Part shown: piece after piece, positions 1 through 64,000 of the stretch
Position numbering within the stretch: the stretch's first letter is position 1
Layout: each line of letters begins with the position of its first letter
IMG/VR virus record: IMGVR_UViG_3300035501_000350
Location: 55,918-119,917 of that record
DNA length: 64,000 bases
Reading direction: 5' to 3' (one strand)
Source of the DNA: a virus
Lineage: Duplodnaviria; Caudoviricetes
Position numbers and translations under genes: made by a program
The notes under the pieces: model-generated
Database searches by the model: none
What the model was told of the DNA's origin: nothing
What the model saw: only the letters and a program-made list of their open reading frames with translations

Positions 1-29
1 GTTTAAGGGGGAGTATCTAATGTGAACCA

Positions 30-518
30 TCATAGATAGTTCACATTAAGATTCATGAGCTGGATGTTTTTCAATGTTGAAATAACATCAGCGCCATTAT
101 AGATAGCATTAAACATCTGATACAACTGCAGCCAGTTATAACACCTGTCATTCTGCTTGGTTTGCTCGTTTGTTGCTAGTGCTCTCTCCTGGTTAATATC
201 TGTTGTCCGGTACGGAACAAATCCAGATATCAAACCATCTTGGATATAGTAATTCAATGCGTTTACCAATACTGATGCAGTCTGGTATTGAACATAGCTT
301 TCTGTTAAGCATGCAGACAGGACTTTCTCATTCGTAAAATACAAATAGTCTTGTTCGGCAATATTGTCAAACTTAATGTCTCTGATAATGCGCTTTACAG
401 ATTTTCTAATTTCATCAACAGACATGTTGTTGAAGAAGTTAGGATTGTTGTTAGCAGAGCGTTTCTCTGCAAAGAAACTTTGTCTTGCCATTTGCGTCGC
501 CTCCTTGGGGTAGTACAA
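30..518 (-). CDS. hypothetical protein
   Basis: 162 aa ORF co-directional with neighbours; no recognised motif. Confidence 0.6.
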   Translation of the reverse strand: MYYPKEATQMARQSFFAEKRSANNNPNFFNNMSVDEIRKSVKRIIRDIKFDNIAEQDYLYFTNEKVLSACLTESYVQYQTASVLVNALNYYIQDGLISGFVPYRTTDINQERALATNEQTKQNDRCYNWLQLYQMFNAIYNGADVISTLKNIQLMNLNVNYL

Positions 519-523
519 GTAAT

Positions 524-946
524 TTACTCGTAATTAGGTGCCAGAATATCAGCACCACTAAGTCTCTCGCTTGAGGGTATATCAATAAGAGCATTGATCT
601 CATTTACAGGGATAGAATCGTCCGTCTCTGTATTGGATGCGGAAATATGCTCATCGATATCAAAACTATCTTCCTGGTAGAACTGTTTAGCATACTTCAT
701 GAAAGAATAAACAGACTTACGCTGAAGCAACGTACAAGATTCTACAAGAACGAATGACTCTTCAAGATCAATGTAATCTGCGACTGTCTTGATAGTGTCA
801 TATACTTCACTTCTACCCTTGATGATTTCCCACCATGTATTATCGGAATCAGTTCCGACAAAACAGATGAGATATTCTTTATCCTCAGGGGTTTTTCTAG
901 GAACAGAATTGTCCACAATTCTAACCATAGTTTTTTTCTCTGACAT
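524..946 (-). CDS. hypothetical protein
   Basis: ORF 524..991; GGAGG RBS precedes the ATG at 946 (MSEKK) and the upstream extension overlaps an early-type promoter motif. Confidence 0.65.
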   Translation of the reverse strand: MSEKKTMVRIVDNSVPRKTPEDKEYLICFVGTDSDNTWWEIIKGRSEVYDTIKTVADYIDLEESFVLVESCTLLQRKSVYSFMKYAKQFYQEDSFDIDEHISASNTETDDSIPVNEINALIDIPSSERLSGADILAPNYE

Positions 947-972
947 TTTTATTACCTCCTTTTCTATATAGT

Positions 973-989
973 CACTATTATAGTATATC
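973..989 (-). promoter_or_regulatory. early-type phage promoter motif (GATATACTATAATAGTG)
   Basis: Near-identical motif recurs upstream of minus-strand genes at ~2745-2761, 45416-45431, 57512-57528 and 60192-60207. Confidence 0.55.
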
Positions 990-1007
990 ACTGAATAGTG
1001 ATTTACT

Positions 1008-2219
1008 CTAGCTTGATTTTACATAGACCAACTGTTGGTCTGCTCTAGATGCTCCAACTAGATTTATACATGGCTGCATTGCTGGATTCATATGCTCCTC
1101 TATATATACAACTTTATGGAACTGAGACCCCTGAGCAATATGAGCTGTAATGCAATAGGCAAATTCAAACTTATTACCTACCTCGTATTTATTAGCTCTT
1201 ATTTTAACTCTGGTATCATTCTCTGAAACCATATGAGCGTAATTACATCTAGAGTTTTTGAATATGGCATTTGGAGCCAGATCAGGAGCAAAGTTCATAG
1301 AGAATAGTTTACCATCAAAGCTAGATACATCTGGATTACTAACAACTGTACCAATAAGACCATTACATAGATTGATTACATATCCATTAGATGCAGATAC
1401 TCCTTCAATCCAGTTATTACTACGACATACTACTTTCTCTCCATACTGAGGTAGATCACCTTTGAAACCTTTGAGAGCTCGTACACGTTTATTGATAGCA
1501 TCTCTAGTCTTATTTTTACCACATATGATAGCATCTGCCCATAGAAGCATACCATCAGTAAGATCTTCTTTATTGATAACTAGGCTGTTACCATAATAGC
1601 CATTAAGCAATGGTTGACCATTACCAACCATGGTAGCAATGAAGTTTATATCTTCTCTTCCGGCTTGGCGCATACATTGTATTAGATGGTAAATCTTATT
1701 ATCCCCGGTTAGAAATGCTGGTTCTTCTTTAACCGGAGGAAGCTGATGCTGATCTCCACACGCTATGATCTTTAGACCAAATTTCTCTATCGTAGGTCTT
1801 AGACTCTTAGGCATAGAGTAAGCCTCATCTATAGCTATAAGTCTAATCCTATCATCGAGATGATCTACAGGGATAAACCTAGGAACTCTTATAGGGCAAT
1901 TCATAAGTTCATCCATAACTACATTGCCCTCTTTGTCTCTAAGAGGTTCAGATCTTATATTGTATATCCAGCTATGAGCTGTCTTTGCACTAATAAGACC
2001 TTTCATTCGCATCACAAGGCTAGCAGAACCAATGAAACTCATTGGAGCTACCTCTGTTAATGGGTCTAATCCTATACGACGGATAATCTCATTTAGAACA
2101 ACAGACTTTCCTGTACCGGGAGGGCCATCAATTTCAAATACTTGTGTAGTTCCATTGTAGTACCAATCCACGGCTTGTTCTATAACGTACTGCTGTTCTT
2201 CGTTAAACTTAAACATCAA
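1008..2219 (-). CDS. SF1B helicase, RecD/Dda-like
   Basis: Walker A GPPGTGKS, Walker B IAIDEA, motif III GDQHQLPPV, motif V AYCITAHIAQGSQF, motif VI VGASRA. Confidence 0.9.
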   Translation of the reverse strand: MMFKFNEEQQYVIEQAVDWYYNGTTQVFEIDGPPGTGKSVVLNEIIRRIGLDPLTEVAPMSFIGSASLVMRMKGLISAKTAHSWIYNIRSEPLRDKEGNVVMDELMNCPIRVPRFIPVDHLDDRIRLIAIDEAYSMPKSLRPTIEKFGLKIIACGDQHQLPPVKEEPAFLTGDNKIYHLIQCMRQAGREDINFIATMVGNGQPLLNGYYGNSLVINKEDLTDGMLLWADAIICGKNKTRDAINKRVRALKGFKGDLPQYGEKVVCRSNNWIEGVSASNGYVINLCNGLIGTVVSNPDVSSFDGKLFSMNFAPDLAPNAIFKNSRCNYAHMVSENDTRVKIRANKYEVGNKFEFAYCITAHIAQGSQFHKVVYIEEHMNPAMQPCINLVGASRADQQLVYVKSS

Positions 2220-2222
2220 TCA

Positions 2223-2711
2223 TTACTTCTTTCTAGGAAGTGTAATATCAAAGATATCAAACTGATATAGATGGCTAGTCTTATTCAGTTTGGTGATGAA
2301 GTTAAATACTCTAACAGACTCACTAATATATGGGTCTGATACCATACTCTTTGTTTCGCCATTGATATTGTAATACATCACAAACATCCCCTTGTTAGCC
2401 CCAGGGATAGGAACCTGCGCAATGCTCTGGAATACAACTCCAATCCTATTGCAATAATTGCTAAGGAATGGGATTACTAGAGTTTCTGCTAGACGAGAGT
2501 TCTCTAAGAGATTCATCTCTATCTCGTCATGTTTCAAATACGGGTTATCAACCTCGCAATACTTAATATACTTTTCTTTGATTTGCAATACAGATTCGGT
2601 ATTCATATCAAACAGGTATCCCTCATCTGTAAGATCAAATCCTAATTCACGCATCATTGCGTCATTAAATCTTAATCTAAGATCTAGTGCTTGTGCTTTA
2701 GTTATCGCCAT
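2223..2711 (-). CDS. hypothetical protein
   Basis: ORF 2223..2747; GGAGG RBS before the ATG at 2711 (MAITK). Confidence 0.65.
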   Translation of the reverse strand: MAITKAQALDLRLRFNDAMMRELGFDLTDEGYLFDMNTESVLQIKEKYIKYCEVDNPYLKHDEIEMNLLENSRLAETLVIPFLSNYCNRIGVVFQSIAQVPIPGANKGMFVMYYNINGETKSMVSDPYISESVRVFNFITKLNKTSHLYQFDIFDITLPRKK

Positions 2712-2811
2712 GTTATTACCTCCAATAAATATATTTGGGTTCGACATAGTTATAATATACGTTTATATCATAATTTATACTGATTACTACGAAGTTTGAG
2801 AGGGTTTAAAA

Positions 2812-3234
2812 ATGGACAATAATAACTACACTAGCTCTGAAGGATATACCCTTGAGTTTGCTATTCTTCAAGAGGATATTCCTGCAGATCAATCTACTAC
2901 TGCTAATTTTAAGATCCCTACTTTAATCAATACAGGAACTGTAGCTAAAGTAAATACTAATACTTCAACTATAAGAAATAAAACAACCACTAATCTTACT
3001 AGTGCTTCTATGAATATTAAAGATACAATCTCATTAAGAGTGCCAATGGAGTATACATATTACTGGGGTACTAGCAAAATAATCCCTGCTGGAACTAGAT
3101 TTATTGTAGCTTACATTGGTGGCAATGTTAATGAGATCGCTATTGTTGGACGATATGATCGTAGCGGTGCTGATGCTCCTGCATGTGATAGATGTAGAGG
3201 CATCTGTGATCTTTGTCCTAGCTGCTGCGGATAA
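2812..3234 (+). CDS. hypothetical protein with Cys-rich C-terminus, possibly virion/baseplate
   Basis: 140 aa ORF with RBS; ends CDRCRGICDLCPSCCG; adjacent to a baseplate-wedge-like gene. Confidence 0.55.
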   Translation: MDNNNYTSSEGYTLEFAILQEDIPADQSTTANFKIPTLINTGTVAKVNTNTSTIRNKTTTNLTSASMNIKDTISLRVPMEYTYYWGTSKIIPAGTRFIVAYIGGNVNEIAIVGRYDRSGADAPACDRCRGICDLCPSCCG

Positions 3235-3248
3235 GGAGTGATTAATCT

Positions 3249-3698
3249 TTGAGCGTTTATAGTTATCAGCAACCTCAATATACATATACTCTAGAGCAAT
3301 TTGCTGCATGTACATCTACTGACACTATGAGTTATCATAATCTGTCGTTTGTTGATACCCATGATGGTATTAAGTTTGATACTTATAATGTAACAACAGA
3401 CTACATTGATGAGATAAGAGATGAATACTGTGTTACTGTAAGTCTAACTGATAAAGAATTAGATAAATATAAATATAGACCTAAACTGTTATGCTATAAG
3501 ATATATGGTAACGGCGAGTTGGCGTTTCTTATTCTCTTGATAAATGATATGTGCAGTGTTAAAGAGTTTACTAAGAAGAAATTACTAATGCCTAAAAAGC
3601 AGACAATGAAGAATCTAGTAAAGTATTTATATAATGCTAATAGAGCAGCAATTCAAACCTATAATAATAAAGTAACATCCACTATAGATGACGACTAA
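3249..3698 (+). CDS. baseplate wedge protein, T4 gp53/LysM-like
   Basis: YKYRPKLLCYKIYGNGELAFLILLIND resembles the RPxxxxYxxYGxxxxxWxILxxN signature of gp53-like proteins. Confidence 0.55.
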   Translation: MSVYSYQQPQYTYTLEQFAACTSTDTMSYHNLSFVDTHDGIKFDTYNVTTDYIDEIRDEYCVTVSLTDKELDKYKYRPKLLCYKIYGNGELAFLILLINDMCSVKEFTKKKLLMPKKQTMKNLVKYLYNANRAAIQTYNNKVTSTIDDD

Positions 3699-3718
3699 AG
3701 AATCCAGGTAGCAATATG

Positions 3719-5515
3719 CTACCTGGAAACTTTATGGCACATTTCTTTCAATATACGAGGTTCAGTCGTAATATGTATTAAAGTTTTAGGAGGTGACTGG
3801 CTACAATAGCCGAAAGAACTGTGCTCTATGTTAAACGTGGCGATGCCGCTCGCGTTAGCAAACATATTCGATACGTCATTAGTGGGAAGTCTCACATCAT
3901 TGAACTGAGTGAAATCCCTAACCTCATTAACTATACCCTGGCCTGTATTAATTCCTGTATTGAGGGCTACTTCCTCACGCATAGTAGTCTTATGCACTGG
4001 CACCGGAGAATAGATATCCTCAACAAACTTTATAGTATTGTTGATGTAAGGAATGTATACAGTATAGATATCGCCAGGGATATAATACCTAGATTTTACT
4101 CTCTGCATTCCTAGATACTTATTACTATCCTTATCAAACTCAGGAGCTATAAGAGCAATCCAATCACTATTCTCAATAATAAGATTAGATTCACCTACAT
4201 TGCTTCTACCTATCAATCTAACCAAATCAGCTTTATTCTTAATTCTAGCTTCATCAATAGATGCTGTTGCTGTTCTGTTAAGCTGAGATGCTGTGATAAC
4301 AGGGATATTCTTCAATGTAGCAAATACTTTAAACTCATTAATTACAGCTCCAAGTTGAAGTCTAAGATCTCCATTGTATGAACCATCAACAGACTTAATT
4401 CTTTTTATATAATCTTGAATCATACAGATTACTTCATAACCTTCATCTTCAAGATCTTCACACAGAGTATACAGATAAGATGTATCCTCTGATAGATTAG
4501 GTCTGAATTTTACTATGAGGTCTATTGGATCCCCATCTGATACATGTAATCCTCCCTGAGTCTTAAGAACATCCATGAACTCATCTTCGCTATAATTAGT
4601 CATGTCTGCTCCTACACACATGCTAAAGATTCTCTGTACTGTTTCTTTAATGGAGTTCTCCATTACTAATAGAACTACGCATGGTCTTTTTGTAGGGTCT
4701 GCACACACATAGTTCTTATTATATCTTTTTAGTTCTATAGCCATATCAATCAATGTAGAAGATTTACCCTCTCCAGGAAGACCAAGCAATGTATAAACTC
4801 TAGTTGCTTCTACTCCACCACCAGTAAGAATATTTAAAGCTTGTGTTCCAAATATTAATCTATTGGATGGAGACGTAAGCTGTCTATATGTAGCTTGCAT
4901 TGACTGAATATAATTCTCTCCAGTAAGAGAGAATGTAAGATCTTCTGAGTTGTTAGCTCTAGACCTTCTAAATTTTACTTGAAGCCTTGTAACCCAATCT
5001 TCTATTTGACTTACAATGATTCCTCTGTTAGCATAATCTGTTGCCTTGAATTTTTGCAATAGAGCTAAACCTTCATCCACATCATTATAGATAACAGAGT
5101 ACTTTAGGATTTCACTTACAGATGTATTTACCCATTCCACTTCAGAGTTATTTAATTCACGAAATGAATTTTGATTTCCAGAACCAAATCCTCCATAGAT
5201 ATGATTGAAAATCATATCAGTAGTTGTTAAATTATAATCTAATCTTGCCTCTATACCTTTCGTGATGAACTCAATTCTTCCAAGACGTTCTTGGTCATTT
5301 CCATAGTTGCTAATATCCATAATGAGAAATAGATTTCTAAGATTAATGATATTTCCTCTACGGATAGAACGGTTCTCTGAAAGTATATATGAACACATCA
5401 AATCTAATTCAGTTATATCAAATTTGACGTCAATTTTTAAATTCTTATTTTTAACTGGAGATGCAGCCACACCCCCACTATACTTCTGCCTTCTGTTGGA
5501 TTCCATTAGTCCCAT
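3719..5515 (-). CDS. replicative DNA helicase, DnaB-like
   Basis: Walker A GLPGEGKS, H1a VMEN, H2 IQDYI, H3 PVITASQLNR. Confidence 0.88.
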   Translation of the reverse strand: MGLMESNRRQKYSGGVAASPVKNKNLKIDVKFDITELDLMCSYILSENRSIRRGNIINLRNLFLIMDISNYGNDQERLGRIEFITKGIEARLDYNLTTTDMIFNHIYGGFGSGNQNSFRELNNSEVEWVNTSVSEILKYSVIYNDVDEGLALLQKFKATDYANRGIIVSQIEDWVTRLQVKFRRSRANNSEDLTFSLTGENYIQSMQATYRQLTSPSNRLIFGTQALNILTGGGVEATRVYTLLGLPGEGKSSTLIDMAIELKRYNKNYVCADPTKRPCVVLLVMENSIKETVQRIFSMCVGADMTNYSEDEFMDVLKTQGGLHVSDGDPIDLIVKFRPNLSEDTSYLYTLCEDLEDEGYEVICMIQDYIKRIKSVDGSYNGDLRLQLGAVINEFKVFATLKNIPVITASQLNRTATASIDEARIKNKADLVRLIGRSNVGESNLIIENSDWIALIAPEFDKDSNKYLGMQRVKSRYYIPGDIYTVYIPYINNTIKFVEDIYSPVPVHKTTMREEVALNTGINTGQGIVNEVRDFTQFNDVRLPTNDVSNMFANASGIATFNIEHSSFGYCSQSPPKTLIHITTEPRILKEMCHKVSR

Positions 5516-5572
5516 CAGCTCCAGTCTGGACGCATATAATACTATGATGTGGTTAGCATTATATTTTATATA

Positions 5573-5974
5573 TCACTTACCAGAAACACCAATCCCCATA
5601 TAGTTTTTAGCCATTTTTTCATCTACCATCTTGCGTTCCCATTCTTCCATTCTATTGTATTCATCACAGTGTTCAAGAATCTTCCGTTGTAGTGTTTCTT
5701 TGAACCTATCAATCTGTGCAAAATAGCTAGCCCTAATATAACAAGAGCAAACAAGCTCAAATACTATGATTGCTGTAAGAATTAAGATGCTTCTAGGCGG
5801 TATGGTACGTAGTATTGATAGTACGATTACTACAATGTATGCGATAGTGTTAAGGACTACCATAAGATTGCATAAAGTGCTATAAAGCATAAAAATGACG
5901 GACGACAGCACAGTTATAGTAATGGCTTGATTACCGCCAACCTCATAGCATTCATCTACAGTTCTAAATACCAT
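5573..5974 (-). CDS. membrane protein
   Basis: Two to three hydrophobic segments in a 133 aa ORF. Confidence 0.6.
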   Translation of the reverse strand: MVFRTVDECYEVGGNQAITITVLSSVIFMLYSTLCNLMVVLNTIAYIVVIVLSILRTIPPRSILILTAIIVFELVCSCYIRASYFAQIDRFKETLQRKILEHCDEYNRMEEWERKMVDEKMAKNYMGIGVSGK

Positions 5975-5977
5975 GTA

Positions 5978-7102
5978 TTACTCTCCTTCCAATAACTTAA
6001 TTAATTCATCTGAAGTTATAAACTCATAGCCCTCATTCTGATTAATATACATGATGAATTTATCATAGTCACTAATCTCTGGGTCTATGATATATGAATA
6101 TTGCTTATTAGCTTCAAGAACTTCTTGATCTATCTGCTGCATCTGTTTCTCTTTAGCATCAATCTCTTGAAGTTTCACATCCTGGGAAGTTCTAAAATAG
6201 TTCCTTACTATATTCATATTCTCTCCAGGATTATTAAACTGAACTCTAATAAAATCAATACCCTGTTGCTGTTTAGTCTGTTTAATCCAGTCTATGATTG
6301 CTTTAGGATCTTCATTCAACAGATGGTCAATATTAATTGTAGCATATATATGAGACTTTATAGGAATCAATTCAGTATAATGCATCCTAGTATTAGCATT
6401 GTACAGAGTAACAAGAAATCCCTTTTCTTCTTCCTCTCCAAACTTAAACCTAAATGCAGACCCATTATAGTAAGCATATTCATCATATACGCTTGGGATA
6501 TGATAATGCCCCATTATAATTGGCCCAGCGCAATTACAGAAATGCTTAATGCTAAATATTGGAGCATGGGCTGTATTTAGAGTAGATATTTCTGTTCCAT
6601 GGAATGAGCCATTGTATGTACCATGTAATAAACACATATCATATCTACCAGATTCATATAAGACTTTAGTATATTCTTCTTCTGGAATACCATACAGTTC
6701 AGGAATACAAAGAATCCTTAGTCCTTTAACCATCTCAAACTGGATATTCTCTACGATCCTGAAGTCTAAACCTGGTTGATTCATGTAATGGTAGAATAGA
6801 GATAATTGTCCTGCATCGTGGCTTTGAGTTCCGGCTATGATAATTAGAGTAGCATTCTTCATTCTGCATAGAGCGCTCAAGTCATCAATGAATTGAATCG
6901 CATATGTAATAGCTTGATTACCACTAAACATTCTTGAATGAAAAATATCTCCAACTACAGCAACAGCATCAAAGTCTAAAACACTAATCCTGGAAATGAA
7001 TTGAATCTTTAATTGCTCATACATATACTTTGGATCTTCTGGGCAACCAAAGTGTATATCTGCTATAGTTACAAGTTTGAATACGTTGTTTGTGTAAGAC
7101 AT
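5978..7102 (-). CDS. SbcD/Mre11-like metallophosphoesterase nuclease subunit
   Basis: Motifs ADIHFG, VGDIF, GTQSHD, LLHG, GHYH, YNGS. Confidence 0.88.
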   Translation of the reverse strand: MSYTNNVFKLVTIADIHFGCPEDPKYMYEQLKIQFISRISVLDFDAVAVVGDIFHSRMFSGNQAITYAIQFIDDLSALCRMKNATLIIIAGTQSHDAGQLSLFYHYMNQPGLDFRIVENIQFEMVKGLRILCIPELYGIPEEEYTKVLYESGRYDMCLLHGTYNGSFHGTEISTLNTAHAPIFSIKHFCNCAGPIIMGHYHIPSVYDEYAYYNGSAFRFKFGEEEEKGFLVTLYNANTRMHYTELIPIKSHIYATINIDHLLNEDPKAIIDWIKQTKQQQGIDFIRVQFNNPGENMNIVRNYFRTSQDVKLQEIDAKEKQMQQIDQEVLEANKQYSYIIDPEISDYDKFIMYINQNEGYEFITSDELIKLLEGE

Positions 7103-7794
7103 TGGTCCACCGCCTCACTGGAGTCTATCTCTTTAATGTCGTTCTGACGGTAACTCTTGATATATTCATCTGTTATTGCTCTGCATTGATTATAAACTAA
7201 AACCATATCTTGTTCAGCATCAACTTCATAGCCATGTTTAGCCAGTCCAAGCTTCTTATACATGGTATGGCAATATCTATAACCTTCATTGATATTAGTA
7301 TGGTAAACTAAACCCTTACGATCAAGCAGGTTAGTTTCTCTATTATTTTCTTTGATTCTCTTTAACCCTGTTTCTGCACTGATATTTAAGGTTATCTGTA
7401 TATGAGGCCATATTGCTACTAACCGCTGGATAGCCATTACATCATCAACAGATATATCACCATTACCAAGAACACTTTGATAGACAATACTTGAAGTTAC
7501 ATATCTATCACAGATAACTATCTCTCCATTTTCAAGTTTAGGCATGATTATTTGTTTTGTATTTATATTTCTTGAAGCAGAGAATAATAGTAATTGAGTT
7601 AAAGAATCTAGATCTTCGTTAGTTACTATATCTCTAATCATATTGCCTACTTTGCTGGCTCCTGGCTCTTTGGTATAAGAGCACATATAGTCATGAGCTG
7701 TATAGTAATCTACTAAGCTCTTAGCTATAGTAGTCTTACCTGAACCTTCACCTCCTTCGAGAACTATAAATATTCCTCCATTGATAGTTTTCAT
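7069..7794 (-). CDS. tmk: thymidylate (dTMP/dUMP) kinase
   Basis: P-loop EGGEGSGKTT, EPG, CDRYVTSSIVYQ. Confidence 0.92.
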   Translation of the reverse strand: MKTINGGIFIVLEGGEGSGKTTIAKSLVDYYTAHDYMCSYTKEPGASKVGNMIRDIVTNEDLDSLTQLLLFSASRNINTKQIIMPKLENGEIVICDRYVTSSIVYQSVLGNGDISVDDVMAIQRLVAIWPHIQITLNISAETGLKRIKENNRETNLLDRKGLVYHTNINEGYRYCHTMYKKLGLAKHGYEVDAEQDMVLVYNQCRAITDEYIKSYRQNDIKEIDSSEAVDQCLTQTTYSNL

Positions 7795-7806
7795 CTAATA
7801 CACCTC

Positions 7807-8331
7807 TTATAGTTTCTTATTCTTGTAGTAGTGTATAATTAGTTCTTGTACTCCATGCATCAGACAAGATATGATAAATAGCATCTTTTCTTGATCGTAT
7901 TCATCTTTAAATTCGTATTCTCCATCATAGAATTGAATTCTCTCTACATCTTTTCTATTTTGAGCATTGCGAATGATTTCAATATTAATTTGCTTTCCTT
8001 CGCCGGTCTTCATAAGAACGTACGTGATGGAGAATCCATTCTCTCTATAGATCATTGCTGCTGTTCTTCTTGGATCGCATCCCTTGGGGATAGTTCCAAT
8101 GAACAGATGGAACTTATCATTGTTGTCATACATGTAGATATCTCTTAAGAGTATCAAGAATTCATGCATTTCAACCATCATATCAAACGATGGGCTGGTC
8201 TTATCAATGCTCTTCGTAAGCTTGCGCATTTTACGCCATGCTTTAAAATCATGCTTTTTCTTTTTAGCCATTATAGGCTCAATATACATATTAATTTTAG
8301 TTTCCATAAGTAGTACTCCTATACTTTCCAA
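7807..8331 (-). CDS. hypothetical protein
   Basis: 174 aa ORF within an operon. Confidence 0.6.
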   Translation of the reverse strand: MESIGVLLMETKINMYIEPIMAKKKKHDFKAWRKMRKLTKSIDKTSPSFDMMVEMHEFLILLRDIYMYDNNDKFHLFIGTIPKGCDPRRTAAMIYRENGFSITYVLMKTGEGKQINIEIIRNAQNRKDVERIQFYDGEYEFKDEYDQEKMLFIISCLMHGVQELIIHYYKNKKL

Positions 8332-8780
8332 CTAAGTACACAATTATCTATGCACCTAGTTATTTCAAAGGCATACATTGTCACTATATGGTCTGATAAT
8401 GGTTTCCATAGCTCATTAATTTTTCTTGGTAATTCTTTATCTTTCATGACTTCATATTCGATATTGTGGTTATTATCAACTACAGAGTATCTATTAGACC
8501 ACATAGAGAATTTTACTTCTATATCTTTAGCATCCATACGAACTTTGAAGGATACAATACCATCTGATATCTTGAATTCATCACTGCTATAATACGAAGA
8601 GCAAGCATTGAGTAATGAGAATAATCGTTCTCCTAGATAGAATGGATCACACTCGTAAAACTCACGCCTCTTCTTAGTAATCTTTTTATAAATTCTATGG
8701 AATTTAATGAAATTATACTTATGCAATTTATTAAGCTCAGTATAGTATTCAAATAATTCCATAAATGAATCAGTGTTCAT
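8319..8780 (-). CDS. hypothetical protein
   Basis: 153 aa ORF within an operon. Confidence 0.6.
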   Translation of the reverse strand: MNTDSFMELFEYYTELNKLHKYNFIKFHRIYKKITKKRREFYECDPFYLGERLFSLLNACSSYYSSDEFKISDGIVSFKVRMDAKDIEVKFSMWSNRYSVVDNNHNIEYEVMKDKELPRKINELWKPLSDHIVTMYAFEITRCIDNCVLSWKV

Positions 8781-8781
8781 T

Positions 8782-9507
8782 TTAAGTCTCCCCTAGATGA
8801 AGATTGTTATAAGCATTATCTACGATATTAATATTGTAGAATGCATATACTAGAGATAAGAATGCTCTCTCACATGTATTGATAAATGCTAAATGCTCTG
8901 GATTAGTAAAATCCAATACGAATTCATTATAAGAAACACTGTTCTTATCAAGCTGGAGTATAATACATCCATCAATATTAATACCGAGTTCTGTCCTGAG
9001 CATATATCTATATGCAGAGAGCTGAAGAAAATGCTTGTAAGTGATATGGTTAGTTGTCTTATAGTCTATGAGATAAATCATTCCATTTATCTCATATAGA
9101 CCATCTAATGTACCGCCAAAATATGGGCAAGTAATAGTCTTCTCATGGCAGATAACTCTTACGTTAGCATATTGAGTTATATTATCATACCATTTACGAA
9201 ATGAGTTATAAGCGTTAGCCGATTGATATTCCATATTCTCTGGAGCCGTATATGAATTATCTGTAAGATAACCATCAATGCTCTCGTGGCATTGAGTTCC
9301 AATATTCGCAGCTTCATCAAGAGTTTTAGAATAAGACTTATGCTTAAACCCTAGACTATTAGCCCAATACATTAGCCCATCATTATGGATGCACTTAGAT
9401 AAGATAGATGTAACTCTAGGAACTTGAATACCATTATGGGTATAGGTTTTCTCTATAGGCCCTAGAGAAGGTTTAATCTCATCTAATAGCCTAACCATCT
9501 CAACCAT
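8782..9507 (-). CDS. PD-(D/E)XK exonuclease (RecB-C/Cas4/lambda-exo-like)
   Basis: PRVTSIL, GTQCH, GTLDG, IDYKT, QLSAY motifs. Confidence 0.85.
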   Translation of the reverse strand: MVEMVRLLDEIKPSLGPIEKTYTHNGIQVPRVTSILSKCIHNDGLMYWANSLGFKHKSYSKTLDEAANIGTQCHESIDGYLTDNSYTAPENMEYQSANAYNSFRKWYDNITQYANVRVICHEKTITCPYFGGTLDGLYEINGMIYLIDYKTTNHITYKHFLQLSAYRYMLRTELGINIDGCIILQLDKNSVSYNEFVLDFTNPEHLAFINTCERAFLSLVYAFYNINIVDNAYNNLHLGET

Positions 9508-10450
9508 TGAGCTTATCCTCTACGATATCTCCAGTCTCTTGCTCATACTGCTTTACAGCACTATTAACAATCTCATCCATAGACACATATGGCACAAACC
9601 AGATGTAATCAAATACTGCACTAATACGATCAACGTAATCCTGAGGGAAACTATTGAGCAAATTAAGTCTATGGCAAAACTTATGTAAGAATGCTTTAAA
9701 TGTATCATAATACGTTGGTACATTTAAAACCTCAATGAGTTTATTAGTCTTAATCTTTACAGTATCAAAAGGAATTACTCCTGCAGTAACAGCAGGGGTT
9801 AGCATTCCGTTAATAACTGTGATCAATTCCATAACATGTCTAGCCTCAAAGAACAGAAGCGTATCTTCATTAAGATCATCCATAACAGCTTTAGGTTTAA
9901 GAATTTCTCTAATCTCATCAGAAGTCTTAGTCATGAGATACAAACCCAGTACAAACTTAGGATCTGTAGTTTCAATATTTAATTTAGCCACAGGGCTAGT
10001 ACTCTTAAATGAATTAAAGAGATTCTTATAATACTCAGGAATATCCTTGTCGAGATCTGTTGCACCGATAGTTTTGTTAGTTGTATCCATTGTTGTACCT
10101 CCATTAATAATAGATTTTATTTCTTCAAATTGAACTTTCTTAGAAGACTGAGTGTCTTCTGCTATCCAGACAATCTTGGCCGGATATCTTATATTGAAGA
10201 TGTATTTATACACGAATGAGCCATATTCGTAATGGGTAGTAATGTCTTGTGAAGATTCATGATCCGATAGGTATTTATCAAGCAAAATTAAATCATATGT
10301 ATTTATTGTATTGATAGTTTCTCTGATGGCATTCAGCACTCCCTCTAGGCTACGTCTGCCATCTATTACAGTTCCTGGAATTAACGAATTAATATAAGCT
10401 GCATAAGTATTGCATTTCTTCATTGATCCCTCGGCAATTAAAATCTTCAC
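9500..10450 (-). CDS. protein with degenerate N-terminal receiver (CheY-like) domain
   Basis: MKILIAE...YDLILLDKYLSD...KIVWIA follows the beta1/beta3/beta4 pattern of REC domains; GTG start with GGAGG RBS. Confidence 0.5.
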   Translation of the reverse strand: MKILIAEGSMKKCNTYAAYINSLIPGTVIDGRRSLEGVLNAIRETINTINTYDLILLDKYLSDHESSQDITTHYEYGSFVYKYIFNIRYPAKIVWIAEDTQSSKKVQFEEIKSIINGGTTMDTTNKTIGATDLDKDIPEYYKNLFNSFKSTSPVAKLNIETTDPKFVLGLYLMTKTSDEIREILKPKAVMDDLNEDTLLFFEARHVMELITVINGMLTPAVTAGVIPFDTVKIKTNKLIEVLNVPTYYDTFKAFLHKFCHRLNLLNSFPQDYVDRISAVFDYIWFVPYVSMDEIVNSAVKQYEQETGDIVEDKLNG

Positions 10451-10582
10451 ATGTATTTCCCTCCATTACATATTGTTATACTCCTCCGTGCTGTACCTAG
10501 ATGTCTCGGCTATTTTAAAGTCGTATAAATTGCTATCCCCGAAACATTATGATAATAAATCCAATAGGAGGTGTTCTTAATC

Positions 10583-11530
10583 ATGCCTAAAACATATGCT
10601 GATACTTACCTATATAAGACATACTCTGGGTATGAGAAGAAGATGTTCGAGTTCATCATGAATGCTGAACGAATCGACACATCGTCTGCTGAATTTGAAG
10701 ATGTATTGTATGATTTTAAACGTAGAGCTGTAAGCGATAAGCTTGTTAAGATTTTGAGATCTAATAATGTTATTCTTGGTATTAATAAGGGTAAGCCTTT
10801 GCCTAAAGCATTTAAAGCATTTGTAGCTAAAGATGTAAAGACAGATAAATCCGGTAAAAATAGAAAAGTATTTATTGATGTAACCGATTGTGTTGTTAAG
10901 AGTGGATCTACCTATAAGTGCGATCACTTGGATTGGCTTACGGCTTACTTGATTAATGGTATGACGGCTTACATCTATGCTATGCAAGAGCATAGACTTA
11001 CAGGAAACGCATCTGTTCTCACAGATGGTGGTACTGCATTTACTAAATGCTTTTCCTATGTAATTGATCGTCTATATAAAATCTCTTCTGTACAATCTCT
11101 GAGAAAGAAAGTAGAGTACGTTATAGCAATGTACTACCAAATTAATTTGATGGGAAGAGACAAAGATAAGCAGTATGATTCCATTAAAGCTAATGCTATT
11201 AAAATCTCAGGAGTAGAGCAAAATGATGCTAGATATCTTGACGTTATGATCGCTGAGCATGACTTTGATAATCTTGATACATTCGTTAAAGCTCTTGGTA
11301 GATTATTTAGCTTAAAAGATATAAAGACCTCTATTGTTGTAAGCATGTGGATGCAGTCATTTGGTACTGGAACAGTATTTGCTATGGAGTTCTTACCTGC
11401 ATTTGCCGCTATGCTTACGAATACATACGTTGGAGGTTATATTGACCAGCAGATGACTATCGAAAAGGTCGCAGGAACATCTATGGTTACATTCAGCAAA
11501 ACTATTCTTCAGATTGGAGCGTCTGTATGA
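10583..11530 (+). CDS. probable virion structural protein
   Basis: ORF with AGGAGG RBS and a late-type promoter at 10544; stop overlaps the start of the next large gene. Confidence 0.55.
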   Translation: MPKTYADTYLYKTYSGYEKKMFEFIMNAERIDTSSAEFEDVLYDFKRRAVSDKLVKILRSNNVILGINKGKPLPKAFKAFVAKDVKTDKSGKNRKVFIDVTDCVVKSGSTYKCDHLDWLTAYLINGMTAYIYAMQEHRLTGNASVLTDGGTAFTKCFSYVIDRLYKISSVQSLRKKVEYVIAMYYQINLMGRDKDKQYDSIKANAIKISGVEQNDARYLDVMIAEHDFDNLDTFVKALGRLFSLKDIKTSIVVSMWMQSFGTGTVFAMEFLPAFAAMLTNTYVGGYIDQQMTIEKVAGTSMVTFSKTILQIGASV

Positions 11531-14500
11531 TTACTTTAGAGCAAAAGCAAAAAGTTTTAACCGCTCTAAAGTCACATACTGTTACCTCTGTAAGGGCTAA
11601 TCAAAAATATAAGATCCCTGTAATAATTGATGGAGAAGAAAGACTCCTTACAGGTATTGATATTGTTGATGAGGCTGATGGATATTACGCTATTATTCCT
11701 AAAGATGGTATTATCCCTAGAGCAATAGAGCATGAGCATTCATATACTACGCTTAAAGAGCTTGAGGAGAATAATATAATCTGGGGAGGAATTATTCTAA
11801 ATAACTCTAAAGATCAAAATGTATATGATCATAAGTCTGCCGATGGGGTAGAGGTATCTCAAAGAGAAAGTATTGTCACATTTGGAAATAAGAAAGTTAG
11901 ATTCTTTAATCAGAAGTTTTTCCATTATGATGATACTTGGTACGAGTATAAATACTCTGCCGATGAACCTCAATATACATACGGAATTATTAGAGTAGAG
12001 AATATGCCTTTCAATCCATTTGAAGGCAAGCGCAATATGAAGTCTTTTATCTGTAGTTTAAACAATCTATTCTATCAAAGATATTGTGAGCCATTCATGT
12101 TGTTTATAAACAAGAAGTTTGTAAGCTGGAATGACATTATGGTTGTCTTTGATTGTGGAACCACGTATCTTCTCTTATATGGAGAGAAGTATAACTATTT
12201 TGATCTTAGAGATGCTGAGATACATATGGTTATATTGCCCTTCAAGGTTGATTATATTGGGGAAGAATCTGATGATAGATTCAACATGATGTATGAAATC
12301 ACTAGAGAATACATTCAGGAATCTATGGTTATAAATGATGATGGTTCTTTTACAATAACATCTCCTGGAATAGATGAAATCTACAGATACAGAGGAATGG
12401 TTTACAACGTAGGAGCATGGTTATATCAGCAGCTTAAGTATAATGCATTAGGAAAACTATCATTACAAAGAAAAGAAAAGCTTAGAAGATTTGATGTAAT
12501 AAAGAGAGAGTATGATCTCGCTGGCAATATAATCAATACTGTCTATACTAAGTTTAATGCTCTAGATAAGGATTCTTATGATACCGCCCTATACAATCAG
12601 GTTACAGAGGGAAGAACTCTATTTGAATTCCAGGATAGAGCAATATTTAAATTTGATAGTGATGGTTTATTAGATTATAGCAGTGGAGTTAATACTATAG
12701 CTCTATTTGACGACATTACATATTTCAGGCGTCATTATTCAAATAACACCACCGCAGTGGTTCAAGATACTCACGTAAGGAATATTCTATTTAGAGAAAA
12801 CTTTGTAGTTTTTAGAAATGGTTTATTTGATCCTACATGTGAGATGGATATATCTGTACATAATGTATGCACTATAGATAATCCTAAAAAGGATAATCTT
12901 GATATTCTAGTATTCTATCATCTTCCTATAGAGCGTATTGTTACTCTTTTAGATAAGTTTGATTGGGATTACATCTATGAAGTCTCTAAGAATATAATAG
13001 AGAAGAATCTGGATGTAAAGAATGGCGTTAGCGCATATGTATACGATGAGAATGGAGAAGTAGTAAATCAATTCGATCAGATTGATGCCATCTTCTCTAA
13101 ATCTAAATTTAAGTTTACTCCTAAGATGACTAGCAATGTGGTATTTTTAAATGCTAATGACTATGAGCGTCAGATCTATTTACAGATGATGGCATATTAT
13201 CTTGATTATCAGTACACAGATGATAGACTGTATGAAGAGAATTATAATGAAGCAATGAACACAGTAATGGCTTTTGATCCATTGCTGTTTAGTAATCTCT
13301 ATCATACTAATATTGATTCTAAAACATACTATGGATATGAGGCTAATGAATCTCTTCTTGGCGTAATTGATTATGAGAATCGTAAAGGATTAAAGATCCC
13401 ACGGAATAAATACGAAAAGCATGAATCTTATGTATTAGTATTTGAAAATGGAGAGCTAATAGAAGAGTATTCACAGATGTGTGTATATCCAAACTTCTTC
13501 TTTATCCCAATGGATAGAGAGTTCGCATCTCAAAGCCGCATAGAGATTCTCTATTTCAATTATATTGATAATAATGAGATTGGATTCTATCTTACAGATT
13601 ATATGGTAGAACATATGCAGGAGGCTCAATCTGGAGATACTAAATGGTATGGTACTGATATATTCAATCAGTTCATTAATCCTAAAGATCTAAAGATCTT
13701 CTGTAAATACCCTGAAAATATCATAGTATATAACTCTCTGGTAAAAGAGTCTAGTGATATTGCATTTAATGTATCTTATAGAGATACAGAGGGTGATCTA
13801 TACCTCATAGGCGATGTTGTCGATGAATGCTTAAATAATACAGAAGATAAGTGCAAACTCACAGCTGTATCTAAGCGTAAATTTATCTACCAGAGGTTGT
13901 GTGTAGAGAACAAATCATATCGTATAATTCTTGGATCTAGATTTAGATATTGCGATAACCCCAGACAGTATATGCTGTTTATTAATGGTCGTCGTATTAG
14001 TGAGGAGTATTATTATATTACTATACCGAAATACACTAGACCATTCTGGGGTATGTATCTATATACTTCTAGATTTGTTGGCCCTGAAGATAGAATTGAA
14101 TTGTTCTATTTACCAGAAGAATTCCCCAATATAAATGATAAGCTTAATCTACAGATCACCAAGTCTGGCTATATACAGACTAGAAAAGAGAATCTTGAAG
14201 TTCCATTAGACGGTAGATATTATATGATCTTCGCTAATGGTAAGAAGATTCCTGCAGATGATATTGTTCCTATAGATAGCCATACTATCCGTCTTTCTAA
14301 AGACCAACAGACAATGAAGAATATTGTAGTCAATCGTATCTACACTGACACTATGGATGAGTTCTCTGATTACTTTAAGGATGAATCTCTTAGTGCTTAT
14401 GATACTATGACTGATTACATTATAAATTGTCTACAGCTTGGAACTACAGAATTAGATAAGCTCTTCCAGGTTTATGAGAAAATGTCTGATACTGAAGTTG

Positions 14501-15840
14501 ATATGAATAGACGGAATGTAAATAGAATTGCTATTATCAATGAGATAGTAAGAGATTTCTGGGTTACATCCGGATATGATTATAATACTCAACCATTTGT
14601 GTATGACTTCATATCTGATGATCTAATTATTAAAGATGAGAATGGTAATTTGATTATTCCTGCACTGGATGCAAATCAGTATATCAATATCATTAAGAAT
14701 GATACTCATCTTATCTACTATTATCATAATCCTAATGGGAACTGGTTTGAGAATGGTAGAGTAATAAATGCTCTTACATTCTTCTGGGAGTATTCTACTA
14801 ATCTATATGGTAATAAGACTATATATGAACAGATGATGGCGTATTCTTCAGATGACGATCCATCTAATCTTACTAAGATAGATCTTGGTACCGATACTAG
14901 AGAATGGGCCTATAATACCTCTATCTCTAGTGATATGACTTTCCATTTCATTGGTAAGACTACATCTCAAATTGTAGATAGAGTAAGCCATATTAAGTTT
15001 GCTGACTGTGTTTACGTTGGAACTATAGATGAAGATCTCTTGCAAGATTATAGCAAGGATTGGACAGGTGTATCTGCATTTATTCATAATGATTCCGGAG
15101 GATTAGATAGAGTCATCAATAAGATAGATGTGATTACTTCTAATGAAGAATTTAAGTTTACTCCTAAGATGACTGAAAGTGTAGTCTTCTTGAACTATGA
15201 TGAATTACAAAATATGCTCTATACTTTCAAAGACCTGTGTCAGCCCTCGCCAGAAGTCACTTTAGAAGGCTGTACTATCGGAAATAACAATTATTTTGTA
15301 TATGCGTGTCCTAAGAGTTACGCCTATGATGGAGACGACTGTTTGATAGAATTTATATTCCCAGATTTAAATTCTCCAGATATAATGAATCATCTTACAG
15401 TTGGTACTACTCCTGTATATACATCTGGTATTTATAGTCTTAGTACTAATAATAGACTAGAATCTTTAGATCGTATGGAAATGATCTTGTTAGATGAGAT
15501 ATCTTATACTAATAAATATGGCCATGAAGAAACCTATTGTGTATGGAGAACTAATGGCTTCTTTACTAGATTAGATGATGATTGTAAGTTTGATATTACT
15601 ATAAGATTTAAAGATCATACTAAGTCTTATTCGTTTGATTATGACGAAACTATCAGAGCAATTGAGGTGAATGAAAACATGGATACTGAAATCATTGATA
15701 TGGATATTGACGAACTGTTTGGTTCTTCTAGCAGTGATTCTACTGTAACTCCTGTAGACGAGAATGTTACCCCTAAGCCCTCCAAGGCTAGAAGTAATAA
15801 TGTGGTTATGATTGATGATATTAAAATATTAAACACGTAA
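11527..15840 (+). CDS. large virion structural protein (1437 aa)
   Basis: Long ORF with repeated 'hFxNGxhh' beta-strand motifs typical of jumbo phage virion proteins; internal repeat. Confidence 0.65.
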   Translation: MITLEQKQKVLTALKSHTVTSVRANQKYKIPVIIDGEERLLTGIDIVDEADGYYAIIPKDGIIPRAIEHEHSYTTLKELEENNIIWGGIILNNSKDQNVYDHKSADGVEVSQRESIVTFGNKKVRFFNQKFFHYDDTWYEYKYSADEPQYTYGIIRVENMPFNPFEGKRNMKSFICSLNNLFYQRYCEPFMLFINKKFVSWNDIMVVFDCGTTYLLLYGEKYNYFDLRDAEIHMVILPFKVDYIGEESDDRFNMMYEITREYIQESMVINDDGSFTITSPGIDEIYRYRGMVYNVGAWLYQQLKYNALGKLSLQRKEKLRRFDVIKREYDLAGNIINTVYTKFNALDKDSYDTALYNQVTEGRTLFEFQDRAIFKFDSDGLLDYSSGVNTIALFDDITYFRRHYSNNTTAVVQDTHVRNILFRENFVVFRNGLFDPTCEMDISVHNVCTIDNPKKDNLDILVFYHLPIERIVTLLDKFDWDYIYEVSKNIIEKNLDVKNGVSAYVYDENGEVVNQFDQIDAIFSKSKFKFTPKMTSNVVFLNANDYERQIYLQMMAYYLDYQYTDDRLYEENYNEAMNTVMAFDPLLFSNLYHTNIDSKTYYGYEANESLLGVIDYENRKGLKIPRNKYEKHESYVLVFENGELIEEYSQMCVYPNFFFIPMDREFASQSRIEILYFNYIDNNEIGFYLTDYMVEHMQEAQSGDTKWYGTDIFNQFINPKDLKIFCKYPENIIVYNSLVKESSDIAFNVSYRDTEGDLYLIGDVVDECLNNTEDKCKLTAVSKRKFIYQRLCVENKSYRIILGSRFRYCDNPRQYMLFINGRRISEEYYYITIPKYTRPFWGMYLYTSRFVGPEDRIELFYLPEEFPNINDKLNLQITKSGYIQTRKENLEVPLDGRYYMIFANGKKIPADDIVPIDSHTIRLSKDQQTMKNIVVNRIYTDTMDEFSDYFKDESLSAYDTMTDYIINCLQLGTTELDKLFQVYEKMSDTEVDMNRRNVNRIAIINEIVRDFWVTSGYDYNTQPFVYDFISDDLIIKDENGNLIIPALDANQYINIIKNDTHLIYYYHNPNGNWFENGRVINALTFFWEYSTNLYGNKTIYEQMMAYSSDDDPSNLTKIDLGTDTREWAYNTSISSDMTFHFIGKTTSQIVDRVSHIKFADCVYVGTIDEDLLQDYSKDWTGVSAFIHNDSGGLDRVINKIDVITSNEEFKFTPKMTESVVFLNYDELQNMLYTFKDLCQPSPEVTLEGCTIGNNNYFVYACPKSYAYDGDDCLIEFIFPDLNSPDIMNHLTVGTTPVYTSGIYSLSTNNRLESLDRMEMILLDEISYTNKYGHEETYCVWRTNGFFTRLDDDCKFDITIRFKDHTKSYSFDYDETIRAIEVNENMDTEIIDMDIDELFGSSSSDSTVTPVDENVTPKPSKARSNNVVMIDDIKILNT

Positions 15841-15849
15841 CATGAATAT

Positions 15850-16062
15850 AGCAGTTGTGACATATTTATACTGCTATCCGTAGTTGGGCCGCGATTAGTT
15901 AGGTACCGATAGCCCTCACTCCAAGTGTAAGAATTTACACAAATTCCTACATGTATATGATAGTTATGATTGCACCTTAACTATCATGGGCATAAGAGTT
16001 GGTCCTCGCAGCCCCAGTATCAATCCGCCGCGTAGCCCTGTTTGGCCGCGCGGCGGGTTTCT
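15850..16062 (+). ncRNA. putative ~210 nt structured non-coding RNA
   Basis: ACA-TGAATA-TA promoter match (15840-15850); 5' stem AGCAGT/ACTGCT at +1; stems GTGTAA/TTACAC and ATGATAGTTA/TAACTATCAT; GC-rich terminal hairpin CCGCCGCG/CGCGGCGG followed by TTTC; no long ORF. Confidence 0.55.
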
Positions 16063-16096
16063 TATTATTAAAAATTAATATAACGTACATATTAAT

Positions 16097-16203
16097 GACA
16101 GGTGCGTCCCTGTCTCCTTTCTGACCGGACACTGCGTATAATTTTGTTGCTAAAGCTTTTCACAGACGTTTCCCGTATGGTTAATTCCATACGGGGAATG
16201 TTC
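16097..16203 (+). ncRNA. putative small RNA, array unit 1
   Basis: +1 G after ACA-N6-T; 5' stem GACAGG/CCTGTC; CTCCTTTC linker; terminal invariant hairpin. Confidence 0.6.
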
Positions 16204-16237
16204 TTGTATAAAAATACAATACGATATACATATTAGT

Positions 16238-16354
16238 GGTGGGTTTGGTCGCCCATCTCTTTCCTGGTTTGAGCCTTTGAACTCCTATACCAGAGGCTCA
16301 GCATTTAGGTTTCCTTAGAGAATCCCCGTATGGTTAATTCCATACGGGGATACC
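16238..16354 (+). ncRNA. putative small RNA, array unit 2
   Basis: 5' stem GGTGGG/CCCATC; TCTTTCCT linker; stem TGAGCCTTTG/CAGAGGCTCA; terminal hairpin. Confidence 0.6.
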
Positions 16355-16390
16355 TAGTGTAAAAATATACAATATGCTATACATATTAGT

Positions 16391-16500
16391 GACGGGTCTT
16401 CCCGTGTGCCCATCCCTTCCGTACGGGTTTGATGCAGCCCGATTTTCAACTTATTGGCTTGGGGATTCCCCGTATGGTTAATTCCATACGGGGATACCTC
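16391..16500 (+). ncRNA. putative small RNA, array unit 3
   Basis: 5' stem GACGGG with CCCGT or CCCATC; CCTTCC linker; stem CGGGTT/AGCCCG; terminal hairpin. Confidence 0.6.
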
Positions 16501-16538
16501 TATTGTGTAAAAATATACAACACGGTATACATATTAGT

Positions 16539-16673
16539 GATGGGATTGCTCAACTACCCATCTTTATGAATGGCCACTAGTATACTTCGGCGGTGGCACT
16601 AGTGGTTGTTTCATAGTATAGTGTCCTTAATGGGATATTCCCCGTATGGTTAATTCCATACGGGGGATGTTCC
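16539..16673 (+). ncRNA. putative small RNA, array unit 4
   Basis: 5' stem GATGGG/CCCATC; long stem ATGAA-TGGCCACTAGT/ACTAGTGGTTG-TTTCAT; terminal hairpin extended by G-U pairs. Confidence 0.6.
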
Positions 16674-16707
16674 GCGTAAGAAAATACAACACATCATACA
16701 TATTAGT

Positions 16708-16850
16708 GATGGATATAGTTACACGTGTTCATCATTCTTTCCAGTGTTGAGTTAGTAAGCCCTTGCCTGAAAACTCAGCGTTTTTACTCTTGTAGACATG
16801 TTAGACAAGGATATTCCCCGTATGGTTAATTCCATACGGGGGATGTTCTG
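16708..16850 (+). ncRNA. putative small RNA, array unit 5
   Basis: 5' stem GATGGATAT/GTGTTCATC; TTCTTTCC linker; stem GTTGAGTT/AACTCAGC; terminal hairpin extended by G-U pairs. Confidence 0.6.
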
Positions 16851-16921
16851 CTTTAAATTATAAATATATATTTATATTTACATAAAGTTAATTTATTTAC
16901 AATAATTGGAGGTTTAGAGAA

Positions 16922-17806
16922 ATGATGCTGCAGGAAGAATTTAATAAGATTACTACTGCCTATGAGAATTATATCAAGAACGGCGGGCCTAAGAGCAGTT
17001 CTGATAGAATGAACTACATTAATACTGTATTCAATAGTGTTAATATGGTAATCAAACTACTGTGTATTAGCGTTAATGGTGTTGATGTTGATTCTGCTGT
17101 GCTCACTGAGGCACAGTATAATAAGCGCAGTGCCATGGGTAATAAGCTGTTTGGCTCTCAGACAGCTAATGCAGAAGAAATTACTAAACCTTCTGAGGAT
17201 ATTACTGAAGAAGAGTCTGTTGTTATTAATTCTGTATCTGTAGAGGATATTCCCTCTGCAGAGGAACAGTCTGAAGATACTACTATTATTACTGAGGAGG
17301 ATACCGATATGCCTGCAAAGGAAACCAAGACTAAGAAAAAGACTAGTACTAAAAAGAAGGCTGTTGAAGAGCCTTCCGAGGAAACTAAGAAGACTACCAC
17401 TAAAAAGAGGTCTACCAAGAAGACTAAGAAAGAGCCTATCGAAGCAGAAGTTAAGATGAAGGAAATCGAGGATTTCGTTGCCGGTAAGACTGCTGTTGAT
17501 ATTATCGGAGAAGAGCTTACCGCATGGGGTATTTCTTCTGATTCCTTTGTTTATAAGGCTCTTGTTAGACTTCCTGAACTTACTAAGCATGCTGTTAAGT
17601 ATGCTGAGGTTGTTGATCTTATTGCTGCTGATACTGGTAAACCTAAGGGAGTTATTTCCTCTGCTTTCACTAACATGGTTAAGAAAGCAGATTTCTCTAA
17701 GACCATCTACTTACCTAACTTCCTTAAGCTTACTGAAGAAGAGCTTCGTAGCAATAGAGACTTTGTAATCGAGCAGCTTGCCGAATATTGCGAGCCTGAC
17801 GAGTAA
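16922..17806 (+). CDS. protein with acidic and Lys/Thr-rich linker and C-terminal Spo0A DNA-binding-domain-like region
   Basis: C-terminal IGEELTAWGIS..YKAL...LIAADTGKPKGVISSAFTNMVKKA...SNRDFV resembles Spo0A_C (IxxxxxExGVP..GYxYL...[23 protein letters not shown]...TNSEFI); GGAGG RBS. Confidence 0.55.
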   Translation: MMLQEEFNKITTAYENYIKNGGPKSSSDRMNYINTVFNSVNMVIKLLCISVNGVDVDSAVLTEAQYNKRSAMGNKLFGSQTANAEEITKPSEDITEEESVVINSVSVEDIPSAEEQSEDTTIITEEDTDMPAKETKTKKKTSTKKKAVEEPSEETKKTTTKKRSTKKTKKEPIEAEVKMKEIEDFVAGKTAVDIIGEELTAWGISSDSFVYKALVRLPELTKHAVKYAEVVDLIAADTGKPKGVISSAFTNMVKKADFSKTIYLPNFLKLTEEELRSNRDFVIEQLAEYCEPDE

Positions 17807-17840
17807 TTTTGCCAACTTCCTTATCCTTTTTATTCTAATA

Positions 17841-17883
17841 AGAAAATACTGGGTCAAGGCGAGAGCCTTACCCAGTATTTTCT
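17841..17883 (+). terminator. hairpin terminator
   Basis: AGAAAATACTGGGT...ACCCAGTATTTTCT inverted repeat after the ORF. Confidence 0.7.
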
Positions 17884-17928
17884 ACATTTTAATAATAGAA
17901 AAGTAATATACTTTTTCTACTATTATTA

Positions 17929-18546
17929 TTGAGAGGATGTGAATTAATAATGGGTAAACCTAGAAGAAAGTACGGTGAATCTAAAGAGGATTATATAAAG
18001 AGAGCCGCACTTGAGATGTACTCAGAAGGATACCATATTAGCGAGATCGCACCAAAACTCAATACTACGCAATTTAAGGTGTATAACGCTGTAATGGTTA
18101 GTAGTAGCAGGACTACTACAGAAGAAGAACGTGAAGAAATGATTTACTTAAGATCTAAAGGGATGCCATATAGGGACATTGCTGCTATTGTAGGTCGTAG
18201 TGAATCATGTGTACGTTTAAGAGTTAAGACTCCAGCTAAGTTTAATTCTCGTGGCGGGCATCATATGTCAGATAAAGACCTTAATAAGATGAAGGAATGG
18301 TACTCTGAGGGAAAGACCATTACCTGGATCGCTAAAAAGCTTGGAGTTAATAGAGATAATGTAATTCATAGAATCAGAAAGTCTGATTTATATGAGCCTA
18401 ATAAATCTAAGATTACTCCTCTTACTATAGCAGAGAAGCGTAAGATAGATTTAATGAAGTCTAAGCGTATGATGCTTGATGAAATGGTTGAAGAGACTGG
18501 TAGAGATCATAACCTGATCATCAAGTATATTAATAGAGGGAAGTAA
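17929..18546 (+). CDS. multi-helix-turn-helix DNA-binding protein
   Basis: Three to four HTH units (ISEIAPKLNTTQFKVY; YRDIAAIVGRSESCVR; ITWIAKKLGVNRDNVI); likely start MGKPRR. Confidence 0.75.
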   Translation: MRGCELIMGKPRRKYGESKEDYIKRAALEMYSEGYHISEIAPKLNTTQFKVYNAVMVSSSRTTTEEEREEMIYLRSKGMPYRDIAAIVGRSESCVRLRVKTPAKFNSRGGHHMSDKDLNKMKEWYSEGKTITWIAKKLGVNRDNVIHRIRKSDLYEPNKSKITPLTIAEKRKIDLMKSKRMMLDEMVEETGRDHNLIIKYINRGK

Positions 18547-18569
18547 TATACTTCCTATAAATGGTAATT

Positions 18570-19586
18570 TTAATAGATGTATTTATTATGCGCTGCCTTA
18601 ACAGCGTCATAAGATGTCTTTGCATAGATCATGGTAGTTTCAATATTAGCATGCCCAAGAAGCATTGAGATTTCATTAATGCTCATTCCATTATGCAGTG
18701 CGATAGTTGCTGTGGTGTGTCTAATAACATGGGGAGTTACTTTCTTATTTAAACCTACAGCTCTATCAGAGATAGTACCAACTATCTTTTCTATAGCCTC
18801 TTTCTTTAGAGGATTGTATGGTTTTCTTTCAGATACAAATATGAATTCTGAATCGCCATTACGCTCTTTATCAATATATGTCTCTAGAGCTACCCTAGCT
18901 CTAGCATTCAGGAAGGATATTCTATGCTTAGATCCCTTACCGAAGATATGCACTGTATTTGCCCTCCAATCAATATCTTCAAATTTTAAAATTGCTAACT
19001 CTGATACTCTACATGCTGTAGAGTATAGTGTTTCTATAATCGCATTATCCCTTGCAGATTGGCAAGCATTTCTTAATAATTCTAGCTCATATGGTGTTAG
19101 AGCTTGTCTAGGGGGAGTCTCATAATGTATTGGCTTGCATGGATACCCAGGGTTCTTTAAGATATATCCCATCTCGTGGCACCATGTAAAGAATCTAACA
19201 ATATACTCTCTGTATTTGTCTAGAGTTCTATTGCCAATATCATGGCTTAATTGATATCTAGTTAGATAATCTCTAATATCATCAGCTTCAATTTCATTTA
19301 AATCTTTTTGGCAATCTTTGAAGAATAACTCTAGAACTAATCTATACCCATAGCATGTCTCTGGAGTCAATCCTTCAGATTGTTTACATTCGATATATTT
19401 ATATACTAATTTTGGAACTCCATTATTTCCTCTGGCGAAATATTGATTAGTAGTTTTCTCATAAAAATTAAAATTAACAGCGGCTTTATCCATGGAGCTA
19501 AGAATTTTGCTAATTTGATCTCCATTTAGATTTAAGCCGCATGATGCAAAGTTAGATACAACAGCGTTTTTATAGAAATTATACAT
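18570..19586 (-). CDS. tyrosine recombinase/integrase (XerC/D-like)
   Basis: Complete catalytic set TACRVSEL (R), GKGSK (K), HVIRH (HxxR), LLGH (H), TTMIY (Y); N-terminal core-binding domain; GGAGG RBS. Confidence 0.93.
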   Translation of the reverse strand: MYNFYKNAVVSNFASCGLNLNGDQISKILSSMDKAAVNFNFYEKTTNQYFARGNNGVPKLVYKYIECKQSEGLTPETCYGYRLVLELFFKDCQKDLNEIEADDIRDYLTRYQLSHDIGNRTLDKYREYIVRFFTWCHEMGYILKNPGYPCKPIHYETPPRQALTPYELELLRNACQSARDNAIIETLYSTACRVSELAILKFEDIDWRANTVHIFGKGSKHRISFLNARARVALETYIDKERNGDSEFIFVSERKPYNPLKKEAIEKIVGTISDRAVGLNKKVTPHVIRHTTATIALHNGMSINEISMLLGHANIETTMIYAKTSYDAVKAAHNKYIY

Positions 19587-19697
19587 TAGAACCTCCATTA
19601 TGGTGTGCTAGCGTAGTTTATAATACGTTATTACTCTTTACACTAATGTATTTCTTATTGTATAATTCTACTTTAACATGTTAAAGACAGTACCAAT

Positions 19698-19721
19698 CCC
19701 AGGTGGAGCGCTCCACCTGGG
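19698..19721. terminator. palindromic hairpin terminator
   Basis: CCCAGGTGG-AGCGCT-CCACCTGGG downstream of 19770..20048; the same arms recur at 37145-37170. Confidence 0.65.
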
Positions 19722-19769
19722 ACTAATCTGGGCTATATGCTAAATTTAACATATAAATCTCATTGGGCA

Positions 19770-20048
19770 TTAAGTACCAGTACTTTCTTCATTACCAATC
19801 AAAGAAGCAACGGCTACTAGGTTATTACCTTCACCATCGTTCAGTAATGTTTCTCCATCTTCATCTAAAATGTAAAGCGAATCGATAGATAACAATTTCT
19901 CTAATCTTCTAATCTCAAGTATCAGAGCGTCTACTACTTCCTTAGTTGTGGTGTCTGAGTCATACATGACATTATCAGCGGAAGTTTGTGGGTAAATAGT
20001 CTGGACTGTATTTCCTTTGAGATTTTTTAGCTGAACTTTCTTAGCCAT
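19770..20048 (-). CDS. small virion fibre/decoration-like protein
   Basis: IYPQTSADNV motif shared with the neighbour (IYPRSSADMI), common in phage fibre proteins. Confidence 0.55.
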   Translation of the reverse strand: MAKKVQLKNLKGNTVQTIYPQTSADNVMYDSDTTTKEVVDALILEIRRLEKLLSIDSLYILDEDGETLLNDGEGNNLVAVASLIGNEESTGT

Positions 20049-20155
20049 CGGTTTGACTCACCAGCCTATTACTTATTTGACAGCATTAGGCCGGGGGAGG
20101 CAAATGCCGCCCCCAGCCGTTATGCCCGTCGGATTATAATGTTATGCAGCTAGAC

Positions 20156-20827
20156 TCAGGAAGCGGACTCGTCAGCAACCTCAACGATGTAGAGAACACC
20201 ATCATCGGTAACATCGGTATCAGCTTCAACAACCTGGATGTACTCCTTGATGGTAGCCTTCTCTTCAGCGGTTACGAAATTGTGGTCGTCATCCTCAGTG
20301 ACCTTGGTAGCTGCAACGGCGGAATCGTCATAAACAGTTACCTCAGTGCCGTTGATCTTGATGTTACCATTGGTTGCGGAAGCCTCAACCTTAGTAGCAC
20401 CAACAGCCTGCAGAGCAGCAACGTCCTTAACGAGGCCAGAGTTAGAATCGCCGACAGCAGTCTTCAGGGCATTGACATCCTTAACCAGACCAGAGTCGGC
20501 ATCACCAACAACAGCAGCGAGATCGCTAATCAGAGTGGAGACGTCATCATTCTCATCCAGCCAAGCAGCAACTTCCTTCAGAGTATCATAAGCGTCATTG
20601 ATAGTCTTATCGGCATCAGTGAAGCCCATGATCTTATTGTACAGCTCAGTCAGCTTATCATCAGCCTCAGACTTGGTGTACACGTCACCAACGCCAGTGG
20701 CCAGAGATGCAAGCTTAGCAGCAACGGTAGAGCCATCATACTCAATCATGTCAGCAGAGGACCGAGGATAGATGTCATATACAGTGCCAGCAATCTTTTT
20801 CTTCAGGTATACATTCTTAATAGCCAT
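20156..20827 (-). CDS. virion fibre/decoration protein
   Basis: YDTLKEVAAWL motif, tandem VGDxxSGLVKDVxAL repeats, strong RBS, late-type promoter at 20875-20885. Confidence 0.6.
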   Translation of the reverse strand: MAIKNVYLKKKIAGTVYDIYPRSSADMIEYDGSTVAAKLASLATGVGDVYTKSEADDKLTELYNKIMGFTDADKTINDAYDTLKEVAAWLDENDDVSTLISDLAAVVGDADSGLVKDVNALKTAVGDSNSGLVKDVAALQAVGATKVEASATNGNIKINGTEVTVYDDSAVAATKVTEDDDHNFVTAEEKATIKEYIQVVEADTDVTDDGVLYIVEVADESAS

Positions 20828-20922
20828 AAATATATCCTCCTTTTTAAGAATATAGAAATGTGATGCATATGCATTAAATTAATGTTTAATCTCTTAGGAG
20901 GTTGGCTTAATCCAGAAATTGG

Positions 20923-21507
20923 TTATTCTGTTTCATAATGAACGACTTTATACCTTGTATATCCATTCTCATTACTAACAGTTTTCAATGTTTCCTGTAC
21001 ATCTATAATTCTCTGATTAGTACTTCCTGCCCACTTGTAGTTATTATCAAACTTGCTTTGCTCAAACTTACCATCTACTAAGACATCTGTATTCTTCAGG
21101 ATAGTTCTTAGATATGTAGCATCTGGGTATAACTCTCCGCCAGTATAATTACTGATTATAACCATGAGCTCATCAAATGTATATCCAGTATAAATCCATA
21201 TTGTCTTGCTTGGATATAATGACTTAAGCAATGAAGTTAATATAGATATCTGAGGAAGATTAACAGGATTAAGAGGATCACCACCAGAGAAAGTAACTCC
21301 AGATGCGTAATCATTATTTAAATAATTTAAAAGCTCTAACAAAGCATCATAATCAAATATCTTACCAGATGTAGGACTCCATGTTTGAGGATTCTGACAG
21401 CCCTTACAATGATGCCCACAGCCAGAAACAAATAATACTGCTCTTAACCCTTCCCCATTTAACTGATCATCATAACTGATTTTGTGATAATTCATATCTC
21501 TTTTCAC
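20923..21507 (-). CDS. nrdG: anaerobic ribonucleotide reductase activating protein
   Basis: NGEGLR, GCxHHCKGCQN radical-SAM motif, SGGDPL, GSTNQR. Confidence 0.95.
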   Translation of the reverse strand: MKRDMNYHKISYDDQLNGEGLRAVLFVSGCGHHCKGCQNPQTWSPTSGKIFDYDALLELLNYLNNDYASGVTFSGGDPLNPVNLPQISILTSLLKSLYPSKTIWIYTGYTFDELMVIISNYTGGELYPDATYLRTILKNTDVLVDGKFEQSKFDNNYKWAGSTNQRIIDVQETLKTVSNENGYTRYKVVHYETE

Positions 21508-21515
21508 CCCTGACT

Positions 21516-23669
21516 CTACATAGACACTCTATCTGCAATCTCTGCTCTCTTAGCGTCGTTATATCTACTCTTACCTTTAACTTTATTGAAACCTAAATAG
21601 CCATTCATTCTCTGTACTTCAGTGATATTCTCAGACCCACACTTCGGGCATTTATGCATATTCAATTCCTCATGGCCACAATCTTCACAATATGCAAGAT
21701 CAAGATTAATACCCTCATACAATCCAAGCTTCATTGCTCTTCTTACAAGATCCTTCATGGCTTTAGTATTATAATTAATGGGGCACTTACAATACTGAAT
21801 CTTGCCACCGTTAAACAAATTCCAGAATCTATTCTCAGAATCCTGCTTCTCTATAGGAGTAATATCTTCAGTTACATGGCAATGGAAAGAGTTAGATACA
21901 TAAGCCTTATCAGATACATTTTCTATAATACCATACTTCTTTCTAAACTGCTCTACTTGAAGACCGCAGAGACTCTCTGCCGGGGTTCCATATATAGCGT
22001 ACAGGATTCCATCTTCCTTCTTATATACATTTACTTTATCGTTGATATAATGCATTACTTCAAGAGGGAATTCTCCATCTTCATAGATAGACTTACCATT
22101 ATAAAGACGATTGAGCTCATTCAACGCTATAATACCAAAACTTACAGTCATCGGAGGAAGTAGTTTAGCGATCTTATCATCAGCCCCAAGAGTGCCACCT
22201 AAGCAACCACCTTGCATAAACATCATAGGATTAGTGCTAGCCTTCTTCTCTCCAAAGAAAGCAATAGTCTTCTTATGAAGATTTCTGATCATTTCGAGAT
22301 AATAGTCAAGAACTTCATAGAAATCTCTATTCTCTTGACGAGCCTTAGCTAAGATCATCGGTAAATGTAAGCTGACAGCGCCTAAATTAAAACGACCCTC
22401 AAAGATTACGGTATCATTTTCATCCGCAGGATTCATTCCTCCACGCTCATACCATGGAGACAGAGATGCTCTACACCCCATAAGACTAAGAGGCTTACCA
22501 TACTTCTTATACATAGAGGGAATATACCCTTCACCAGACATAGACAGATAGTCAGGATACATACTCTTTTTGCTACACTCTATAGCCTCATTAAAGATAT
22601 ACTCATAGGGTTTACCAGGGCCATGTAATTCTTCATCATACAAGAACGTGAGCTTGGGGAACAACACAGTCTTTTTATAACCTGCCTTGCCCTGGCCTCC
22701 GGCTCTTACTCTAAGAATAGCAGTGTTAAGCAAGCACCCCCATCTGGATGTATTTAAACCAAAAGATACTGCAATAAATGGATAATCTCCTCTAGAGCTT
22801 CCTACAGTATTAAATCTATATTCCCAAGACTGGAACAGCTGTTCCATATCTCTATATACTTTCTTCTCTGCTTTCTTATCAGCCTTAGCAAGAATAACAT
22901 CATCAATATCAAGACCATTGTTTTCAGCATCTTCAATATACTCATTATAATACAGATCATAGCTCTTCTGAGCATATTTATCTAAGATGAAATCAACCTG
23001 GGGGATAGTGAATCCGCCATACTGTTGTGATGCTGCACTGATAGTGGTATCAGAGATTACATCTCCAGCAACGTCTAATGTTTTAGGCTCATTATACCAC
23101 TGGTTGCCCATCTCAAATCCACCATCTAATACATTCTTCATATCAAACAGACAGCAGTTCAATCCATCAAGACGATCCTTCATATCATGAATATAGATAT
23201 ATCCATCTCTAGCAGCTTGAAGCTCTTCTTTGTTTAAGAAGAACTTTTGATATAATTCCTTATTGAGCTGGCCATAGATCAATGATCTCTGTGTAGAAAC
23301 CATAGCAGAATCTGTATTAGCATTAGATACATCCCCAATATATCTAATAGCCTGGGACTTCTTATACACATTATCAAGAATATTACAGAATTCTACTTTA
23401 TAATTTCTATAATCACGATAGCTCTTGGCAATCATAGGATCAATCTCTTCAAGAGCATTCTCTGCAAATGTGTGCATGGCACTAATGGGAATCTTACCAT
23501 TATGCTCACTAGCATAATTTGCAGCCATTGCTATAACAATATTACTAATCTTTTCAATCTCATCATCAGTGTAAGTATGTAAACACCGTTCGGCAGATTT
23601 AGATACCGCACTGATTACCTTCTCAATATTGAACTCCTGTTCAGTTCCATCTTTCTTAATAACAATCAT
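21516..23669 (-). CDS. nrdD: anaerobic ribonucleoside-triphosphate reductase
   Basis: N-terminal ATP cone (VIKKDG), NCC, MGCR, TPAES, CxxC..CxxC, glycyl-radical loop RMNGYLG. Confidence 0.96.
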   Translation of the reverse strand: MIVIKKDGTEQEFNIEKVISAVSKSAERCLHTYTDDEIEKISNIVIAMAANYASEHNGKIPISAMHTFAENALEEIDPMIAKSYRDYRNYKVEFCNILDNVYKKSQAIRYIGDVSNANTDSAMVSTQRSLIYGQLNKELYQKFFLNKEELQAARDGYIYIHDMKDRLDGLNCCLFDMKNVLDGGFEMGNQWYNEPKTLDVAGDVISDTTISAASQQYGGFTIPQVDFILDKYAQKSYDLYYNEYIEDAENNGLDIDDVILAKADKKAEKKVYRDMEQLFQSWEYRFNTVGSSRGDYPFIAVSFGLNTSRWGCLLNTAILRVRAGGQGKAGYKKTVLFPKLTFLYDEELHGPGKPYEYIFNEAIECSKKSMYPDYLSMSGEGYIPSMYKKYGKPLSLMGCRASLSPWYERGGMNPADENDTVIFEGRFNLGAVSLHLPMILAKARQENRDFYEVLDYYLEMIRNLHKKTIAFFGEKKASTNPMMFMQGGCLGGTLGADDKIAKLLPPMTVSFGIIALNELNRLYNGKSIYEDGEFPLEVMHYINDKVNVYKKEDGILYAIYGTPAESLCGLQVEQFRKKYGIIENVSDKAYVSNSFHCHVTEDITPIEKQDSENRFWNLFNGGKIQYCKCPINYNTKAMKDLVRRAMKLGLYEGINLDLAYCEDCGHEELNMHKCPKCGSENITEVQRMNGYLGFNKVKGKSRYNDAKRAEIADRVSM

Positions 23670-23902
23670 CTTTTATACAAACCTCCTGTAAAGAGTAAAA
23701 TATATTTTATTCCACATCCCTCTCTAATAGTGTGGATTAATATATTGTCGTCAGTAATGCTAAATCCAAATAATAAAGTACTCCGTTTGTGATTATATAA
23801 AATTACTGCTTATATAAAGCAAAATAATCTAATACAACACTCAATAATAGGATTTTTAACGGCTAGACATTTTATTAATTACCAATATAGGGAGGAATAA
23901 TA

Positions 23903-25129
23903 ATGGCCACAAAGAGAAAGCCTAAGCACATTACTAAAGAGGCAGATTTAAATGATATAATTAATCTTACTCATGAAGAAGCCGCTCGTAAGGCTACAAT
24001 CATGAATTGGTTTGGGACGTTTGCAGATGCTCCTAGATTTAATACATATGATACTGTAGAGATACCCGCTGGTAAATATGGCATAGATAAGCATAAGAAC
24101 AAAAAGCCATTTACCACCACTGTAGGATTATGGGTATTTAACAAAGCATTTATAGAACCAGTATCAAATGTTTTAGGATACATTAATGAGACTGTAAATG
24201 GGGATAAGTATGATGATATTAACCAAACTTTATCATACGCTCTTCTTGAAGATAAAATTACTGTAGATCAATTAAAAGACTTTATAATGCAAACACAGAT
24301 TCTTATGGGCTGTGCTAGCGCTATATGTCCCTCACATGATATGGATATATTACTATTAACCAATCAGGCTGAGATTAAGAAGAAAGAGTTAGAGAAGAAA
24401 TATGCAGATAGAATTGCTCAAGGCGATATTGTTGCTATGAAGGCAGTAGAGGATGAGCTTACCGCATGGGCAAAGCAACAGCTTAAGGATTCAGAGTCTG
24501 CTGATATGTATAACTCTGGTGCTCGTAGTTCCTGGGGTAATAACTTCAAGAATATGTATTTAATGAGAGGCCCGCTTAAGGGCACCGATGGAAATTACAC
24601 ATATACAAGCAGCTCGTATATGTCTGGAATGAAGAAGGATGAATACTCAGCTGTAAACGACTCTGCTGTTGGAGGGCCTTATTCCAGATCTAGAAAGACT
24701 CAAATGGGAGGGTACTTGGAAAAGCAATTTACTAATGCTACACAGCATATTAAAGTATTACCGGCTGGCAGTGACTGTGGGTCTACAGGTACTATTACTA
24801 TCACCTTAACTAACAAGAATCTTAGTATGTGGCTGTACAGCTTTATAGTTGGTAATAATGGATCTTTAACTGAATTAACTATGGAGAATAAAGACAAATA
24901 CATAGGCAAAACTGTTAAATTTAGATATTCAGGATTATGTAAATCTAAAAATGGATGTATATGCGAAAAGTGTGCAGGTACCATGTATAGACGCATAGGT
25001 ATAGAGAATATCGGCCTAGGCACAATGATTATGATGAGTTCACTTAAGAATGCATCCATGAAGCGGTTCCATTCAAATACTCTTAACCTAGCTGAACTTA
25101 GTCCTGATGAGTGTTTTGGAACTCTATAA
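23903..25129 (+). CDS. phage RNA polymerase beta' subunit, C-terminal part
   Basis: SGARS, GGYL bridge-helix-like region, DCGS, C..ICEKCAG Zn site, MKRFH trigger-loop-like motif; late-type promoter suggests the virion RNAP. Confidence 0.85.
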   Translation: MATKRKPKHITKEADLNDIINLTHEEAARKATIMNWFGTFADAPRFNTYDTVEIPAGKYGIDKHKNKKPFTTTVGLWVFNKAFIEPVSNVLGYINETVNGDKYDDINQTLSYALLEDKITVDQLKDFIMQTQILMGCASAICPSHDMDILLLTNQAEIKKKELEKKYADRIAQGDIVAMKAVEDELTAWAKQQLKDSESADMYNSGARSSWGNNFKNMYLMRGPLKGTDGNYTYTSSSYMSGMKKDEYSAVNDSAVGGPYSRSRKTQMGGYLEKQFTNATQHIKVLPAGSDCGSTGTITITLTNKNLSMWLYSFIVGNNGSLTELTMENKDKYIGKTVKFRYSGLCKSKNGCICEKCAGTMYRRIGIENIGLGTMIMMSSLKNASMKRFHSNTLNLAELSPDECFGTL

Positions 25130-25229
25130 AAATAATATTTGATTCCCTTTACGGCATTAAATAAATATATTCCTAACAATATAAGTAATCCATATTGCGG
25201 ATTAATACTTATACAAGGAGATATTATTT

Positions 25230-26357
25230 ATGCCTATTGGTAAACGAATTGAAATTGATTATGACAGGGTATACCATTCTAGGACCGGCGATTTTAAGAT
25301 AGTAAAAGAATTGCCATCTGTTGCTATGGGAACTACAGGAAAAGCCATAAGACGCATGGTTGAAGTGGAATTCATAGAGACTGGAACTAGAAAGCAAACC
25401 CAACTTCAAACAGCTTTAGCTGGTAAAGTATTAGACCCATATTATAAAACGGCTGGAGGAGTTGGGTATTTAGGAGATATTTCCAACTTACAGTATACCA
25501 AAAATGAATATGACATTTGGAGGCATATGATACTTAGATGCTATGACCCAAACGATAATGCTTATTATAACTATGGCGCCATAGGAATTAAAGTAGATGA
25601 AAGATGGCATTGCTTTGCAAATTTTGTAAGGGATCTTCCGCTCATATATGGGTATGCTGATTATTATAACAGCAAAGATAAGTCTAAGTTTGCTTTAGAT
25701 AAAGATATACTTCAACGTAATATTCCGAGAGAGCAAAGAATATATAGCGTCAATACATGCGTTTTTGCTAAATCATGCGATAATTCACGGATGTCTAGAG
25801 TTACAGATAAAAGTAAAACCTCTAGTAACTATTATGGGGTATATAGAAATAAAAATGGCTCATACCAATCGTCTATTAATGTAGATAAGAAGAAATATTT
25901 TCTTGGTACATATGATGATGAAGTTGCCGCTGCAACTGTGTACAATTACGTTATATCTAGATGCTCTTATGCTCCAACACTGAATACAGATTTGCCTACT
26001 ATGGATATTAATGAAGCATTAAGTCATCGTTTAAGTAATGTACCATTAGTTCTTCCTCCTAATATAGACACAGCTGGTCTTAATCTAAATCCAAACAATG
26101 GTAATAAATATATAGGAGTAGCACAGTCATCGTATAATTCATATGCCGCTAGTTATAGTCTTAATAATAGATCTATACATATTGGTGTATTTGATAGCCC
26201 TATAGCGGCAGCTAATGCCCACAACTGGTGCAGCGGTTTTTATGCTAATGGCAATGGGTATATTAATGATGTACCTTATATGCCCCCTACAGAATGGTTG
26301 CACCATAAGAAGTATAGAACCCCTCCAGTAGAAATGTGTAAGATAGTTAATAAGTAA
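25230..26357 (+). CDS. free-standing homing endonuclease-like protein with AP2 DNA-binding domains
   Basis: WxxMxxRCY...YGxxGIxVxERW..FxxF block; two AP2-like repeats (YYGVY...YFLGTYDDEVAAA; YIGV...IHIGVFDSPIAAA). Confidence 0.8.
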   Translation: MPIGKRIEIDYDRVYHSRTGDFKIVKELPSVAMGTTGKAIRRMVEVEFIETGTRKQTQLQTALAGKVLDPYYKTAGGVGYLGDISNLQYTKNEYDIWRHMILRCYDPNDNAYYNYGAIGIKVDERWHCFANFVRDLPLIYGYADYYNSKDKSKFALDKDILQRNIPREQRIYSVNTCVFAKSCDNSRMSRVTDKSKTSSNYYGVYRNKNGSYQSSINVDKKKYFLGTYDDEVAAATVYNYVISRCSYAPTLNTDLPTMDINEALSHRLSNVPLVLPPNIDTAGLNLNPNNGNKYIGVAQSSYNSYAASYSLNNRSIHIGVFDSPIAAANAHNWCSGFYANGNGYINDVPYMPPTEWLHHKKYRTPPVEMCKIVNK

Positions 26358-26365
26358 AATAAATG

Positions 26366-26389
26366 CCCTCTGTGGTTTTCCACAGAGGG
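26366..26389 (+). terminator. hairpin terminator
   Basis: CCCTCTGTGG-TTTT-CCACAGAGGG followed by TGTTTT. Confidence 0.7.
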
Positions 26390-26490
26390 TGTTTTAATCT
26401 AATCTAAAGAATAATGATATGTTATAACAGAGTATGTAAGCAAATATAACAAGGATTACATACAAATAACTCTAATGGGAGGTATATATT

Positions 26491-27993
26491 ATGGCAGATC
26501 AGATGTCTATTAATTTGCAATATCCGTATGATGGCAAATACGATTATTTCACTGAGATTAAAAGAATTAATCTAGACAAGCAACGTGATGAGGATATTAA
26601 ATCTGGAGTTGGTTTTCTCATTACAGAGCCCAAGGGTATTAAGAAAGATGTAAAGCTCCAGAATGGTATTTTCTCCAGTAGATATGGATCTAATTCTATT
26701 TCAGATACAGATTCATTCTCTGGGAGATATCGTTGTAAGTGCGGATTAAAGAGAGGTTCCATTAACAATGGTGAATATTGTGATGTATGTGGAACCAGAG
26801 TAACATATGTAGATGATGATGTATCTATTACTGGATACTTGAAATTGAAAGATCGGTATTGGATTATTCATCCTAACCTGTATTATACTATAGAGCAGTT
26901 CATTGGCTCTGGTAGATTACAGAGGATTATTGAACCTGACGTTCAAGTGGATTGTAATGGTAATGAGATTCCCATTATTTCCGTGAAGAAAGATGAACCC
27001 TTTAAGGGTATTGGTCTATTGGAATTTCATGAGAGATTTGATGAAATAATGAGCTTCTATCTTGCTAAGTATCCTACAAAGAAGCTCTATTATGACAACA
27101 TCATGCAAGAGAGAGAAAACGTATGGACTCATACTATTAGTATTTATTCTAGCCTGTTGCGTCCTAGCTCTCTAGATAATGGTTCTCTTAAATACGAGGA
27201 CTGTAATGACCAGTTTAATATGCTTGCTAGCCTGGTGTATAAATGTAATGATGATGCTCTTGAGATTGATAGAAAGATCAAAGAGCGTTTAAATCTGTTG
27301 TATGACATTCAGGTCTGTGTTAACACAGTATACACAAAGATCAAAGAAATCCTAGCAAAGAAGAAGGGCGATATTAGAACTGCTATTGGTGGTAGATATT
27401 GCTTTAGCTCTAGAAGCGTTATTAAACAAGATCCTACGCTGAGATCTGATGAAGTAAGATTACCATTCGCTGGTTTATGCGAGATGCTTCAACAGGTTAT
27501 CATAAACATTCTTGTACGTTCTTATAGCTTCAACTATTCTGATGCGTATAAGAGATGGTACAAAGCTCAAGTAATTGGATTTGATCAAGCAATCTATGAT
27601 ATTATTGATGGTCTTATCAAAGATAAGAATGGATTGCCTGTACTGATCAATCGTAATCCTACAATATCTTATGGAGGCATCTTAGCATGCCGCTGTATTG
27701 GTATTAATAGAGATTATACCATGTCCATCAGTCTGTTGGTGCTTAAAGCTCTTGCAGCAGATTTCGATGGTGACACACTTAATATCCTCTATCTATACAA
27801 TAAGGATTTCATTAGACTTGCAGAAAGAATAATCAATCCGAAATATATGTATATAGATAGAAACACTGGAACCTGCAATGCAGATTTCATCCACAGCAGA
27901 GATACGATTATTAATGCCAATAGTCTTAAGAGCCTCTATCACTACAGTCCTGAACAGATAGAACGTATTAGAGCTCTTCAGGCTATGGATTAA
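26491..27993 (+). CDS. phage RNA polymerase beta' subunit, N-terminal/catalytic part
   Basis: Zn finger CKCG..CDVC, SRSVI, NRNPT, catalytic ADFDGD; early-type promoter suggests the non-virion RNAP. Confidence 0.93.
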   Translation: MADQMSINLQYPYDGKYDYFTEIKRINLDKQRDEDIKSGVGFLITEPKGIKKDVKLQNGIFSSRYGSNSISDTDSFSGRYRCKCGLKRGSINNGEYCDVCGTRVTYVDDDVSITGYLKLKDRYWIIHPNLYYTIEQFIGSGRLQRIIEPDVQVDCNGNEIPIISVKKDEPFKGIGLLEFHERFDEIMSFYLAKYPTKKLYYDNIMQERENVWTHTISIYSSLLRPSSLDNGSLKYEDCNDQFNMLASLVYKCNDDALEIDRKIKERLNLLYDIQVCVNTVYTKIKEILAKKKGDIRTAIGGRYCFSSRSVIKQDPTLRSDEVRLPFAGLCEMLQQVIINILVRSYSFNYSDAYKRWYKAQVIGFDQAIYDIIDGLIKDKNGLPVLINRNPTISYGGILACRCIGINRDYTMSISLLVLKALAADFDGDTLNILYLYNKDFIRLAERIINPKYMYIDRNTGTCNADFIHSRDTIINANSLKSLYHYSPEQIERIRALQAMD

Positions 27994-28021
27994 TATATAA
28001 AATTTACGGAGGTATAGTAAA

Positions 28022-28663
28022 ATGAAACAAGCAAAGAAAGCACCCAAAATTTTCACAGTACCGGCAGGTCAGTTTGACTGTGGGTATGTGGATCCTGTAA
28101 CTGGAGACGTGTTATTGCGTTGCAGTGATATCGATATGGATAAGTTTAAAGATCCTGAACTCTGTGCAGCTATAGAGGATATTGAGTATACGCCGCCTGA
28201 AGGCGATTATGGTCCTGCCACTATAGTGTATGAGACATACGATAACAATGGTAATCTTGTCGATCCTCTTGCCGAGATGGATCCGAGTTACAAAAAGGCA
28301 ATCGATGTCGAGCGCAAGAATAATGTGTTTATCGCTTCTGCTATCGCTAGCCTTCAGGAAGAGCGTGATGCAAAGAAAGCAAAAATCGATAAGGAGTGCC
28401 GTTCGGCTATCAGCGATGCTATTATTGATTGCTTGAGCAATACTAAGCTGCTCCATCAATCTAAGGATAACACCTATGACAGAGATGCTCTTGTCTATGT
28501 AGCTGATGGTCTTGAGATGATCTACAGTGCTGCGGATAAGGCCAAGGCTAAGGTCGATCAGAAGTATAATACTGCGATCAATGAGACTATGCTTGAGTAC
28601 GTGACTCAGGCCAACATCCATAGAGATGCAGTAGTTATGTGTACTCTTGTAGAGAAGAAGTAA
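28022..28663 (+). CDS. hypothetical protein
   Basis: 213 aa ORF with GGAGG RBS. Confidence 0.65.
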   Translation: MKQAKKAPKIFTVPAGQFDCGYVDPVTGDVLLRCSDIDMDKFKDPELCAAIEDIEYTPPEGDYGPATIVYETYDNNGNLVDPLAEMDPSYKKAIDVERKNNVFIASAIASLQEERDAKKAKIDKECRSAISDAIIDCLSNTKLLHQSKDNTYDRDALVYVADGLEMIYSAADKAKAKVDQKYNTAINETMLEYVTQANIHRDAVVMCTLVEKK

Positions 28664-28738
28664 TATTCATATTAAATGCGTATTTGGGCTCTGAGGATTA
28701 CCTCAGAGCCTTTAATACGTTCATTTAGGAGGATCAAT

Positions 28739-28993
28739 ATGAACGATGAAGTAGTTTACATGCCTGGAGATATAGTATCAATACTTGATAACATTGATCT
28801 AGAATCAAAAACTGTTGCTACTATTAAAGCAATAGAACCTGACAATGATATTGATGGATTAGTGTGGCTATATCTTGCAAATAATAGAGACATATTTAAC
28901 GATAAGGTTCATCCAGTATATGGTTTCTATTATTGGGATATGATTGAGGCAGGAAATCCAAGAATTGAATTACTCTCTAGAGCAGTAGAATAA
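28739..28993 (+). CDS. hypothetical protein
   Basis: AGGAGG RBS before MNDEVV. Confidence 0.6.
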   Translation: MNDEVVYMPGDIVSILDNIDLESKTVATIKAIEPDNDIDGLVWLYLANNRDIFNDKVHPVYGFYYWDMIEAGNPRIELLSRAVE

Positions 28994-29073
28994 GATAGAA
29001 GCCTAGGATAGCCCCTAGGCTTTTATTTTTTGGCCTATTAGGACATCATATTAATTCAAGGAGGTGTTCTTTT

Positions 29074-30402
29074 TTGAAATACGGATTTGAACCTGTAGGG
29101 GATAAGCGGGGATTAAGAAAACTTAATCCTGCAGATATAAGACGTTCTAAAACTCCTAAACTTATGAGAACAAGTGTTACATTGCCATCTCAATATCAAG
29201 CATATGCCGTATGCGTTGAGTTTGCTAAATCATGGTTTCTTGAGAAGTTTAAATCTAATTACTTTAACTCTGTCTATGTAGATGGAACGCATAGCTTTGA
29301 TGAATTTAGAAAGTTCTCTACAATAGACCAACAGATGAAGAGAGCTAATCCATTACTTGCTATAGTACCAACTATAGATATGACTCACAATAGACAATGG
29401 ATTGATTCTGCTCCAGAGATTCCTCTATTACTACGTAAAACTAGTATAGAAGATTCTTTCTTTAATGATAGAGAAAGAGGTTTATATATTCAGCTTATAT
29501 TTAAGACCATATTAATGAATTTCGTGTTTAGAGTTCGTGTAGATACTAGAGCAGAAGAATTAGATATGGTTGAATATATTAAACTTCATCATAGAGCCGG
29601 ATGGACAGAGAGCAGAGAGATAGCAATAGACATCCATGTTCCTAAACAGATTATCCTCCAGGTTGCTTTTGATAATGGATTTAAGATTACAGAGAATGGA
29701 GAAATAGAAGAACCAATTAAGTTATTGGAATATCTAAATTCACATTCTTATGTGCCGTTCCTCTATAAACTTCGTTGCTCTACTGGCAATAAAGAGTTCT
29801 TTATTAGAGTACCAAATTGTATGGCTCACATCAAAGCAGAATTACCCACATTCGATGAGGGTGAACGTCAAGATATGACAGTAATGAACTATATCGTAGA
29901 GTTCCAAGTTGAAATAGAAATGACTGCTCCATATTGTTATACGTATTATTCTCAGCATGATATGCCATATATCTTAAATGCTCCCACGTATAAGAACTAT
30001 GATAAGATCGCTGTCATGGCAGCAAAGACTACTAATATTCCTGCATTGGATGATCATGGTTGGGATCATTTTACTACAACAGAATACTCTGTTGATGATG
30101 AAGATCTTGATACTTGTATTGATATTCCATTTGCTGAATTCTTTGAAGGGCATGAGCTACAGAGATTGATTAATTACAATAAACAGATTCATGTATCTCC
30201 ATTTATATTTATGAACTTCATTATGTTTAATGGTGGAGATAGAGTAGAATATGATATGGATTGGGATACTATGATCTGTCATATTAAAACTCCAATAACC
30301 GATAACAATACAGTAATAGCAATATATTGTGACCGTAAATATATCAATGAAACTATAGTCTATTTGGATGAATTAGATAAGAAAACCGCTAGGGTCGAAT
30401 GA
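29074..30402 (+). CDS. probable virion structural protein
   Basis: 442 aa ORF, TTG start with AGGAGG, late-type promoter at 29043. Confidence 0.55.
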   Translation: MKYGFEPVGDKRGLRKLNPADIRRSKTPKLMRTSVTLPSQYQAYAVCVEFAKSWFLEKFKSNYFNSVYVDGTHSFDEFRKFSTIDQQMKRANPLLAIVPTIDMTHNRQWIDSAPEIPLLLRKTSIEDSFFNDRERGLYIQLIFKTILMNFVFRVRVDTRAEELDMVEYIKLHHRAGWTESREIAIDIHVPKQIILQVAFDNGFKITENGEIEEPIKLLEYLNSHSYVPFLYKLRCSTGNKEFFIRVPNCMAHIKAELPTFDEGERQDMTVMNYIVEFQVEIEMTAPYCYTYYSQHDMPYILNAPTYKNYDKIAVMAAKTTNIPALDDHGWDHFTTTEYSVDDEDLDTCIDIPFAEFFEGHELQRLINYNKQIHVSPFIFMNFIMFNGGDRVEYDMDWDTMICHIKTPITDNNTVIAIYCDRKYINETIVYLDELDKKTARVE

Positions 30403-30426
30403 CCCTAGCGTATTTCTTTTTTTTTT

Positions 30427-31662
30427 TTAGTAAGTAAGATTATTACTAATGAGATTATTGTTATAATATACTTGAGGAATGTATGTAGATATAAATCTAT
30501 TACCGGTAATGATACTATTAACAAACGCCCCATCAATTCTAAATCTACAAGCATCTAATACACAATCTCTCATAGTAGACTCTGTAGCAATCTTAAAATA
30601 GATATCACAATCAACAAACTGCACATTATCTAATACACAATTAGATCCAATATATATAGAGGCATGTTTGATGGTTAAATCTCGTAATTCTACGCCCTTA
30701 TCAAGCTTAATAGAATTAGCTTCAAATACGGTATTTACAATACCAGATCCACGAATGATTATTCTTCTATTAGTTCCAGTCTTTATATCAAAGTCTTCAA
30801 AAGTATAAATGCCAGATTTAAAAGAATACAATCCACGTCTATTATTATTGATAGTATCAATTATAACTTTGGTGTTTGTCTCATACTCTGAGCTTACTAC
30901 AGCATCACATGCAATTTCAGGGTATTTTTCTCCATAGCAACCAAAGATGTATTCCTCTAATTGATGATTGGCAATATCCTCTACTTTGCATCCTCCTATA
31001 GTAGCAGCATTACCACCATCTGCAGGAAGCTTAGAGGGTTTATTTTTTATGGCATTAATTGAACCATCTTCTGCGTTCCAGTCGAATCCTCCAAGGGTAA
31101 TAATCTTTACCAGTTGGTTCAATGCATTACGATCAGCATTAGTAAGATGAACAGAATCTTCAATATGGTCTTTAAGTTCTTCTTCTGTAGCCTTGGAAGC
31201 AAGAGCATTTGTAAGGCTTGCTAGGGAATCGTCTTCCTTAATAAGATAGCTCATATCTTTAAGCTTTGTTAACGCATTAGAATCATTTAAGATACGAGAG
31301 AACTGATCCGCATAATAGGTCTTAAGCTCTGTACGCAGTGCAGATATAGCAGTAACCAAATCAAGCTTAGATGCTTTAGCCTTGAAGATATCAATCTGTG
31401 CATCAGATAAAGTTCTATGATTAAAGTCTTCTTCTGTTGTAGAATCAGTAGTCTCTACAGAGAATTTTTCTGTAGTGACATTTCTATCATAATCTACTTG
31501 AGAATATACTTGACCAGATGTATATGCTAAAAATGCAGTGAAGTCTTCAAGCTGTTTAATAACAGATTCTACATATGCTACAGATGGGATTTTATAGTTG
31601 TTGTCTTTAGCGTCAAATTCTGTTTCTATAAGATTTTTATCTAATTCAAAAACATTAGCCAT
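30427..31662 (-). CDS. tail fibre/spike-like protein with C-terminal beta-helix
   Basis: LPADGGNAATIGG fibre motif; IIIRGSG followed by parallel beta-helix-like repeats. Confidence 0.6.
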   Translation of the reverse strand: MANVFELDKNLIETEFDAKDNNYKIPSVAYVESVIKQLEDFTAFLAYTSGQVYSQVDYDRNVTTEKFSVETTDSTTEEDFNHRTLSDAQIDIFKAKASKLDLVTAISALRTELKTYYADQFSRILNDSNALTKLKDMSYLIKEDDSLASLTNALASKATEEELKDHIEDSVHLTNADRNALNQLVKIITLGGFDWNAEDGSINAIKNKPSKLPADGGNAATIGGCKVEDIANHQLEEYIFGCYGEKYPEIACDAVVSSEYETNTKVIIDTINNNRRGLYSFKSGIYTFEDFDIKTGTNRRIIIRGSGIVNTVFEANSIKLDKGVELRDLTIKHASIYIGSNCVLDNVQFVDCDIYFKIATESTMRDCVLDACRFRIDGAFVNSIITGNRFISTYIPQVYYNNNLISNNLTY

Positions 31663-31787
31663 TAGTTGCTCCTCCTAAAAGTAATTTAACTAAATGTCAT
31701 AAATTGCGTACAAAGATATCTCTAGGGAATAGCCCTAGAGATACCAATGTATTTACAAAGTTAATAGCCATGCTTATAATAATTAAG

Positions 31788-32264
31788 CTAAGGATTAATA
31801 TTAGGATCTTCATTAGGAAGACTTCTTAAATCTTCCATAAACCCTGCGATAAAGGAGTTACCTCCTTCATCTTTATAATGCTCATACCGTCGCTCACAGC
31901 ATTCTAATGAATACGTGTCTATCCATTTCTGCTTGCAAAATTGATGATGCACTGATACAATGTATGCTTTTATATCATCCTTATCAGATCTTATTAGTAA
32001 GTCAATATTATCATTCATCTTATTAAGCATATCAAGATATGCTTTCTGCTGACTTTCAAGAGCTTCTATCCTCTTTTCTGTATCTTGGAGCTTCTTACCC
32101 ACATCGTCCATTATTGATTGATCAGCAGTATCTTTTTGGTACCATTTTCGTGTTCTTTCTTTGATCCAGTCCATAAACTCGATCAACCCTTTAACTGCAA
32201 TAGCGAATAGGACGATGCATAGGAAGATATCTCTCAGAGAGTATGTTGATAGCAAATCTACCAT
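31788..32264 (-). CDS. holin-like membrane protein
   Basis: N-terminal TM helix, coiled coil, YxxYKxEGGNS motif seen in Firmicute phage lysis-region proteins; GGAGG RBS before ATG at 32264. Confidence 0.6.
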   Translation of the reverse strand: MVDLLSTYSLRDIFLCIVLFAIAVKGLIEFMDWIKERTRKWYQKDTADQSIMDDVGKKLQDTEKRIEALESQQKAYLDMLNKMNDNIDLLIRSDKDDIKAYIVSVHHQFCKQKWIDTYSLECCERRYEHYKDEGGNSFIAGFMEDLRSLPNEDPNINP

Positions 32265-32423
32265 GATTATAGCCTCCGTCTTACATCGATAAAAAAATAT
32301 GCTATTGTCTTTGCTGGAAAGTATTTGCAAAACTAATAAGCGGACTATTACTTTTGTAAAGCGTGGCCGAGCGCTTTCGCACTTTAATCAAATGTTACAC
32401 TAAATGATAAAACAATATGCCAT

Positions 32424-33962
32424 TTATAGATTTACTTCAACACCCTCGATGATGATATTATCCTTAGATAGAGTAATTATATCTTTAGACTCTTCAGATT
32501 GTTCTGCCGCCGTAGGCATTATTCCATTCTTAGGCTTAATAGCAATTAACCCTAAACCATTAGCAGTAGTATCTATATCATCTACAGATAGATCATCCCA
32601 TTCTCTACCCTTATAGAAATAAGAGATATCATATAATGCATTTAGTTTAACAAACGTCTTTGGATAGTATGTTTTAGCATGGTATTCATCTATCAGTACA
32701 GTACGATACCGATATGTAAGTAAAGCATATTCTACAACTACAGGATGTTCTGTCTTTAATTGCTCTAATAGAAGATTAGCAAACCATTTTAGTTTATCTT
32801 CAGCTTCATCTGGGAAGAATTCCTTCTCTATTTTGATATAGAATCCTCTACCATATTCAGCTGTATTACCAGAGCACATTCCACAAACATCTTTATCTGT
32901 ATTGAGGATGGCACTAGATCTATCTATCTCAAAATGAGAACACATGATATTAGTTTTAGAGTTATTCTCTTTTAGATTTGGTTCAGGAGTAAATAACACA
33001 TAGCAATTATCATTACAGTACTCACTACAAATAGACCATGATTCATTACCTGTAAAAACTCTTCTACCAACTCTATAGATTAGATGGTGTCTTTGTTGTT
33101 CTGCATTGAGAATGAATGTATCTTTAGTTCCATCAGGTAGAGCTTTAAGATTATTCTTTAACAGAATCTCAAGATAGTTTAATCCATCTAATAGAGCTAT
33201 GCCACTCCATACGATATTATCTTCCTCTATTTCATCAATGCTCTTAGATCCAGTAGATTGATATGTTGAAGATGGTATTACGCCATCTTTAGGAATAATA
33301 GCTAAATACTCTAACTGTTTTTCTTTACTGGTAGATATTCCTATAGTGGATACAGATTGAACTACGTAAGGCATATCATCTGTATTGAATTCATCATCTA
33401 GAGTTACAGCATCTGATAATGATAAATTACGATATACTGTATTATCCTCACGGAGATCCATTAAAGATCCTTCCCATTCTTCTTGCTCATCATCACTTGG
33501 AATTACACCATCTAATGGTACAGCAGCATATGTGCTAGAGAAGTCTGTATGGGAAGCCGTATAAACACTAGTCTTACCATCTACAATAATCATATCCAGA
33601 TTATCATTTACAGTACCCGGTAGAGTAAATTCAACCAATCCAGATCTAAGTATTACAGATTGCTTATACAGGTTTATCATATATCTAGAATTGTTTATAA
33701 TAGCATATGCTAAGTGTGGGCTAATTATATATAGAGTATCTGTAGAAGATACCTCCATATATAGATCAAAGTAATATCTTTCATCATTTATATCAACAGC
33801 GTATATCCCTGGCTTCAATCCAGAGAATGTATTATTACCATCTATAATTTTTAATCTTGCAGTAATAGATTGGCCTAAAGAATGCTTCTTATTTACTGCA
33901 CATATTCTTCTATATTGCGTGTGGTTAGTATCATGAATAACGTGAGTTAATAAAGCACTCAT
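32424..33962 (-). CDS. virion/tail protein with internal repeats
   Basis: 512 aa; three AxxPxxGxxP modules. Confidence 0.55.
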   Translation of the reverse strand: MSALLTHVIHDTNHTQYRRICAVNKKHSLGQSITARLKIIDGNNTFSGLKPGIYAVDINDERYYFDLYMEVSSTDTLYIISPHLAYAIINNSRYMINLYKQSVILRSGLVEFTLPGTVNDNLDMIIVDGKTSVYTASHTDFSSTYAAVPLDGVIPSDDEQEEWEGSLMDLREDNTVYRNLSLSDAVTLDDEFNTDDMPYVVQSVSTIGISTSKEKQLEYLAIIPKDGVIPSSTYQSTGSKSIDEIEEDNIVWSGIALLDGLNYLEILLKNNLKALPDGTKDTFILNAEQQRHHLIYRVGRRVFTGNESWSICSEYCNDNCYVLFTPEPNLKENNSKTNIMCSHFEIDRSSAILNTDKDVCGMCSGNTAEYGRGFYIKIEKEFFPDEAEDKLKWFANLLLEQLKTEHPVVVEYALLTYRYRTVLIDEYHAKTYYPKTFVKLNALYDISYFYKGREWDDLSVDDIDTTANGLGLIAIKPKNGIMPTAAEQSEESKDIITLSKDNIIIEGVEVNL

Positions 33963-34489
33963 TGTGTAATTACAGTCCTATTCCAAATAAATTTATCATC
34001 TCCAGTGATAGATCCATATACGAAAGTATATAGATAGTATTGATTAGCGCTTCTTGTTACATAGAAGAAATCAATACTATATTCACTGTTATCCGGCAAT
34101 GTCAATTCTTCCGTACTTAAAACCACACCGCAGCATCCATTATATATATTATTGATATTTAGAGTCGTTACCCCACCTTCAGGGATAGTAATCTTATCTG
34201 TTTCAGAAAAATCCCATTGACCATCTGTGACTTCTATAAAACCATAATACTGGTCTGCTGTTTCACCCTTCTCACCACGCTCAACAATACATTGCCAATA
34301 TAGCTCTGAATCATCTTGCCCTACAGGTAAAACTCCAATAACATCAGCATTATCATCTAAAGTATCTTGATTAATTAGAAGATATGATCCTCCATTATAT
34401 GCTACCAGGTCTAAAAACCGATATGAAGTAGCGGGGTTGTAATTGCCACATGGTCTAACTCTAAAAGGCCCAAGACCATAATCAGCCAT
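33959..34489 (-). CDS. tail-associated protein with CBM5/12-like motif
   Basis: GNYNPATSYRFLDLVAYNGGSY...YWQ. Confidence 0.55.
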   Translation of the reverse strand: MADYGLGPFRVRPCGNYNPATSYRFLDLVAYNGGSYLLINQDTLDDNADVIGVLPVGQDDSELYWQCIVERGEKGETADQYYGFIEVTDGQWDFSETDKITIPEGGVTTLNINNIYNGCCGVVLSTEELTLPDNSEYSIDFFYVTRSANQYYLYTFVYGSITGDDKFIWNRTVITQ

Positions 34490-34559
34490 TTTAACGACCT
34501 CCTTTGAAAATCAATTTATAAGAATGTTGAGGCGGGGAAAAATCCCCGCCTCTACTATC

Positions 34560-34982
34560 TTACTGCGTTGTAGTGGAATTAATTGTATCAGAGCTTACAA
34601 CAATGGTGCTGGGAGTTGTTGCCGCAGCCTCTCCATTCTTCATACTGTCATATGATTTCTGAGCGATAGCTTGAATCTCTGTTTCTGTCATATCAATACC
34701 ATATCTCTCAGCAATAATAGATAGCTGCTCAACTACCTCTTCCATTTTTTCTTTGCCGGTTTTATCCTGCATGAACTGTCTAGCCCATGCGACAAACATA
34801 TCAGCATATTTAACAATGAAATCCATTTTAGAGATAGCATCAGCAATGGTTTCAGTAACCTCAGTAACAACAGTATTATTACTTCCAAGATACTTACCAA
34901 ACAGGAAACAGCATACCATAAATAAAACTTCAGCTAATAATTTAACAATATCAGTAGCCATTCTATAACTCTCCTTAAACAT
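34560..34982 (-). CDS. phage holin, LL-H-like
   Basis: N-terminal TM; GKEKMEEV...GIDMTETEIQAI. Confidence 0.65.
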   Translation of the reverse strand: MFKESYRMATDIVKLLAEVLFMVCCFLFGKYLGSNNTVVTEVTETIADAISKMDFIVKYADMFVAWARQFMQDKTGKEKMEEVVEQLSIIAERYGIDMTETEIQAIAQKSYDSMKNGEAAATTPSTIVVSSDTINSTTTQ

Positions 34983-34987
34983 TTTAT

Positions 34988-35584
34988 TTACCCTACAGAA
35001 CCGGCATCATCATTACTATTGAGAGTTTCCAGTTTAGGATCCTCTACAACAATAGAAGTAGACCCAGATGTAGTGGTAGTTGTTGTAGTGACGGTAGTTC
35101 CACTACCATCATTACCGCTAAGAACAGAACCAATTTTAGAACTAATATGCTGGTTTAATAAATCACTTGTTTCTTTTGATATGCTTCCAGAAGTATTATT
35201 GCCATTGCCATACTCTGCTTTGGAATCGAAGTATGCTCTAATCATATATACTAATGCTGTACCAATAATGGTAACGCATACTTGCTTAGATAGATCCTCT
35301 GCTATCTGTATTTTATCTAAGAATGCGAGTACATAACTAAGCTGGAGATCTATAAGCGCTGTAACTACAATGAGAGCAACAAGAGCCTTGGTAAATGTAT
35401 CTACTTTGATGCTTTTAATCTGTTCACGAAATGTACGACGTTCAATCGCATTTTTAAGACGTCTTTCATAGCGAGCTTTCTTAGCTTCTTCTGGAAGTCT
35501 CATGGTAAATACACCTCTCTTTTTAATAGATTTTACTATCGTGTTCGATATTCTCCAGGCTGAACATTTTGGTAAAATACTCAA
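34988..35584 (-). CDS. two-TM membrane protein
   Basis: Two hydrophobic helices; probable start MRLPEE. Confidence 0.6.
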   Translation of the reverse strand: MSILPKCSAWRISNTIVKSIKKRGVFTMRLPEEAKKARYERRLKNAIERRTFREQIKSIKVDTFTKALVALIVVTALIDLQLSYVLAFLDKIQIAEDLSKQVCVTIIGTALVYMIRAYFDSKAEYGNGNNTSGSISKETSDLLNQHISSKIGSVLSGNDGSGTTVTTTTTTTSGSTSIVVEDPKLETLNSNDDAGSVG

Positions 35585-35596
35585 GGAGGGTTACAA

Positions 35597-37135
35597 ATGG
35601 CTACAAACAATTATAACGACCAATTTGAGCTTGGTCGTATTCCTCTTAAGCCTTTAGCATATAGTAGTAAGAATCTTGCTAGTACTAATGAACTCATAGT
35701 AGATTACTCTGGAGATAATCCTACATACAGAATATATATCTCTGATAAAGATGATGTAAGTAAACTCCATGATCTTACATATGAGATTGCTCAGGATATT
35801 ATTAATTCTGATATATCTGCTGATCCTAGCAAATTGAAGATTGATCTTGAGGGTGTAGATGAGCCTGAGGATCTTAAGTTTCTTATGAATTTCATTTATA
35901 AGAGGTTAATATATGCTGAAAATGCTAATGGATTTAGATACGATAGAGATATAACTAAAGTATTAGATGAGACATCAAAGAATACATTACTTACCAATAC
36001 AGATGGAACTATTATATTACCTGTAACAACAACAGATAATGTTCTAGATAAGTCTGGGCAGACTATATCTGATCGTCTTGCTAATATGGTTAGCACTGGC
36101 ATTAACCATTATACTATTACACCAGAAGTAGATTCTCAAGCAGAGTTTGATATTACTCTACCATATTCTAACTATGATGGATATCTTGAAATTTATGTGG
36201 ATGGATTATTAATTCCTGAAGATGATTATACATCTACTGTAGATGAAGATGATAATGAGATTCTTGTAGTATCGTTAACTAATAATGATCTTATCAATAG
36301 TATTACTACAGAATCTAAGATTCATGTTGTATTCATCTACAATACTCTTATGACTGGAACTGGAAGATATGAAAAGCTTAATGGCGCTAGTATATCTAAT
36401 AACTCTATTAGCACTAGAAAACTTGCGAGAGTATCTGACTCTTATACCTTTAACAATAAGAATACTGTTGCTACGTCTGCGGCTGTGTACAATCTCTATA
36501 CTTATGTGGCTGATAAATTAGATGGTTCTGCAGACAATATGATTTATGCATTAGACTCCTCTACTGATAATGGCACTATTATTATATCTACATCTAAGGA
36601 TTTTGTTAATGATACTGAGCCATTTATTGTTGAGGTTGCTCTGCATAGCAATAAACTATCTGAAGTAGTATTAATGATTCAATCTACAACCACTGTTACT
36701 ACAGAATCTAATACAGAAGAAACTACAGATGAAGGAGATGCTGCTGTTATTAGTGATGATTCTGATACATCTGAAGTTGCAACAACCAATGTATATGATT
36801 TAGTATATCCAGATGGAACCAGATTAACCAGAGGATTGTCTGCAAATAGAGTAATGAAGCTCATGATTCTTAATGAATATAATGAAGCAGTAATTATCTC
36901 TTCTGGTATGAATGCTCCTAAGAGCACTAGGTATATTTATACATGCGCTGATAGAGAAACAGATATTCCTTATTCGGCATTAGATCATAATACAGATGAT
37001 CTTATCAATGTATATCGTAATGGAGTTAGATTATTTGAAGATTTGGATTATTACATTGATACGGTTAATGAATTCATAACTCTATTTGAACGTACAGAAA
37101 AAGATGAGAAGATTATATTTGAAGCATTGAGCTGA
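35597..37135 (+). CDS. virion structural protein
   Basis: IYVDGLL and VYRNGVRL..DY motifs; late-type promoter at 35564. Confidence 0.6.
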   Translation: MATNNYNDQFELGRIPLKPLAYSSKNLASTNELIVDYSGDNPTYRIYISDKDDVSKLHDLTYEIAQDIINSDISADPSKLKIDLEGVDEPEDLKFLMNFIYKRLIYAENANGFRYDRDITKVLDETSKNTLLTNTDGTIILPVTTTDNVLDKSGQTISDRLANMVSTGINHYTITPEVDSQAEFDITLPYSNYDGYLEIYVDGLLIPEDDYTSTVDEDDNEILVVSLTNNDLINSITTESKIHVVFIYNTLMTGTGRYEKLNGASISNNSISTRKLARVSDSYTFNNKNTVATSAAVYNLYTYVADKLDGSADNMIYALDSSTDNGTIIISTSKDFVNDTEPFIVEVALHSNKLSEVVLMIQSTTTVTTESNTEETTDEGDAAVISDDSDTSEVATTNVYDLVYPDGTRLTRGLSANRVMKLMILNEYNEAVIISSGMNAPKSTRYIYTCADRETDIPYSALDHNTDDLINVYRNGVRLFEDLDYYIDTVNEFITLFERTEKDEKIIFEALS

Positions 37136-37144
37136 CTACAATTA

Positions 37145-37170
37145 CCCCAGGTGGATTTAACCACCTGGGG
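37145..37170. terminator. bidirectional hairpin terminator
   Basis: CCCCAGGTGG-ATTTAA-CCACCTGGGG between convergent genes. Confidence 0.75.
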
Positions 37171-37182
37171 ATTGTGTTTCGC

Positions 37183-38139
37183 TTAGAAGTACAGAGTATA
37201 GAGTAAGCTTACACTCTTAGATGTAGTACTGAGAATCTCGTTAGGGATATTGACTAAACTAAATGGTCTAATATCTTGGAAATCCTCAATCTCATAAGTA
37301 CTCATACTACCAGTTCTATTAAGCTTAGTAACTTCAGTAGTCTTAGTCCATGCTGTTACTAAAGAGATCTGATTGATCTTAGCATTCTCAAGACCTTTAT
37401 GAGTAATAAAATAATCACGGCAATCATCTTTAGTAATCTTCAAGTGAAGCTCTACATAAGACTGTGCTTTATCTGCAGATGCAGTATTAGAGTATACAGT
37501 CTCTGGAGTAACAGTATCAGAAAAGCTACCAATAGAGGTAACAAAGTTCTGTACTAAGTTAGGAGTATTAGAAAACCCCTTAAAGTAATATGCTACTCTG
37601 TTCTGCCCATTAGATAAAGTGAGACTCTTCTTACCGTGGTACACGTCTTCAGGAACATCATCTGCGCTAGCAAGAGGATATCTAAAGGGCACCAGATTAT
37701 CAGGAGTGATCCACTCGCAATAATTAACAGAGAATACATCAGAAGGATCTAATCCAGCCCCTCCCTGTCCAACACAGAAGCCAATAATCTTACGCTGAGA
37801 TTCATCAGGAATAGAACCAATGGTATTACCATCATTATCCTTGATGATTGCTGTGGGATATGTAGTACCACTAGCAGCATTATCTAAGCTAAGAATGCTA
37901 TCATATGTTGGTGTGGCATCAAGACAGTTACGATCAAGATCAAATGCTTTCATAGCCATGAATGCAGATCCAGCAATAACAGTCTTATTATGCAGAGGGC
38001 CAAAGATCAACTCTCCAGCATCATTATAAACTTCAATCTTGCTATTAACACGCTGAACACTATGATCTATAGGATTAGTATTAAGATTTACGTTATCGTT
38101 AGGTCTATAATATTCAGGTATATGCATTATCTTATCCAT
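37183..38139 (-). CDS. virion structural (baseplate-like) protein
   Basis: 318 aa ORF overlapping the stop of the 1941 aa gene. Confidence 0.55.
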   Translation of the reverse strand: MDKIMHIPEYYRPNDNVNLNTNPIDHSVQRVNSKIEVYNDAGELIFGPLHNKTVIAGSAFMAMKAFDLDRNCLDATPTYDSILSLDNAASGTTYPTAIIKDNDGNTIGSIPDESQRKIIGFCVGQGGAGLDPSDVFSVNYCEWITPDNLVPFRYPLASADDVPEDVYHGKKSLTLSNGQNRVAYYFKGFSNTPNLVQNFVTSIGSFSDTVTPETVYSNTASADKAQSYVELHLKITKDDCRDYFITHKGLENAKINQISLVTAWTKTTEVTKLNRTGSMSTYEIEDFQDIRPFSLVNIPNEILSTTSKSVSLLYTLYF

Positions 38140-41100
38140 CTAACAAATCCCTCCATTCTATATAATCGCCTGTAAGATGATTAATCTCATCTATAACCTG
38201 CGCAGGATAAACAGATTGGTCATCTTCATCTGTGGTTATAATCATATCATTACCATTCTCATATCTAAATCCAGCATTAGACGACGAGATAGTAAGTATA
38301 TTATCATCTGTATTAACAATGATTCCATCATCATCAAATATAAGATGAAGCATGGTGTTATTATCAGTGTACTCAATTCTGCTTCCAGATCTAGAAATGA
38401 TTCTTATTCTATCCCTTGGAGCTAAATGCTCATTTGCTTCCATTACAGGATCGCATAGATCATATAGATCAGTATACTTTGTCCCTGATACATTAGTACC
38501 ATCCAATGGATTTACTTTAACTGTATCATGGATATAAGCATTACCCTTAAGAAAATCAATTCTTATCTTAGGATCTTTAGTCTCTAAAGCCCTAACAGTA
38601 TTCTCAAATCCATCTCCAAGCTTATATACAGTGTTGATACCAAGTAAGTGAACCTTCCAAGATTTAAACCAGTTTATAAGCTTAGTGATATACTGCTGAA
38701 TGTAGTTAGCACTCACTGCAGGGAAGTAGGAATATAAGAATCCATATGAGTATGTATCAATGTAAGTATCAAGAGCATAAGTAACTTCAATGATCTCATT
38801 TGCTATCTCTGAGTGCATCGCATCTGGATCAAGAGTTTTAAATCTACTAAGACGTGCATAGAGAACAGCATCGCGATTCTCTAGAAATTCAGTATACGTT
38901 TTAGCATATGTATCTTCTCCAATTTTAAATGCTTCCTTATTGTATTTAGAGGTCATAAGAGAATCATACAGCTTCTTGTATATCTGGTACTTTCTATAAT
39001 CGCTTTCATTAGCCATCAATTCGCAAAGATATTTATAGATGGCTTCATTGGTATTATACAATCTCATGAGAGTATCATAAGAAGTAATATCTTGAGCAAT
39101 GAAATTATCAGAGTAAGCCTTTACGAATTTGATATTACTTACGATTACCATATCACCAACACTAATTGGGAAATTATCAAAATCGTAAATAATAAATCTT
39201 ATTTCAGGATGCTCTATTTCATTAGCCACAAACACATGGGATACATAGAACTTCTCTCCTCTAGAGACTTCATAGATTCTATCATTAATAGAACTAACAG
39301 AATCATCTGCTGTATTATAGATTTGAATCTTACCAGTGAAGTTCGTCTCTACATAGAAAGACATGTAATATTTATTACCCTTCTCTAGAGCCACATCTCC
39401 AATGTAAGCAGATGATTCCATATAGAATCCAGAGCCTACAGGATCAGATTCTTTCTCTTCTGTTTCAGCAGATACGCTTCCGGGTTTATGATAGTACCAA
39501 GTGTTCTCTCCAGACATAGCGCTATATTCTTCATCTACATCTCCAGGAGGATAATAGAACCAGTCATTCTCATCCCATACATTGTCTGTTACTTCAGGGT
39601 TATACTTACCAATTTCATATAGCTCATTAGCATCAGAAGAAGTAATGGCTCTATTAAATACAACAACCATCATCTGAGTTTCAGCATATGTTGCATTATT
39701 CAGTAAGGCAGTGACATACTCAGGATCACTATTATAAACAAATCTCTTTACAGGATCTTCTGTTATAATATATTCATAACCCCGAAGTTCTAATACATCG
39801 TAATCATTATCGCCACGGAGGATCAATACTTTAGTTGCGCCTTTGGTGGAAGAATACATGAGATAAGAAGCAAAGTTCTTTACCACAAGAGCATATACTC
39901 CATCAGAGTTCATATAGTAACAGTTGTTAGGAGACAGCAATTCATCTTCAGGAATATAGGTCTTAGTAGCAGGGTCATAAATATACAACTCGCTAGAGAT
40001 ATTCCACTTATTCTCTTGGTATACGTCATTAAGTTTTCTAAAATAACGAACCTCACCATCAAGAGTAGTATCAGATATTTCTGTATCATAATCTACTTTA
40101 ATATATGTATCCTCAGGGTAATACTCTACAGATATATTCTCTCCATTTGTTTTACGCTTAGTATAATAGTCTGTATCAATGTATTGAACAAAGTGGCCAT
40201 CCTCATGTCTTATCCAGCAATCATCTTCAGATACATTAAAGTCTATATGGCTTGCGGCTATTACGTATCTTACGTATTGCTGAACTCCATTGATGGTTAC
40301 TAAAACATATGCTTGCTCTGGATCAAGACTCCATGTACTATCATCATTTTGAATCCAATAATTACCGAAGATTAATAACCTCTTATCAGGATTATTAGGA
40401 TCTTCCGTAAAGAACTTTTCATCTGTAATTTCAGAATACTCTCCAGTTACATCATTTTTCTCATAATAAGCATCAGCAGAGAATATGTATCTATTGTATT
40501 CATCAATGATAGATATCTTCTTATCAAAGAGTTTATCCATAACGCCAGTATTATAGTTATAATAATAAACTACATCGCTAGATCTGACGTAATTTCCATA
40601 ATCATCTTTAGTATAAAGATAGAATATAGAATGATTAGAACCATCTGTAAAATACGTATAGATGTATTGATCCATAATGTATGCATAATCATCTACAGAA
40701 AATGCAACACCATTTCTTAAATCAATTACTTCTAACCATGCATTATCAACTAAGATATATGAATGCTCATATCCATCTAGATCATTTTCAAAATCTCTTG
40801 TATAGAGAATAAGATCATATGCAGATTTAATATTCTGGTTATATGGTAGTGGGTATACGTTATCTTTAAATATATCTTTCTGGTAATAAGAGTTATTTAA
40901 AGAGAAGAATTGTCTAAACGTAATGTCTGTACCATCAACAACAATATCGTCTAAACTCATCTGAGCATTCTCTTGTAGCCATGCATCTAACTCGTCTATA
41001 TCAGCACTAAGATTGAAAGATCTGATATTGTAATCTGCAAATGCCTCTTGATAATCATAACCATCCTCAGCAATGCGAGTATTAATATCAAAGATATTCT

Positions 41101-43957
41101 CTCTGTCAGCCATATCTGCTTCTTGAGTAAATGCTTTAGGATCACTTAAGATCTCATTAAGAGCTTCATCAAAGTTGTATCCCTTGATATATAGAATCTG
41201 TGTAGGCGAATACATAATGTTATCTGAGATGTCATTATAATAATACATCATGGCAAATAGATAACAAACAATATCCATAAACTTAAACTTATGATTCTTC
41301 TGTATATATGGAATCTCCATAGTAAGAGCTTCTTCAGAATACAGATTATCAAAGAGCATATTGTAGAAGTACGTGACTTGGAATGATTGTTCTGTAAGAT
41401 CTGTTACAGATTCAATAGAGATATACTTAGTCTTAGCAGCATTAAAGTTATAATCCATGAATCTATTATATAGAACATCATGATCTAATCCGCCATGCCA
41501 AGTATCTCCCTCATCCTCATAGACTATCTCATCATATGTGATAATATAGTTCGGATCATTCTTATATTCAGTCAACTGCTCATCTACAGGAACTTTAATG
41601 AATTTAATCTCTGCAGGATTTGTATTTGCTTTAATCTGGGTAAAGTATGTGGAGTCATATAGAGATATGAAATCTCCAGTCTCTTCTTCATACAGATATA
41701 TATCTTTAGTATTATCTATAATCTGTTTAGTAGAGATAGTGCCATCCTCATTCTCTATAGTGATAGTCTTAAACCAATCTGATGCTTCATAACCTGAAGA
41801 CTCTGTAAGCCTGGAGAAAGATATTCCAGATGGATTCTTTTTAGATCCATTTATATCTTTTACCCATAGTACATCAGGGTTATAGTCTATATCATTATCC
41901 TCATCCATTATGTATTCCCCAGTATTAACATCTACATTTCTATCTTTAAATAGATAGTAACCAAATACTTTAACATCAGAGAATCCAAACAGATTACAAA
42001 TATCAATCATATTTCTCGTAGAGGATTTATACTTCAATAATAGATTAAGATTCTTCAACATGGCTCTTAAATACTTTATAGGAATCTCACTATAATATGG
42101 AACTCCATAAGATTCAAATAACCACTTGATACATCTAGAATCAAATACCTCTCGATCAATAATCATTTCAGTAATTCCAGATAGCATATCCATGATAGTA
42201 TTAATGAGTATAAAGATAATCATAAACTTATCATAGTAATCAGACTGGAATTTATGAGCATCAGAATAAACAGCACGGATAACGTAATCTCTATTTACGT
42301 TGAAACAATCAACGAATCTCTTCTGAGCATCATCGTCATCCACTGTAGGAATTCCTATCAACTGAAACTTAGCAGCTTTACGGCATTGGTATAGATCAAG
42401 CTTATTGTCAGCAAGATGTCTGATGTATTTATATCTAGCATCACTTGGAGATGCTCCACATGCTTCAATATAATCATCTAATATACCATAGCTTTCGAGA
42501 ATGCCAATATCATATGAGTCAAACTCATATAGCTCTTGCTTCCAATGTATTTCAGGATATATTCCTGTGGGTAATTGCTTGATGAATCTATCTCCAAAGG
42601 ATACAAAAGTTCCAGTAGTGGAATCATATGACTTCTGTAGAGTATCTACGCATACATTACCAGAGTTATCAAGCGGAGGTAAACCAATCAAAGCTCTATA
42701 ATAGTTATTAGTCTCCTCATGATGTGATGGATACCACTCCATCATATCTTTGACTATATTGGTCTTTATTTCATTTCTAGTATTCTCAGGCAATGTAGCA
42801 AGATATGCATTAAGCATTTCTTTACTATCTTGGTAAACCTGTAGGTTAGTTACCTCAGCGATGTATTTGTTAATAATCATCTTCTTTGTTTCTGTAGGTA
42901 AATAATCCACAAGACCAAAATAGTCTATAGTCTTAGCAGCACACTTATTATAAATGCTCTCATTAAGATATGAGTTGTAATTGCTAAGATATACTTCCTG
43001 CATTGCTGAGTTTAATGCAATCTGTTGGCTAGAGGGATTACTAGAATAATTCAAAAAATAATTCTCTAGAGTCTCAAGATTAAATGTAAGCATGTATTTA
43101 TCAATGTCTTCTTCATTGATACACTTTGCTAAACACTCATGGAGTTTATCTTCAGGGAATAATTTATAGAGATTCTTGTAAGTGGCTTTACCGCGTTGAC
43201 AAAGCTTATACGTATCTTCATCACTAACAAATCTCTGCATCTCATTGTTAGCTAAAGCAACGTATCCTCTCTCTACCATAATCTCATAGTGGCTTTTGAA
43301 GACATCCCTCATAGCTTTAGAAATATTCTCAAGCTCTGTAGTAATCTGTACATCTGTTCTAGCATCTATATATTGTTGGAAGGTTTCAAGACTTCTTGCT
43401 AATTCATTGATCTTATCAGTATCAAAGTTATTCAGATACTGTAGAATAATTCTTTTCTTAGTATAGTAAGGCATTATATCATATAGATCAGCATATGTTG
43501 CTGTACCATCAATGCATGAGTTATACAATGGCTTATAATCGTCTAACCATGATCCAGATAAACCAGATAAATACTCAGTCATTATAAGGTAATGATCCAT
43601 ATATGTTTCTCTAGCGGTTTCAGAAAGCTTATTAAGAAGGCTTGTACGTTGATGAATGCTATAATGATTCAGATGAACCTTAAGAGTATTCGGTTTAGTT
43701 GCATATAGATCAAGATTACTCTGTACAGTAATATACTTTTCTAGTATCTCTTTAGGGATACTAGTAAACATCTCATAGATTGCGTAACCTTCAATACAAG
43801 CAACGTATAAATCTCCTGCACTAAGACTTGCTTCAGTCTCATTAGCAAGAGCTTCATCCTCGTCCTTAACAACACAATTCATGGCTAACCATTTAGCATA
43901 GTATATTACATTATCTACAAATGGATTATCCGAATACGTCTTTTCAGGGAGTATCAT
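38132..43957 (-). CDS. very large virion structural (baseplate-like) protein, 1941 aa
   Basis: Long ORF, AGGAGG RBS, late-type promoter at 43985-43995. Confidence 0.65.
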   Translation of the reverse strand: MILPEKTYSDNPFVDNVIYYAKWLAMNCVVKDEDEALANETEASLSAGDLYVACIEGYAIYEMFTSIPKEILEKYITVQSNLDLYATKPNTLKVHLNHYSIHQRTSLLNKLSETARETYMDHYLIMTEYLSGLSGSWLDDYKPLYNSCIDGTATYADLYDIMPYYTKKRIILQYLNNFDTDKINELARSLETFQQYIDARTDVQITTELENISKAMRDVFKSHYEIMVERGYVALANNEMQRFVSDEDTYKLCQRGKATYKNLYKLFPEDKLHECLAKCINEEDIDKYMLTFNLETLENYFLNYSSNPSSQQIALNSAMQEVYLSNYNSYLNESIYNKCAAKTIDYFGLVDYLPTETKKMIINKYIAEVTNLQVYQDSKEMLNAYLATLPENTRNEIKTNIVKDMMEWYPSHHEETNNYYRALIGLPPLDNSGNVCVDTLQKSYDSTTGTFVSFGDRFIKQLPTGIYPEIHWKQELYEFDSYDIGILESYGILDDYIEACGASPSDARYKYIRHLADNKLDLYQCRKAAKFQLIGIPTVDDDDAQKRFVDCFNVNRDYVIRAVYSDAHKFQSDYYDKFMIIFILINTIMDMLSGITEMIIDREVFDSRCIKWLFESYGVPYYSEIPIKYLRAMLKNLNLLLKYKSSTRNMIDICNLFGFSDVKVFGYYLFKDRNVDVNTGEYIMDEDNDIDYNPDVLWVKDINGSKKNPSGISFSRLTESSGYEASDWFKTITIENEDGTISTKQIIDNTKDIYLYEEETGDFISLYDSTYFTQIKANTNPAEIKFIKVPVDEQLTEYKNDPNYIITYDEIVYEDEGDTWHGGLDHDVLYNRFMDYNFNAAKTKYISIESVTDLTEQSFQVTYFYNMLFDNLYSEEALTMEIPYIQKNHKFKFMDIVCYLFAMMYYYNDISDNIMYSPTQILYIKGYNFDEALNEILSDPKAFTQEADMADRENIFDINTRIAEDGYDYQEAFADYNIRSFNLSADIDELDAWLQENAQMSLDDIVVDGTDITFRQFFSLNNSYYQKDIFKDNVYPLPYNQNIKSAYDLILYTRDFENDLDGYEHSYILVDNAWLEVIDLRNGVAFSVDDYAYIMDQYIYTYFTDGSNHSIFYLYTKDDYGNYVRSSDVVYYYNYNTGVMDKLFDKKISIIDEYNRYIFSADAYYEKNDVTGEYSEITDEKFFTEDPNNPDKRLLIFGNYWIQNDDSTWSLDPEQAYVLVTINGVQQYVRYVIAASHIDFNVSEDDCWIRHEDGHFVQYIDTDYYTKRKTNGENISVEYYPEDTYIKVDYDTEISDTTLDGEVRYFRKLNDVYQENKWNISSELYIYDPATKTYIPEDELLSPNNCYYMNSDGVYALVVKNFASYLMYSSTKGATKVLILRGDNDYDVLELRGYEYIITEDPVKRFVYNSDPEYVTALLNNATYAETQMMVVVFNRAITSSDANELYEIGKYNPEVTDNVWDENDWFYYPPGDVDEEYSAMSGENTWYYHKPGSVSAETEEKESDPVGSGFYMESSAYIGDVALEKGNKYYMSFYVETNFTGKIQIYNTADDSVSSINDRIYEVSRGEKFYVSHVFVANEIEHPEIRFIIYDFDNFPISVGDMVIVSNIKFVKAYSDNFIAQDITSYDTLMRLYNTNEAIYKYLCELMANESDYRKYQIYKKLYDSLMTSKYNKEAFKIGEDTYAKTYTEFLENRDAVLYARLSRFKTLDPDAMHSEIANEIIEVTYALDTYIDTYSYGFLYSYFPAVSANYIQQYITKLINWFKSWKVHLLGINTVYKLGDGFENTVRALETKDPKIRIDFLKGNAYIHDTVKVNPLDGTNVSGTKYTDLYDLCDPVMEANEHLAPRDRIRIISRSGSRIEYTDNNTMLHLIFDDDGIIVNTDDNILTISSSNAGFRYENGNDMIITTDEDDQSVYPAQVIDEINHLTGDYIEWRDLLDG

Positions 43958-44033
43958 ATCTTCTAAACCTCCTTTACTTGAATTTAATATAATGTGCGAA
44001 ATCTACAAAAAAATAATAGGCTAGGGGAAACCC

Positions 44034-44213
44034 CTAGCCTACACACTTACAGTAATGCTCTACTTCTCTAAGACCATTCGGATAAGTAGTGGATACTAGA
44101 ACAAGAGTACCGTCTGGAGCATAAGACATCTCCTCGCATTGTCCATCAGAATAAGTTTCTTTAATCAAACGATTATTTTCATCATATTCTTTCTTTACGC
44201 TATACTCGTTCAT
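44034..44213 (-). CDS. small YD-repeat-like protein (59 aa, below the ORF-track cutoff)
   Basis: AGGAGAGG RBS; MNEYSVKKEYDENNRLIKETYSDGQCEEMSYAPDGTLVLVSTTYPNGLREVEHYCKCVG. Confidence 0.6.
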   Translation of the reverse strand: MNEYSVKKEYDENNRLIKETYSDGQCEEMSYAPDGTLVLVSTTYPNGLREVEHYCKCVG

Positions 44214-44318
44214 AGTTACACCTCTCCTATCTGTAGATATTGATCAATCTTGAATTATAGAAGTTGCATTAGAGTATCCTCTCTCAATTTTATGTTGAGT
44301 GGGGTGGGTAAATTTTAA

Positions 44319-44714
44319 TTATGATGGTTGTTTTTCTCCTCGGCCATGGAATACCAACCGTATATTATCTATACCACGCTTATGCATTTCTTCTTTAAAC
44401 TCATCAGCCATTTCTCTGTGAGTTGGTCCAAGATATACATCTACAGTAGTGACATCCCAATTATCCGCCATCCTGTATAGCTCTCTACTCTTATTGTATT
44501 GACGCTGCACTAACGAGTCTTTAGCATATGCAGAATACATAGCTACATTCCTCTGTGCTATCTTTATAATAGCTTCAAGTTCATCATACGTTTTACACCA
44601 GACCCATATATCATCATCAAATTTATGGACTGGTGGTGCTTCAATATTAAACCAAATTTTCACCATCTCTATCACCATCACTTTCTGGTTGAACAGCATT
44701 TTTAGCTTCGTCAA
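44319..44714 (-). CDS. hypothetical protein
   Basis: ORF overlapping the upstream gene; likely start MVKIW. Confidence 0.55.
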   Translation of the reverse strand: MTKLKMLFNQKVMVIEMVKIWFNIEAPPVHKFDDDIWVWCKTYDELEAIIKIAQRNVAMYSAYAKDSLVQRQYNKSRELYRMADNWDVTTVDVYLGPTHREMADEFKEEMHKRGIDNIRLVFHGRGEKQPS

Positions 44715-45372
44715 TAATCTTATCTACTATCTTTCTAATAGTTGATCTCTCATCATTATACGATGGTTTATCGGTAACAACATCGATCTTATGAATGCAG
44801 ATATAACGGTTATCTTCATTCTCTTGGTTATACTTCTGGCATTCAGTAGCGGCCTCATCGAATGTGTTACAATTAGTTCCGATAATGAGATTTACATCAT
44901 CTACAATATCGGCTTCTTCTTCATACGACTGATCGTACCTATCATTGTCACCACCTGTTACATTTGCATGCATGACATATCTGTCTGTTACAAACTCACG
45001 ATTCACATCGTTAGTTTCATACACCTCACAGTTAGGCTCTTCTCCATAATATAGCATTCTAATATCATTCTGTAGATTTAGAGCCTGAAGAAGATCATAC
45101 CAACCACGATCTTTAGGGCACCACTTATCCTCAGATGTAACCTCAATAGTTCTACCATCTTCAGACAGGATAACATCAACGACCCATCCACCACAATCAC
45201 TATTGCGATAATCTACTCCTGCTTTGGTAAGAAGCTGAGCCATGTGGTTATAGCTTGTGGTCATCGTATCCATCGGTGGATTCTCACGTACATCACAGAT
45301 AAAATCATAGAACTGTTTGATCTTATCCGATTCTCCAATAAATTTGTAATTCGTCCAACACCAATTCGGCAT
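44647..45372 (-). CDS. DUF1281/YubB ferredoxin-like domain protein
   Basis: N-terminal MPNWC motif, KWCP, YGEEP. Confidence 0.6.
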   Translation of the reverse strand: MPNWCWTNYKFIGESDKIKQFYDFICDVRENPPMDTMTTSYNHMAQLLTKAGVDYRNSDCGGWVVDVILSEDGRTIEVTSEDKWCPKDRGWYDLLQALNLQNDIRMLYYGEEPNCEVYETNDVNREFVTDRYVMHANVTGGDNDRYDQSYEEEADIVDDVNLIIGTNCNTFDEAATECQKYNQENEDNRYICIHKIDVVTDKPSYNDERSTIRKIVDKIIDEAKNAVQPESDGDRDGENLV

Positions 45373-45477
45373 AAGTTTTACTTCCTTTCGTTGTTTATTC
45401 TATTTTGGTTTATCTACTATTATATTATATCACTATTTCCAGATTTAATCTATTCCAAAAACATTTAATTAAATATA

Positions 45478-46119
45478 ATGAAAGGAGAGATATTAATGTC
45501 TTCTTTAAATAATAACCCTGTTATATATGACCCTAGTAATGTTACTCAAATTCAATTTGCCCAGACTAGAGAAACTTTAATAGATACAGAGGTTTATCAA
45601 AGATTTGTTTATTCATGTGAAAATATCTTTCGTAAATCTAGATTTTATAAATCATATAAATCCAGCATAATGAATCTTGGTTTAAATAGGGATCAAGATC
45701 ATGCTAGTATTACTTCAGAGATGACTAATCTAGAACTCCATCATCATTTCCCTACACTTAAACAGGCTACTATAATGATTATAGAACACATGCTAAATGT
45801 TAAGGGATGTGTTACTACATTTGAGGTTATTAGAGAATTAGAGGAATGTCATAGAAAGAACTGGATGGGCATTATTATCTTATCAGAGACAGGCCATCAA
45901 GTCTATGAATCTAATCCCTCTCAGTTTATTTCTCTTACTCAATGCTATGGAGATCCATTTAAGTTCATTAATTACTACATGGATGGAATGACATTAGATA
46001 TATCCTTTAAATTACTCTTACAATTAAAAATGGAAGAGGAATATAATAGTAAGAGCTTTAGTCCTAATATGATTAAAGCTAGAGACGCCATACTAAATTG
46101 GCAAAAAACAATTAGCTAA
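45478..46119 (+). CDS. hypothetical protein, possibly HNH-like
   Basis: LELHHHFPTL...LSETGHQ; late-type promoter at 45461. Confidence 0.5.
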   Translation: MKGEILMSSLNNNPVIYDPSNVTQIQFAQTRETLIDTEVYQRFVYSCENIFRKSRFYKSYKSSIMNLGLNRDQDHASITSEMTNLELHHHFPTLKQATIMIIEHMLNVKGCVTTFEVIRELEECHRKNWMGIIILSETGHQVYESNPSQFISLTQCYGDPFKFINYYMDGMTLDISFKLLLQLKMEEEYNSKSFSPNMIKARDAILNWQKTIS

Positions 46120-46159
46120 AAAATAAAATCGGGAGGGTTGTGAGCCCTCCCGGTATTTA

Positions 46160-46639
46160 TTACCCGATGAATTTGAAATCCAAATCGGCTTTGGTAATGC
46201 TACCCACATCACCATCGATGTACTCAACCTCATAGATGCTGATGGTTTTGATGACGAAGTTGGATCTCTTTAAAGCGGTAGAGTCATTCCAGATTTCCTT
46301 CCAATGTTCCTTGTACCATTTGGCCAATCCATCAGGAAAGCTGAATGGCATTGCCCTCATTACATCAAAGGTAAATGCATCAGGGCTGCTGTTGGCAATA
46401 GCCATAGGATGGCTGTCTTCGCCAAGTCTGCCGCTCGGCAATACGTCTACATCACGGATGAACATTCTTATGCTATCGCCATACCATTGGTATAAGAAGT
46501 CTGTAGCTCCAATGGTTTTACCATTTTCATCAACCAGATTTCCGCATACTTCTTTGTAGTTGGGGTACTTGCATGGGTAGAATTCACGCTTGAGATCTGC
46601 TCCTACAACGTAGAATTTCATTTTGGTTGCTCCTTTCAA
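46160..46639 (-). CDS. hypothetical protein
   Basis: ORF with RBS and early-type promoter. Confidence 0.6.
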   Translation of the reverse strand: MKGATKMKFYVVGADLKREFYPCKYPNYKEVCGNLVDENGKTIGATDFLYQWYGDSIRMFIRDVDVLPSGRLGEDSHPMAIANSSPDAFTFDVMRAMPFSFPDGLAKWYKEHWKEIWNDSTALKRSNFVIKTISIYEVEYIDGDVGSITKADLDFKFIG

Positions 46640-46741
46640 TTATATGGGCATTTTTAACTGCCTTTATTACAATTTTATAATATGCAGTTATTTAAAATGT
46701 ATTTTACATGCTAATAAATTAAAATTAAAGGAGAATTAAAT

Positions 46742-47245
46742 ATGGTATACGTTATAGATGTATTACTTATCGCATTACTTACACTTATCGTATTCGTAAT
46801 AGTATTAGCGCTTACCGGCAGGATCATAAAGAAAATCCTACCTACAATTCAAAGAAGCATCCAGATCCGCGAAGATACGTTAGTTCAGTCAACCAAGTAT
46901 TCCGAAGACGAGATAATTAAACATTTAGACTACATCATCACTGAAGCTTTAGATGAATACGTTCTACTAGAGTTAACGCCTAAGAATATCTATTATATTA
47001 ATAACAAATTAGAGACTGCTATTGTAACTCACTTATCTACAGAAGTACCAAAGCGTATTAGTAAAACTCTATATACTCATCTATCATTTATCTATAATAA
47101 TGATTACTTAGGAGAGTATATTGGTAGGCGTATCTATATTACAGTATTCAATTATGTAATAAACTTCAATGTAGAGAATGAGGGTAAGAACTCTGGAGAA
47201 AAAATGGCTGGAGCTAAGAAAGTAAATATCGCTAATGAATTATAA
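46742..47245 (+). CDS. membrane-anchored hypothetical protein
   Basis: N-terminal TM helix; AAGGAG RBS; late-type promoter at 46706. Confidence 0.65.
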   Translation: MVYVIDVLLIALLTLIVFVIVLALTGRIIKKILPTIQRSIQIREDTLVQSTKYSEDEIIKHLDYIITEALDEYVLLELTPKNIYYINNKLETAIVTHLSTEVPKRISKTLYTHLSFIYNNDYLGEYIGRRIYITVFNYVINFNVENEGKNSGEKMAGAKKVNIANEL

Positions 47246-47308
47246 AAAAAAATAAATTAGTTTTGAATACCAAGGGATGGATTGCTCCATCCCTTGATAC
47301 CGTTCGGA

Positions 47309-47614
47309 TCATGCTGTCTCTTTCTTGATTACGTTGAAATCGGCATCCACGAAATCGTACAGCTTATATCGTGGGCCAGAACTAGATTCTTTGCTTTGGA
47401 GATAAAGTGGAAATTCCACTGCATCGTAATTTCTTACGATTCTATCAGTATTCATAATGAGCCATACAAATGCTGCATCAGCTGTAGCAAATCTCATGGC
47501 ATCTTTCACATCTTTTACAAATGTGATTTTGCCATTTGTGCTTCCCATGAATACTTGGTTTTCTCCATCGGCTGTGCATTCTATCGCGCCGATATACGCG
47601 AATTGTTCTTCCAT
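47309..47614 (-). CDS. paralog family A protein
   Basis: GKITFVKDVKDAMRFATADAAFVW motif. Confidence 0.65.
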   Translation of the reverse strand: MEEQFAYIGAIECTADGENQVFMGSTNGKITFVKDVKDAMRFATADAAFVWLIMNTDRIVRNYDAVEFPLYLQSKESSSGPRYKLYDFVDADFNVIKKETA

Positions 47615-47617
47615 TAT

Positions 47618-47902
47618 CTACACCTCCTGTGCAGGCGTAAATTTTCCAATGTAGACATTTACAAAATCTACAGATTCATGCTCTTGCTCCATGCAGGCTA
47701 ACGCCTTGCCAATCACGGCTCCGGCATATGAATCTTTCCATTCTGCAGCGGCTTCAAATGTATCAAATTGTGTGGCTTCATTCTCATGCCCCTTACCAAC
47801 CAATTCGATTTCTCCAGTAGCATTATCTACTTTAACGAACATGTATTTTTTACCATGCTCAACTGTGCCTATCATTACAGCTATAACGCGTTCCATTGTC
47901 AT
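47618..47902 (-). CDS. paralog family A protein
   Basis: GEIELV..ENEATQFDTFEAAAEW; probable start MTMERV. Confidence 0.6.
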   Translation of the reverse strand: MTMERVIAVMIGTVEHGKKYMFVKVDNATGEIELVGKGHENEATQFDTFEAAAEWKDSYAGAVIGKALACMEQEHESVDFVNVYIGKFTPAQEV

Positions 47903-47906
47903 TGCT

Positions 47907-48503
47907 TTACCACTCCGTATGTATATTGGCACGGGAGATGAAATTGGAATCCTCATCTACAACGTACCTCACGATGTACCGGTTGCCGGTTTCCCTATCA
48001 ACCAAATCGCACCATGGAGTAGCATCCTGGCATACATCGTAGCGCTCCATGAGTTCTACGTTGTGATCGGCAAGCCAGCATTTTGCTGTTGTTGGCATAG
48101 TAAATGATAAAGCATCTTTTACATCCTTTACGAATGTAATTTTGCCATCATTGTACGCCACGAACACATCTGCAACACTGTTGTCGGTATACTCTGTTGC
48201 GCTGATGTACATGTACCTGTATCCTACAACCTTGCCATGCACTGACGTTATTGTGTCTTTATGCAATGCCATGCCAATGTATTTTATGGCTTCGCTGCCA
48301 TTGCACTTCAGCACTTTATCGTACACTTCATTGGCATGTTGTCTACACCATTTAAGAGCTGCAACATTAGAATCAAATGCTGTTGCGTCCTGGGAAGAAT
48401 ATACCAAATTGATTTCATTGGTATCGCAATTGATGAACATGGTTCTCTTGTCGCCGTTTTCCAAAGATACATTCACTACGGCATAAAATGCGTAACTAAT
48501 CAT
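47907..48503 (-). CDS. paralog family A protein (two domain copies)
   Basis: EINLVYSSQDATAFDSNVAALKW and GKITFVKDVKDALSFTMPTTAKCW. Confidence 0.65.
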   Translation of the reverse strand: MISYAFYAVVNVSLENGDKRTMFINCDTNEINLVYSSQDATAFDSNVAALKWCRQHANEVYDKVLKCNGSEAIKYIGMALHKDTITSVHGKVVGYRYMYISATEYTDNSVADVFVAYNDGKITFVKDVKDALSFTMPTTAKCWLADHNVELMERYDVCQDATPWCDLVDRETGNRYIVRYVVDEDSNFISRANIHTEW

Positions 48504-48529
48504 AAGTTAAACCTCCTTGAATTTCGTGT

Positions 48530-48766
48530 TTACATAACACGTTCCAGCTTACCACAAACTACACCTATCTTACTGAGAAGGTAGGTATCATTTGCCTCAA
48601 CGAATCGACACAATTCATCGAGATTATCAAATGCAGTGGCATTGTTTTTGTCATCTACGAATGCGATTGCTCCTGTAGCTTCATTGTAGTGCATGAACAG
48701 ATACTTGTCATATCCGTCCATATGCTTAATGGCCTTTACGTAATAGTTGTGCTCCTGGTCATACAT
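48530..48766 (-). CDS. paralog family A protein
   Basis: GAIAFVDDKNNATAFDNLDEL. Confidence 0.65.
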   Translation of the reverse strand: MYDQEHNYYVKAIKHMDGYDKYLFMHYNEATGAIAFVDDKNNATAFDNLDELCRFVEANDTYLLSKIGVVCGKLERVM

Positions 48767-48792
48767 ATTTATTTCCTCCTATAATGTTGTAT

Positions 48793-49314
48793 TTAGCCTG
48801 CTTGATTAAGCTCGACTTTGTTGTGGTTTTTATCGACGACCTCGAAACTCTGAAGCTTGTACCATACGGGCTTGTCCGGCTGCTTCTTGTAGAGGTTCAT
48901 CGACTCTACGTTGTATTGTCTGAGCATAGAGAACGCATAGATCTCCATCCATTCATACGCCGCCTCTGCAGTATCAAATGCGGTAGCATCATTTGCATTA
49001 TCCACAAATGTGATATCGCCATTCGATTCGTCATACTTCAGGAACACATTCTTGCTACCATCAACGGTGCATTCTTCTGTTCCGATGTAGACTTTTGGTT
49101 GCTTTACCTCATTGACGTTATCCGTCTCGATGATATTCTCGATCTCCAGCTTTTCAAGCGGGGTGCTACGAATAACATCAATCGGTGGTCTAACCACTTT
49201 GAAACCCTCTGGCATAGACGTGTCGCAATACTCGCGAACATAACCATGTCGCAACATTATCTCTTCCACGGTTTCATGCTTGGTTTCTCTGGTTTCTCTA
49301 AGTCTCATCCTCAT
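48793..49314 (-). CDS. paralog family A protein
   Basis: GDITFVDNANDATAFDTAEAAYEW. Confidence 0.65.
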   Translation of the reverse strand: MRMRLRETRETKHETVEEIMLRHGYVREYCDTSMPEGFKVVRPPIDVIRSTPLEKLEIENIIETDNVNEVKQPKVYIGTEECTVDGSKNVFLKYDESNGDITFVDNANDATAFDTAEAAYEWMEIYAFSMLRQYNVESMNLYKKQPDKPVWYKLQSFEVVDKNHNKVELNQAG

Positions 49315-49346
49315 AATTATTACCTCCTAAAAATGTCGTGTTGTTT

Positions 49347-49748
49347 TTATGCGTTACAAGCTTTAAACTTGTCACGCATATTCCATGCAGGATCATAGAC
49401 AAATGCATCGCTGATAGCGCCGCCATAAGAAAGATGATCGTCTTTATCTACAACGACCATGCTTAGAACGTCATAGCACATTCTAGATTCTGCATTGTCT
49501 TCCGGGTACCGATGAGTGAGCAGAGATCCATACAGATCATAGCTGTTTCTCATGAGGCTGATGTGGTCATCCATCCATGTGGATGCTTCAGCTACAGAGT
49601 TGAACTTAGTAGCTGCGGTGATGTCAGTGGTGAACTTGATCTTGCCAGCAGTAGTATATGTCATATACATAGCGCCGCCAGCGTTAATCCCGTTGAGAAT
49701 ATCCCAACCGTAGATGTTAATGATGTACTTCATAATTATTACCTCCAA
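49347..49748 (-). CDS. paralog family A protein
   Basis: GKIKFTTDITAATKFNSVAEASTW. Confidence 0.65.
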   Translation of the reverse strand: MEVIIMKYIINIYGWDILNGINAGGAMYMTYTTAGKIKFTTDITAATKFNSVAEASTWMDDHISLMRNSYDLYGSLLTHRYPEDNAESRMCYDVLSMVVVDKDDHLSYGGAISDAFVYDPAWNMRDKFKACNA

Positions 49749-49843
49749 AGTATAAATGATTGCTTACAGGTTTACATCGTTATATCATATGCTCAAAATA
49801 AGTGGCTTTAACAAAAAATAAAGTGAGGGTTGTTGGCCCTCAC

Positions 49844-50641
49844 TTAATTTCTATTGAAGTACATTGATACCAGTATTTGTTGAATCTCCATTAAGATCTT
49901 TAAATTATTACTTATATCAATATCTTTCTTTCTATCCTCTGTTACCGACTCAAATTCATACCCAGTTCCCATATTAGATGAGAACTTGCTATGAAACATC
50001 GAACCAGCATTAAAGTTTCTATAATACCCTACAGGTAGAACCAAAGTTACATATTCAGCATATACATCTTTAAGCATTCTCATAGTAATATCTGGCCCAT
50101 TAATCTGTATTGAATAGAATAGATCTTTTAGTATCAGAGTAAAATACTGTTCGTGTAATTCTAGTTTGGTATCTGATATGCCCTTAACGTCTAGATACTC
50201 TTCTTTGGTTGCATTGCTGTAATAGTAATAGAACTCCATTCCATTTAGTCTATAGAACGACGTGTATACATTCTTCTTAATGAATTCAATTAAACCAAAT
50301 TTAGTATTATTGGCTCGCTTGTTCAATACGAATACAGCATCATTCTTTATACTTAGAATATCTCTATCTTGTAGAGCATTTGCCTCAAAGAATTGTCTCT
50401 TTGCTTCAATGATCCCATCATGAAGAGTATTATAGATAGATTTATCTTTACATAAATTTCCCACATACTTCTGTCTTACCATTCTAGGAGAGCCATATAG
50501 GAAATCATAAGTCTCTTGATCTATTACTCCAGCAGTGTGCAATACATTGATATTACATTTAGATATATCATATTCGTAAATGAATACATTTGTCAGATAT
50601 GAAATATCTGCAGTGTAATTTGATTTATCATATAATGGCAA
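49844..50641 (-). CDS. small polymerase palm-like protein
   Basis: EYDISKCN (motif A-like) and SIKNDAVF (motif C-like); no exonuclease domain. Confidence 0.45.
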   Translation of the reverse strand: MPLYDKSNYTADISYLTNVFIYEYDISKCNINVLHTAGVIDQETYDFLYGSPRMVRQKYVGNLCKDKSIYNTLHDGIIEAKRQFFEANALQDRDILSIKNDAVFVLNKRANNTKFGLIEFIKKNVYTSFYRLNGMEFYYYYSNATKEEYLDVKGISDTKLELHEQYFTLILKDLFYSIQINGPDITMRMLKDVYAEYVTLVLPVGYYRNFNAGSMFHSKFSSNMGTGYEFESVTEDRKKDIDISNNLKILMEIQQILVSMYFNRN

Positions 50642-50665
50642 AAGTATTCACCTCCCGATTATATT

Positions 50666-51130
50666 CTATTTACAGTGCGTCATTTCTGGATCATACTTAC
50701 TTGGAAATCCATAGCATTTATTTACAATAGCATTTGCTACTATATCTGCTTTAATACATGCATCTGCTATAGTATCTGTTGTGATTAGTATTTCTACAAT
50801 GTAAGTTGTATCTTTATTTCTTAAAGTTATAACAGATGTAGAATTGCATGAACTATAAGAGCTGTTATCAATTTGTACTGATGTGGATAGTGTTGTTTTA
50901 TTCACTTCTCCCATTTCTCCATACAAAACTCTAGCAATGGAGTGGAATGTTTCATTAACACTATAACTACTAATGCGTGGGAACTTACGTGTTATGCTTG
51001 CTTCTATCTCATTATTATCTATGACGGCATTAAGGACTACTTCCTTTAAAGTAAGATTGAATTGATTACGCTTCTTAATGTATTTTACTACAGCGTAGAA
51101 TTTATCATCTACGTTTAGGTTGACATTCAT
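50666..51130 (-). CDS. hypothetical protein
   Basis: 154 aa ORF with GGAGG RBS. Confidence 0.6.
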   Translation of the reverse strand: MNVNLNVDDKFYAVVKYIKKRNQFNLTLKEVVLNAVIDNNEIEASITRKFPRISSYSVNETFHSIARVLYGEMGEVNKTTLSTSVQIDNSSYSSCNSTSVITLRNKDTTYIVEILITTDTIADACIKADIVANAIVNKCYGFPSKYDPEMTHCK

Positions 51131-51193
51131 TCTATTTCCTCCAAAAATAAAATGGGCCTGGATATTCCAGGCCCATTATTATTGCAGAAAGAA

Positions 51194-51526
51194 CTACTTA
51201 CGCAGAATCTTTCTCTTAATAGCGCCCATGGCTTTAGCCATTGTTTTTGTAACTGCAAACGATCCCTCACCGGTTACACCAACATACGCTTTTACGTCAT
51301 CGTCGATTCTTAAAAACGTATCGCAGTTGTAAACCTTGGAACCCGCTGCAGGAACATGACCATACTTCTTTGATGTTGATGGATGCTCAATGGTATTGGT
51401 AGCTCTAGAGTATGTTACCATGATCTTTCCATCGCTATCAATAGTTACGTGCTCTTTGTTGTTGTTAATAGTGTAATCTCTGTCTTTGATTCTCAAATAC
51501 CCAGAAACCTTCGGCATTTTAATCAA
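51194..51526 (-). CDS. hypothetical protein
   Basis: 110 aa ORF; early-type promoter upstream, terminator downstream. Confidence 0.55.
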   Translation of the reverse strand: MIKMPKVSGYLRIKDRDYTINNNKEHVTIDSDGKIMVTYSRATNTIEHPSTSKKYGHVPAAGSKVYNCDTFLRIDDDVKAYVGVTGEGSFAVTKTMAKAMGAIKRKILRK

Positions 51527-51570
51527 TCCTTTCTTATTTGGTTACACTTATATATTATGCAACCAAATAA

Positions 51571-52116
51571 TTATTTTCTAGACAGTTTCAAAATACCCCA
51601 TGCGATGTTCGCTTCTGGATCATCACTAATCAAATCACTATGGATCCCATACTTAATGAGAGAAATATCGTTAGGCTCATCATCTTTAACGAATCCATAT
51701 TCATACGGATCTGGGAAGAATGTATCTGCATCAAATGATTTATCTACAGTAGTCATGTATATTGTGTCGCATTGATCAATGAACTCATAATATACTTGGC
51801 CGCCACCAATGATAAAACACTTTTTATCTTTAGGTATATCATTCTCAAGCCATTCTTCAAACTGATTGCCATTCATAAACAGAAGATTATCATCCTCGCT
51901 TACAAGATCTTTTCTTGTAGTAAGCACGATATTCAATCTGCCTTGCAAGGGTTTGCCAATACTCTCATATGTAGTTCTCCCCATAACTACAACATTCCCC
52001 ATAGTCGCATCTTTGAAGAACTTTTGGTCTTCAGGAATACGGAAAAGCAGTTTACCATCTTTACCGATTCCATATTGCTTGTCAACTGCAACTATCATGC
52101 TTAATGGTGTTTTCAT
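51571..52116 (-). CDS. folA: dihydrofolate reductase
   Basis: IVAV..GIGKDGKL..IPEDQKFF, VMGRTTYESIGKPLQGRLNIVLT, IIGGGQVY, ADTFFP. Confidence 0.96.
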   Translation of the reverse strand: MKTPLSMIVAVDKQYGIGKDGKLLFRIPEDQKFFKDATMGNVVVMGRTTYESIGKPLQGRLNIVLTTRKDLVSEDDNLLFMNGNQFEEWLENDIPKDKKCFIIGGGQVYYEFIDQCDTIYMTTVDKSFDADTFFPDPYEYGFVKDDEPNDISLIKYGIHSDLISDDPEANIAWGILKLSRK

Positions 52117-52138
52117 GTTTTGCTCCCTCCGTTTAATT

Positions 52139-52849
52139 TTATGCTTCTAACTGGTCTATATAATCAAGTGCATTATTTAGATCCATAAAGAATGCAGAGT
52201 TCTGCTTCACATTAATCAATGGAAGTTCGATTCTTGGGAAGTTATTCATCCTAAGAATATACCAATCGCTTGTCAGATAGTTGTACTCCACTCCATCGCT
52301 TTCCACAGCAGGAGATAGCTCCTGATACTTCCAATCAAGCAATCCATTTTCAAATGCTTCAGCTACCTTGGAGGAATCATATTCCCCATACTCTAAAGCA
52401 TTTGTGTAAACAACTTTTATAGGAGAGGGATCAGAAATCTCTTTGATTACTTTACTACTCTCGTCTACAAGCTGTCTACGATGTCCATAGATTATAGATG
52501 GTATTCTAGAATAATACACACGATTATTTGCAGATTCTATTGGCTTTTCATTCGGTACAACAAATAGCTCAATGTGTTTATACAAATGATCATAATAACT
52601 GATGGTCTTTTCAGTATTATAATTTTTAGGATTCTCCATGAACTTCATATATTCAAAATAAGCGTTCCAAATGTCAGTAATTACAAGCTCCATTACTTTG
52701 AATTTAGAAACAGATTTATATATGTATTCATCAAGAACTCCCTCTCTGGGTTCAATCATATGTGCAACATAGTAAATCTTTGCCTCCCCTGCAGATTGGA
52801 TCTCCTGCATCAAGGCATCAATATCCTTCTGATTAAGCATTACTTTCAT
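52139..52849 (-). CDS. hypothetical protein
   Basis: 236 aa ORF with RBS. Confidence 0.6.
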   Translation of the reverse strand: MKVMLNQKDIDALMQEIQSAGEAKIYYVAHMIEPREGVLDEYIYKSVSKFKVMELVITDIWNAYFEYMKFMENPKNYNTEKTISYYDHLYKHIELFVVPNEKPIESANNRVYYSRIPSIIYGHRRQLVDESSKVIKEISDPSPIKVVYTNALEYGEYDSSKVAEAFENGLLDWKYQELSPAVESDGVEYNYLTSDWYILRMNNFPRIELPLINVKQNSAFFMDLNNALDYIDQLEA

Positions 52850-52956
52850 CTCCTTTGGAATCGTAATACTTTAATGTGCCAATGTAAATTAAACCCAAAA
52901 AATATACTAAATCGTAAATACACATGGAGGGGTATTTAAACCCCTCCATGATATTC

Positions 52957-53463
52957 TTATTCTACGCTTATCCTGTCGCCATCATTGTACGATTGATCAT
53001 ACTTTAGCAGATCATCATGCAGCATCAACAGTCCAGGTGTAGTATACGTTGTCTCTTTGATACATTCAATATCATCAAGATCTTCTACTATCCAACAGTT
53101 GTATCCATATCTCTGCTGAATGAATTTGATCAGAGACTCCATTACAGCATCTCTATACCAATCTCGTTCTACTAGAACTACAACGGTATTTCCTTCATAA
53201 GATGCAGAGACAATGGATAATAGTTTGGAGAACAGAATAGGATTTGATAATAGAGCATTGGCATACTGAATATCAAACTCTACAGTCTGTACAAACTCTG
53301 GCATTGGTAATCCTGTATTATTGAGTGGTGCTAAACTGGTTATCAGCTCACTAACACTTCTATACCCACTGTACAGGCTAGATAGATTGAAAACCAATAC
53401 CTGTTTAGCACAATGATTAGCGATAGGATTTATGAATGCTGGGTTATGAGTGAATACTATCAT
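52957..53463 (-). CDS. hypothetical protein
   Basis: 168 aa ORF; distant resemblance to 53444..54112. Confidence 0.6.
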   Translation of the reverse strand: MIVFTHNPAFINPIANHCAKQVLVFNLSSLYSGYRSVSELITSLAPLNNTGLPMPEFVQTVEFDIQYANALLSNPILFSKLLSIVSASYEGNTVVVLVERDWYRDAVMESLIKFIQQRYGYNCWIVEDLDDIECIKETTYTTPGLLMLHDDLLKYDQSYNDGDRISVE

Positions 53464-54112
53464 CTTGCGTTGGCCTCACGATATTAACCATGGTTTGTTT
53501 GACATTATTAGCCTTAGATGCATTGATGGCATTGAAGTAATTAGCATACTCCTGGAAGGATGCTGGACCTCCGAGAGAAGGAACTTCTCTTGCCATCTTC
53601 TGGATAACAAATTCAGGCAGTAGAGCATTTGCTGGATACATTGCCATATAGTCATCATAAGACATAACGTCAATAGCATAGAACTTAGAGATGATATATG
53701 GGATCTTAGCCTGGTTGACAGAGAACTGAGTCTGCATATAATTACAGGTGATCCCATACACATAATACAAATGGTTAAGCAGAATGTTACCATAAATATT
53801 AAACTCATCTTGAGGGATATAGAGAACAATGTTCTTCTTAGTCATAGCAGCAATTAAAGCCACTATCATATTATCTGGGTCTGTGCTTAACAAATATCTA
53901 GGATACTCATTCTGCATTACCAAAGGTTGCCCTTCAGCCCAAGCCATCAAAACTTCTGTAGGCGGCATTAGGATGCTCGCGTTATAGATGTTAGGATGGT
54001 TAGGATAATCTGAAGTTGTGATTGCTGCTACTGTTAGAAAGTTGAAGTCATTGATCTGGCCTTGAATCATGGATAGATCATTTACAAGGCTCATAGTATG
54101 ACCACTAAACAC
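53444..54112 (-). CDS. hypothetical protein
   Basis: 222 aa ORF, GTG start with RBS. Confidence 0.6.
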   Translation of the reverse strand: MFSGHTMSLVNDLSMIQGQINDFNFLTVAAITTSDYPNHPNIYNASILMPPTEVLMAWAEGQPLVMQNEYPRYLLSTDPDNMIVALIAAMTKKNIVLYIPQDEFNIYGNILLNHLYYVYGITCNYMQTQFSVNQAKIPYIISKFYAIDVMSYDDYMAMYPANALLPEFVIQKMAREVPSLGGPASFQEYANYFNAINASKANNVKQTMVNIVRPTQDDSIHS

Positions 54113-54132
54113 TAACGTCCACTCTCCTCATA

Positions 54133-55761
54133 TTAGTATTCAGACATATCATCGTCATCATAATGATCATGATTATGCTTACCATTACGACGACGATTGT
54201 TATATGGCTTATTAGGATTTACAGCCGGAATAGAATCATTAATATCCTCTTCGGGCTCCTCATCCTCTGCCTCTTCATCATCAGGATATACATCATTTAG
54301 AGCCTCTTCAACTCCTTGAGCAATATCCTGAATGATGTCGCTGGCATCAATATCTATTTTCACTTCTTCTCCAGGCTCTACGATAGGTCCACCGTCTTCA
54401 ACCTCGAAGTAATAGTATCTACCATAAGCCTCAATAGTGAAGTGAACAGAAGTTCCAATATCATTATCCTGACGAAGATCATCAATGGCATCATGAGAGC
54501 ACTTGATAATCTCTTTGTCAAGATTATCGAGAGGATTTACCCCCTCTACAGGTTTGTCCTGTTCTACAGGGGCAGGCTCATCCCTAGATTCAGATACGGG
54601 AACAACAATGTTATTGATGTGTGAAGGCACATACTCATCTGCAGTTATTTCTTCTGCAGCTGTGAATGCCGAACCAACACTGTTGAATGCTCCAGCATTC
54701 TGTAGACGATTATACTCTTCTGTCTGAAGACGAGTATATTCTTCTCTACGGATTCCTTCCTTGTCTTTGTATCTCTTAGATTTAGTCTTGGATACTTTCA
54801 CGGTCTGTACTCCTCCACCTTCACTGGTTAAGAATACAGGCAGAGCATTATACTGCTCTTTGGTAATGTGAACATCGGAAGAGAATCCGGAGTCCATAAT
54901 AGTTTTTCCATCGGGTCCAACAATTCTTGATCTCATTTTGATATTTGCTCCTTTCTTATCACTTGTACTGTAGACTAGTTGTATATTGCTATCATGTTTT
55001 TTGAGGTCTAAAGCTTTATATTCTCTACCGCACTTGGTACAGAATAACCCATTCAAGCCTTTGTCATAATCTATCTCTCCATTACATGGCTCTAACCCAT
55101 TTATAGTCTGTATAGGTTTCTTACAAATGAGTTTAGCTCCATCTAGCTCGTAAGCATATGGGAAGTCTAGTATAACAGGCCCAAATGTACATCCATTGGC
55201 GTTATATCGTAAACCATAGTTCATATACTTATTAACGCCTAAATCATCTACGACATATTTTCCTATGATTTTTGTAATCATCATATTGAATATGTCATCA
55301 GACACAGAAAGAAATTCTTCCAATGAAGTAATAGGATTTACCCTCTCAACAAATGCTATTACCCCAGTTGGATCAACTTCAAATATCTTGCAACAGAAAG
55401 GTTTGAAATATTCTTGGTTTCTAAATTCTGCCGGACTGTCCTTCATTCCAACCTTGTCTACTGCAACTTTTGCCACAAACGTAGGTAGTTCTAAGAAGTT
55501 ATAAACTACTCTGTTTGTACCGCTATGCGCTTTAACAAAGCCTCTAGGACGCATAATGCTATCAATGAGCTCGTACTTCTTTTCAATATTACCATTGTAT
55601 CGTAATGATGTGGCAATACTATATAGTGCGTTTACATCTTCTTGAGTTAGGATGCTTCTTATCGGTGGTGCCCATAGAGCATCGTAATCAAACTCTAGAG
55701 CACTTTTCCTTTTGACGTACAGCTGCTCAATAAGAGATATTCTAGACATTGTTCTGCCCAC
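54133..55761 (-). CDS. protein kinase-like protein with Zn ribbon and acidic tail
   Basis: Gly-loop SGTNRVVY, VAK, conserved E, catalytic-loop-like DDLG...NYG, ILDF; then C..C...CTKCG. Confidence 0.7.
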   Translation of the reverse strand: MGRTMSRISLIEQLYVKRKSALEFDYDALWAPPIRSILTQEDVNALYSIATSLRYNGNIEKKYELIDSIMRPRGFVKAHSGTNRVVYNFLELPTFVAKVAVDKVGMKDSPAEFRNQEYFKPFCCKIFEVDPTGVIAFVERVNPITSLEEFLSVSDDIFNMMITKIIGKYVVDDLGVNKYMNYGLRYNANGCTFGPVILDFPYAYELDGAKLICKKPIQTINGLEPCNGEIDYDKGLNGLFCTKCGREYKALDLKKHDSNIQLVYSTSDKKGANIKMRSRIVGPDGKTIMDSGFSSDVHITKEQYNALPVFLTSEGGGVQTVKVSKTKSKRYKDKEGIRREEYTRLQTEEYNRLQNAGAFNSVGSAFTAAEEITADEYVPSHINNIVVPVSESRDEPAPVEQDKPVEGVNPLDNLDKEIIKCSHDAIDDLRQDNDIGTSVHFTIEAYGRYYYFEVEDGGPIVEPGEEVKIDIDASDIIQDIAQGVEEALNDVYPDDEEAEDEEPEEDINDSIPAVNPNKPYNNRRRNGKHNHDHYDDDDMSEY

Positions 55762-56824
55762 TTCCCTTATTGTATATTTTATTTATTACTTGACTAGTCC
55801 ATTCCGCCCTTCGTCGTTGAGTCTCCTCGTCGGATATGAAAGTTGGTACTTTCCCTTCGAGGAGCGCTTGTTTTCGTCTTGCTCTATCATAAGCAAGATC
55901 CATTCCTATAGCTAGATCATCCATATTGTTGTCATACCTAGAATTGCTAAGCATTTCATTTACATATGGATTAGAACTTCTATGGAGATTCAGAAGCTCA
56001 TTGTACTCATTACTATTATAAACAGTAGAGAAGTTACGGCCTCTGTTAGGAGAAATATTCTCTGCAATCCATTGTTCTCTCTGCAGTCTCCAGAGATCTT
56101 CCTCTAGGAATTGGCATAGCGAGTGATTATCTAGAGCTTTATGCATATTCTCAGACATAGCCCGAATATATGCTCCATCTCTAGACAGTTGAGTTTCATA
56201 CTGTATACCAGAGTCAGCCATTCTACATAACTCATGCATGAGCTGTTCATGTTGCATGGCTTTCTGTTGCTCTGGTGTTGGTACATTGGCTTTGTTATAA
56301 GGATTCAGCATCTGATCAAGTTTTTCTTCATCGGTTTCCCGATGAAAGAACTTATCTACAATTCTAAACTTGATCTTCATCATTTCGACTTGCTCATTCA
56401 TCTGCTGCTGTCGTTGTAATGGCGAATAATATGGAGTATAATTATTATACCCATATTGAGCATATGGCTGCTGCTGATACATCTGAGGCTGATTGTACTG
56501 CCCATACTGGTAATACTGTGGTTGCTGACGATATTGGCTAAACGTATTACCATATGGATTATAATAGTCGTAAATAGGTTGCTGATAACCACCCACCGGC
56601 TGGAACACAAAATTATTATTTTGCTGATTTATACCGTAGCCCTGTGGTTGATAATTGTAATTATTGTATACTGGATATTGGTTATACTGAACCATATTGT
56701 TATATGGTTGCTGTTGCGGCATTTGGGTATAGGGATTAAATCCGGTATTCTGCTGCATCGGAGCTGAAGTACCGAATTGCCCTGTATAGATCATTTGCTG
56801 CATAGGTGACATCTCCTGCTGCAT
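55742..56824 (-). CDS. protein with Q/N/Y-rich low-complexity N-terminus
   Basis: First ~145 aa dominated by Q, Y, N, P. Confidence 0.7.
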   Translation of the reverse strand: MQQEMSPMQQMIYTGQFGTSAPMQQNTGFNPYTQMPQQQPYNNMVQYNQYPVYNNYNYQPQGYGINQQNNNFVFQPVGGYQQPIYDYYNPYGNTFSQYRQQPQYYQYGQYNQPQMYQQQPYAQYGYNNYTPYYSPLQRQQQMNEQVEMMKIKFRIVDKFFHRETDEEKLDQMLNPYNKANVPTPEQQKAMQHEQLMHELCRMADSGIQYETQLSRDGAYIRAMSENMHKALDNHSLCQFLEEDLWRLQREQWIAENISPNRGRNFSTVYNSNEYNELLNLHRSSNPYVNEMLSNSRYDNNMDDLAIGMDLAYDRARRKQALLEGKVPTFISDEETQRRRAEWTSQVINKIYNKGSGQNNV

Positions 56825-57486
56825 TAGGATTCACCTCCTGTAATATAGTTTCTGTAATCCTTAGGAATGTCATATCTAGCGGTAATAATATCGCTATCAG
56901 ACACCACATAGGTATCAGGATTGATTGAAGCAAGCTTAGCACGGCTCTGCCTGTCAACCATATCGTTGTAATATGAAATCTTATAAATATCCTCTGGTCT
57001 TAATTGAAAACCATTAGATACTTTAAAAGCTTCATTTGCTTTATTAAGCATCTTCTGGCTCGTGTAACGTACATGGCCAGACATATGATAGAAGTTAATA
57101 TGAAGCTGATTTGCTGATAGATAATTCAAGATCATAGCAAACAACTCCTGGTTCTTTACAGGTTGCTTATTAGAACCATACATAACTCCATTGGCATCTG
57201 TGGTTCTAACCCACCCATTGATCCAACGAGTGATACCAAAGATACCAAACTGGCTGTCGGAATATAGATCGATACGATCATACATTCCTGGATTTGCTAC
57301 AATAATATCATGGGCTAATGTAACCCCTAGATAAATTGCAATCAATTCAGATTTGTTATTGGTTGTATCTGGAGTAATTGTATACTTGGAATCTCCTGTA
57401 GTAGAACAGATAGCTCCAGAGCAACCAAATGAACGTCCATTAGGATAATGCTTAATGGATGCATCTACATAAATTTCTAACGTCAT
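56824..57486 (-). CDS. rnhA: ribonuclease HI
   Basis: YVDAS, TNNKSEL, YSDSQF, SGH, NDMVD catalytic pattern. Confidence 0.88.
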   Translation of the reverse strand: MTLEIYVDASIKHYPNGRSFGCSGAICSTTGDSKYTITPDTTNNKSELIAIYLGVTLAHDIIVANPGMYDRIDLYSDSQFGIFGITRWINGWVRTTDANGVMYGSNKQPVKNQELFAMILNYLSANQLHINFYHMSGHVRYTSQKMLNKANEAFKVSNGFQLRPEDIYKISYYNDMVDRQSRAKLASINPDTYVVSDSDIITARYDIPKDYRNYITGGES

Positions 57487-57532
57487 TTTTATTCACCTCT
57501 TTTCTTTAATTCACTATTATAATATATCATCA

Positions 57533-58186
57533 TTAATAATATTGGTCTGGATCTACATTTATAGTCTCAATGCTAGGCGAGATATCTGGTAATGCCTTGG
57601 CCCATTCATATAATGAGCCCATGGCTTTCTCCTTCCAAGACGGATCACTGAAATCTGTATCCTCATGGGCTAATACTGATACTAATGATTTTTGTGGGTC
57701 ATGATGTAAGACCCATCCTTCTGGCATAGCTCCTTTGAAATGCATTGCGCCATCGTAATCTAATATCACATATGGATCAATATCGCTCACCTTACCATCA
57801 TGGTGATACGCATTAGCACATCCTTCACCTGAATAGTATACTTTATATCCCTTACGAGTCAAAACTTCTATTGCTTTAATAATATTCGGACCATGTTCAG
57901 CAGAAAAAACACGCCCATAGACAAATAATGATTTATCTTTGCATTTATCACACGTAACGTGTTTACTCCACTGATAGTTGTTCTTTCTATCAATAAGAGT
58001 AATAGAATTATCTACGGGAATAAAATTTATATGCCTGCATTTTTCGCAAACCCATCCAAGCTCTCCATCTACTTTTTCAATAAAATTGCCTGCTTCATTA
58101 TATATGCTTACTACATACTTATGCATTTCCATCTCATTTCCACCCTCTTTTTCTTTTTGTTTTGTATAATGCCATCCCTTACACAA
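57533..58186 (-). CDS. Zn-ribbon paralog family B protein
   Basis: CEKC..CDKC, PNIIKAI..L..KGY..YSGEG, PEGW, LYEWA; probable start MEMHK. Confidence 0.65.
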   Translation of the reverse strand: MCKGWHYTKQKEKEGGNEMEMHKYVVSIYNEAGNFIEKVDGELGWVCEKCRHINFIPVDNSITLIDRKNNYQWSKHVTCDKCKDKSLFVYGRVFSAEHGPNIIKAIEVLTRKGYKVYYSGEGCANAYHHDGKVSDIDPYVILDYDGAMHFKGAMPEGWVLHHDPQKSLVSVLAHEDTDFSDPSWKEKAMGSLYEWAKALPDISPSIETINVDPDQYY

Positions 58187-58377
58187 ACAATCAGCACGGC
58201 AACAAGAAGCACAGCCGAAATTATAGCTCCTGTTTTCCTAGCATGCGCAAGATCAGCTGCATTATCCTCCTTAACAGTAATAGATTCATTTACAGAAACA
58301 GTAAATGAATTATTGCAGTATGGGCAAACAACTTCAAGATTTTCATTTGAATGTAAAACATAATTATTCTGTTCCAT
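58111..58377 (-). CDS. small Zn-ribbon/TM protein
   Basis: CPYC followed by one TM helix and a basic tail. Confidence 0.5.
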   Translation of the reverse strand: MEQNNYVLHSNENLEVVCPYCNNSFTVSVNESITVKEDNAADLAHARKTGAIISAVLLVAVLIVCVRDGIIQNKKKKRVEMRWKCISM

Positions 58378-58696
58378 TGCCAGCCACCTCTAGAAGGTTA
58401 TTATATTTCTCTTTAAATATTTTATTATACTCATCTAGAATCTCGTTATCTTTAGATTTGTCACAACATTTTTCTACTGCTGCGCCATAAGAATCAAGTA
58501 TCATAGAAGCATACATAATTACCCCGAGAACTTGCTTGAATGGTTCATCGGTAGTCGTACATTTGCCACACTGCTCACATGTTAATTGGCCTGTAAATAT
58601 ATTGAAAAACCCATATTTGTTAGCTTCGGTAATAGCCTTCATGTTATTAGCTGTTACATTAGCCAGTTCTTCAAATGACATTTTACTCGCCTCCAT
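58364..58696 (-). CDS. hypothetical protein
   Basis: 110 aa ORF in operon; CEQCGKC. Confidence 0.55.
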   Translation of the reverse strand: MEASKMSFEELANVTANNMKAITEANKYGFFNIFTGQLTCEQCGKCTTTDEPFKQVLGVIMYASMILDSYGAAVEKCCDKSKDNEILDEYNKIFKEKYNNLLEVAGNGTE

Positions 58697-59258
58697 TATT
58701 TATAATATTTGGAAGAGAATCAACCCATTCATACAATGCGGTTAATGCCTCTTCTTTCCAGTGCTCATTTCTAGTACCAATTCCAGAGTATTCTATCTTC
58801 TGTACTGGATGGCTAACTCTACTTAGATAGACTTTAAATAGAGTCCACCCTTTAGGGCAAGATTTAAGCTCTGCACAGTTTTGTTTAAATACAATATACG
58901 GGCAACCAATTGATGGTTTCTCGTCAGTAGGGCTCGACAATACATGGCCTTCACAGGAATACAAAGTACCATAACCCTTACTATTTAGAAGCATTATGGC
59001 TTCAAGAATATTAGGATCGTAGTAATCTTTTGCATTAAATGTAGCATGGCATTTATCGCATTCAACGGTATAACTATACCTGACATGCTCAGATAACCCA
59101 TTAAAAAGCGAAATAGAAAAATGTGTTGGTACATAAACAGGTCTTAAACACCATGGACAGACAAATCCAATATCTCCATTAACTAAAATGAATAAATCAT
59201 CATTGCCTGTCATATCAAACATTCTTTTATCAATTTTGCGAAGTTCCATCCTTAACAT
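58683..59258 (-). CDS. Zn-ribbon paralog family B protein
   Basis: CPWC..CDKC, DPNILEAI..LNSKGY..YSCEGH, PKGW, LYEWV. Confidence 0.65.
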   Translation of the reverse strand: MLRMELRKIDKRMFDMTGNDDLFILVNGDIGFVCPWCLRPVYVPTHFSISLFNGLSEHVRYSYTVECDKCHATFNAKDYYDPNILEAIMLLNSKGYGTLYSCEGHVLSSPTDEKPSIGCPYIVFKQNCAELKSCPKGWTLFKVYLSRVSHPVQKIEYSGIGTRNEHWKEEALTALYEWVDSLPNIINNGGE

Positions 59259-59568
59259 CGCTCCTTACGACTCCATATTTATCATATAGCGTCTTATCAA
59301 ATGTATTTAAAATAGCTTTTTTCTCTTCCGCATTTAAATTTGCGTTTACTGCTTTTAAAATGCAGTCAAGTACAATGTAATCGGTTGCTGCCGTTCCAAG
59401 TAATATTCCAAATGCATCATTATTGCAGTATTCAATTGGGTTGTTGCAGTCGCATTTTGTGAATAACTCAACCAGAGTATTAAACCATTTGGTACTACCT
59501 ATAGTATCGGTAAAAGGCATAATAGCCCTACCGCCAGCTACACTATTGAAAAGGTATTCATACGTCAT
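59230..59568 (-). CDS. hypothetical protein
   Basis: 112 aa ORF in operon. Confidence 0.55.
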   Translation of the reverse strand: MTYEYLFNSVAGGRAIMPFTDTIGSTKWFNTLVELFTKCDCNNPIEYCNNDAFGILLGTAATDYIVLDCILKAVNANLNAEEKKAILNTFDKTLYDKYGVVRSDVKDGTSQN

Positions 59569-60156
59569 TTATACATCACCTCTAATTATACTTTTATAAG
59601 ATATATTCATGTCTGGGTAAATAGTATCTGCCCACTCGTAAAGAGAATTTAGCAGGGTATTAAACCACTCTTCAAAATTATCTTCAGCAGTAATATCTCC
59701 CTTAGGAGTATGAATTATTTCTCCATCGGGTTCAATAAATACACCTTTAAAAGTTTCTGTATACTTCCATCCAATAGGCGGATTAGGATGCTTAGTAGAA
59801 AACTTAGTATCTTCAACAGATATAAAGCATTTAGTGCATATTATTGGCTCATTATCTTCTACTTGATAATAATACGGCTCTGAGCTGTAGCAATCTACAT
59901 GCTCATTATCACTAATAGTGCATTGAATTATTGCTAGATTTGGCTCCATATTAACATTTCTAAACTCTTTTTCGCACATACTGCATACTTTCGTAGTTCC
60001 TAACAAACTTGCGCTAGGGCCGTCTCCTTCGTAATGTACGTTGTTAATAAAGTTGATCCAGCGACACTCTGGGTTAGTACACCTGGTTGCCACTATATAG
60101 TCTTTCGTGTACTTTGGGCTTACTTTGCTGTATCTGGTTTTGCTTAATTGGATCAT
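59569..60156 (-). CDS. Zn-ribbon paralog family B protein
   Basis: CTNPEC..CSMC, EPNLA, YSSE, PIGW, LYEWA. Confidence 0.6.
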   Translation of the reverse strand: MIQLSKTRYSKVSPKYTKDYIVATRCTNPECRWINFINNVHYEGDGPSASLLGTTKVCSMCEKEFRNVNMEPNLAIIQCTISDNEHVDCYSSEPYYYQVEDNEPIICTKCFISVEDTKFSTKHPNPPIGWKYTETFKGVFIEPDGEIIHTPKGDITAEDNFEEWFNTLLNSLYEWADTIYPDMNISYKSIIRGDV

Positions 60157-60301
60157 AATAAAATCCTCCTTAAATATTAAATGGCTTTAACCACTATTAT
60201 ATTATACATTTAATTTTAAGTTTAACATGTTGTATTTGTATAAAAATAACAAAATTGATTAAAAAATAAAGGCGGGATTTCTCCCGCCTTTATTTTGTGT
60301 T

Positions 60302-61081
60302 TTACAGACTAATGTCTGATTGATCTGCTGCTACAACGAAGTTGCCATACCTATCTAAGGTATAATATGTGTTGGAAAGTATTTTTCTGCCATCAACCAT
60401 TGTTGATTTGATTGATGAATCTTGATTTTCATTTGGATCTCCCCAGTGGTGTGATGCCAAGCATAGAACACTTCCTAGATCGCCTTTGACTTTAGCGCCA
60501 TACCCAACGCCAATAGCAACTCCGCAATTACGTACGCTGGCGCTTCCTCCATTGGTAGCAATGGCAACACCAAAATATCCATTTACTATAGCGGAACTAC
60601 GTTTACCGCAAGCTATAGCAGTTGAACTATTTTTGGTTGCTTTTGCACAGCTGTGATTTCCGGTAGTAATACTTGTACTAATTGGGCCGTCTGCTATTGC
60701 TGTATTATCATCTCCGGTTGCGACAGTCGTGGAATAACGGTTCTTAGCGATCGCGGTACCGTATCGGCCGGTACAAACTGCTGTAGCTTTTTCGCTATTG
60801 CTAGATGCCATTCCATTGCTTCCTGTAGAGATTGCAGCACCACTATAAAAATGTACAGAAGCATTTGAACTATCTCCTGTGGACACGGCAACAACATTAT
60901 CACCAGAAGCAACGGCTGAACCATAGTCTCCTGTGTTTAATGCTATAACTCCGTGCCCATTTGCATGAGCTTCGCTATCGTACCTTTTGTTGACAGCAAT
61001 GCCATTGGCTCTGTTAGTTTCTGAACCTATGGATAGATTCTTTTTGGATTGCTTCTTTGGCTTTTGATTTTTGTCGTCCAT
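60302..61081 (-). CDS. Gly/Ala/Ser/Thr-rich repeat (beta-solenoid) protein
   Basis: ~11-residue repeats of type TGDYGSAVASG; C-terminal VDGRKI..NTYYTL. Confidence 0.7.
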   Translation of the reverse strand: MDDKNQKPKKQSKKNLSIGSETNRANGIAVNKRYDSEAHANGHGVIALNTGDYGSAVASGDNVVAVSTGDSSNASVHFYSGAAISTGSNGMASSNSEKATAVCTGRYGTAIAKNRYSTTVATGDDNTAIADGPISTSITTGNHSCAKATKNSSTAIACGKRSSAIVNGYFGVAIATNGGSASVRNCGVAIGVGYGAKVKGDLGSVLCLASHHWGDPNENQDSSIKSTMVDGRKILSNTYYTLDRYGNFVVAADQSDISL

Positions 61082-61270
61082 TGTTTTATACCTCCAATAA
61101 AGTTATTGAGCATTTTATGTTTGCTCATAGATATATTATGCAATTAATACTGCTTAATTTATCATACTTTATTCTGGAGGCATAATTAAATATTATTGAA
61201 TTAATCTAACAAGTACTATTACACCAATGACTTCATCTATTGGCGTTCGCCCACGTTTCTTATTGGGCTA

Positions 61271-61306
61271 AATATACCCTCAGGGAGTAATCCCTGAGGG
61301 TATATT
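61271..61306. terminator. hairpin terminator
   Basis: AATATACCCTCAGGG-AGTAAT-CCCTGAGGGTATATT directly after the beta subunit gene. Confidence 0.75.
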
Positions 61307-61311
61307 TATAT

Positions 61312-64000
61312 TTATTTATTTGCATCTTCAGCAGCTTTGATTTCATGAATATTCTTCCACGGTATTCCGTAAATATCGCATACAGATCTTTGTAACTCAA
61401 CCATGGCTTTATTCAAAGCTCCCAATTTTATTGTACTAGTGAGCATACGGCCATCAAGACTAGATGCGCTACCAATCTGGTCTATTGGTTCATTAGGCCG
61501 GAAGTCTGTGTAAGGCGCTTCATCATCAGAGAAGACATTCATCAATACGCACTTATTAGCGTTATTCAAAGTAAGCTTATCGCCACAAGATAACTTATCA
61601 TGATACTTCATATAGATTTCAATTAATATTCCATCTACATTCTTAAGCTTACCAGTGGCCGGTAATTTACCAGAGCTATCGAAATGAACATCATTAGAGC
61701 AACCCTTAAGTTTAGATTTCTTCTTTCTTATTTCTTCTTCACGAGTAGAAATAATCTTTCTTAAACTCTCACTCATTTCATCCAAATCACAAGTTCTATA
61801 GATCTTAATATCAGAAATCTCTCCTGTGACTTTAGATTTTATTACATTACGACCAATCTCTGTAACATCGCCATCTTCATTATTAAGATTCTTTAATAAT
61901 ATACTAGCATCATCTTCATCAAAAGCATTCTGGTATATCATTACCGGATCTCCCTCACGAACCTTTTGACCTCTTTTGGCGATCATTAACACGTTAGTCA
62001 TCGGAGGTAGAGTCACAGACTTCATTACTACAATATCAGAGCTCATAGTATCAGATAGCCACTCAGAACAAACACCAGAATCTTCATATCCATCTTCTGT
62101 AGTCATGATAGCAACCTTAGTAAGACATCCTAAATTATATGCCAGCTGAGGATCTGTAGAACCAACTCTATTAGAGAAAGATTTCTTATCGTAAGCAAGA
62201 ATTTGGCCTTCTTTAACAGAATCTCCAACTTTAAGATCAGTCTTTAATTGTAAGACAATATAGAAACCGCCATCAGAGTTCTTCATAGTCTGTTCAGATA
62301 GATTAATGTATTCTTTATCTCCATCTGTATATTCTACGATCATATACTCATCTGTAAGCTCTACTACTTTACCCTTCTTTTTAGACTTATGAGCAAACAT
62401 ATCTGATGTTAAATATGGCATTGCAGCGTCAGCTCCAGTGGTTACAAGCAATGGAGTTCCATACTCTATAGGAGTAGAATGCTTAGATGTCTGTACGAAT
62501 GTCATATCGTTACGGAAAGGATCATCACTAGTAAGCATAAATGGAGATAATGCTTCTGTCATACCGAGAGTATTAGTAATATTCATATCATCTGTGCTGG
62601 TCTGTTTAAAATACCCACGCCCACCAACAATCTGAGGATTAATGGTAGTCTGTCTATTTACACCAACAGTGCTAGCAAATCCAGTAGACTGAGCAATGAT
62701 ATTAACCATACTATCGTCATATCCACGTTTATCAATCTTATAAGCTCTGTCCTCATTCATTCCGGTAACACCCTTGGTAGAGATCATGTTTTTTGTCTCT
62801 ATCTCACTCAGAGGCTGGAATATAGAGAGATCAGAAGTAGTATTCTGCGCTAGAATAAGATCAATAACAACAGATTGCTTCATGGTCATATTTGCTTTAC
62901 GGCCATGCTTAGTCTGTAATGCATAATCCTTATATGAATCAGAGATTGCTTTATAGAATTGTGCTGCAACAACCTCATTGGTTCTATAACGGTTAGTACT
63001 AAGATCTTTATGAACGGTATGCTTATTATCCACTAACAGATTTGAAGCATATATTAAAGCTTCATGATATGTAGTGGGTAATTTATAGTCTTGACAAATC
63101 TCTATAGTGATTGGGTCATACATAAGATCTTTGAAGTTATCTAGGCCGTCAGATTTAATCTTACCACCAAAGTTGTCCAATATGGAAACCCACGTCATCT
63201 TAGAGTCTAAAACTTTAATAGAATAATCCTCAAGACTACATTCTTTAAGACCATTCATAAGAAGCATAGAATCATACGTCTGTTGGTAATTAATATAACC
63301 ATCACTGAGTTTAATAGAATCCCATCCCATGGTTTTATCTTTCTTATCTGAAATGGTATAATTTATACCGGCTAAAGACATTGCTCTGGTCAATCCAATA
63401 TCATGTGCTAGAATAACAATTATAGGAATCTGAGTATTAAGCACTTTAGCCACAGAGTAAGTAGACTTCTTCGGTACAGACTGAGCTTCATATAGATCTT
63501 TAAATGCTTTATTGCTATTAATCATCATTGAAGCTATCATTTCAGATACAGTCATATCATCCTTGCCTGTATAATATGCTACTTTACCGGATGCATCCAT
63601 AGCGATAGGAATACCATTCTTACTATTAACTCCAGGAATCTTACGAATCTCATCCTGGTTGAAATAGATAGTAACAGTCTGACCATATGCAGAAGAATAG
63701 AATTTAATCCTAGAATACTGAGAAGCAAGATCAATATAGTCTATGGGTAATTCATACTTAGCACAGATCTTACTATTATCTCCAAGAGTAATCTCTATAT
63801 CTTTGCCCTTGTATTTAGATAATGCTTTAGATAACTTATTAGCAAATGGGTTACTCTTACCAGCACTGGTATAGTTGGTAAATACAAAGATCTTATTATA
63901 GAGAGATACAATCTGTACTGTATCTGAATCTGTCTTCGATATAGGAATCAATGGCATCTCAATAGAGAAGATTTTCTCATTACCACGTAATCTCATGAAT
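61312..64000 (-). CDS. phage RNA polymerase beta subunit (5' part lies beyond the window)
   Basis: DDPFR..M..QTSKH, GYEDS, GDKL...NK motifs of beta; reading frame open to the window edge. Confidence 0.9.
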   Translation of the reverse strand, partial: FMRLRGNEKIFSIEMPLIPISKTDSDTVQIVSLYNKIFVFTNYTSAGKSNPFANKLSKALSKYKGKDIEITLGDNSKICAKYELPIDYIDLASQYSRIKFYSSAYGQTVTIYFNQDEIRKIPGVNSKNGIPIAMDASGKVAYYTGKDDMTVSEMIASMMINSNKAFKDLYEAQSVPKKSTYSVAKVLNTQIPIIVILAHDIGLTRAMSLAGINYTISDKKDKTMGWDSIKLSDGYINYQQTYDSMLLMNGLKECSLEDYSIKVLDSKMTWVSILDNFGGKIKSDGLDNFKDLMYDPITIEICQDYKLPTTYHEALIYASNLLVDNKHTVHKDLSTNRYRTNEVVAAQFYKAISDSYKDYALQTKHGRKANMTMKQSVVIDLILAQNTTSDLSIFQPLSEIETKNMISTKGVTGMNEDRAYKIDKRGYDDSMVNIIAQSTGFASTVGVNRQTTINPQIVGGRGYFKQTSTDDMNITNTLGMTEALSPFMLTSDDPFRNDMTFVQTSKHSTPIEYGTPLLVTTGADAAMPYLTSDMFAHKSKKKGKVVELTDEYMIVEYTDGDKEYINLSEQTMKNSDGGFYIVLQLKTDLKVGDSVKEGQILAYDKKSFSNRVGSTDPQLAYNLGCLTKVAIMTTEDGYEDSGVCSEWLSDTMSSDIVVMKSVTLPPMTNVLMIAKRGQKVREGDPVMIYQNAFDEDDASILLKNLNNEDGDVTEIGRNVIKSKVTGEISDIKIYRTCDLDEMSESLRKIISTREEEIRKKKSKLKGCSNDVHFDSSGKLPATGKLKNVDGILIEIYMKYHDKLSCGDKLTLNNANKCVLMNVFSDDEAPYTDFRPNEPIDQIGSASSLDGRMLTSTIKLGALNKAMVELQRSVCDIYGIPWKNIHEIKAAEDANK

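Follow-up and report, generated by a model that had tools for sequence, protein, structure and literature searches.

A tandem array of candidate small-RNA genes in an uncultured gut jumbo phage

Organization of the locus

All coordinates refer to the window, the whole stretch of 64,000 nt that was analysed, which lies within a 119.9-kb record representing about 38% of the phage genome. Between a gene for a virion-protein-like product of 1437 aa and a cluster of small regulatory genes, the first of which downstream encodes 294 aa, lies a protein-free stretch of 1,081 nt composed of six tandem candidate small-RNA mini-genes, every one of them equipped with a phage-type promoter and ending in a hairpin. 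The array products would be non-coding RNAs. The neighbouring proteins resemble a virion protein and DNA-binding proteins, with no link to RNA found among them, and a Phage_integrase-family gene (tyrosine recombinase) is located at 18570-19598, 1.7 kb downstream of the array.

A first-pass annotation had described five units here that share a hairpin and a promoter box, and this description is confirmed by exact copies and by shuffle expectations. The 24-mer hairpin occurs in five exact copies on the + strand (at 16172, 16325, 16469, 16641, and 16817), against 0 expected in shuffled sequence, and no further copy exists in the window or in the 119.9-kb record. The 12-nt promoter-like box is exact in units 2-5 and carries A for G in unit 1, while a longer upstream promoter motif gives 5 matches against 0.06 expected. 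The five units were borne out as counted, but a sixth, located upstream at 15839-16075 and referred to here as unit 0, had been missed. Successive 24-mer hairpins are spaced by 153, 144, 172, and 176 nt, and the bodies of units 1-5 measure 75, 87, 78, 102, and 109 nt, respectively. Overall, the array has a period of 141-176 nt, and its repeat is a composite of about 100 nt comprising terminator, spacer, promoter, and 5' hairpin; the unit boundaries are 100% identical, whereas the cores are unrelated to each other.

All features are on the + strand. The promoter of unit 0 (15839-15850) is a perfect AR9-type late motif, AACA-N6-TA, which places +1 at 15850 and overlaps the stop codon of the 1437-aa gene. 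Its RNA would span 15850-16075 (about 225 nt); folding predicts a 5' hairpin (15850-15875), then a long-range domain of several stems (15880-16020), and finally a GC-rich hairpin (16022-16060) with a T-run behind it. Unit 1 (16097-16204) has a variant promoter box, TACA-N6-TG with A at -2 (16086-16097; +1 at 16097). Its 5' hairpin (16097-16114) leads into a CU-rich tract (16115-16124) and a body with little structure, and the terminal hairpin (16166-16201) encloses the 24-mer at 16172-16195. In unit 2 (16238-16354), the promoter region (16211-16238; +1 at 16238) consists of an A-rich/TACA element with the core box 12 nt further downstream at 16227-16238, and it aligns with the sequence that holds the downstream gene's promoter in relatives; the 5' hairpin at 16238-16257 is followed by a CU tract, a predicted 11-bp stem-loop with CUCCU in its loop, and the 24-mer hairpin at 16325-16348. 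According to motif scans, the promoter regions of units 3, 4, and 5 lie at 16364-16391, 16512-16539, and 16681-16708, with +1 at 16391, 16539, and 16708. In unit 3 (16391-16498), the 5' hairpin (16391-16414) can pair in two alternative ways and is followed by a CU tract; a small stem-loop then precedes the 24-mer hairpin at 16469-16492. Unit 4 (16539-16674) begins with a 5' hairpin at 16539-16562 and continues with a long stem-loop of 18 bp; its extended terminal hairpin (16632-16673) includes three G-U pairs and the 24-mer at 16641-16664. In unit 5 (16708-16850), the 5' hairpin (16708-16733) has 9 bp, the CU tract is exposed, and a stem-loop of 8 bp precedes the extended terminal hairpin, which occupies 16808-16849 and includes the 24-mer at 16817-16840. 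Beyond the array, the 294-aa gene is preceded by a box of the same motif class, TACA-N6-TA (16879-16890; +1 at 16890), and its ATG at 16922 lies 32 nt past this +1.

A coding reading of the units was also considered and dropped because the micro-ORFs present (9-31 codons), which start at or before +1, have no ribosome sites and because the conserved letters are read in differing frames.

Promoter class and the phage RNA polymerase

The late promoters of the Bacillus jumbo phage AR9 are AACA-(6N)-TA/G, with the last base serving as the start site (PMC5312081; PMC7598289). When compared with the consensus as stated there, unit 0 (AACA-N6-TA) matches fully, and units 1-5 (TACA-N6-TG) and a tRNA-Met cassette of the same phage (TACA-N6-TA) match 5 of the 6 specified letters, with T at -11; ACA, six bases, T, and then A or G as the start are shared in both spacing and letters. 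The two phages also have in common Shine-Dalgarno sites in the host, split multisubunit polymerase genes, and a tRNA with the same promoter class, the AR9 tRNA gene being late (PMC5312081; PMC7598289). They differ in the extra A-rich/TACA element 12 nt upstream and in the T that replaces A at -11 in units 1-5, the latter having been counted against an AR9-type reading. The AR9 enzyme requires uracil-containing DNA, a further point counted against such a reading here.

Within the phage itself, the motif is present in 28 of the 119 70-nt regions upstream of its own genes, compared with 13.4 ± 3.5 in shuffles (maximum 23), 15 on the antisense strand, and 6 for the reversed motif, with many copies found 14-45 nt ahead of an ATG. 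L187-L189, three relatives with only 43-50% protein identity, carry exactly the same box in front of the 294-aa gene. A scan of the array region for sigma-70 promoters returned 12 sites versus 11.6 in shuffles. The window also encodes a split RNA polymerase beta-like protein (23903-25129; PHROG RNA polymerase beta subunit family, E 3e-66). The carrier is an uncultured gut jumbo phage with its own split multisubunit RNA polymerase, and its non-virion polymerase would read (A/T)ACA-N6-T, followed by A or G at +1, in each unit. The earlier proposal of a promoter with a predicted +1 on the G is supported by the match to the AR9 late consensus, the enrichment before genes, and the conservation in relatives, and by analogy with AR9 the array units would be expected to be expressed late.

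These promoters also bear on an alternative in which the stretch is one multi-promoter precursor or leader, with transcripts from unit 0 and from internal promoters being cut into stable pieces that may feed the 294-aa gene, and with the hairpins acting as weak terminators or as sites of double-strand RNase processing or stability. Such an arrangement is considered unlikely: a full promoter box, of a type conserved before a gene in relatives, has been kept in every unit, and the 294-aa gene possesses a promoter of its own.

Terminal hairpins

Hairpins with a TTAATT loop are a recurrent feature of this phage and of three relatives, in which 58 were found, 50 of them intergenic; among these 50, 43 are co-oriented with the upstream gene and 7 are opposite. 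They share a GG-TTAATT-CC apex, sit after genes and tRNAs, have covarying stems, and are followed by 10-nt tails that average 5.7 T. The array hairpins have stems of 11-19 bp but only 1-5 T in the corresponding tails. Judged from sequence, the array hairpin is the usual terminator type of the clade with an unusually long stem. The phage's tRNA-Met gene, 45 kb from the array, is closed by the same hairpin type, likewise with a long and covarying stem, and is driven by the same promoter class; the earlier view of each unit as a self-contained cassette of promoter, RNA body, and closing hairpin is upheld by this shared frame. A consensus terminator scan additionally called the 5' hairpins of units 1 and 2 terminator-like. 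Two of these observations would suit a processed precursor, namely, the combination of long stems with poor T-tails relative to the clade average and the use of the same long hairpin by tRNA-Met, a molecule that is necessarily processed.

The inverted arms of 11 nt around a 6-bp center also invite an interpretation at the DNA level, in which the palindromes serve as tyrosine recombinase sites of an integron- or dif-like kind, or as origin or packaging repeats. The Phage_integrase-family gene downstream and the ability of direct repeats to permit gain or loss of units are in keeping with this idea, but it is very improbable, as the arms vary freely across the clade while the center and the GG/CC apex do not change, the opposite of what a recombinase site would show. 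Moreover, the hairpins are strand-specific with respect to genes and lead into T-runs, their G-U extensions function in RNA only, and the recombinase gene is not oriented to the array as an integron integrase would be. At the same position in relatives with the same recombinase neighborhood, the hairpins instead have 4-nt loops, two of them GNRA-type.

Origin of the array

The four junctions between units and the last hairpin align with the terminator-promoter joint that precedes the downstream gene in relatives. Among relatives, L187 is the closest that has sequence at this position, with about 150 nt in place of the 1,081 nt; the contigs of L188 and L189 break off 92 and 164 nt ahead of the homologous gene. 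In four further relatives of the upstream gene, the intergenic gap measures 59-193 nt, whereas a second strain of the phage differs by 4 SNPs in 7.5 kb and carries the array unchanged. Through the RNA polymerase beta-like gene, 18 jumbo-phage relatives were identified; no comparable array was found near the polymerase gene in these 18 or in three whole relatives, which contain other repeats, introns, and tRNA clusters instead, and the array bodies are carried by no relative examined. IMG/VR contained no close relatives of the flanking proteins, and a search with shorter fragments of the upstream protein returned a single distant match. On comparative sequence grounds, the array evidently arose in its own lineage by repeated copying of an ancestral terminator-spacer-promoter joint.

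This mode of origin raises the possibility that the array is a by-product of mobile terminator-promoter modules, with little-constrained filler or decayed small genes, devoid of a function of their own, between them. Such modules would resemble the promoter-early stem-loops (PeSLs) of T4-type phages, repeated promoter-plus-stem-loop cassettes that drive shuffling (PMC2839356). The junctions as copies of an ancestral joint and the absence of the array from every relative examined are both in agreement with it, as are the 40 identical nt shared by units 4 and 5 around the hairpin, which are enough for homologous exchange. Nevertheless, this explanation appears distinctly unlikely. The phage is about 91% coding, so that 1 kb of useless DNA would be unlikely to persist, and no ORFs with ribosome sites occur within the units.

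Folding of the unit RNAs

The predicted +1 G opens a hairpin of 6-9 bp in every unit. Among the six units, 5 of the 6 stem positions of this hairpin have changed on both sides with pairing kept; the covariation was counted by a script, and the hairpins cannot be aligned by MAFFT because their loops differ in length. Compensatory changes of this kind imply selection after duplication, which argues against a mere by-product of module copying, and covarying hairpins at +1 would make sense as protection of the 5' end of a primary transcript, a point that weighs against a cut precursor. A hairpin starting exactly at +1 probably shields the 5' end of each RNA.

Whole units fold at -37 to -61 kcal/mol on the + strand versus -31 to -43 kcal/mol on the - strand, the + strand being better by 4-18 kcal/mol in all five reported units. 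The proposal that G-U stem extensions work only in plus-strand RNA is confirmed by this difference. The strong z-scores of whole units stem mainly from the terminal hairpin. When the bodies of units 1-5 are compared alone with shuffled sequence, z-scores of -0.08, -2.79, -0.30, -2.73, and -1.18 are obtained, and only units 2 and 4 are therefore clearly structured, whereas in units 1, 3, and 5 folding of the body shows no advantage over shuffled sequence. The single architecture previously ascribed to the units thus applies to the two end hairpins, not to the bodies. While the lack of structure in three of the five bodies would be expected of filler between mobile modules, the strong strand-specific stems in units 2 and 4 would not. 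Similarly, the pyrimidine linker described earlier is predicted to be unpaired in units 1, 3, and 5 (probability 0.47-0.90) but paired in units 2 and 4 (0.18-0.20 unpaired). In each unit, one or more words of the CUCC, UCCU, or UUCC type have a predicted unpaired level of 74% or higher; words of this kind are frequent enough to occur by chance.

Contigs from gut RNA libraries

Pieces of the array are present in RNA libraries. Four animal-gut RNA-library runs (X1-X4), chosen with the array stretch as query, yielded contigs, and the presence of the array in such libraries is a further argument against a by-product of module shuffling. Assembled contigs give no true ends, strand, level, or timing, and RNA libraries can contain DNA. 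In all four runs, contigs start at 15861-15864, 11-14 nt past the predicted +1 of unit 0, read through the GC-rich hairpin and promoter 1, and stop at 16125-16128, 11-14 nt past the 5' hairpin of unit 1. One further contig, from X1, starts at 16403, 12 nt past the +1 of unit 3, crosses terminal hairpin 3 and promoter 4, and ends at 16687, thereby spanning units 3 and 4. There are no loose contig ends. A T>C difference at 15954 in unit 0 is shared by all four runs and by strain L184. Unit 1 beyond 16128 and units 2 and 5 lie outside the contigs of these runs, a gap that carries no information on expression, as short RNAs readily escape such libraries.

Since the contigs cross hairpins, either termination at them is leaky or transcription yields longer precursors. 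Discrete products of 105-145 nt, as expected from the first-pass annotation, are inferred, and the contigs instead show hairpin read-through. The bridging of the unit 0 hairpin into unit 1 and of hairpin 3 into unit 4 is what a common precursor would produce, but the contigs start 11-14 nt past two predicted +1 sites rather than at hairpins.

Searches for families, homologues, and targets

A search of Rfam 15 gave no match at the gathering threshold over the whole window and, for the locus, nothing relevant at E ≤ 10 or E ≤ 5; the best sub-threshold match was that of the hairpin to RsaJ (23.8 bits, threshold 100). ARAGORN detected no tRNA or tmRNA in the window. The exact 24-mer is absent from IMG/VR and JGI metagenome contigs, a promoter-plus-stem pattern returned only scattered single matches, and the conserved gene-promoter pattern returned none. 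BLAST searches with the locus gave no match to phage records or to plasmids, a best E of 0.013, confined to the hairpin, against the 18 related jumbo phages, and only short AT-rich or terminator-like matches at chance level against 401 genomes of Oscillospirales, the candidate host group (Oscillospirales/Acutalibacteraceae). Against the phage's own genome, matches of the bodies reach at most 13 nt (E ≥ 0.14). For linker seeds tested against 120 translation-start regions of the phage, duplex energies were no better than those of shuffled seeds, and the longest antisense matches at such regions are 10 nt.

These results bear on the idea that the units encode guide or decoy RNAs, in which constant handles are held by a phage or host protein while variable middles target nucleic acids or mimic host RNAs against RNA-based defence. 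The layout of a constant 5' module, a variable core, and a constant 3' hairpin is compatible with this, and the UUAAUU loop is invariant across the clade, which suggests that something reads it. There is, at best, a slim chance that this is the function: no core matches phage, plasmid, relative, or sampled Oscillospirales sequences, the 120-kb record has no Cas1, reverse transcriptase (RVT_1), or Nop domain, the neighbors resemble virion and DNA-binding proteins rather than RNA-guided enzymes, and the constant 3' hairpin is simply the terminator of the clade.

Comparison with known systems

The PeSLs of T4-type phages likewise combine a repeated terminator stem-loop with a strong promoter, are lineage-specific, and, as is probable for the array, are likely recombination substrates for adding or removing cassettes (PMC2839356). 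The PeSL promoters are early ones for host sigma-70, and the cassettes lie beside small protein genes and are dispersed over hyperplastic regions (PMC2839356), whereas the array has late-type promoters for a phage polymerase, no ORF in its cassettes, and a single tight tandem arrangement. In functional terms, the csRNAs of streptococci (PMC3091779) and LhrC1-5 of Listeria (PMC4132741) offer a model. Both consist of several small-RNA genes (about 90-150 nt) that have individual promoters and terminators, and in their RNAs an unpaired CU-rich stretch that can base-pair with Shine-Dalgarno sequences lies between the 5' and terminator stem-loops. The csRNA and LhrC siblings are near-identical, chromosomal, and host-regulated, while the middles of the array units are unrelated and their promoters are those of a phage. 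No Rfam match of the array to the csRNA or LhrC families was obtained.

The tRNA region of T4 encodes the stable small RNAs C and D, which are co-transcribed with tRNAs and cut from a precursor. The array resembles these in that its products would be stable phage non-coding RNAs that share expression signals with phage tRNAs, and it differs in having its own promoter for each unit and in lying 45 kb away from the tRNA. A tandem alternation of conserved elements and unique segments is also typical of CRISPR arrays and of phage solitary-repeat RNAs. CRISPR arrays have repeats of about 23-55 nt, spacers of similar length, and cas genes; the initial judgement that the array is not CRISPR-like is borne out by its period of 141-176 nt, its composite repeat, and the lack of Cas1 in the 120-kb record, and its unique segments are without matches in the sequences searched. 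Retron and TIGR-Tas arrays require an adjacent reverse transcriptase or Nop-domain Tas protein, neither of which was found in the record. For AR9, no small-RNA arrays were found in the searched passages of PMC5312081.

A probable battery of late small RNAs

With the sequence anatomy and the promoter and terminator classes shown, the array is most likely a lineage-specific battery of stable late small RNAs. Slightly better than even confidence is placed in the fuller reading of six independent small-RNA genes with AR9-like promoters, for which pairing of CU-rich stretches with ribosome-binding sites would be the likeliest action. Each RNA would carry, after its 5' hairpin, a CU-rich tract (in most units), a unit-specific segment, and the long-stem terminator of the clade with its GG-UUAAUU-CC apex. 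The blocking of ribosome-binding sites, as in csRNAs and LhrC, is the leading guess for how the RNAs act; by this analogy, it is proposed only tentatively, as a possibility that is still rather doubtful, that exposed CU-rich stretches may pair with purine-rich ribosome-binding regions of host or phage mRNAs. It appears quite unlikely, although conceivable, that the locus exemplifies a wider, hitherto undescribed class of jumbo-phage mini-gene arrays, in which units are minted by recombination at terminator-promoter joints and fast-diversifying cores between constant end modules would act as programmable regulators, guides, or decoys for takeover or counter-defence.

To our knowledge, the small RNAs of lytic phages have barely been explored, and none have been described for gut jumbo phages with their own RNA polymerases. 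The locus offers a set of predictions open to testing, namely, late promoters, their start sites, and a fixed-loop terminator particular to the clade, together with the first, albeit weak, transcript evidence from gut RNA libraries; it also illustrates how copying of a terminator-promoter joint can give a phage new RNA genes. If translation or defence proves to be regulated by the RNAs, host takeover by jumbo phages would gain an RNA layer; if not, the promoter and terminator rules would still help to annotate this phage clade.

Array anatomy and RNA structure

All the features that the first-pass annotation had listed for the five cassettes (units 1-5, window 16087-16850) were found in the sequence. 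Five plus-strand copies of the exact 24-mer, in which a 9-bp stem encloses TTAATT, were counted where chance predicts none, and neither the rest of the window nor that of its 119,917-bp source record holds another. Units 2-5 share an exact 12-nt box, from which unit 1 departs at a single base; for the longer motif lying upstream, five matches were obtained and 0.06 would be expected. The unit bodies are 75-109 nt long, with no detectable similarity to one another past the first ~30 nt. A sixth cassette, unit 0 (15839-16075), is headed by a perfect motif copy at 15839-15850, overlapping the preceding gene's stop codon; the unit has a hairpin at +1 and, by fold prediction, a 3' end consisting of a GC-rich hairpin and a T-run. 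ARAGORN and Rfam detected no tRNA or described RNA family at the array.

Over the six units, the +1 hairpin retains its pairing with five of six stem positions altered on both sides, and in all but one of units 1-5 a YCUUUCC-like tract follows the 5' hairpin. The proposed strand-specific G-U stem extensions agree with whole-unit folds that are 4-18 kcal/mol better on the plus strand, to which G-U pairs contribute in part. Structure is not uniform, as body-only fold z-scores for units 1-5 are -0.08, -2.79, -0.30, -2.73, and -1.18, while whole units reach -3.6 to -6.8, mainly through the terminal hairpin. The single architecture ascribed to all units therefore holds for the two end hairpins only and does not extend to the unevenly structured bodies.

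Terminal hairpin as a probable clade-specific terminator

The phage's sole tRNA, a tRNA-Met 45 kb from the array and outside the window (L182:311-386, corresponding to 26608-26685 of this phage's record, G000, minus strand), lies in a cassette of the same kind. The same late-type box precedes the tRNA by about 15 nt, and about 40 nt 3' of it stands a 17-bp hairpin that has the array's TTAATT loop and GG/CC apex and a stem covarying with that of the array. In related jumbo phages located via the polymerase gene, hairpins with a GG-TTAATT-CC apex directly follow stop codons as well as a tRNA, with freely varying, fully complementary stems and usually an adjacent T-run. Across four genomes, 50 of 58 TTAATT hairpins are intergenic, 43 in the same orientation as the upstream gene and 7 in the opposite one. 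Because such hairpins follow genes and tRNAs, are mostly co-oriented with the upstream gene, and have covarying stems, these sequence comparisons identify the 24-mer as the probable terminator type of this clade, read as RNA. Compared with those usual in the clade, the array and post-tRNA hairpins have longer stems (11-19 bp) and weaker T-tails. The 24-mer was also considered as a recombinase site and rejected, given that such sites have fixed arms and variable centres; an array of recombination sites acting at the DNA level is the least likely of all readings. In the terminators of four related phages (G001-G003 and G005; e.g., L103-L122), the GG-UUAAUU-CC apex is fixed and the remaining stem is free to vary. 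This constancy of the loop across the clade suggests that it may be read by the phage polymerase or some factor.

Predicted late-type promoters and transcript evidence

In the Bacillus jumbo phage AR9, the published late promoters have the form AACA-(6N)-TA/G and initiate at the final base; the early ones consist of an AT-rich block, six bases, and then G (PMC5312081; review PMC7598289). In the array box, TACA is followed by six bases, T, and G; under the AR9 rule, the predicted +1 is therefore the G opening the 5' hairpin, in agreement with the first-pass prediction. The motif (A/T)ACA-N6-T(A/G) is enriched upstream of this phage's genes, occurring in 28 of 119 70-nt upstream regions versus 13.4 ± 3.5 in shuffles, 15 on the antisense strand, and 6 for the backwards motif, usually 14-45 nt from the ATG. 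The copy at 16879-16890, preceding the downstream 294-aa gene, is identical in three relatives whose proteins share 43-50% identity. In units 2-4, another complete promoter-like motif of the form TACA-N6-TA stands exactly 12 nt 5' of the core box (16211-16222, 16364-16375, and 16512-16523), and the same doubled arrangement precedes the 294-aa gene in relatives L187-L189.

Parts of the array stretch are present in five gut metatranscriptome runs, four of which were compared as assembled contigs, a form of evidence that carries no depth, strand, or exact ends and may include DNA in the RNA library. One contig, found in all four runs, extends from 15861-15864 to 16125-16128; it starts 11-14 nt past the predicted unit 0 +1, crosses the GC-rich hairpin of unit 0 and promoter 1, and ends inside the CU tract, 11-14 nt past the 5' hairpin of unit 1. 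A second contig, from one run, starts at 16403, 12 nt past the unit 3 +1, runs across both terminal hairpin 3 and promoter 4, and ends 13 nt past the extended hairpin 4. That both contigs begin the same short distance past a predicted +1 supports the promoter model. None of the contigs has a loose end, and DNA assemblies extend beyond the contig ends, a weak hint that these are real RNA ends. Such read-through, together with the stop after the 5' hairpin of unit 1, fits poorly with the simple, tightly terminated products of 105-145 nt that had been expected. A processed precursor or leader RNA is one alternative, ranked below the regulatory function proposed below. All four runs and the DNA of a second strain (L184) share a T>C difference at 15954, in a predicted unpaired linker of unit 0.

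Genomic context and origin

The record comes from an uncultured jumbo phage and spans about 38% of its estimated genome; among the encoded products are a split RNA polymerase beta-like protein, an anaerobic ribonucleotide reductase, and a virion protein of the PhiKZ-vertex-like kind. Because its ribosome sites are strong GGAGG sequences and the closest cellular match of NrdD lies in Acutalibacteraceae genomes (56% identity), a Clostridia-type gut host is plausible. About 91% of the phage is coding, and the 1,081-nt array gap is the longest non-coding stretch of the record. Its neighbours encode a virion-protein-like product, a weakly Spo0A_C-like protein, a multi-HTH protein, and a tyrosine recombinase. 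The last three form a trio (16922-19598) whose order is kept in diverged relatives (L185, L187, and L188); the 294-aa protein has no Pfam match, and its atlas model weakly resembles the Spo0A C-terminal domain (TM 0.31/0.44).

The array junctions, composed of hairpin, A-rich spacer, upstream TACA element, and core box, can be aligned with the terminator-promoter joint that precedes the 294-aa gene in relatives. About 150 nt separate the two flanking genes in relative L187 versus 1,081 in this phage, and gaps beside the upstream gene measure 59-193 nt in four further relatives. No homologue of the array or its bodies was found in 18 related phages, and the array is identical in the second strain, which differs at 4 positions over 7.5 kb. 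These alignments, short gaps, and missing homologues show the array to be a recent amplification of a terminator-promoter module, specific to this lineage. That its RNAs are a by-product of this amplification also ranks below a regulatory role. Among T4-type phages, PeSL cassettes (PMC2839356) are comparable to the amplified module, which differs from them in its predicted late promoter of the phage-polymerase type and the lack of ORFs within units.

Relatives own different repeated non-coding modules, as indicated by an AT-rich array of about 95-nt repeats in G003 (115.9-116.7 kb) and a tRNA cluster in G001 (175.4-176.9 kb), where a conserved box of about 35 nt precedes several tRNAs. In addition, one intergenic region of G003 (L183, 163.7-164.7 kb) holds two copies, about 250-360 nt, of an element with sub-threshold Rfam similarity to group I introns (E 6e-6 and 2e-3). 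Outside the window, four intergenic elements of this phage that lie between divergent paralogous genes are nearly identical, measure about 115 nt, and each contain a central hairpin (G000 22712-22826, 24911-25035, 27255-27380, and 29252-29373); they look like a bidirectional control region common to a multiplied gene family. Also outside the window, the phage has about 500 nt of GC-rich non-coding sequence with strong structure (L181, G000 about 19560-20100, minus strand), which lies 5' of a roughly 300-aa ORF, includes a direct repeat of about 37 nt, and has no Rfam match at E <= 0.01.

Candidate functions and novelty

A battery of guides or decoys, as first envisaged, ranks below a regulatory role: the bodies have no matches in phage, plasmid, relative, or sampled Oscillospirales sequences, and the 119,917-bp record contains no Cas1, reverse transcriptase, or Nop domain. 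The array RNAs fall outside any described family, and a literature search found no published account of such arrays in jumbo phages. The underlying principles, namely sibling small RNAs, terminator-promoter cassettes, and AR9-type promoters, are already known. Overall, the anatomy and origin of the array are solid, and its transcript support is partial.

The predicted layout of a 5' stem-loop, an unpaired CU-rich stretch, a terminator stem-loop, and sibling genes resembles that of the csRNAs (PMC3091779) and LhrC1-5 (PMC4132741), which block Shine-Dalgarno regions in Gram-positive bacteria. The CU-rich linker is predicted to be unpaired in units 1, 3, and 5 and paired in units 2 and 4. Every unit exposes at least one CU word predicted to be unpaired, such words being common anyway, and linker pairing with the phage's own translation-start regions is no better than that of shuffled linkers; antisense matches of the array stay at chance level. 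Because of this layout and the exposed CU words, regulators that block ribosome-binding sites rank first among the candidate functions, at low confidence, and the array RNAs may act in this way.
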